Assembly: GCA_964419615.1 (NCBI GenBank)
Contig: CAYQPU010000017.1
Coordinates: 1-33,398, forward strand
DNA length: 33,398 nucleotides
Direction of reading: 5' to 3'
Source: an uncultured Methanosarcinales archaeon
GTDB lineage: Archaea > Nanobdellota > Nanobdellia > Woesearchaeales > JAGVZT01
Within the stretch, counting starts at the first letter, position 1. Every line of letters begins with the position of its first letter. Below, one piece after another: positions 1 through 33,398 of this stretch. The translations under genes and the position numbers were made by a program. The notes beneath the pieces are model-generated. The model was given only the letters and a program-made list of their open reading frames with translations. It ran no database searches and was not told the DNA's origin.

Positions 1-493
1 TTTCATCTAATTCTTCCTTAACTAGAGCAAAGTTGATGACTTGATCTGTCATTGGCAGTTTTTCTCCTTGAAGCAAAGGCTGCCAAATGTAGAACGTGAT
101 CAGAATTATGATTAAAATGGAAAATATTGTCCAGCCTTTTTCTTTTACTGAGTTTATTATGTTTTTCTCTAGTTTAACATGTTTCTTTAGAAAGTATGTT
201 ATTAATAATGGTAAGATTAGTGTGATAAGTAGGATTGTTGTTGGATTTATTGGAATGTTAAGATTTGATAGAAAATCAATTGGTATTAGGAATAATGATC
301 CTGTAAAAAATGATATTAATATTCTTTCTAGTAATGTGAAATCAAATTTCAATAGATAAGTTAGACCAAAGCAAGGCAGGATTAAGATTAAAGTATAATA
401 CATAAAGATTGGATATTTTGATAAGAATATACCAATCCCAGCTAAACCTGCAATTCCAGCTATTAATTGGAGTGTAGATAGCTTTAATTTCAT
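1..493 (-). CDS. Multi-pass membrane protein, 5' part only (runs off the window start); N-terminal DUF1616-like TM block followed by the start of a probable GT-C glycosyltransferase domain
   Basis: Not in the ORF track. Manual translation from ATG at 493 is open to position 2: MKLKLSTLQLIAGIAGLAGIGIFLSKYP...LLERILISFFTGSLF...WQPLLQGEKLPMTDQVINFALVKEELDE. TTTATATA box at 522-515, 21 nt upstream. Confidence 0.75.
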   Translation of the reverse strand, partial: MKLKLSTLQLIAGIAGLAGIGIFLSKYPIFMYYTLILILPCFGLTYLLKFDFTLLERILISFFTGSLFLIPIDFLSNLNIPINPTTILLITLILPLLITYFLKKHVKLEKNIINSVKEKGWTIFSILIIILITFYIWQPLLQGEKLPMTDQVINFALVKEELDE

Positions 494-682
494 AATTTAA
501 AGATAGAATGTGGTTATATAAATTTTCTTATATGAGATTTTTCACCACTTCTAAATAGTATTAAACTGTGCTTTAATTATACTTAACCATAAGAAACATT
601 TATAATACCATAATTGTTTTTAGAGTATTGGGTTCTGGGGTAAGTTAGATATTATTAGATAAGGCTTAAACAGGGTGATAAA

Positions 683-2419
683 ATGACAACAATACTTGGG
701 ATTATAGACAGTCATGAGAGTTCTGCATGTATTTTTAAAGACGGAAAAGTGGTTGCTGCTCTTAGTGAAGAACGGCTTAATAGAATTAAGGGATATGCTT
801 TGTTTCCAAAGCTTGCTATTCAAAAAGTGATGGAAATGGCTGATGTTAAGGGTCATGAAATTGATCTTGTAACTGTTGGCATGACTTACAATACTTTTGA
901 TACAAGGAAAGCTCAAGAAGGAGAATATCGAAAAAGAGTTAAACTGATTTCAGCTGTGTCTGGAGTTTTACCAAGTTCATTTTTATCATCAAATTTTACT
1001 AGACAAACATATAGATTATTAACAGCTCCAAGAAGAAGAACTTTGTTTTTCAAGGAGAACACTAAGTTATTGCACAGCATTGGAATTTCAACTGAAAAAA
1101 TAAGATTTTATGATCATCATGAGTGTCATGCTGCAACTGCATATTATCAAAGACCATGGAAAGAAAAGACCTTAGTTTTTACAATTGATGGAGAAGGTGA
1201 TGGTTTATGTGCAACTGTTTCTGTTGGTGAAGGAAATAGACTCACAAAAAAAGTGAGTATTTCTGCATTTAATTCTCTTGGCAGTATGTATAGCAGAACT
1301 ACCAAGTATTTGGGAATGAAGCCATGGGAGCATGAGTACAAGGTTATGGGTATGGCTCCTTATGCAAAGGCTAAGTATGGTGAAAAGACTTTTGAGATTT
1401 TTGAAAAGTTCATTAAGGTTTATGGACTTGGTTTTAAGAATCAAACTGGAAAGGTTGGACCACAGTTTGAGAAAATGCTTCACAAGGAGCTAAAGGGTCA
1501 CAGATTTGATAATGTGTCATATGGCTTACAAAAATTGGCTGAGGAGACAATCACAAAGTGGATTGAGAATAATGTCAATCATTTTGGAATTAACAAGATT
1601 GCTATGGCAGGTGGTGTAGTACTTAATGTTAAAGCAAACAAGAAGATAGCTGAGCTTGATTGTGTTGACAAATGCTTTTTTTATCCTGCTGCAGGTGATT
1701 ATTCAACTTCAATTGGTTCTGCTATTTTGGGTTATCGTGATCTTTGTGCTCAAGATGGAAAAAAGTTTGATGTCGAAACATTAACCACTCTGTATTATGG
1801 TCCAAGTTATGATGATGAACTTGATAGTTTCGTGAAACAACTTAACAAAAGAAAATACAAAGTTGAGATGTACAAGGATATTGATGGTGTTGTTGGAAAA
1901 ATGGTTGCAAAGGGAAGCATTATTGCTAGGTGTACTGGCGCTATGGAATTTGGGCCAAGAGCTTTAGGTAATAGATCTATTCTTGCTAATGCAACTAGTA
2001 TTAAAACGGTTCAAAAGATTAATTCAATGATTAAGTTTAGGGATTTTTGGATGCCATTTACACCATCTATGGTATCTGGTAGAGAAAATGATTATATTGT
2101 TAATCCAAAAGGTCATGATGCTTATTATATGATTCAGGCTTTTGATTCAAAACCAGAGACTAGAGATAATATTATTGCATCTATTCATCAGGCAGATAAA
2201 ACAACACGTCCACAAGTAGTTGAAAAGGAATGGAACCCAGGCTATTATAAGGTTTTGAAAGCTTATGAAAGAGTAACTGGTATTGGTTCACTTCTAAATA
2301 CTTCTTTGAATTTGCATGGAGAACCTATTGTTTGCACACCGGTTGATGCTATTCATACATTAAAGAATTCAAAGCTTAACTATGTTGCACTTGGAAATTA
2401 TTTGATATCCAAAGCTTGA
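683..2419 (+). CDS. Carbamoyltransferase, NodU/CmcH family
   Basis: Motifs HESSAC..EERLNRIK, DHHECHAATAYY, AGGVVLNVKAN, EFGPRALGNRSILA, LLNTSLNLHGEPIV; GGGTGA Shine-Dalgarno-like motif just upstream of the ATG. Confidence 0.93.
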   Translation: MTTILGIIDSHESSACIFKDGKVVAALSEERLNRIKGYALFPKLAIQKVMEMADVKGHEIDLVTVGMTYNTFDTRKAQEGEYRKRVKLISAVSGVLPSSFLSSNFTRQTYRLLTAPRRRTLFFKENTKLLHSIGISTEKIRFYDHHECHAATAYYQRPWKEKTLVFTIDGEGDGLCATVSVGEGNRLTKKVSISAFNSLGSMYSRTTKYLGMKPWEHEYKVMGMAPYAKAKYGEKTFEIFEKFIKVYGLGFKNQTGKVGPQFEKMLHKELKGHRFDNVSYGLQKLAEETITKWIENNVNHFGINKIAMAGGVVLNVKANKKIAELDCVDKCFFYPAAGDYSTSIGSAILGYRDLCAQDGKKFDVETLTTLYYGPSYDDELDSFVKQLNKRKYKVEMYKDIDGVVGKMVAKGSIIARCTGAMEFGPRALGNRSILANATSIKTVQKINSMIKFRDFWMPFTPSMVSGRENDYIVNPKGHDAYYMIQAFDSKPETRDNIIASIHQADKTTRPQVVEKEWNPGYYKVLKAYERVTGIGSLLNTSLNLHGEPIVCTPVDAIHTLKNSKLNYVALGNYLISKA

Positions 2420-3681
2420 TAATATTTCATAAATCTCTTGGCCAGGATTACACAGTTATCTGTACCTTGCTGTAATCTACTTAACTGAGATTTTTCAATT
2501 AAGTATAGATTCTTTATTGGTGTTTTCATAGCAGGTCTTTTCCTAGAAAAGTTTAAGCTTATGATTGGGTTAGAAAATGGATTCTTGTAAACATGATAAT
2601 TTTTGATCCAGTTGGTTTGGAATGTTGGAAACAAACGTTTTAGATCATTTATGTACAACTCAAGTAGTTGTTTGTTAGGCATTTTCATTTGAGGGTTTTG
2701 TTCTGGGATATACCTACTTAAGTAAACAATATTTGAACCAAAGTCTTTTTTTATGTAATTTGTGTGCTCAACCATTAATCTAAATGAGTAATTGTTATGG
2801 ATGTTTGTCCAGTAGTAATCTGACAGGTTGTTTTTGAGTAATAGAATCATACAGATAACCCCTGAGTACTTTATTCTGCTTAGCTTTTCTTGATAGTCAT
2901 TAGGGAGTTTTGTGATTTTTGTAAATACTGGAAGAGGCAGCGTTGATACAATTGTTTTTGTTTTGTATGTTTTGTCTGCTTTAATTCCTCCAACCACTCT
3001 ATTTTTAACAATTATTTCTTTGACTGAAGTGCTTGTTTTTATTTGACCACCAAGATCTAATATTTTCTTTTCTAATTTATCAACTAATGTTTGAAAACTG
3101 TTTTCAATATAACCTAATTTTTCTCTTTCTAATGGATGAGATCTTGAAGTTGTTCTCATGTAAAGTCTTTCCCAGATGTATGAGGCTGGTACTTGTTTGT
3201 AGTGTTTGCCGAACTTGTTTAACAATAATGGCTTCCAGACAACATTGTATGTTCTTTTATCAAGATATTTTAAAAGCCATTTTTCTGCTGGAATTTTTTC
3301 TAGTTGTTTCCAGTCTTTTATAAACGGAACAGCTAAACTAAACAATCCAAGCTTGAATCTCCCTGTGATGGAAATTGGTTCTAGTTTTAAAAGATCAGTT
3401 GCTGATCCAAATGCATGGATCTTATCTTTGTACACCATTCCAACTTTAGAATCATGCCAATTTATCTTGATTTTGAGTTCTTTACATAGCTCTTGAACAT
3501 CTGTTTCATATTTGAATATATGGTGGTAATATTTTTCAACCCACTCATTACCAACTTTAATAGAACTCGCTAGACCTCCAAGCTGCTTGTCTGCTTCAAA
3601 CAAAGTTACATTATGTCCTTTTTTTAATAAGTAGTATGCTGTTGAAAGCCCTGTAATCCCTCCACCTACGACTGCTATCAT
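2398..3681 (-). CDS. NAD(P)/FAD-dependent oxidoreductase (amine-oxidase/protoporphyrinogen-oxidase-like family common in glycan loci)
   Basis: N-terminal VVGGGITGLSTAY...FEADKQLGGLASS dinucleotide-binding motif followed by EKYYHHIF. Confidence 0.85.
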   Translation of the reverse strand: MIAVVGGGITGLSTAYYLLKKGHNVTLFEADKQLGGLASSIKVGNEWVEKYYHHIFKYETDVQELCKELKIKINWHDSKVGMVYKDKIHAFGSATDLLKLEPISITGRFKLGLFSLAVPFIKDWKQLEKIPAEKWLLKYLDKRTYNVVWKPLLLNKFGKHYKQVPASYIWERLYMRTTSRSHPLEREKLGYIENSFQTLVDKLEKKILDLGGQIKTSTSVKEIIVKNRVVGGIKADKTYKTKTIVSTLPLPVFTKITKLPNDYQEKLSRIKYSGVICMILLLKNNLSDYYWTNIHNNYSFRLMVEHTNYIKKDFGSNIVYLSRYIPEQNPQMKMPNKQLLELYINDLKRLFPTFQTNWIKNYHVYKNPFSNPIISLNFSRKRPAMKTPIKNLYLIEKSQLSRLQQGTDNCVILAKRFMKYYQALDIK

Positions 3682-5577
3682 TTAAAACCTCAAACTTGAT
3701 TTTTTTGTAAAATCCCTTTGGAAAAATATTTTGTGCCACATTTGAAAACACAACAGTGCCCAGAGTTGTCTTGAGTAATACAGTTTGCTGTGTTCAAAGT
3801 CATGTAGAATTTTCTTAATGTGTTTGGGCTTGAAAACTTTGGTTGTTTTAATCTCTTTTTCTGAAAGTAACTGTTTTGCAGTTTCTCCAAATTCACCTTG
3901 AAGCCAAGAATCAATTGGAACAAAGAACCTATCTTTTTTTCTGGAAGTGATTTGTTTAGGAACTAATCTTGGCAAGGATTTTCTTAGAATGTATTTGTCG
4001 ATTCCTTTCCAAAGCTTTAGCTTTGAATCAATTTGCATTGAATATTCCCACAGATTGTGATCAAGGAAAGGAACTCTAGCTTCTGTTGACCATGCCATTG
4101 TACTCTTATCTGTTTTCATAAGAATGTCTTCTGTAAGCATCATTTCCAGATCAACTCTTAATAGTTGACTTAAGTAGTCATTAGATGTGTCAAAATGGTT
4201 CTTAATTATTTTCATATGATTGTCATAATATTTGTTAAGAAGATTGAATTTTTCTTTTTCATTAAATATTGAGACAATGCTAAGGTATGATTCTGATTTA
4301 TCATTTGTTGTAATAAAATCTGAAAATCTGTCAATACCCTTGTCTCCAAGAGCTGAAGCATATTTAAATCCTGAATTTAATATTGGCTTTGGTACTTTCC
4401 TAATAAGGGGCGGGATAATTGCCCTGGCTAAACAGGGAAATTTCCTAGCAATTTTATAATGAAGAAGTAACATTCTAAACTGTTCGTACCCTGCAAATTG
4501 TTCATCGCTGCCATCCCCTGTCAAAACAACAGTTACTTTTTTCTTAGATTCTTGTGCTAGAAGATATGTTGGAATACATGTAGGATCACATAAGGGTTCA
4601 TCTGTGCTCCACACAATATTGGGAAGTAGTTTTGCAGATTCATCCCCAATTACTAACTCATGATGATCTGTTTCATAGTGATGAGCTAAGTATCTAGCCC
4701 CTGATAGTTTTTTTTCGCTTTCTTCTTCAAACAAAACAGAAAATGTTTTTACAGGCTGATCTGAGAGCTGACTCATTATTGAGACTATTGATCCTGAATC
4801 AACTCCCCCACTGATATAGGCACCTAATGGAACATCACTCATTAACCTCTTTTTTATTGATGATTTTAGTCTTGTAATGATTTCTTGTTGAATTTGGTTT
4901 TGATCAGTATGAGTATTTTTTATTTTAAAATCCCAATATTTTGAGATTCGAATTTTGTTTTTTGAAAAAATCAAAGTGTGTGCTGGTTTTAATTTATGGA
5001 TGTTTTTAAACATTGTTTCAGATGAACTGTTACATCTAAATGTTAGATAATAAGCAAGAGCATCATTGTTCACAGTTTTTTTGAATCCAGGTAACAAAAG
5101 TATGTTTTTTGCTTCTGAAGCAAATATCATATTTTGACCATCAAAATGATAGTATAGTGGTTTGATTCCCAATCTATCTCTTGCTAAGAATAGTTGATTG
5201 TTAGTTGTATCAAACAGTGCTATTGCAAACATGCCATTAAGATGTTTTACACAATCTTGTCCATGTTCTTCATACAAGTGAACAATAACTTCTGCATCAC
5301 AATTTGTATAGAATTTATGGCCTTGTTTTTCTAATTTAGATTTCAGTTCCAAATAATTATAAATTTCTCCATTAAAGACCAAAAACAGTGTTTGTTCTTC
5401 GTTGTGTATTGGATAAAGACCTTTTTTAAGATCAATAATACTAAGCCGATTCATACCTAGTGTAAATCCTTTTGATACAAATAGCGCTCTATCATCTGGA
5501 CCTCTATGATTAGTTAGATCCAGCATTTTTTTTGCTAGTGCTCTATCCTCAAAATTAAACCCAATTATCCCACACAT
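3682..5577 (-). CDS. asnB: Asparagine synthase (glutamine-hydrolysing) family amidotransferase; probably amidates a glycan
   Basis: MCGI Ntn-hydrolase N-terminus requires the start at 5577, not 5586. Motifs HRGPDD, NGEIYNY, RDRLGIKPLYY, SGGVDS, LTGDGSDEQFAGY, EARVPFLD. Confidence 0.93.
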   Translation of the reverse strand: MCGIIGFNFEDRALAKKMLDLTNHRGPDDRALFVSKGFTLGMNRLSIIDLKKGLYPIHNEEQTLFLVFNGEIYNYLELKSKLEKQGHKFYTNCDAEVIVHLYEEHGQDCVKHLNGMFAIALFDTTNNQLFLARDRLGIKPLYYHFDGQNMIFASEAKNILLLPGFKKTVNNDALAYYLTFRCNSSSETMFKNIHKLKPAHTLIFSKNKIRISKYWDFKIKNTHTDQNQIQQEIITRLKSSIKKRLMSDVPLGAYISGGVDSGSIVSIMSQLSDQPVKTFSVLFEEESEKKLSGARYLAHHYETDHHELVIGDESAKLLPNIVWSTDEPLCDPTCIPTYLLAQESKKKVTVVLTGDGSDEQFAGYEQFRMLLLHYKIARKFPCLARAIIPPLIRKVPKPILNSGFKYASALGDKGIDRFSDFITTNDKSESYLSIVSIFNEKEKFNLLNKYYDNHMKIIKNHFDTSNDYLSQLLRVDLEMMLTEDILMKTDKSTMAWSTEARVPFLDHNLWEYSMQIDSKLKLWKGIDKYILRKSLPRLVPKQITSRKKDRFFVPIDSWLQGEFGETAKQLLSEKEIKTTKVFKPKHIKKILHDFEHSKLYYSRQLWALLCFQMWHKIFFQRDFTKKSSLRF

Positions 5578-5582
5578 AAGTA

Positions 5583-6557
5583 TCACTTCAATAACGCAAT
5601 TATGTATATTATAGAACTTAATAAGGCTATATAAAAGTAATCTAATATATGTTCAAAAAAGTGGAAAAATGCTAGATATGGGATTGATAATTTACCTTGT
5701 TTGGCAAAAATAGGTGCTTGAGCTACCCCAGATATATCAATATTGATTAAAGCAATTAGGTTATATGCTACTAGTACAAATGTTATGATGAATAAAAGAT
5801 ATAGTAATGGTGTTGGTCCATTCTTTTTTTGAGGTTTGTTAAATTTACTCTCAATTTGATAAAGTAGTCCAAACACAAGTGGAAAAGTGATGAAGCCGTT
5901 TGTAAGTAATTCTCTAACACCATGAGCCAACCATCTTGAGTTTGTAAATACTCCTGAATTTACTTTAAAAATTATACTCAGAATAATGAATATAAAAACT
6001 CCAATTAATATGTATGCTTTTGCTAGCTTTTGTGTTTGAGGTTGTTGTTTTAGTAATATTATCCTGATAATTCCAGCATATAAAAGCGTGACAAAGAAAA
6101 GAATAATGTTGCTAAAAAACATCATTTTCCAGTTACCGCCATGTTGATAAGTTACTGGATTTTCCCTAGATTGAGATAGAACTTTAAGGGTTTCATCTAG
6201 TCCAACTCTGTTAATACTTGCTGTAAATATTATTAACAGAAAAATGACTGAGATTATTGTAAGGGCTACAATTATTTTTTTTAATTTAGGTTTGTTTAAT
6301 TTAGTTTTATCAATTCTTGACCCATATAATAAAAAAGCACCTGGGAGGAATAAGGAAAACATAATCACCATTGGAAGCTGTCCTAGAAAATGGTCAAATG
6401 TAAACATTGTTTGCAGTAATGTTAAGTTTCCATCTTCATGCACAACAGTATTAAGCAACAAAAATTCAGAATGGTAAACTGCCAAGAATAGATAAGATAT
6501 GCCAAATATAACTAAACAAAGAATCACTGCATATCTTAATAAATTTTCTTGTTTCAT
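5583..6557 (-). CDS. Integral membrane protein (about 7-8 TM) of unknown function with His-rich motifs
   Basis: Alternating hydrophobic segments; polar motifs DHFLGQ, HGGNW, SRWLAHGVRE, HFFEHILDY; 4-bp overlap with the upstream GT2. Confidence 0.7.
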   Translation of the reverse strand: MKQENLLRYAVILCLVIFGISYLFLAVYHSEFLLLNTVVHEDGNLTLLQTMFTFDHFLGQLPMVIMFSLFLPGAFLLYGSRIDKTKLNKPKLKKIIVALTIISVIFLLIIFTASINRVGLDETLKVLSQSRENPVTYQHGGNWKMMFFSNIILFFVTLLYAGIIRIILLKQQPQTQKLAKAYILIGVFIFIILSIIFKVNSGVFTNSRWLAHGVRELLTNGFITFPLVFGLLYQIESKFNKPQKKNGPTPLLYLLFIITFVLVAYNLIALINIDISGVAQAPIFAKQGKLSIPYLAFFHFFEHILDYFYIALLSSIIYIIALLK

Positions 6558-7489
6558 TGGATTATTCTTTTTACAGTATAAATCTCTTCTTTCTTGCTAG
6601 CATAGTATTGTCTTATCTGCATCTCACTTAATAAGCCAAATAGGGCAAATTGTATTCCACTTAGAATAAATAGAACTGCAGGAAGTAACAAGGGCCCTAT
6701 TGAAAATCTGTGATTTTTTATTATGTTTGTGAATAATCCATATGATGCTGCAGTTCCGCCTGTTAATAGGAAAAGAAACCCTAAGATTGCAAAGAAATGA
6801 AATGGTCTTGTTGAGTATTTACTCCAAAAGTTTGCACTTATCAAGTCTAGGAATCCCCTTATAACTCGAGTTATGCTGTATTTGGTTTTGCCATATTTTC
6901 TTTTGTGATGAGAAACTTTAACCTCTGCAATTTTGTAGCCTTTCCATCGCAATAATGTTGGAATGAATCTATGCATTTCCCCATAGATTGTAAGATCATT
7001 TAAACAGTATTTTTTGTAAATCTTTAAGGTGCATCCAAGATCATGGAGTTTTTCTTTTGTAAGGATTTTTCTTAATATAAATGCGATTCTTGAGAGTATT
7101 TTTTTTGAAAAAGAATCTTTTCTATTATATCTCCAACCAGAAACAGCATCGTATCCTTTATTTAGTATGTTTAATAAATGTGGGATGTCTGCAGGATCAT
7201 TTTGAAGGTCTGCATCAATTGTGATAATTTTTTTACCTTTGCTATGATGAAAACCTGCTGCCATTGCTGCTGTTTGGCCAAAGTTTCTTGAGAATTGGAT
7301 TATTTTGATTTTCTTGTTTAATTTATGCAATTGAACCAGATTCTTATAAGTTGAATCAGTTGATCCATCATCAACAAACATGATTTCATAATCTGATGTA
7401 ATCTTATCTAGGACTTTAACTAGCTTAGCTGCAAGAATTTTAACATTATGCTCTTCATTATATGTAGGTATTACAACTGATATTTCCAT
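6554..7489 (-). CDS. Glycosyltransferase family 2, polyprenol-phosphate glycosyltransferase (ArnC/GtrB-like) with two C-terminal TM helices
   Basis: SVVIPTYNE, VDDGSTD, RNFGQTAAM, IDADLQNDP (DxD), GEMHRFIP. Start placed at ATG 7489, which has GGGGG upstream; the track start at 7501 is a TTG. Confidence 0.92.
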   Translation of the reverse strand: MEISVVIPTYNEEHNVKILAAKLVKVLDKITSDYEIMFVDDGSTDSTYKNLVQLHKLNKKIKIIQFSRNFGQTAAMAAGFHHSKGKKIITIDADLQNDPADIPHLLNILNKGYDAVSGWRYNRKDSFSKKILSRIAFILRKILTKEKLHDLGCTLKIYKKYCLNDLTIYGEMHRFIPTLLRWKGYKIAEVKVSHHKRKYGKTKYSITRVIRGFLDLISANFWSKYSTRPFHFFAILGFLFLLTGGTAASYGLFTNIIKNHRFSIGPLLLPAVLFILSGIQFALFGLLSEMQIRQYYASKKEEIYTVKRIIQ

Positions 7490-7565
7490 ATATGCCCCCA
7501 ATATAATAGGAAGAGAAGTGAGTACTTATAGTTTTCTATATATATTATTTAATTTTTCTGAATTA

Positions 7566-8408
7566 TTAAGAAGATTCTTCTTCTAGGTAAGCTTCACCTA
7601 TGGTTTTGCCAGTGTCTATTCCAAGATGTCTAGCTAAAAGATTATTAAGAAAATAGTTAGATTCTAATTCGGTTCTTTTTTTGAGTTTTGCTAGTTTTAG
7701 TTCTTCATCATAGTCAACTTTTCTAATTCCCATAAGTGTTAGTTGGTGCTCTTCACTATATACTGCATCATCCACAACTAAATACCAATCTCCTTCTTTG
7801 GTTATTAATATTTCTCCACCCCCCAAGTGATCTCTTACAAATTGTTCTTCATCAATTTTGTTATACCATAAATCAAATGGATCTTTTATTGAACCCTTAA
7901 CATGACTACAGATTGTTTGGATCATTTTTAATGCAGAGGGATGGTTTTTGACTGTATCTTCGGAATCATGTGAATAAAATCTTGCTTTAATCGGATCACG
8001 AGAAGTTATTATCTGGAGTATTAAATCATCACAATTAGCAGAGATAACACTTCCATATTTAATTGCATATGTTGCTCCTAATTTTCCCATATCTTGGTAG
8101 AAAGAAAAAGTTAGTTGCATTTCAATATGTCCCCAGTGATCAGGTGTGTCAACATCCAACTTTAGATCCCTTTTGTAATGCTCTAATCTATCATTATCCC
8201 ATACTGCATCATATGCTTTTTGAAAACTTAATTCCGCAATTGATGGTGGTTCTGAGGGATCATACACAAAGACATTTTCTGATGTTCTTACATTATTTAA
8301 TCCATCCGAAACAAATTCTTCAAATTTTTGATATACTACTTTACATAGTTTTAATACTTCATTTGGATCAATTTCCTCATACACTTCCCAAGAATCTTGA
8401 TCACTCAT
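7566..8408 (-). CDS. Hypothetical acidic soluble protein (about 280 aa)
   Basis: Long ORF with no recognised motif. ATG 8408 lies 23 nt from a TATTAATA box (8439-8432). Confidence 0.65.
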   Translation of the reverse strand: MSDQDSWEVYEEIDPNEVLKLCKVVYQKFEEFVSDGLNNVRTSENVFVYDPSEPPSIAELSFQKAYDAVWDNDRLEHYKRDLKLDVDTPDHWGHIEMQLTFSFYQDMGKLGATYAIKYGSVISANCDDLILQIITSRDPIKARFYSHDSEDTVKNHPSALKMIQTICSHVKGSIKDPFDLWYNKIDEEQFVRDHLGGGEILITKEGDWYLVVDDAVYSEEHQLTLMGIRKVDYDEELKLAKLKKRTELESNYFLNNLLARHLGIDTGKTIGEAYLEEESS

Positions 8409-8513
8409 AATTGCATGCAAATTGACTCAATTATTAATACTTTGTGATATTTAATTACTCTTTAATGATTAAAATACCAAAAAGTATTTAAGTTATAAAT
8501 TGTTTCATTATGT

Positions 8514-8888
8514 ATGGCATACAGAAGTGATCGCCCACCACACAAAACAAAGTTTGATTCTCTGGAAAGTGCTTTGCTTGCTATCATGAAAGTAGATGAC
8601 CTGATTACTTATCAGAAGCCAAACAAACCTGTGACAATTCAAACACTACTTAACAAAGGATATAATGGTAGATTTACTTATGATGAGGATTATGGATTAG
8701 TAGAAAATGGAGCACAAGCTGCCTTTATTGGATTAAATGGTACAGGGAATGGAGAAACAATCGGAATTTTAGTTGAATCCTCAGAAGGGGTAATGTTTCA
8801 ACATCTTGCTGATTTTGCTGAATATAGTAATATTTATAGACAATTAAATAGAGTTCTTGTTCAAACTAGAGTTGTACCAAGTTATTAA
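8514..8888 (+). CDS. Hypothetical protein (124 aa)
   Basis: Fills the gap, divergent from the 280-aa ORF; AT-rich TATA-like sequence about 20 nt upstream; no recognised motif. Confidence 0.6.
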   Translation: MAYRSDRPPHKTKFDSLESALLAIMKVDDLITYQKPNKPVTIQTLLNKGYNGRFTYDEDYGLVENGAQAAFIGLNGTGNGETIGILVESSEGVMFQHLADFAEYSNIYRQLNRVLVQTRVVPSY

Positions 8889-8943
8889 TTCCTGAGTCCA
8901 AAAACCAAATATTAATATAACTCTATTCTAAATCATCAATTGA

Positions 8944-9891
8944 GGGGAAAAGTCAATATTAGTTACAGGAGGAGCCGGATTTATTGGAAGTCATGTTTGT
9001 GAAAAGCTTTTAACTAGAGGCGACAAGGTTGTTTGTGTGGATAATTTTAATGATTATTATGATCCTGATTTTAAAAAGAAGAATATAAAATCTTGTCAAG
9101 AGAACAACAATTTTACTCTGGTTGATACTGATACTAGAGATAGTGATAAGCTAACAACGATTTTTGATAAGCATGAAATTAAAAGAGTTGTTCACTTAGC
9201 AGCTATGGCAGGTGTTAGAAATTCTATTAAGAATCCTAAGTTATATGCAGATGTGAATATTAATGGAACTCTTAATCTTTTAGAGCTTTCAAAGGATAAT
9301 AATGTTGAAAACTTTGTGTTTGGTTCAAGCTCAAGTGTTTATGGAGATAATAGAGATGTTCCATTTACTGAAGACAGGATTGGGCTGCCAATAAGTCCTT
9401 ATGCTGCAACTAAACAAACAGGAGAGATTTATTGCAGGCTTTATAACAAACTGTACGGTTTAAATATTAATGCTTTGAGATTTTTCACAGTTTATGGACC
9501 AAGAGGACGCCCAGATATGGCAACTTATAAGTTTACTAAAGCAATTGACATTGGAGAAGAACTAACAATGTTTGGTGATGGCAGCTCCAAAAGAGATTAT
9601 ACTTATGTTGCTGATATTGTTGATGGAATTGTTTCTGCACTTGATAAAAAGTTTGGTTTTGAGATTTTTAATCTTGGAAATTCAAGCCCTGTTTTACTTA
9701 AGGATTTTATTGCTACTATTGAAGATACCTTAGGGAAAAAAGCAATTATAAAAAGATTACCAATGCAGACAGGAGATGTGTTTATTACATATGCTGATGT
9801 TTCTAAAGCCAAAAAGATGTTAGGGTATGAACCAAAAACAGATATTAAAACAGGGATTAAGAAATTTGTTGAGTGGTATAAATGCAATTAA
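8944..9891 (+). CDS. NAD-dependent epimerase, UDP-glucuronate 4-epimerase-like (extended SDR); 5' end lacks an in-frame canonical start
   Basis: The frame upstream of the track start 9037 reads GEKSILVTGGAGFIGSHVCEKLL. Motifs HLAAMAGVRNS, SSSSVYG, SPYAATK, RFFTVYGPRGRPDMA, RDYTYVADIV. In-frame TGA at 8941. Confidence 0.88.
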   Translation, partial: GEKSILVTGGAGFIGSHVCEKLLTRGDKVVCVDNFNDYYDPDFKKKNIKSCQENNNFTLVDTDTRDSDKLTTIFDKHEIKRVVHLAAMAGVRNSIKNPKLYADVNINGTLNLLELSKDNNVENFVFGSSSSVYGDNRDVPFTEDRIGLPISPYAATKQTGEIYCRLYNKLYGLNINALRFFTVYGPRGRPDMATYKFTKAIDIGEELTMFGDGSSKRDYTYVADIVDGIVSALDKKFGFEIFNLGNSSPVLLKDFIATIEDTLGKKAIIKRLPMQTGDVFITYADVSKAKKMLGYEPKTDIKTGIKKFVEWYKCN

Positions 9892-11504
9892 AGAAATCCT
9901 TGTTTGTTGGAGTTTTAGTGTTCTTTTTATTCATTCTCGGTTTTGCCATGAGAAACTTTCCTTTAAGTGAAGGTAATTTTGAAAAAGATATAACTCCTTT
10001 AATGACAACAAGTGATGCTAATTATTTTACATGGAGAGTAAAGAATGCATATGATACTGAAATGCCGGTTGTTGAACCACCATACACTGCACTTGGTATT
10101 GAAAATGCTGTTTCAGTGTATCCACCTTTAATTTACACTTTCATGGGTAGTTTAACAAAACTTACAGGGGTTTCTCCTTATCAAATGGGCTGGTTTTTGA
10201 TTTGCTTACTTTCAGCACTAATTCCACTTTATGCTTTTGTTGTTGTTAAAAGATATTTTAATTTCGAACTTGCACTATTGGTTTTAACTTTGGGTTTGTT
10301 TACATCTTCTAAGTTCTTGTTTCAAACTTATATTGGTTTTTGGGCAGATGTTTTTGCTTTTGCTCCTGCTGCTGCCATGTTTTACTTTTTGCAAGATGTT
10401 TGGAAAGATAAATCTTACTTACCATTAGTTATTACAGCTGGGCTTGCGACTGCAACTTTTGTTGGACATGTATGGGAGTTTGCTTATTTTATTTTGTTGG
10501 TGATGATTACAGGGTTTTTTATTGTGCTTAAAAAAGTTGGAAAAACAGGGATTAAAAATATTGTAATAGTTGTGTTGTTGGTAGGTGTTTTTAGTTTCAC
10601 TTTTTTATCAAAATATAATGTGATTGGTTATGGTACAGGCGAAGCACTAAAAATTGGCGAGAATCGAGGTGGGCCTCCAGCTTATTTTGAGCAAGCCAAA
10701 CTTGGGCTATTTTCGGGGATATTAACATTCGTTGGAATTGTAGCAATAGTTCTTAAATTTAAATCAAAGTTTTCAATATATGAGTTTTCAATTTTATTGA
10801 TTCCATTATTTATATTGTTTCAAAAATATAGCACTCTAATTGGTGTTGAACCTAATCATACTTATCGGCAGCTTTACCATGGATTTGTTTTTTTGATTAT
10901 TCCTGCTGCAATTGGTATTAATTGGATTTTGGATTTAATCAAAAAAGAAATTGGGTCTAATGCAAAGAAGATAGGACTTGGACTAGTTCTATGTATGTTA
11001 ATTGTTATTCCATTTGGCAGTACTTTTAATAATCTTAAGGGTTTACAAGAAGCTTCAAGATTAAAACAGCCTGAATGGGATTCACTTATGTGGATCAGAG
11101 ACAATACTCCAAGAAACTCAAAAGTGTTGGTTTTGTTTGGTCATTATGGTCAGGGCTTAGATATTTATGGTGAAAGGCAAACATTGTATGATGTTTATTC
11201 TGAAAATTTACAGCAGATTTGCAATCAAACAATCCCAGACAAATTTAAGGGTTCTTGGAAATACAATGCCTTGACTCCAGATGGATTTAAGATTCTTGGA
11301 ACTGGAGAGTATGTACAACCTGTTTTTACTGACCCTCAAGCTGGAGTCCCTTTAGAAGAGTTTGATTATATACTTATCAGATACAAAGGAACACAGATTG
11401 ACAGTTGTATGGGTTTCTTTATTAATGAAATGATGCAGTGTAATAACAGTGTTGTTTGGAATAGTGATCAAATAGTGATAGTCGAGGTGAAGAATGGAAC
11501 TTAA
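9882..11504 (+). CDS. GT-C-fold (STT3/AglB/PMT-like) multi-pass membrane glycosyltransferase
   Basis: Many TM helices; first loop TTSDANYF...YPPL; soluble C-terminal domain begins EWDSLMWIRDNTPRNSKVL, which is AglB-like, but FGHYG replaces WWDYG. Confidence 0.7.
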   Translation: MQLKKSLFVGVLVFFLFILGFAMRNFPLSEGNFEKDITPLMTTSDANYFTWRVKNAYDTEMPVVEPPYTALGIENAVSVYPPLIYTFMGSLTKLTGVSPYQMGWFLICLLSALIPLYAFVVVKRYFNFELALLVLTLGLFTSSKFLFQTYIGFWADVFAFAPAAAMFYFLQDVWKDKSYLPLVITAGLATATFVGHVWEFAYFILLVMITGFFIVLKKVGKTGIKNIVIVVLLVGVFSFTFLSKYNVIGYGTGEALKIGENRGGPPAYFEQAKLGLFSGILTFVGIVAIVLKFKSKFSIYEFSILLIPLFILFQKYSTLIGVEPNHTYRQLYHGFVFLIIPAAIGINWILDLIKKEIGSNAKKIGLGLVLCMLIVIPFGSTFNNLKGLQEASRLKQPEWDSLMWIRDNTPRNSKVLVLFGHYGQGLDIYGERQTLYDVYSENLQQICNQTIPDKFKGSWKYNALTPDGFKILGTGEYVQPVFTDPQAGVPLEEFDYILIRYKGTQIDSCMGFFINEMMQCNNSVVWNSDQIVIVEVKNGT

Positions 11505-11862
11505 TAAGATTGTTGAAAGATATAAACTTACACCTTTGTTAGTTGCATTTGGATTGTTCATGATTTTAGCTTTGCTTGCAGGATTGTTTACCTCTACAAG
11601 TTTGACAACTATGATCTCTTTAATGTTAGGATTGTTTGTTTACTTAATTGTCCCAGGATATTTTATCTTGATCAATGTTAAGATGGGAGATATTGAAAGA
11701 ATTATATTGTCATCTGCAATAGGAATCAGCTTTGTTCCACTTATTTTATTTAATATGAACTTGTTTATGATCAAGATGTCAAGATTTAATGTTGTATTAG
11801 TCATTATTGCTATTACAATTATTGGAATTTTAGTTCGAGAATTTAAGTTTAAGAAGACTTAG
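11494..11862 (+). CDS. Small 4-TM membrane protein, DUF1616-like
   Basis: LIVPGYF...DIERIILSSAIGIS pattern; GAGGTGA SD motif upstream; overlaps the end of the GT-C gene. Confidence 0.7.
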   Translation: MELNKIVERYKLTPLLVAFGLFMILALLAGLFTSTSLTTMISLMLGLFVYLIVPGYFILINVKMGDIERIILSSAIGISFVPLILFNMNLFMIKMSRFNVVLVIIAITIIGILVREFKFKKT

Positions 11863-12522
11863 GTATTTAAGACCCATTTTAAACATTTTGAATTTTGTTT
11901 TTCCAGCAACTCTGTTTGCATAAGTGGTTGGTACTTCTCCAAGCTTGTATTTTTTAAGATGTGCTTTTATTGCAAATTCAGGTGAGATTGCAAAATCACC
12001 TGATTCAAGTTTTATCTTGTTAAAGACCTCTTTTCTAAATGCTCTAAAGGCATTGGTAATGTCATTTACTTTTAATCCAAATACAATTCTTGCTAATCTA
12101 GTATAGCCTGAGCTTGAAAGTGCCTTGAATTTGTCTAGATCTCCACTTGACCCGCCAGGAATGTATCTTGAACCAAATACTATGTCATAGCCTTGTCCAA
12201 TCTTTTTTACCATTTTTGGAATTGTTTCTAGGTTGTCAGATCGATCAGCCATTACCCACACAATTATGTCTCCCTTTGCTTTTTGTGTTCCCTCAATTAA
12301 AGTGTTACCCATACCATTATTGCCTTTTCTATGTACTGCATGGATGTTCTTACTCTTAGCTAGCTTGTTAATAAGTTTTGGAGTGGAATCTGTACTATTA
12401 TCATTAACCAAAATGATCTCATGAGCAAGCTTATGCTTTTTTGTCATAGCTTGAATATCTTTAACTAATGGTTCTAGATTTGACTCTTCGTTAAAAGCAG
12501 GTATTACAATTGATGTTTTCAT
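11830..12522 (-). CDS. Glycosyltransferase family 2, dolichol-phosphate mannose synthase-like
   Basis: IVIPAFNEE, VNDNSTD, MADRSD (DxD variant), VFGSRY, DITNAFRAF, EVPTTYANR. Confidence 0.9.
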   Translation of the reverse strand: MKTSIVIPAFNEESNLEPLVKDIQAMTKKHKLAHEIILVNDNSTDSTPKLINKLAKSKNIHAVHRKGNNGMGNTLIEGTQKAKGDIIVWVMADRSDNLETIPKMVKKIGQGYDIVFGSRYIPGGSSGDLDKFKALSSSGYTRLARIVFGLKVNDITNAFRAFRKEVFNKIKLESGDFAISPEFAIKAHLKKYKLGEVPTTYANRVAGKTKFKMFKMGLKYLSLLKLKFSN

Positions 12523-13634
12523 AAAAGTCCTTTTTGTTTTAGTTCTGTTGATGCTTTTTCAAATTGGTCTTCTGATTCTACTTTTTTACTCCAACTGATG
12601 AATTCTTCCATTCCCTCTTCAAAATTAATCTTTGGTTCAAATCCAAGTTTGGTTTTTATTTTTGAGATATCTGCATAGCAATGCCTAACATCTCCTTTTC
12701 GGTATTTGTTAGTTACTGTTGGTTTTACATCTGAACCATATACTTTTGCCAGTGTTTCTGGAATTGATTTGATTGTTAATGGGATTCCTGTTCCAACATT
12801 AAACACTTCATAATTTGCTGCATTACTGTTTAGTGCAAGTAGATTTGCCTTAACAATATCATGAACTGAAATAAAGTCCCTTGTTTGTAGTCCATCCTCA
12901 TAAACAACAGGTGAATTGTTACTTTTGATTCTACTCATGAATATTGCTCCAACCCCTGTATATGGATTGTTTAAGCTTTGTCTTGGTCCATATACATTAA
13001 AAAATCTTAATGCAACTGAAGGGATACCATACGTTCTTCCGATATTTAAGACCATATCTTCCTGGTCTTTTTTTGTGATAGCATATATTGAATTACAATG
13101 CTGAACTTTTTTCTCATTTGTTGGAATTGGCTTTACTGTTTTTTTACAGCCAGGACAGAATAATTCCCATTCTCCTCTTTTCATTTGTTCAACAGTTCTT
13201 AAAGGAGGGTATACAACACCACAATCATCGCATTTGTAAGCTCCTTCACCATAACTACTCATTGAGGCTGCAACTATCAGTTTTTTTACATCATGTTTTT
13301 TGTTTACAAGTAAATCCAACAAGACTGCAGTTCCATAGGTATTGTCTTGAACATAATGCTCGATTTCATACATGCTCTGACCTACACCAACAGCAGCTGC
13401 AAAATGGTATATTGCATCAATATTTTTTATTGCTTCTGCTAGTTCTTTCGAATCAGTTACGTCTCCAACAACAAGCTCAGCTTTTGAATTTAGGTATTCA
13501 GGTTTTTTACCCTGATGAACTTGTTCTTTTAGACTATCAAAAATTCTTACACTGTGGCCTTCATCAACTAATTTGTCTACAATAAAGGAACCAATAAATC
13601 CTGCTCCTCCTGTAACTAAGACTCTTTTTTTCAT
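12519..13634 (-). CDS. NAD-dependent epimerase/dehydratase (extended SDR) with a CxxC...CxxC insertion
   Basis: VTGGAGFIGS, HFAAAVGVGQSM, SIYAITK (YxxxK), RFFNVYGPRQ, RDFISVHD; insert CDDC-x22-CPGC. Confidence 0.92.
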   Translation of the reverse strand: MKKRVLVTGGAGFIGSFIVDKLVDEGHSVRIFDSLKEQVHQGKKPEYLNSKAELVVGDVTDSKELAEAIKNIDAIYHFAAAVGVGQSMYEIEHYVQDNTYGTAVLLDLLVNKKHDVKKLIVAASMSSYGEGAYKCDDCGVVYPPLRTVEQMKRGEWELFCPGCKKTVKPIPTNEKKVQHCNSIYAITKKDQEDMVLNIGRTYGIPSVALRFFNVYGPRQSLNNPYTGVGAIFMSRIKSNNSPVVYEDGLQTRDFISVHDIVKANLLALNSNAANYEVFNVGTGIPLTIKSIPETLAKVYGSDVKPTVTNKYRKGDVRHCYADISKIKTKLGFEPKINFEEGMEEFISWSKKVESEDQFEKASTELKQKGLL

Positions 13635-14140
13635 TTTGTCAATCTTACCTCCACGTCAAGTATTAATATATCACAAAAGTGCCTAAACCATTTTATAAAT
13701 GGATAGACAAGATAACCAGCCCAGGTTGGGTGGTATTTGTATTCTAATTTTTTAAACAAGCCCTCATTGTCAACAGGATTGTGAACATATTTTCCTTTTA
13801 TAAGTTTAACTCTTTTTTTTACAAAGTATTCAAAGGTTCCAACTGTTAAGCATTTCTTATGTGTTGGATCTACCCAGGCATTAGGATGTTGGTAATATGG
13901 AAATTTTAGGATAACCTTTCCTCCTGGTCTAAGGATCCTGTAAAGTTCTTTCATGATCCCAATTGTGTCATCAAGGTGCTCTAAAACATTGTCTGCTAGA
14001 ATTAATTCAAATTGGTTGTCTTTAAATGGGTAAGGATATTTTTCAAGATTATGGACTACATCTACCCCATCATGCTTGTACATGTCTAGGTTTGTCCATC
14101 CTTTTCTTATATCATTACCACAACCTAGATTTAATTTCAT
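13631..14140 (-). CDS. Class I SAM-dependent methyltransferase (Methyltransf_11-like)
   Basis: KLNLGCG motif I, VLEHL, RILRPGG, DPTH. Confidence 0.88.
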   Translation of the reverse strand: MKLNLGCGNDIRKGWTNLDMYKHDGVDVVHNLEKYPYPFKDNQFELILADNVLEHLDDTIGIMKELYRILRPGGKVILKFPYYQHPNAWVDPTHKKCLTVGTFEYFVKKRVKLIKGKYVHNPVDNEGLFKKLEYKYHPTWAGYLVYPFIKWFRHFCDILILDVEVRLTK

Positions 14141-15172
14141 TTAGAATCTTTTCTCATTAGCTTGTACCCAATTGGCAAGCTTAGTTACACCTTGCTTGGG
14201 ATCAACTTTTGGTTCCCATCCAAGAGCTTTGTTTGCATTTGTTATGTCAGAGACATATACTTTTTGATCAGATGGCCGCCATTTATCAAAACTTAGCTCA
14301 CTTTTCTTGCCTGTAATTTCTTCAAGTATGTCTAGTAATTCTAATAAGGATAAGGTGTTTTTGTATCCTCCACCTGTGTTAAACACACCATGTTTAAGGT
14401 TGCTGTTTATGAATCTATCATAGATTTCAATAAGGTCTGTTACATACAAGACATCTCTTACTTGCTTGCCATCTCCAAATATTGTTAATGGTTTGTCTTT
14501 TAGTGTTGCTATTGTAAACCAGGCAACCCAGCCTTGATCTTCTACTCCAAATTGCCTTGTACCATAGATACAACTCATCCTAAATACTCCTGTTTTTAGA
14601 CCGTATAGATGGGCATAGTCTTGGCAATAAATATCACCTGTTAGTTTGGAGCAACCATATGGTGTGTGCTCATTTAAGTCAATATCAAATGTTTCTGGAA
14701 TTCCTTTTTCATATTTTGGTTCAAAAATGTATTTTTTGGGAGTTTCCAATACTTTAACCTTGTTTACATTGTCACCAAATACTTTGTTTGTTGAGCAGTA
14801 AACAACAGCGGCATCATTTTTTCTTGCTGCTTCTAATACATTGAAAGTTCCAAGAGCATTTGTTTCAAAGTCTTCTCTTGGGTTTTTTACAGAGGTTGTG
14901 ACTGCTGTTTGAGCTGCGGTGTGTAATATTACATCTGCTCCCTGTGCATTAGCTTCCAGTTCTTTTGAGTTTAGAATACTTTCTTGCACTAATTTTATAT
15001 TTTTTAGCTTTTTTAAATAGTTCCAGTTATACATTGAGTTTTCAGATGATTTTTTAAGCAATTTCGCTCTTGATAAATTATCATAAACTACTACTTCATT
15101 ACCTTTATTTGCATAGAATTCAGCAGCATGGCTACCTACAAATCCAGCTCCTCCTGTGATCAATACTTTCAT
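14141..15172 (-). CDS. NDP-sugar epimerase, CDP-paratose 2-epimerase (RfbE/Tyv)-like
   Basis: ITGGAGFVGS, AAQTAVTTS, STNKVFG, TPYGCSK, RMSCIYGTRQFGVEDQGWVAWF subfamily signature; GGGGG SD motif upstream. Confidence 0.85.
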   Translation of the reverse strand: MKVLITGGAGFVGSHAAEFYANKGNEVVVYDNLSRAKLLKKSSENSMYNWNYLKKLKNIKLVQESILNSKELEANAQGADVILHTAAQTAVTTSVKNPREDFETNALGTFNVLEAARKNDAAVVYCSTNKVFGDNVNKVKVLETPKKYIFEPKYEKGIPETFDIDLNEHTPYGCSKLTGDIYCQDYAHLYGLKTGVFRMSCIYGTRQFGVEDQGWVAWFTIATLKDKPLTIFGDGKQVRDVLYVTDLIEIYDRFINSNLKHGVFNTGGGYKNTLSLLELLDILEEITGKKSELSFDKWRPSDQKVYVSDITNANKALGWEPKVDPKQGVTKLANWVQANEKRF

Positions 15173-15244
15173 TTATATCCCCCCTAGTTATATATGATTC
15201 AGAATTAAGAGATATTTATAAAATTTACTCTAGTTTATAGGTAT

Positions 15245-16375
15245 TTATGTCATTTTTAGAAATTCTGCCAGCTTATTTATCATTTTCCCCATCAAATTAG
15301 GTTCTAGATCAATTGCACTGTATCTACAAACTTCATGACAACAATAACAACTTATGCATTTTTTAGGAGCTAATTCAGGAATATCTTTCATTTTAAGGGC
15401 GTCTGCTGGACAGATTTTAATGCATTCACCACATCTTGTGCATTTTTTGTTGAAAATAGGTTTTTTTCCTAATTGTTTGAATATAAATCCCACAATAGAA
15501 GATGGAAGCATTTTCTTTATACCTTGAACTGAGCTCAATGGGACTTTGAACTTTTGGTTTTTATATTTTCCAATTATCTTGATTTTGGTTTTGTCAAATA
15601 ACTTTCTTTTTACTGCTTGCTTAATTACAGGAGTATCAGATTTAAATCCCATAATCCTTTGTTGTATGTAATCAAGAGCATAACCGTTTTTAGATGCTAG
15701 GATATATCCCACTTTTTTGGGAGTGCCTCCTGGACCTGGACCATTACCTTCCATTCCAACAATTGCATCCATTATGTTAAGAGTGGGTTTGTTAGCTTCG
15801 TAGATGTCAATGATCACGTCAATAAATCGTTCCAATGGTTGGTAATCATAATGAAATCTTTGTTTTTGACCTCCGGATAATGCACCAAACATGTTTTTTA
15901 CACAACCAGTCATGCCTGCCAGAGAATGGGTTTTCATTTTTGGAAGATTGATTATGATATCTGATTTTTTTATTAATTCAGATTTTAAGATTTCTTTAAG
16001 CACTTTTCCTTTTGTTTTTTCCTTGATTTGCTTAGTGCTTTCAAATGAAATAATGTCCACTTTTTCTTCATCAGCTATTTTTTGCATTCCTGTTTTAACA
16101 AAAGCTCTGTTTGTTGAGGAATTACCTGTATCAGATGAAGAGTCAGAGATTGTGATTTTGCAATTGTATTTTTTTAATATTCTCACAATAGCTCTGACTA
16201 TTTCTGGATGTGTTGTTACGGCTTTTGATGGATCAACTGCTGAGAGAAGGTTTGGCTTTAGGAGAACTTTGGATTTTGGAGGGATTTTAAATTTTAAGTC
16301 AGATATTAATTGTTCAATTTTTTCTTGAATCAGATTTACATCGTATTCTTTGCATTTTGTTATTATTACCTTCAT
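15245..16375 (-). CDS. DUF362 domain protein with C-terminal 2x[4Fe-4S] ferredoxin domain
   Basis: VLLKPNL, TTHPEIV, NLPKMKTH, GCVKNMFG, GMEGNGP; CTRCGECIKICP and CISCYCCHEVC. Confidence 0.9.
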   Translation of the reverse strand: MKVIITKCKEYDVNLIQEKIEQLISDLKFKIPPKSKVLLKPNLLSAVDPSKAVTTHPEIVRAIVRILKKYNCKITISDSSSDTGNSSTNRAFVKTGMQKIADEEKVDIISFESTKQIKEKTKGKVLKEILKSELIKKSDIIINLPKMKTHSLAGMTGCVKNMFGALSGGQKQRFHYDYQPLERFIDVIIDIYEANKPTLNIMDAIVGMEGNGPGPGGTPKKVGYILASKNGYALDYIQQRIMGFKSDTPVIKQAVKRKLFDKTKIKIIGKYKNQKFKVPLSSVQGIKKMLPSSIVGFIFKQLGKKPIFNKKCTRCGECIKICPADALKMKDIPELAPKKCISCYCCHEVCRYSAIDLEPNLMGKMINKLAEFLKMT

Positions 16376-16400
16376 CTAGATTTGTTATTTGCTCTAATTT

Positions 16401-16415
16401 AAGAATGTTTTTATA
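16401..16415 (+). promoter_or_regulatory. BRE-TATA promoter of elp3
   Basis: AAGAATG followed by TTTTTATA (16408-16415), 23 nt before the ATG. Confidence 0.6.
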
Positions 16416-16438
16416 GTTTCTCAGATTAACCTATTTCT

Positions 16439-18115
16439 ATGGAAACAGAATTATTTGATGAGCTCATTTCACAGTTAAAAGGTAAAGATTTGACTAAGGA
16501 AGAGATTGCTAAGATCAAATACAAAGTTATTAGAAAATTCAAAACATCAAGGGTTCCTTCTGATTTTGATATTTTGCTTCGAGCAAATCTAGAAGAAAGA
16601 AAACTGCTTACAAGTTTAACAACAAAACCAACAAGAACTATTTCAGGAGTTGCAGTTGTTGCTATTATGACTAAGCCTTCTGATTGTCCTCATGGAAAAT
16701 GTATTTGCTGTCCAGGTGGATTAGATTCTGAGTTTGGAGATGTTCCTCAAAGCTATACTGGAAATGAACCTGCAACAATGAGGGGGATTAGGAACAAGTA
16801 TGATCCATATTTACAGATTTTTAATAGACTGGAGCAGTACACTGTGCTTGGACATGATCCATCCAAAGTTGAGTTGATTATTATGGGAGGTACTTTTCCA
16901 GCTTGTGATATTGCTTACCAGAATGAATTTATTGGTTATTCATTTAAGGCTTTTAATGATTTTTCAAGTATGTTTTTTAATGATGAGATACAATTTGAGA
17001 AATTCAAGGATTTTTTTGAATTACCGGGTGAGATTGGAGATAAAAACAGGGTTAAGAATATTCATGAAAAGCTTTTGAAGTTGAAAAGAGAATTTGATCT
17101 TGAAACAGAGCAAGTTAAGAATGAATCTTCTAAGATCAGATGTGTTGCTTTATGTGTTGAAACACGTCCAGATTATTGCAAGCAAGAACATATTGATCAA
17201 ATGTTAAAACTTGGTACAACAAGAATTGAACTTGGTGTACAGTCTTTAAATGACAAGGTTCTAGAAAAGATTAAGAGAGGACATACAATCAAGGATAGTA
17301 TTATTGCAACAAAATTAGCAAAGGATTCTTTGTTAAAAGTAGGTTATCATATGATGCCAGGTCTTCCAATGACAAGTCCTAAAAAAGATCTAGAGATGTT
17401 AAAAGAATTATTTTCTAATCCAGATTATATGCCCGATGCTTTAAAGATTTATCCTTGCATGGTCATGCCAGGAACAGAACTGTTTAATGATTATGAAAAA
17501 GGTAATTTTAAACCTATGGACACCAAGACTGCTGCAAATCTGATTGCGGAGTTTAAAAAATATGTTCCAAAATACTGTAGGATTATGAGAGTACAAAGAG
17601 ATATTCCAACCAAAGTTACTTCTGCTGGTGTTGGTATTACTAATTTAAGGCAAGAAGTGCACAAGGTTATGAATGAGAAAGGAATTAAGTGTAATTGTAT
17701 TAGATGCAGAGAGCCAAGAAACAAAGAAATTGATTTTGACAAGATGAAGATTAACAGAATGGATTATAATGCTTCCTTGGGTAAAGAAGTTTTTATTTCG
17801 GCTGAGACTCAGAAAGCATTGCTTGGCTTTTGTAGATTAAGAATTCCATTTGAACCATTTAGAAAAGAGATCACAAAGGATAGTGCAGGGATTAGAGAGC
17901 TTCATGTTTATGGTGCTGCAACTTCACTTGGTAAAAGAGGAAATGTTCAGCATAGAGGTATTGGAAAGAAGTTAATGGGTGAGGCTGAAAAAATTGCAGT
18001 TGAGGATTTTGATAAAAAGAGGTTGGTTGTTATTTCTGGTGTTGGCGCGAGAGGTTATTATAGAAAGTTAGGATATGAGAGAGATGGTAGGTATATGGTT
18101 AAAAAACTAGATTAA
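16439..18115 (+). CDS. elp3: tRNA uridine(34) acetyltransferase Elp3 (radical SAM + GNAT)
   Basis: CPHGKCICCPGG, PQSYTGNEPA, ETRPDY, ELGVQS, LKIYP, RELHVYG, QHRGIG, ISGVGARGYYRKLGY. Confidence 0.96.
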   Translation: METELFDELISQLKGKDLTKEEIAKIKYKVIRKFKTSRVPSDFDILLRANLEERKLLTSLTTKPTRTISGVAVVAIMTKPSDCPHGKCICCPGGLDSEFGDVPQSYTGNEPATMRGIRNKYDPYLQIFNRLEQYTVLGHDPSKVELIIMGGTFPACDIAYQNEFIGYSFKAFNDFSSMFFNDEIQFEKFKDFFELPGEIGDKNRVKNIHEKLLKLKREFDLETEQVKNESSKIRCVALCVETRPDYCKQEHIDQMLKLGTTRIELGVQSLNDKVLEKIKRGHTIKDSIIATKLAKDSLLKVGYHMMPGLPMTSPKKDLEMLKELFSNPDYMPDALKIYPCMVMPGTELFNDYEKGNFKPMDTKTAANLIAEFKKYVPKYCRIMRVQRDIPTKVTSAGVGITNLRQEVHKVMNEKGIKCNCIRCREPRNKEIDFDKMKINRMDYNASLGKEVFISAETQKALLGFCRLRIPFEPFRKEITKDSAGIRELHVYGAATSLGKRGNVQHRGIGKKLMGEAEKIAVEDFDKKRLVVISGVGARGYYRKLGYERDGRYMVKKLD

Positions 18116-18130
18116 ATAAAAGTTAAACAA

Positions 18131-18742
18131 TTATTCATGATAAGCTTCAAAAAAAGCCTTGAATTCAGGATCTTCTTTAATTACTGTATAAGCAAACATT
18201 GTAAATCTTAATCTTGCAGGATCTATTCCAATTCCATCATGTTCTTGTGAGTATCTTTTATGTAATGTATCAATAACTTTTTGGTTCACTTCAAAATCAA
18301 TTGATTTACGTTTCATGTGATCTTCTACTTTGAAATTAAAATCATTATATTCATTTGGTTCTTCACCTTTACAAAACACATACAACATTTCAGATAGTTC
18401 ACATAAACCATACAATACTTCTGTCATAGCAGAAGCTTTCTGATCAATTGATTCACTATTAATGGAATCTTCATAGGTTTTTATGTAAAGTTTTGCTTGT
18501 TCTATCTCCTCAAGAGAGGCATCTTCAGGTATAGTCATGCCTTCTGATACTTGAGCTCCTTTTTTTACCAAATTTCTAATGTTTTCGCATAAATAATCAA
18601 TAACATAATTAGCATCAGTAGTTGTGGGGATAAGGTCAGGTTCTAATGGAGGGAGAAAACCTTGCAATTCAAAGATATATTCAATTACTTGTTCTACCTC
18701 TGTTACATTTTCTCTTTCCCAAAAAGGTATTTGTTGTTTCAT
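18131..18742 (-). CDS. Hypothetical acidic helical cytoplasmic protein (203 aa)
   Basis: Long ORF 16 bp downstream of the 575-aa gene on the same strand; no motif recognised. Confidence 0.65.
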   Translation of the reverse strand: MKQQIPFWERENVTEVEQVIEYIFELQGFLPPLEPDLIPTTTDANYVIDYLCENIRNLVKKGAQVSEGMTIPEDASLEEIEQAKLYIKTYEDSINSESIDQKASAMTEVLYGLCELSEMLYVFCKGEEPNEYNDFNFKVEDHMKRKSIDFEVNQKVIDTLHKRYSQEHDGIGIDPARLRFTMFAYTVIKEDPEFKAFFEAYHE

Positions 18743-18758
18743 TTTTTTTTATTCTGTT

Positions 18759-20486
18759 TTATTGCTCCTGGCAAACTGAATGGCCAGGGAGATATGCTTC
18801 TTCTGCAGCAGAATTACAGCTCCATAGTGATTTATCATAGACTGAATCTGTCAGTTTTTGTGTGTCAATAATCAAATAAGCACCTGCTACTGTTGCAAAG
18901 CCCCATCCCGGTGGACCAGAAGCAGCTGCTCCTACCAATACAACACCAACAAGAGTCAGAGTTAAAATATTCTGTGTTCTACTATCAATTTTAAATACTG
19001 CCACATCTTGATTTGAAGTAGTAGCCATTTGTCTTACCATTTCATCTAAATCACTTTGATCTGTCTGTTGCATTCCTCTAGGAGCACTGGTTGGATCTAC
19101 TAAGTAAGCTATACGCCCAGCTGGATAAGACCATAGATTTGACATACTTGGATTTTGTGATATTTTTCCCATCATATCCATTGTGATTTCAGATGGTTCA
19201 TGAGATGGAAGTTCGACTATACTCTGCTGTTGAGTTTGTGCTGCTGCTTCTGCTTGTTCAGCTTCTTTTGCTGCAGCTACTCTATTTCGAATGATATCTC
19301 TTAGTCCGTCAGGTTTACATTTGTCGTCATGAAAACTTGGACCTGCAACTGCATAAGTATACCTTCCATCTTGAGGAGGATATTCAACACATTGATTATC
19401 AGGATCACAAAACTCCTCCAATAACTTTGATCCTCCAGATCTTGGCCCTCCATCATATATTGGTTCATGTAGATCAGTAGAATTATCTCTATGAGCCTTT
19501 TCTGAGACTAATGTTACATCAAATGAATTAGGCTCATGGTGAAGTGTAAGATCTGTAGTTTTTAGACCATCTGCAAACAGCTGGTCAAGTATTCCACCAT
19601 ATAAATAATAATTATTTGAATCACTCAGAAGAGATGTAATCACACTTTTTTGATTGCCATCATCGACCAGGTTACCATCATGGCATAATTTTATAAGATC
19701 TCCTTCAGTCATTTCATCAATTATATCCCATTGACCATATAATTTGGCATTACCCACAGTTCTAATGTATGGACTTGCATAATTTGGAGCGCCAGGATTA
19801 CGGACTACAAGATCAGTGGTGACTGCTGCTGCTGCAGCGGCTGCTACTGAATCTGATCCTTCATTACCAGTTGAAGGATTCCCACCTACAAATAAATCTG
19901 CCAATGTAATTGGTTCCTCTAAATAGGCTTCATCTTCACTATTGCATCCACTTGGTTTGCCGCCCTCACCAAATACAAGAGTATGATATTTACCTCCTGT
20001 TCTACGATTTAAGCAATTTATTGCTTTACCCTGACTGTAATTTTCCCAAAAATCTTCATCCGTAATACTTGAAAGAGGAGTTCCAGCTGCAGGCCAATTA
20101 GGATCTTCAGGTTCAGGATCAGACCAATCTCCAGTATTTGATGTACCAGCCGAAAATGAACTTGCTGAAGATGTATTAGTTACAACAGCAGTAGAACCTG
20201 TATTATCTGAAACTTCAACTTCAGCATCTGCCACTTGTTGATCTACACCACCAATCCATTCACAATCACTAAACCATTCATTATTTACAGGCTGTCTGTT
20301 ATCACCACATCTTTCATATCTCATATAGTGATCTAATCTGTCTCCAGTACTTGGACCAGCCATCTGACCATTTGGTGCGGCTGTATTTGGTGTGCCACAT
20401 GCCATCTGTGATGTCAAAAGTGTTAAGACAGCTGCAGAAAGTGAAAATATCCTTTGCCTTGGTGTAAATCGTGATTTATTATGCAT
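18759..20486 (-). CDS. Putative secreted lipoprotein (575 aa), Cys-rich, with a C-terminal hydrophobic hairpin
   Basis: Basic N-region, hydrophobic h-region and QMAC30 lipobox-like site; 10 further Cys; S/T/A-rich linkers; ILTLTLVGVVLVGAAASGPPGWGFATVAGAYLII near the C-terminus. Confidence 0.7.
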   Translation of the reverse strand: MHNKSRFTPRQRIFSLSAAVLTLLTSQMACGTPNTAAPNGQMAGPSTGDRLDHYMRYERCGDNRQPVNNEWFSDCEWIGGVDQQVADAEVEVSDNTGSTAVVTNTSSASSFSAGTSNTGDWSDPEPEDPNWPAAGTPLSSITDEDFWENYSQGKAINCLNRRTGGKYHTLVFGEGGKPSGCNSEDEAYLEEPITLADLFVGGNPSTGNEGSDSVAAAAAAAVTTDLVVRNPGAPNYASPYIRTVGNAKLYGQWDIIDEMTEGDLIKLCHDGNLVDDGNQKSVITSLLSDSNNYYLYGGILDQLFADGLKTTDLTLHHEPNSFDVTLVSEKAHRDNSTDLHEPIYDGGPRSGGSKLLEEFCDPDNQCVEYPPQDGRYTYAVAGPSFHDDKCKPDGLRDIIRNRVAAAKEAEQAEAAAQTQQQSIVELPSHEPSEITMDMMGKISQNPSMSNLWSYPAGRIAYLVDPTSAPRGMQQTDQSDLDEMVRQMATTSNQDVAVFKIDSRTQNILTLTLVGVVLVGAAASGPPGWGFATVAGAYLIIDTQKLTDSVYDKSLWSCNSAAEEAYLPGHSVCQEQ

Positions 20487-20504
20487 TATATATAGAAACT
20501 GAGA

Positions 20505-20520
20505 TTTATATATAAACTTT
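20505..20520 (-). promoter_or_regulatory. BRE-TATA promoter of the lipoprotein gene
   Basis: Minus strand AAAG-TTTATATATAAA; TATA 22 nt before ATG 20486. Confidence 0.6.
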
Positions 20521-20607
20521 ATGATATTTAACCATTAAAAAGTGGTTACCAATTCACCTGTTAAAAAAGTGAATAGATTTATTAAATATGGTGAATTTAT
20601 GTAAAAA

Positions 20608-21555
20608 ATGGTTCAATCCGATAATAATATTGAATTCAAGCCAAAATTCGTCCAAAGATACAAGGTTTTGCTTGGAGAGGATTTTGAATTTTTCAAAGAA
20701 TTCTCATTAAAATATCTTAGAAGAGCAGTCAGAATCAATACTTTGAAAGTAAGTCCAAAACAAGTTAAAGAAAACTTATCAATAAAGGGTTGGAGTTTTG
20801 AATCTGTTCCTTGGTGCAAAGAAGGATTTTGGATTAATCATAAAGAAGGAAGAAGAGATATTGGAAATACTAAAGAGCATGCCTTAGGTTATATTTATGT
20901 TCAATCAGCTGCTTCAATGATACCTCCAATTGTACTTGATCCAAAACCTGGTGAGATTGTTCTTGATATGTGTTCTTCACCTGGATCAAAATCAACTCAG
21001 ATTGCTCAGTACATGGATAATAAAGGTTTGTTAGTGTGTAATGATGTTTCTGCTAAAAGATTGGCACCGTTAACACTTAATCTTCAAAGGTGCAGTGTGC
21101 TTAACTCAGTTGTTACCAAAATGGATGGAAATAGATTTAAAAGATTTGAAGAGATATTTGACAAAGTCCTCGTAGATGCACCTTGTTCAGGGGTTGGAAG
21201 CGTAAGAAAATCATATAAAACATTGGAGATGTGGAATCCAAAGATGGTTAAAAGATTATCAGGTACTCAAAAACAATTAATCAAAAGTGGTTTTAGTGCT
21301 CTAAAACCAGGTGGGACTTTGGTTTATTCTACATGCACATTAGAACCAGAAGAAAATGAGGGAGTGATTGATTACCTTTTAAGACGCAAAGATAATGCAA
21401 AAGTTGAAGAGATTAAACTTAACATTAAGAGGAGCAAACCAATTCTTGAGTTTGAGGGTGAACAAAATAGTGAGCAAATAGAAAAATCTCTAAGGATCTG
21501 GCCCCAGGATAACGACACAGAGGGTTTCTTTGTTTGTAAAATTAAAAAGAACTAA
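20608..21555 (+). CDS. RNA cytosine-C5 methyltransferase, RsmB/RsmF/NOL1/NOP2 family
   Basis: YVQSAASMIP, DMCSSPGSKSTQ, DAPCSG and YSTCTLEPEENE with both catalytic Cys. Confidence 0.95.
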   Translation: MVQSDNNIEFKPKFVQRYKVLLGEDFEFFKEFSLKYLRRAVRINTLKVSPKQVKENLSIKGWSFESVPWCKEGFWINHKEGRRDIGNTKEHALGYIYVQSAASMIPPIVLDPKPGEIVLDMCSSPGSKSTQIAQYMDNKGLLVCNDVSAKRLAPLTLNLQRCSVLNSVVTKMDGNRFKRFEEIFDKVLVDAPCSGVGSVRKSYKTLEMWNPKMVKRLSGTQKQLIKSGFSALKPGGTLVYSTCTLEPEENEGVIDYLLRRKDNAKVEEIKLNIKRSKPILEFEGEQNSEQIEKSLRIWPQDNDTEGFFVCKIKKN

Positions 21556-22266
21556 TCATTTCCAAGGTTTTTCTAAGTTAAGAATTGCTCTGATTTCATC
21601 TGAAGATACAGCACAACCATTTAGTTTTGCTCCCCATAAGACTGATTCAAGTAGTGTTCTTTTTGGGTTTTTCATTATGTTTTCTTGGAATTTACTTATG
21701 TATAAATCAAGTAGACCAATTTCGTAGGCAATTGTTAACAACTCAACACTTCTTAAGACTTTGATATTTTTCCAATATTTTTCAAGTTCTTTTATTTTGT
21801 CATGTTCTATTTTAACACTTGTGTGTAATTTCCTTCTCATATACTTTGCCAACTGCTCTGGCTGTTCAATTAGATATCTTGTTGTTCGCTCATCTGTAAC
21901 TAGTGCTGGAGATCGTAAATGGTTTGCCAGAGCAATAGCCTCAATTTCTCCTCTATGAACTATTTTCACATATTGACCTTTGGCCTTTAAACAGTTGTTA
22001 GCTAGGTATAAGATCTCATCTGTTGTATCCTTAATATCATCTTTATTATAAATTTTTAACACACCACTACTAATGTGTTTCATCACTTGAATTGCTTCAA
22101 ACTTAAACCTCTTTGTTTTTAGTGGCTTGTCAATTAGTTCTCTTTTTACTTCCCATGGGATATAGAATTCACCATTAAATCTTTGTTTTAATGGATCTAA
22201 TACCCACAAAAGATTATTAAGTGCAAATGTGATAATTGGACCAGAGTCAAAAACAAGTGATTTCAT
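21556..22266 (-). CDS. PIN-domain protein, DUF3368/COG2405-like, with an internal insertion
   Basis: LVFDSGPII, HRGEIEAIALA, LVTDERTTR and VLRSVELLTIAYEIGLL match the DUF3368 layout. Confidence 0.72.
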   Translation of the reverse strand: MKSLVFDSGPIITFALNNLLWVLDPLKQRFNGEFYIPWEVKRELIDKPLKTKRFKFEAIQVMKHISSGVLKIYNKDDIKDTTDEILYLANNCLKAKGQYVKIVHRGEIEAIALANHLRSPALVTDERTTRYLIEQPEQLAKYMRRKLHTSVKIEHDKIKELEKYWKNIKVLRSVELLTIAYEIGLLDLYISKFQENIMKNPKRTLLESVLWGAKLNGCAVSSDEIRAILNLEKPWK

Positions 22267-22799
22267 TCAAACAAACCTCTTGTAAATTTTATTTTTTTAA
22301 CAATATTTGTTGACTGCCCGTGATCTGAGATTTGAGTTTTTCCTACATAGTTCATCAGTTCCCACTGAGATATACCTAGTACATTTGCTGCCTGACCTAA
22401 AGAGATACCATGATCATATAGTTTTGTCCCTTTTTTAATTTCAGCTTGTCTAATAACTTCTTCAATGTACATTTTTAGCTTAATATCTGACTTAGAAATT
22501 AGTTCTAACATTTTTTTACTTATTGCTTTATACGAAGAAATATCATTCTTTTGAAGAAAACCAATTCCCTGCTCAAATAATTTTATGTATCTTGATCCGT
22601 CTAATTGTCCTCTTTCTAAAACCTTTGATAAAGAGTACATAATAACTGCATTTGATACAGAATACTCATCTTGAAAAATGCTTGCATTATGAATTGTATG
22701 ATTGCTAAGTTCCTTTAATTCAAAGTACTCTTTTCTTTTTAAAATCTCAATTGCATTCTTAGCTGCACTTATAAGATCTGTTTTTACTGATTCGTTCAT
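22263..22799 (-). CDS. UPF0175/COG2886-like HTH protein with a long N-terminal extension; putative antitoxin
   Basis: C-terminal LYDHGISLGQAANVLGISQWELMNYV HTH; ATGA overlap with the downstream PIN gene. Confidence 0.65.
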   Translation of the reverse strand: MNESVKTDLISAAKNAIEILKRKEYFELKELSNHTIHNASIFQDEYSVSNAVIMYSLSKVLERGQLDGSRYIKLFEQGIGFLQKNDISSYKAISKKMLELISKSDIKLKMYIEEVIRQAEIKKGTKLYDHGISLGQAANVLGISQWELMNYVGKTQISDHGQSTNIVKKIKFTRGLFE

Positions 22800-22821
22800 G
22801 TATTTGAATTTAATTTGAGTT

Positions 22822-22836
22822 TTTATAAATCTTTCC
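22822..22836 (-). promoter_or_regulatory. BRE-TATA promoter of the UPF0175/PIN pair
   Basis: Minus strand GGAAAGA-TTTATAAA, about 22 nt before ATG 22799. Confidence 0.6.
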
Positions 22837-22877
22837 TCAGTTGTAAAAATAATTTAAACTGATTATTTGAGACAAAC

Positions 22878-22893
22878 GAAAGGTTTTTATATA
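22878..22893 (+). promoter_or_regulatory. BRE-TATA promoter of arvABC
   Basis: GAAAGG-TTTTTATATA, 35 nt before ATG 22929. Confidence 0.55.
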
Positions 22894-22928
22894 TTAATGC
22901 AATCCAAAATATAGTAAAAAGAGACAAG

Positions 22929-23561
22929 ATGGCTAACTGGTTACAAAAAATTATTAATAAATTGTTTAGAAATCTCTTCAAAAAGAAGGGTCATGTAAAA
23001 CTTGGCTTATATGGTCCACCAAATGGTGGAAAAACAACCTTAGCAAACCGAATTTGTAAAGATTGGCTTGGTGAAGAGATGGGTTCAGTTTCTAATATTG
23101 CTCATGAGACTAGAGAAATCCAGATTAAGGAGGAGATTCATATAAAATCTGATGGAAAAGAATTGAGTTTTAACCTTGTAGATACTCCTGGAATTGCTAC
23201 AAAGATAGATTATGAAGAATTTATTAAAGCAGGAATGAAGGAAACAAAGGCAAAGAAGAGAGCAAAAGAAGCAACAAAAGGGGTTATTGACGCTATTAAA
23301 TGGCTTGATGAAATGGATGTTGTGATTGTTGTTTTAGATTCAACAAAAAACCCATACAGTCAGGTTAATATAACTATGATTGGTAACCTTGAAGCAAGAA
23401 AAATTCCAGTATTACTTGTTGCAAATAAAATTGACCTTAAAAAATCTAAGATTAGGAAAATTGAAGCGGCATTTCCTCAATATGATGTTGTTGGAATAAG
23501 CGCTAAATATGGGGATAATATTGATGACTTTTACAAAGCATTATTTAAATTGGCGGGCTGA
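22929..23561 (+). CDS. arvA: Archaeal small GTPase OapA/ArvA (Era-like)
   Basis: G1 GPPNGGKTT, G3 DTPG, G4 NKID, G5 SAK; directly followed by DUF2073- and DUF2072-like genes. Confidence 0.85.
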   Translation: MANWLQKIINKLFRNLFKKKGHVKLGLYGPPNGGKTTLANRICKDWLGEEMGSVSNIAHETREIQIKEEIHIKSDGKELSFNLVDTPGIATKIDYEEFIKAGMKETKAKKRAKEATKGVIDAIKWLDEMDVVIVVLDSTKNPYSQVNITMIGNLEARKIPVLLVANKIDLKKSKIRKIEAAFPQYDVVGISAKYGDNIDDFYKALFKLAG

Positions 23562-23563
23562 AA

Positions 23564-23950
23564 ATGTTAACACTACACTTTGTACCACATTACGAAATTG
23601 AATCTTTGGATTCAAAAAAGAGAATTAAAAAGCTTTTAAGACTAGCAAAGCAAAACAAGATTGTTGTACTTGAAGGTCGGTTGAAAAAAGAAGAAGAGAC
23701 TGAACTAATCAAGCAAACAATGGAAGAGATCAATACAAAGTTTAAAGGTATTGAGCTAGCTGTTATTTATCCAGAAGTTAGTTCGGATAATATTGTTAAA
23801 AGAGCAAAGAACGAAGTGATTAATTTTCTGCTTAAAGATAGACAAGGTATGACAATAATTGGACCGGCCACTATTGTTAAGAAAATTAAAAAAGATCCAA
23901 ACAAAATTACCTTGCTTACAAAAGAACAAAGAAAAAAGAGAAGTAGGTAA
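23564..23950 (+). CDS. arvB: DUF2073 family protein (OapB/ArvB)
   Basis: KIVVLEGRLKKEEETELIKQTM..I...FKGIEL and GMTIIGPATIV pattern; middle gene of the triad. Confidence 0.82.
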   Translation: MLTLHFVPHYEIESLDSKKRIKKLLRLAKQNKIVVLEGRLKKEEETELIKQTMEEINTKFKGIELAVIYPEVSSDNIVKRAKNEVINFLLKDRQGMTIIGPATIVKKIKKDPNKITLLTKEQRKKRSR

Positions 23951-23953
23951 ACA

Positions 23954-24343
23954 ATGCCACACCAATGTGTTAGATGCAATACAATTTATGATGATACTGC
24001 TCAAGAGATTCTAAAGGGATGTAGTTGTGGAGGTAAGCTTTTTTTCTATATTAAGAAGAAAAGATTGGAAGAATTAAAAGAAACAACTGTTAAACTTACT
24101 AACAAAGATAAGAAACAAATTGAGAAGGATATACTTGAGCTTGTTGGTAAGGAAAGAATTGAAGAGGACCAACCAGTTATTCTTGATTTTGAATCTATTA
24201 GAATATTAAAACCTGGACAGTATGAGCTTGATCTTGTGCACTTGTTTAAAAAACAACCTCTTGTATACAAACTTGAAGAAGGAAAGTATATTATTGATTT
24301 ACCTGTGACTTTTGGACAGGAAAAAGAACGGGTAGATGATTGA
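23954..24343 (+). CDS. arvC: DUF2072 Zn-ribbon protein (OapC/ArvC)
   Basis: MPHQCVRC...ILKGCSCGGKLFFY, ESIRILKPGQYELDL, GKYIIDL. Confidence 0.87.
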   Translation: MPHQCVRCNTIYDDTAQEILKGCSCGGKLFFYIKKKRLEELKETTVKLTNKDKKQIEKDILELVGKERIEEDQPVILDFESIRILKPGQYELDLVHLFKKQPLVYKLEEGKYIIDLPVTFGQEKERVDD

Positions 24344-24411
24344 CAGTTTTACGGAAAGATTCCGGAGATTTCTACATAACCAATAATAACATAGGAATTA
24401 ATGGTTAATTT

Positions 24412-25095
24412 ATGAATTTTAAAGTCAAAGATTGGCCGAATAATGAAAGGCCCAGAGAAAGACTCATTAAGCAAGGTTCAGAGGCACTAAGTGAATCAGA
24501 ACTATTGGCAATTATTTTAAGAACTGGTTCTGCTAACCAGAATGTTGTTGATCTTTCAAAAAGTATTTTAAAAAAGTATGATCTAAGGGATTTATCAGTG
24601 GCCACATATGCAGAGATAAATAAATTTAATGGAGTAAGTAAAGCAAAAGCTTGCCAGTTAATGGCTTGTTTTGAGATTGGTAAGAGACTGGCATCTGTGT
24701 CCAACGTAAAAAAAACTTATATTGAATCTAGTGATGATATTGCTTCAGTATTATTTCCTGAATTAAGATTTATTAAAAAAGAGAAGTTTATTGGAGTTTA
24801 TTTGGATTCAAGAAATTCATTAATAAAAATGGAAACAATTTCTGTGGGTAATCTAAATTCATCTATTATCCACCCAAGAGAGCTTTTTAAAGTTGCTATT
24901 CAATTAAGTGCTAATTCAGTTATTATTGCACATAATCACCCAAGTGGTGATCCAACCCCAAGTAAAGAGGATATTTACATTACAAAGAAAATCATAAGCG
25001 CCGGAAGGGTGATAGGAATTCCAGTATTAGATCATATTATTGTTGGTGAAGATGAGTATATAAGTATGGCTGAGCAAAATGTAGTTAGATTTTAA
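24412..25095 (+). CDS. radC: RadC/UPF0758 JAB-domain protein
   Basis: [48 protein letters not shown] motif, LDHIIVG. Confidence 0.95.
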
Positions 25096-28000
25096 TCAAC
25101 AATCCTTGCAGCATTAACTACTTTATCTCCAGAATTCAATCTCATTAATCTTACTCCCTGAGTGTTTCTTCCAATTTGTGAGATACCTTTTGCCGGAACC
25201 CTAATTAATATTCCTTGTCTGCTTACAAATATGATTTCATCTGAGTCATTAACTGATTTGATGTCAGCAACATTCCCATTTCTTTGACTGCATTTGATAT
25301 TGATAACTCCTTTGCCGCCTCTTCGAATTAGTCTATAACTTGAGATTTTTGTTCTTTTGCCAAAACCATTTTCAGTTATTGTTAATAAGCTTTTTTCTTC
25401 ATCACTAATTACCATACCTACAACATAATCATTTTTCCCTAATCTTATTCCCCTAACACCTCGGGTAGCTCTACCAGTAGGTCTTACATCTGTCTCCTCA
25501 AATCTTACTGCCTGACCTTTTGCAGTTGCAATTAACAATTGCTGTTTTCCATCTGTCATCACTACATCAACTAATCTGTTATCTTCTTCAAGCTTAATAG
25601 CTATGATTCCTCCTTTTCTTGGATTTGAGTATTCACTAAGTTTTGTTTTGTTGATTATTCCATTTTTTGTGACCATAACTAAATTATTTTGTTCTGAAAA
25701 GTTTCTTATTGGGATCATAGCTGTTATTTGTTCATCTTGTGAAAGCCTTAATAGATTCACAATAGCTTTTCCTTTTGCCTGTCTTGATGCATGAGGGAGC
25801 TGGTATACTTTAATCCAAAATACTTTTCCTTTGTCTGTGAAAAATAAGATGTATGAATGGGTACTTGATGTGAAAATGTGTTCTACAAAATCTTCTTCCT
25901 TTGTTGACGTAGTTCTAATTCCCTTGCCTCCTCTATGCTGCATTTTGTATAGCTGAGGCTGTGTTCTTTTAATGTACCCAGAATTTGTTATTGTGATGAC
26001 CATTTGCTCTTCTTTGATTATGTCTTCATCAAGGATCTCTTCTTCTTCCTCAATTAATTCGGTTCTTCTTTCATCACCAAAATCTTGTTTTATTTGGGTT
26101 ATTTCTTCTTTGATTATGTCCAAAACCTTTTGTTCTGAATCAAGAATAGATTTGAACTCCTTAATCTTTTTAGTTAACTCCTCATTTTCATCTTTTAGCT
26201 TATCGATTTCAAGAGCTGTAAGTTTTTGTAGTCTCATATTAAGGATTGCTTCAGTTTGTTTTTGGCTTAGTTCAAATTCTTTTTGCAATCCTTGCATTGC
26301 TTGGGCAGCATTACTTGAGTTTCGAATCAACTTTATTACAGGATCTATATTTTTTAATGCAATTAAAAGGCCTTTTACAATGTGTATTCTTGCCTGGGCT
26401 TTTTTCAAATCAAATTGCGTTCTTTTGGTTACAATCTCTTTTCTATGATCAATATAATTAGAGATGAATTGTTTTAAATTGAGTCTTTTTGGTACATTGT
26501 TTACCAATGCAAGCAGGTTTGCCCCAAAAGTTGTTTGTAATCTAGTATGTTTGTAAAGCTGGTTTAATACAACATCTTTATTTGCATCTTTTTTCAGGAT
26601 GATTACAATTCTCATTCCTGTTCTATCTGATTCATCTCTAAGATCTGCAATACCCTTTATTCTGTCTGTTTTTACACAATCTGCAATCTGTTCTATTAAT
26701 CTAGATTTATTTACCATGTAAGGAATTTCAGTTATAATTATGGCAGGTTTTCCTTTAATTTCTTCAGACTTGGAGCGAGCTCTAACTTTAATCTGCCCTT
26801 TTCCTTTTTTATATGCTTCAATTATCCCTTTTGTTCCAACAATGATTCCTGCAGTTGGAAAATCAGGCCCAACAATTATTTGATTTAATTCATCAATTGT
26901 TATTTGGGGATTATCTACTTGTGCAATAATTGCATCTGAAACTTCTGATAAGTTGTGAGGAGGTATGTTTGTGGCCATCCCTACTGCGATTCCAGAAGAA
27001 CCGTTAATAAGCAAGTTTGGTAGTTTTGCAGGTAATACAGTTGGTTCTTTTAAGGAGTTATCAAAGTTTTCAACAAAGTCAACTGTTTCCTTTTCAATAT
27101 CTTCTAGAACAGCATCAGAAATTTTTTGAAGTTTTGCCTCAGTATTGTGATTAATAAATCCACTAGCAATAAAGGAATGACAACGACTGTCTACTTTTAC
27201 AGAATAAACTTTCTTCTTTTTACCAAGTTTTTTTGTGAACTTAACCTTTGAAAAAAGGTATCTTATTTTTAGAAGATCTTTTAGCAAAATAGCATCTTTT
27301 TTATCAACAATTTCCAACAATTCTCCAATATTTTTTTCTAAGTTATTGTATCTATCAAAATTAAACCGACTTATCTTATGTAATTTGTACTTCTTTCTTA
27401 TATATTCTGAAATAAAAGGAATAAGATCAGTCTTGCTCATTCTATTAGGATTTATAGAATCAATTTTTCCTAAGATACTAATTTTTCGTGGAGAAAAGAA
27501 ATTGATATTATCTTTAAAAGCTTTAATTGAAGCATGTCCTGATATAATTAGTTTATAACAACCGTTTCTTTTATCCTTATAAGGAGATGTTGTTACAATT
27601 CCAAAGTTCAGAAGCAAGATCTTTAATTGACTGATCAGTTTTTTGCTTTTAGAGTTATATGTTAATTCAATACTTTTCCCAAAATGCCTCTTGTCAATCT
27701 TATATTTAACAGAACCATCTCCTTCAAATAATCCTTTTAAGAACTCAGCAATTATTTTTTTTGTTGATTGTAGAACAGAAAATGGAATCTCTTTTTTGTC
27801 AGACTTTGCCTCTCTTAAACCAATATTTTTTAAGAAGTTGACAACATGTTGATGATATATCTCAAGTTCAAGACAATTACCTGCAATTTTTCTTTCATAT
27901 ATTTGTATTCCTTTAAATTGATCATAAATAATATTCTTTATTTTGTTATAATAGTGCATATCAGAATTACAAAATATAATTTTTTTCTGATGAAATGAAC

Positions 28001-28799
28001 CTTCTGCAACCAAAGCGCCTAGTAAAAATGCAAGGTGCTTGTTCATGCTTTTTGGTAAATCAAATTTAATTGTGTTCTTTTTTCTCTGTGGAATGAAACT
28101 AATTAGATCAAAATTTTTCTTTGAAAACAATGAACATCCTCTGTTGAGTACCACAATATCTTTTTTTGTGATATTTTTTAGAAGTTTCCATTCTGTTTTT
28201 GGAATACCATCAAGTGTCCAGCATAAAATTGGATGATTGTGTGAACCCTTAATTTCGTAGCCTAGTTCAGTTTCCAGTTCAATGATATTGTGTTTACCAG
28301 AATCAAAGAACTTTGAAGCTGTATTTTTTTTACCATTATAGGATAATATTTTCATATTAATCTTAGTTTCCTGTTTGTTGGAAATACTATCAATTGGTAA
28401 AATGCCTTTATCAGTCAAGATTAGTGAATCACCAGTAATACAATACCTCATTGCTGCTGCTGAATCTCCATCAATAGATCCAAAATTACCCTGACCATTG
28501 ACAAGAGGATATCTTAGTGAGAATCCTTGGGCCATTCTTACAAGTGTGTCATAAACTGCAGCATCTCCATGTGGATGATATTTACCTAAAACTTCTCCAA
28601 CAATTCTAGCACATTTTCTAAATGGCTTATTATGAACAAGACTCATTTGCTGCATAGCAAACAAAACTCTTCTATGCACTGGTTTTAGACCATCTCTAAC
28701 ATCAGGTAAAGCTCTACCAACAATTACGCTCATAGCATAATCTAGATAGCTTTGTTGCATCTCATGTTCTATTATTCGCCTGACTATTTTTTCTGACAT
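25092..28799 (-). CDS. gyrA: DNA gyrase subunit A precursor containing an intein (mature protein 802 aa)
   Basis: [26 protein letters not shown]|TE catalytic Tyr, [14 protein letters not shown], GyrA box QHRGGKG, beta-pinwheel repeats. Confidence 0.97.
27144..28442 (-). mobile_element. Intein with LAGLIDADG homing endonuclease (433 aa, Cys120-Asn552 of the precursor), inserted directly after the catalytic Tyr119
   Basis: Block A CITGDSLI, block B GSHNHPIL, endonuclease motifs [11 protein letters not shown] and [11 protein letters not shown], block F/G VYSVKV...GFINHN, +1 Thr. Confidence 0.96.
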
Positions 28800-28925
28800 T
28801 TTTATATAAAATGAGCTCAGAAATCGCCCAAATCCTTATATATCAAGAACCTTTAGTTATATATAAAGCTTTTGGTATTCATTTAAGAGTAGAAGCTCCC
28901 TAAGGGAATAATTTGAATACTTCAG

Positions 28926-29069
28926 CTATTGTTCAATTTTGATAAGATTATTTCTAACTGAAAAGCTTTTTCCGCAGTAAACGCACCTTTTTCTTTTACC
29001 AATTATAGTCTTTCGGGGCATACATTTCATGTTTTGCCTGCATTTAGGGCATTTAAGAACTAGAGCCAT
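28926..29069 (-). CDS. Small Zn-ribbon protein (47 aa)
   Basis: MALVLKCPKCRQNMKC...KRKRCVYCGKSF with two CxxC pairs. ATG 29069 overlaps the end of scpB; the longer track start lies deep inside scpB. Confidence 0.65.
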   Translation of the reverse strand: MALVLKCPKCRQNMKCMPRKTIIGKRKRCVYCGKSFSVRNNLIKIEQ

Positions 29070-30012
29070 CTTGAGAATCACTCTCTTGGTTTTTTTCTTT
29101 ATCCTTAGCATCTGTGTTCTCAGGATCAGTCTTTGCTTTAGTATCTTCATCTGGATCTGATTGTTCAGATTCATCATGTGCCTCAGTTTCATCAGAGTTT
29201 TCTTCTAACTCATCTGTTTCTTCAGATTCTACAGAATCCTCAGACTCTTCTAATTTTTCAGATTCTGATTGATCAGAGGATTCTTCCGGGCTAGATGATT
29301 CATCATCTTGCTTATCATTAGTAGTTTCGTCTTTCTCAGGATAGTCCACAACTTCCAGATGCGGCTGCTCAACTGCTGGTTCAACAACTTCTACTCTGGT
29401 GGATTCTTGCTCTTTGGATTTTTCAGATTCAGGCTCATCATATACTTGTAAATCTCCAAGTTTTTCATCATAAGGTTCCATTCCCTGCTCTTCAAGGTCT
29501 TTTAGAATGATATCTTCTTCTGATACATCCTTAAAATTACCAAATCTTTCTTTTACAGCTTCTTTATCTTTAAGATCAAAATATTCAAAAAATCTTTGTG
29601 CAAGTTTGATTGTGTATGATCTTCCGTGAGGAGTTTTTGATATATATCCCATGTCTACAAGTTCTTTAATGTGCTCATATGCCTTATTTCCTCTGGTATT
29701 TATGACATCAGATTGAAGCACAGGTGCTTTCCAAGCAATCACTGCTAAGCTTTCCATTATTGCTCTGCTTAATTCTGTATGAGGCATTATATTCTGAACT
29801 GTATCCATGTATCTTTCTCCAACAGTAAGCTTCCAAGTATTTGCTTGGTTGCTTAGAATAAATGCAGAATCTTTTTGCTCATAATCTATTTTTAATTCAT
29901 GTAATATCTTTTTCGTTGATTCTAGATCTAGCTTTACATGAGCTGCAATTTCATGGTCTTCAATTCTATCACCAATTGCAAATAAAACTGCTTCAATTCT
30001 CTTTTTTTCCAT
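29053..30012 (-). CDS. scpB: SMC-Scp complex subunit ScpB with a long acidic disordered C-terminal tail
   Basis: RIEAVLFA, ELSRAIMESLAVIAWKAPVLQSDVINTRG, FFEYFDL. Likely start is MEKKR at 30012. Confidence 0.9.
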   Translation of the reverse strand: MEKKRIEAVLFAIGDRIEDHEIAAHVKLDLESTKKILHELKIDYEQKDSAFILSNQANTWKLTVGERYMDTVQNIMPHTELSRAIMESLAVIAWKAPVLQSDVINTRGNKAYEHIKELVDMGYISKTPHGRSYTIKLAQRFFEYFDLKDKEAVKERFGNFKDVSEEDIILKDLEEQGMEPYDEKLGDLQVYDEPESEKSKEQESTRVEVVEPAVEQPHLEVVDYPEKDETTNDKQDDESSSPEESSDQSESEKLEESEDSVESEETDELEENSDETEAHDESEQSDPDEDTKAKTDPENTDAKDKEKNQESDSQDGSSS

Positions 30013-30583
30013 CTCCTGTGACAAGTTGATACCCCTTTTTAACTTTTTCAATTTTTCCTTTTTTAATAAATGCTTGGATAAACGGATCTAATTGTTTTGG
30101 AACTATCCCTACTTTTCTTGATAATTCTTCTATGGAAGTTGGTCCATTCTCCAATGATAGTGTAATTAGGTTTGTTAAAATTGCTTCTCCATTTTTTTTT
30201 AGTAATTGGTTTTCTGCATTTAAATTGGCTACATTATTGCTAATAGTATGTAATTTTGATAATAGATCATTTAGTACATCTCCAAAATTACTTGAACTAA
30301 CTGCTAATTTATCTGGTTCAATTATCTCAACAGATGATGGCATATAATCAAAGCAAAAATCTAAGATCTGGTTTGTGGACTGGAATTGCAGTTCAAGTTC
30401 TGCAAATGTGCTAAAGAATGATTCCACTTCTTTTGGCTCAAATACTTTTTCTTCAACAATTTTAATGGTTTTCTGATCTTTAATTTTGTCCATCACAAGG
30501 CTCATAGACTTAATAACATGATCTTTTGGTTTTCCCACTATCTCAATGATTGATTTTACAATCATTTTTTGGTTTTCTGGCAT
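29993..30583 (-). CDS. Archaeal hypothetical protein: alpha/beta N-domain, coiled coil and C-terminal winged-helix-like segment
   Basis: IEIVGKPKDHV, FSTFAELEL, CFDYMPSSVEIIEP, heptad NDLLSKLHTISNNVANLNAENQLLK, SIEELSRKVG...IKKGKIEKVKKGY; TTTTTAAA box about 22 nt upstream. Confidence 0.75.
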   Translation of the reverse strand: MPENQKMIVKSIIEIVGKPKDHVIKSMSLVMDKIKDQKTIKIVEEKVFEPKEVESFFSTFAELELQFQSTNQILDFCFDYMPSSVEIIEPDKLAVSSSNFGDVLNDLLSKLHTISNNVANLNAENQLLKKNGEAILTNLITLSLENGPTSIEELSRKVGIVPKQLDPFIQAFIKKGKIEKVKKGYQLVTGDGKKEN

Positions 30584-30635
30584 GAGATATTAGAAAAAGA
30601 GGATGTTTAAAAAGGTTGTGGATGTTTTATAAGAA

Positions 30636-30986
30636 TCATTCTTCCTGTGAGGTATTTGGATTTAATGTCCAGATTTCCAAACAATTATCGTCTAATTTCA
30701 TTCCTATGTCTGTTTCTATATATGCAGCAGTAATTGCAACATCATGTCCTGCCTGCTCATAACTCCTGATTACCTCAGCAGGTGGTGTTTTTGTTATATC
30801 ATAAGAATCAGCCCACCTCATAGGAAAAACTCCTTGACTTACAAATCCTTTTGTTTTAAGTAGTTCTGTGACTGCTTCATAAGTATTTCTAATTACTTGT
30901 TCTACAATTTCATTTCCTGGAGAATCCTTGTAATGATCAGTTAATCTACCATCAAAATAATGTACTGTAGCCATCTGTTCCACCAA
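30636..30986 (-). CDS. Hypothetical protein (about 112-116 aa; start ambiguous: TTG 30986, GTG 30983 or ATG 30974)
   Basis: ORF has its own TTTATATA box at 31014-31007; no motif recognised. Confidence 0.6.
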   Translation of the reverse strand: MVEQMATVHYFDGRLTDHYKDSPGNEIVEQVIRNTYEAVTELLKTKGFVSQGVFPMRWADSYDITKTPPAEVIRSYEQAGHDVAITAAYIETDIGMKLDDNCLEIWTLNPNTSQEE

Positions 30987-31241
30987 ATAGTTGAGATTGT
31001 ATTAAGTATATAAATATTTCCACTTTTGACCACTGTTAAATGATTACTGGCTCCCTAACAGATCCAGATTGAATTCTTGATATTGTACAAAGGAAATGAC
31101 ATCCAAAATATGTTACCAAACGTTTTTTATTTTAGTCTTGATACTACGATTAGAACTTAAATACAATTTCTGTAAATTAATATTAAAAACAGTAAGAATA
31201 TTAAGACTGACTAGTAGCCAAAGTCACTGTCAAAGATACAT

Positions 31242-31781
31242 TTATTTATCAATAGGACATACTCCACCAGCACATGCTGGAACTACTTGTGGCTTTTTAA
31301 TAATTCCTAAATTAATTAGTCCAAAGTATATTTTACACCCCACACATATGCCAAAGGATGTTTCAAGCCACAATAGCATCAAACAGATACTACAAATTGA
31401 AAAGGGAACAATTCCTCTTATACTAAATATTACTGAGATAAATATCATAGAGACTGCCATTATCAGACCCAAAGACCAAGCAAATCGCTTCTGAATTGCA
31501 CCTGAATATTCAGGCCTTTGCTTTTTGACAATCAGGCTTCCTAATGCAAAGAAAGGTGCAAAATAAGGATTGATAACTCTAATTAAGAATTCAAGTGAAA
31601 ATGCTAAAATTGTTATTGTAAGCAGTGTGAAATTTCTTAAAAATAAGGTAATAACAAAGGTTACTATACCTATGATAAGCATAATTCCTGCCCCAGCACG
31701 AGCATCTCTTTCATTAACAACTCCATAGGTTACTTGTTTTCCATCAATAATAAGATTATCAATTATTTTTCCATAAGCCAT
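31242..31781 (-). CDS. DUF4395 family membrane protein
   Basis: VNERDARAGAG, KRFAWSLG, LETSFGICVGCKIY, C-terminal CAGGVC. Confidence 0.85.
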   Translation of the reverse strand: MAYGKIIDNLIIDGKQVTYGVVNERDARAGAGIMLIIGIVTFVITLFLRNFTLLTITILAFSLEFLIRVINPYFAPFFALGSLIVKKQRPEYSGAIQKRFAWSLGLIMAVSMIFISVIFSIRGIVPFSICSICLMLLWLETSFGICVGCKIYFGLINLGIIKKPQVVPACAGGVCPIDK

Positions 31782-31845
31782 TTATTTAATCAATTGGAAT
31801 TAGTTTTTAAAGATTAGGTTTAAGGTTTGGGTATTTGTTGTTATA

Positions 31846-31858
31846 TGTAACAGTTACA
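31846..31858. promoter_or_regulatory. Perfect 13-bp palindrome TGTAAC-A-GTTACA; candidate transcription-factor operator
   Basis: Exact inverted repeat in the divergent DUF4395/rpl35ae intergenic region. Confidence 0.45.
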
Positions 31859-31878
31859 CATAAGTAAAACCTCACACA

Positions 31879-31892
31879 GAAACCTTTTTATA
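31879..31892 (+). promoter_or_regulatory. BRE-TATA promoter of rpl35ae
   Basis: GAAACC-TTTTTATA, 22 nt before ATG 31915. Confidence 0.6.
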
Positions 31893-31914
31893 CTATTCAA
31901 AGTTACTTTTTCTC

Positions 31915-32172
31915 ATGGAAGCTGTAGTTGTTAATTTCAGGCGGGGAAGACACAGACAGAAAACAAACCAATTGGTGCTTCAGATTAAAGGATCTGATGA
32001 TATTAAGAAAGCTGAAAAGTTTGTTGGTAAAAAAGTTGTTTTCACATCTCCTGCTGGAAAACAGATAAATGGAGAGATTAGTGCTGCACATGGTAATAGT
32101 GGAGCTGTACGAGCTAGGTTTGAAAGAGGGCTTCCTGGCCAACTTCTGGGTAGAACTGTTAAAGTTGAGTGA
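31915..32172 (+). CDS. rpl35ae: 50S ribosomal protein L35Ae (eL33)
   Basis: VNFRRGRHRQ.TNQ, GKKVVF, GEISAAHGNSGAVRARFERGLPGQ. Confidence 0.95.
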   Translation: MEAVVVNFRRGRHRQKTNQLVLQIKGSDDIKKAEKFVGKKVVFTSPAGKQINGEISAAHGNSGAVRARFERGLPGQLLGRTVKVE

Positions 32173-32180
32173 TTTCTTTT
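32173..32180 (+). terminator. Oligo-T tract, candidate archaeal terminator of rpl35ae
   Basis: TTTCTTTT immediately after the TGA stop. Confidence 0.4.
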
Positions 32181-32193
32181 AATCAATATTAAA

Positions 32194-32350
32194 AAAGCTG
32201 TCTGCACCAGGCCGTTTCGTTCGCCAGTTTGCTAAACTCTATTCAATCATTAATCCAAGATAACAACAGTGCAGGCAAACTGTTCCTTTCTGAATCTTAT
32301 GATGAACACTGTCTCTCTCACATAAATTTGGCCAAGGTGCTGATAACTTT
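32194..32350. ncRNA. Candidate structured non-coding RNA of unknown family (minus strand slightly favoured)
   Basis: About 41% GC by count, in an intergenic gap with no credible ORF. Closing stem 32194-32213/32330-32350, stem 32225-32232/32275-32282, hairpin 32297-32325, loop-loop pairing 32266-32271/32307-32312. Confidence 0.55.
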
Positions 32351-32372
32351 GAATATGAATGATCATTTTTTT

Positions 32373-32387
32373 CAAAAGGTTTAAAAG
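32373..32387 (+). promoter_or_regulatory. BRE-TATA promoter of the MBL hydrolase; the TATA is near-symmetric and might also fire on the minus strand
   Basis: CAAAAGG-TTTAAAAG, 22 nt before ATG 32410. Confidence 0.55.
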
Positions 32388-32409
32388 ACCATACTCCTAT
32401 GTATTAATT

Positions 32410-33219
32410 ATGAAAGATCTTATTACTTTTCTTGGTACTGGACAAGGTCCAATGGTTATTGGTAAGCATGTTAGAGCTTCAGGAGGGATTGTTATTAATG
32501 CATATGATCATCAAATTCATATTGATCCTGGCCCAAGTTCTCTTGCTATGGCCAAAGAATTCTATCTTAATCCAAGAGCTACAAGTGTTGTTTTAGTATC
32601 CCATAATCATCTTAACCATTGCAATGATGTTAATGCTGTGATTGATGCCATGACTATTGGAGGTTTAGACAAAAGCGGTGTTTTGATTTGTAATAATTCA
32701 CTGATTAATGGAGATGAAGAAAACACACCTTATCTAACCAAGTTTCATAAAAGATGTTTGGAAAGATATATTGTGCTTAAGCCAAACCAAAAAGCTGCTG
32801 TAGATAATATTGAAATTCATACAACTTATACAAAACATTCAGTTGAATGTATGGGTTTTAAGTTAATTACTCCTGAATTTGCCATCTCATACTTATCAGA
32901 TACAGGTTATAGTCAGGATATTGGAAAGGAGCATCTAGGTTCGGATATTCTGATATTAAATGTGGTTAATCCCACTGGTACAGAATCAAGGTTTAATCTT
33001 AATTCTGAAGATGCAATAAGGATAATTTCAGAAGTTCAACCAAAATTATCTGTGATAACTCATTTTTCTGCAAAAATGCTAAATACAGATCCACTTATGG
33101 AAGCAAGAAATATCAATAAAGCAACAAAGAGACAAGTTATGGCTGCCAAGGATGGACTAACTATTAATCCCAAAACTTACTCGTCCAAAAGAAGACAGCA
33201 AAAGTTAGGCTATTATTAA
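32410..33219 (+). CDS. Metallo-beta-lactamase-fold hydrolase (PhnP/RNase Z-like)
   Basis: FLGTG, IDPGP, SHNHLNH (HxHxDH variant), SDTGY, THF. ATG 32410 is 22 nt from the TTTAAAAG box; the track start 32359 is unlikely. Confidence 0.85.
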   Translation: MKDLITFLGTGQGPMVIGKHVRASGGIVINAYDHQIHIDPGPSSLAMAKEFYLNPRATSVVLVSHNHLNHCNDVNAVIDAMTIGGLDKSGVLICNNSLINGDEENTPYLTKFHKRCLERYIVLKPNQKAAVDNIEIHTTYTKHSVECMGFKLITPEFAISYLSDTGYSQDIGKEHLGSDILILNVVNPTGTESRFNLNSEDAIRIISEVQPKLSVITHFSAKMLNTDPLMEARNINKATKRQVMAAKDGLTINPKTYSSKRRQQKLGYY

Positions 33220-33398
33220 AAAATTAGTGAAATTAGCAACCCAATAAAGCATCCTGCTGAGATAAATGGCATTGCAGGATAGTATCTATTTTTCTGGCTT
33301 TTTATTAACAAAAGAAACAAAGTTAATGCAGCAGTAAAGGTTATTATGAATGGTGCGAATTTGTTTGGAAGTGATTTCATCACAACTCCTGAAAAAAT
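33216..33398 (-). CDS. C-terminal 60 aa of a presenilin/GxGD-type intramembrane aspartyl protease-like protein (starts beyond the window)
   Basis: Not in the ORF track. Manual translation IFSGVVMKSLPNKFAPFIITFTAALTLFLLLIKSQKNRYYPAMPFISAGCFIGLLISLIF*: two TM helices around a PAL-like PAMP motif. Confidence 0.6.
   Translation of the reverse strand: MFSGVVMKSLPNKFAPFIITFTAALTLFLLLIKSQKNRYYPAMPFISAGCFIGLLISLIF

Follow-up and report, generated by a model that had tools for sequence, protein, structure and literature searches.

A folded intergenic element in a Woesearchaeota genome is probably an old copy of a miniature inverted-repeat transposable element

A structured element of 157 nt that lies between two putative protein-coding genes of a Woesearchaeota genome is probably an old, immobilised and end-decayed copy of a miniature inverted-repeat transposable element (MITE). 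The genome (1.48 Mb, 33.5% GC, 64 contigs; here the source genome, G000) contains the element in its contig C17, and this whole stretch of 33,398 nt, as analysed, is referred to as the window. The orientation of the element is named after the plus strand of the window, and the source genome is compared below with a congener, 'Candidatus Woesearchaeota archaeon SuakinDeep_MAG79_5' (G001), and with two order-level relatives that each belong to a different other family (G150 and G122). The terminal inverted repeats (TIRs), the 9-bp duplications, the pairs of filled and empty sites and the dispersed copies identify the family as a MITE; the window copy and most copies of the source genome have no recognisable ends, so that their assignment to the MITE is based on the homology of their core. 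The first-pass annotation had interpreted the element as a stand-alone non-coding RNA, either a ribozyme, a riboswitch-like RNA or a highly reduced housekeeping RNA. Its non-coding nature and a fold kept by compensatory changes stand, and the unique ribozyme, riboswitch or housekeeping RNA does not, the element being one of 25 dispersed copies of a family with TIRs, 9-bp duplications and filled and empty sites.

A first DNA search of the source genome with the element rendered ten partial matches, and iterated nhmmer searches settled at 25 full-length copies, each about 150 nt long and together distributed over 19 contigs. A covariance model built from these copies (R1) recovered exactly the same 25, with scores of 76-147 bits. 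All of them are intergenic, and their orientation with respect to the neighbouring genes is mixed. Their alignment shows the conserved blocks GGCC, GUUC, CAGUUUGYUA, RCAAACUGUUCC, GUCUCNCUCAC and GGCC, together with a hypervariable stretch of about 40 nt and a moderately conserved junction segment. About 25-29 copies are found in the congener, which is the only one of 40 relatives to carry the family; in a sample of 151 genomes of the order it was detected in four, spread over three families, with eight copies in G150 and one in G122. The distribution of the family within the order is thus patchy. An exact-pattern scan of about 185,000 species genomes gave, beyond the congener, a few chance matches that were rejected by the model, no family member was found in the viral contigs scanned, and two scans of JGI metagenomes produced chance matches only, none of them confirmed by the model.

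The evidence for mobility comes from the congener and from G150, where exact 9-bp target-site duplications border copies that end in inverted repeats (GGnnnnGTCAACTTAA...). The inverted-end pattern of the active-looking copies is GGnnnnGTCAA[C/G]TTAA..., and GGNNNNGTCAASTTAA is an inverted-end sequence of the family. In the young copies of the congener the inverted ends, GGCAAAGTCAA[C/G]TTAATG, lie about 5 nt outside the closing helix of the fold described below; a second subfamily of this genome has the ends GATGAAGTCAAGTTTGATG, and in G150 a related end, ..GTCAACTTAAG, itself makes up the closing stem. Perfect 9-bp direct repeats abut the ends of seven copies of the congener (TATTTTACA, TCTCAATAA, CTTTGTAGG, CTATAACTT, CATTCTAAA, AAAGTTCTC and CTATTTCGC), and 9-bp duplications were found at two copies of G150 (CCGATTCGA and CAAGCCCAA/CAAACCCAA). 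About 15 copies of the congener are near-identical and share even the otherwise variable tip of arm 1, which indicates a recent burst. Many insertions of the congener separate genes that are direct neighbours, with no copy between them, in the source genome. At locus L044, filled in the congener, the alignments of the left and right flanks end at the two copies of the duplication and overlap on a single 9-mer of the source genome (C24:3197-3205); L048, L050 and L065 are likewise filled in the congener and empty in the source genome.

The window site shows the reverse situation. A contig of the congener (G001:C47) matches window positions 31874-32192 and 32368-33219, with 32 nt between the two matches versus 175 in the window. 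The congener thus keeps the two flanking genes, putatively rpl35ae and an MBL-fold gene, next to each other without the element, and the other 24 copies of the source genome have unrelated neighbours; the link to the MBL nuclease that had been suggested is not upheld. The short spacer of the congener (L130:2290-2460, G001:C47 ~130160-130193) contains a hairpin, AGCAAT-TAAA-ATTGCT, followed by a T-run, and looks terminator-like.

Nested, truncated and chimeric copies also exist. One copy of the congener (L122:2690-3008, on the minus strand of G001:C50) has an extra segment of about 165 nt in the tip of arm 1, and a related segment occurs in a second copy (L042:1826-2006); it looks like a nested element or cargo. 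At L069, L070 and L071, also in the congener, the 5' two-thirds of a young MITE are joined to the same unrelated 3' sequence (..TTACCCTATTGTACCAATAGGTACAT..), a sign that a chimeric derivative may have arisen and then been copied in turn.

In the source genome, outer inverted repeats or target duplications above the background given by a mismatched-pair control were not found at the copies. The window copy has only about 5 bp of extra complementarity left, and end remnants are seen only at copy C9 and perhaps at C19a. That duplications go undetected here agrees with what is described for insertions of great age (PMC10969869). The source genome and the congener have seven occupied spacers in common, in two cases with opposite orientations; the copies that share a spacer belong to different subfamilies, several of the congener's partners being of the young subfamily. 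Shared spacers with opposite orientations or different subfamilies need hot spots, inversion or replacement as an explanation. The pair L036/C12b, with the same site and the same orientation, aligns through the element and looks orthologous.

With respect to the fold, the raised GC content that had been noticed (about 41%) was borne out, with 0.41 over 32200-32349 versus 0.335 genome-wide, and so was the lack of a credible reading frame, the ORFs over the window copy being of 41-51 aa only. As a single sequence the window copy folds moderately better than its shuffles (z -1.41 for the plus strand, z -2.65 for the minus strand), so that the evidence beyond chance for the fold comes from the family alignment. 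The helices AAAG/CTTT (32194-97/32347-50), GCACC/GGTGC (32204-08/32336-40) and GGCC/GGCC (32210-13/32330-33) of the closing stem are present as described in the first-pass annotation, as is every other pairing that it lists, among them arm 1, CAGTTTGC/GCAAACTG (32225-32/32275-82), which is paired family-wide (Table 1). The family alignment shows compensatory changes in both: the closing helix is 89.9% paired in the alignment of the 25 copies, with both sides changed in 14 of 17 pairs, and arm 1 shows double changes at three pairs of the same alignment, with covariation at columns 33:90 and 39:84 (UA 16, CG 8) and, at column 38:85, a change from G-C to U-A in G150. Among shuffles and slid registers of the 25-copy alignment, none came near the support for these two helices. 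In an alignment of 57 rows from the source genome and the congener, 84% of the cells are paired and 27 of 34 pairs have changed on both sides, a result equalled by none of 500 shuffles.

A third, long-range helix, P2/P3, had been missed. It covaries at columns 26:127 (GC 17, AU 4), 27:126 (UA 12, CG 7, and also GC in the congener), 30:123 and 31:122 (AU 7, GC 4, CG 3), and the window copy's own version of it pairs poorly. On the plus strand it contains invariant or near-invariant U.C/C.U juxtapositions, which correspond to two tandem G.A/A.G juxtapositions on the minus strand; one of these mismatch sites is a Watson-Crick UUC/GAA in the distant copies of G150, confirming that both strands of P2/P3 face each other. 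The tip of arm 1 varies freely between copies, often with a small hairpin of its own, and tolerates a nested insert of about 165 nt in a copy of the congener. Since several tips have their own hairpins, the most fitting description of arm 1 is a long hairpin whose end varies freely. No covariation-supported helix was found in the junction segment (32283..32311) of the 25-copy alignment. As modelled from these alignments, the whole element is a three-way junction composed of the closing stem, P2/P3 with its conserved non-Watson-Crick positions, and arm 1.

Two further features that had been described for the window copy do not extend to the family. The loop-loop complementarity ACAGTG/CACTGT (32266-71/32307-12) is present in the window copy, where a repeat finder also recovers it, and is 43% paired on the alignment; as a pseudoknot it is absent at that place in all eight other copies considered, L017 having a different 6-nt loop match. 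Being private to the window copy, it is best regarded as a chance feature of that copy. The proposed arm 2 is 60% paired, shows no double changes of weight and competes with the better-supported P2/P3.

Table 1. Coordinates of the element, its predicted fold and its surroundings in the window
Feature	Position	Strand	Evidence or remark
Putative rpl35ae ORF (first-pass name)	31915..32172	+	ORF list; matched in the congener up to window position 32192
Insertion/deletion stretch, absent from the orthologous spacer of the congener	32193..32367	.	Pairwise alignment
Repeat core, one of 25 copies in the source genome	32194..32350	+	Iterated nhmmer; covariance model R1, 131.4 bits, E 8e-35, full length 1-157
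Closing helix, 5' strand (13 bp + 1-nt bulge + GGCC)	32196..32213	+	Pairs with 32330-32348
P2/P3, 5' strand, consensus GUUC-GNNNGN	32215..32224	+	Pairs with 32312-32321; covariation
Arm 1, 5' strand, CAGUUUGCU	32225..32233	+	96.9% paired
Arm 1, hypervariable tip	32234..32273	+	Alignments; per-copy inverted repeats
Arm 1, 3' strand, GGCAAACUG	32274..32282	+	Covariation alignment
Junction segment (UUCC-UUWYUG..UCUUAYGAUGAUU..)	32283..32311	+	Sequence moderately conserved
P2/P3, 3' strand, consensus GUCUCNCUCAC	32312..32321	+	Covariation
Closing helix, 3' strand (GGCC + 2-nt bulge + 13 bp)	32330..32348	+	Covariation
T7 tract after the element	32366..32372	+	Sequence; the congener has a T-tract at the same place behind a small hairpin
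TATA box TTTAAAAG of the downstream putative MBL-fold gene	32380..32387	+	23-30 nt upstream of ATG 32410; both conserved in the congener
Putative MBL-fold ORF (first-pass name)	32410..33219	+	In frame with the listed ORF 32359-33219

The signals that could assign the fold to one strand are mixed. In the closing helix, read on the plus strand, about 17 G-U versus about 11 A-C cells were counted, which does not discriminate between the strands; 13 of the 25 copies have a U.G, read on the plus strand, as the final pair of arm 1; and the RNAalifold energies of the two strands are similar (-32.3 versus -29.4 kcal/mol).

A comparison with known RNA classes confirmed the earlier failure to match the element to any of them. 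The covariance models of Rfam 15 gave no match at gathering thresholds over the whole window, the region 32100-32450 rendered, with E values up to 10, only chance-level matches to snoRNAs and miRNAs (13-20 bits versus thresholds of 45-65), and ARAGORN found no tRNA in the window. An archaeal box C/D sRNA (UGAUGA at 32299-304, CUGA at 32341-44, spacing 36 nt) was considered and rejected: such RNAs have conserved C (RUGAUGA) and D (CUGA) boxes and 12-nt guides, and here the D box is not conserved, CUGA being private to the window copy and replaced by GCTAAC in the other copies, with UGAUGA loosely kept. In a K-turn, to which L7Ae binds, tandem sheared G.A pairs stand beside a 3-nt bulge; the minus-strand G.A/A.G juxtapositions of P2/P3 are flanked by Watson-Crick pairs on both sides, not by a 3-nt bulge. 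The source genome has its SRP RNA (Archaea_SRP, 133.9 bits, C3:32984-33257) and its RNase P RNA (RNaseP_arch, 101.5 bits, C3:47511-47823) elsewhere, both above the Rfam thresholds, and the element is therefore not a reduced form of either housekeeping RNA.

In the window, the stop codon of the putative rpl35ae gene lies 22 nt before the element, and the T7 tract behind the element is likely the archaeal oligo-T terminator of the rpl35ae transcript. The true start of the MBL-fold gene is likely the in-frame ATG at 32410 and not the mechanical ORF start at 32359, to judge from conservation in the congener and from the position of the TATA box. With this start, the mRNA of the MBL-fold gene would probably be leaderless or nearly so. 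The near-symmetric TATA had been noted beyond the right end of the element; since it is conserved together with ATG 32410 in the congener, where the element is lacking, it is the promoter of the putative MBL-fold gene and not that of a minus-strand RNA.

A similar disposition is found at many other copies of the source genome. For 13 of the 25, one end is no more than 48 nt away from a stop codon; at least 14 are separated by 25-40 nt from the TATA box that serves the following transcription unit; and eight are located between divergent genes without a gene end nearby. The young copies of the congener are also found directly upstream of TATA-like sequences. This placement next to TATA boxes could represent a target preference, and it could also be the case that it is the sole tolerated space in very short spacers. 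Copy C3b (G000:C3:32777-32924, L045) lies 60 nt upstream of the SRP RNA gene, in the same direction, so that a non-coding RNA gene shares the order copy, promoter, gene that is seen with protein genes. Copy C1a (G000:C1:6398-6547) precedes the 16S rRNA gene (L047:2059-3156; SSU_rRNA_archaea, 877.8 bits) by about 405 nt and is followed, after about 40 nt, by a TATA-like box; it may sit at the promoter of the rRNA operon. About 55 nt beyond copy C11 (G000:C11 ~5010-5075, L051), the sequence GCCCCTCTTAGCTCAACGG resembles by eye the 5' half of a tRNA; ARAGORN and Rfam report none at this place, and the resemblance may reflect a tRNA that is split or contains an intron, or may be meaningless.

An autonomous partner was searched for with the transposase profiles PF03400, PF12762 and PF01609, with the end pattern of the family in the loci that they matched, and through additional end matches in the congener and G150. 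No transposase gene between matching MITE ends was found in the genomes searched. An IS1-family transposase was detected only in the congener, at a locus without matching ends, and gave no match in the source genome, G150 or G122; IS4/5-like loci were without MITE ends, IS1595 was absent, and the additional end matches in the congener and G150 were merely further copies of the MITE. The PF03400 (IS1-family DDE transposase) match of the congener, L127:1190-1915 (G001:C10 ~45770-46500), is single-copy and absent from the source genome; by eye, the locus shows a short ORF upstream in which Cys residues occur in pairs, a possible frameshift site in the form of an A-run, and a right end, GGCACTGTTACAAA, reading outward, which we take to resemble an end of the IS26/IS6 type. 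IS1-family elements produce target duplications of 8-9 bp and have ends of the form GGnnnTG...CAACTTA. The ends GGCAA[A/T]GTCAACTTAA and the 9-bp duplications of the MITE resemble these, a likeness that we regard as a lead only. A missing autonomous partner is common for MITEs, and membership of the family in this class is compatible with it.

We propose that a DNA transposon without coding capacity, about 150-190 bp in length, spreads through certain Woesearchaeales genomes. Its TIRs and 9-bp duplications would imply integration through a staggered cut by a transposase acting in trans, presumably of the DDE type. The element would fold back into the three-way junction, whose long closing stem either consists of the terminal repeats or is adjacent to them. 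As the fold has been kept by compensatory changes across four genomes, it is of importance to the element, which may require it in cis, in the form of folded single-stranded DNA or of a transcript, in order to be mobilised or tolerated. Insertions would settle where a short spacer separates a stop codon from the promoter that follows. The window copy would lie in the tail of the rpl35ae transcript ahead of the T7 tract, and passive co-transcription as a 3'-UTR hairpin seems its most likely fate. The combination of decayed ends with a core that is still about 90% paired is unlike simple neutral decay and hints at selection on the core.

It is possible, though doubtful, that MITE copies have been exapted and are now kept by the host as a cis-acting RNA module, serving as a 3'-UTR or inter-gene stabiliser, a terminator helper or an insulator. 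Such an exaptation is compatible with a MITE origin, as a later stage of it, and would explain why the core has remained conserved in the source genome when the outer ends are gone. It is in line with the frequent position of the copies between a stop codon and the next TATA box, including those at the SRP RNA gene and in the rRNA operon region, with the small hairpin and T-tract that the congener has at the place of the window copy, and with the L036/C12b pair. The mixed orientation relative to the flanking genes and the eight copies between divergent genes argue against it; many sites are empty in the sister species, so that no site depends on the element, and short spacers alone could account for the placement. 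A related suggestion, which we make tentatively and hold to be improbable to a similar degree, is that the three-way-junction core of about 150 nt is a functional RNA module for which the transposon is the vehicle and which the host has retained after decay of the ends; such a core, an RNA folded between genes and bearing conserved tandem G.A motifs, might exert its effect at the ends of transcripts or beside promoters. That the copies are mobile genes for trans-acting small RNAs seems unlikely. The core of about 150 nt, possibly on the minus strand, would then be the RNA, the tip would give each paralogue its specificity and the transposon ends would be the vehicle. A conserved scaffold with a hypervariable tip of about 40 nt is what such genes could look like, tandem sheared G.A/A.G pairs, which the P2/P3 juxtapositions would form on the minus strand, are a typical RNA motif, this strand folds better than its shuffles (z -2.65), and many copies have a TATA box some 25-40 nt away from their right end. 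These TATA boxes, however, fit the start of the next gene, and in the congener the box is conserved without the element; the G-U and A-C counts of the closing helix favour neither strand, the terminal U.G of arm 1 on the plus strand in 13 of 25 copies favours the strand opposite to the minus strand, the mismatches of P2 are plain Watson-Crick pairs in G150, and the young copies of the congener have the same tip, which there is no per-copy guide.

Very unlikely, in our opinion, is that the palindrome is maintained neutrally, by arm-to-arm correction of a DNA hairpin during replication or repair and in the absence of functional selection. In the closing helix, which either borders on the terminal inverted repeat or coincides with it, the G-U and A-C cells reveal no bias towards one strand, as would be expected for a process at the DNA level, but the invariant or near-invariant mismatches of P2/P3 persist uncorrected, P3 and arm 1 covary despite arms that are 50-100 nt apart with other helices between them, and conserved unpaired blocks such as UUCC argue for selection. 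Hardly any credence is left for a unique stand-alone ribozyme, riboswitch-like or reduced housekeeping RNA tied to the MBL nuclease: the absence of an Rfam match and a stable fold with a 6-bp loop-loop complement in the window copy speak for it, and they are set against 25 copies with unrelated neighbours, a spacer of the congener without the element, SRP and RNase P RNAs elsewhere in the genome, and a pseudoknot and an arm 2 that are not conserved.

The result removes a false lead towards a new ribozyme, riboswitch or minimal housekeeping RNA, and adds a Woesearchaeota MITE family documented by its ends, its 9-bp duplications and its filled and empty sites. A Woesearchaeon is among the archaea with the highest MITE density (PMC11602168), and in the literature searched no individual MITE family has been described from the Woesearchaeota. 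If the core fold reflects selection at the level of the host, elements of this kind would supply very compact archaeal genomes with new cis-acting RNA structure, and the interpretation of the core as a retained RNA module, if true, would make it an instance, from the archaea, of a regulatory RNA module that is mobile and selected for its structure. Moreover, model R1 can be used to mask repeats when new RNA genes are sought in DPANN genomes.

Among the known systems, the ERIC/IRU, BOX, RUP and REP elements are also dispersed intergenic repeats that fold as RNA, are often placed in the tails of genes and vary in presence from one relative to another; they differ in being bacterial and in having other sequences and mobilising enzymes. 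REP elements depend on a Y1 transposase and make no target duplication, in contrast to the TIRs and 9-bp duplications found here, and the target duplication of Correia elements is TA rather than 9 bp. The IS1 family is similar in the length of the duplication and in the type of end, whereas the IS1-like locus of the congener has no matching ends. Like the Correia/NEMIS elements of Neisseria, the family is a folded MITE that is mostly found just upstream of genes, in either orientation, and whose inverted ends would form a hairpin in transcripts (PMC10969869); unlike it, Correia has outward promoters of its own, an IHF site and RNase III cleavage, while the TATA boxes described here are those of host genes. 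Prokaryotic MITEs in general carry TIRs and direct repeats, the latter fading as the copies age, occupy AT-rich intergenic sites and give transcripts with stable stem-loops, and QMITE2 of Coxiella burnetii has direct repeats of 7-9 bp, TIRs of 23-29 bp and a core of 113-145 bp (PMC10969869). The family shares with them its size, its non-coding nature, dispersed intergenic copies, TIRs, 9-bp duplications, nesting, strong folding of the transcript or strand, and older copies without TIRs or direct repeats. It differs from QMITE2, compared here through its published description, in lacking sequence similarity to it, in having a DPANN archaeal host and no parent IS found, and in the covarying three-way junction that the Woesearchaeota family maintains across genera of different families.
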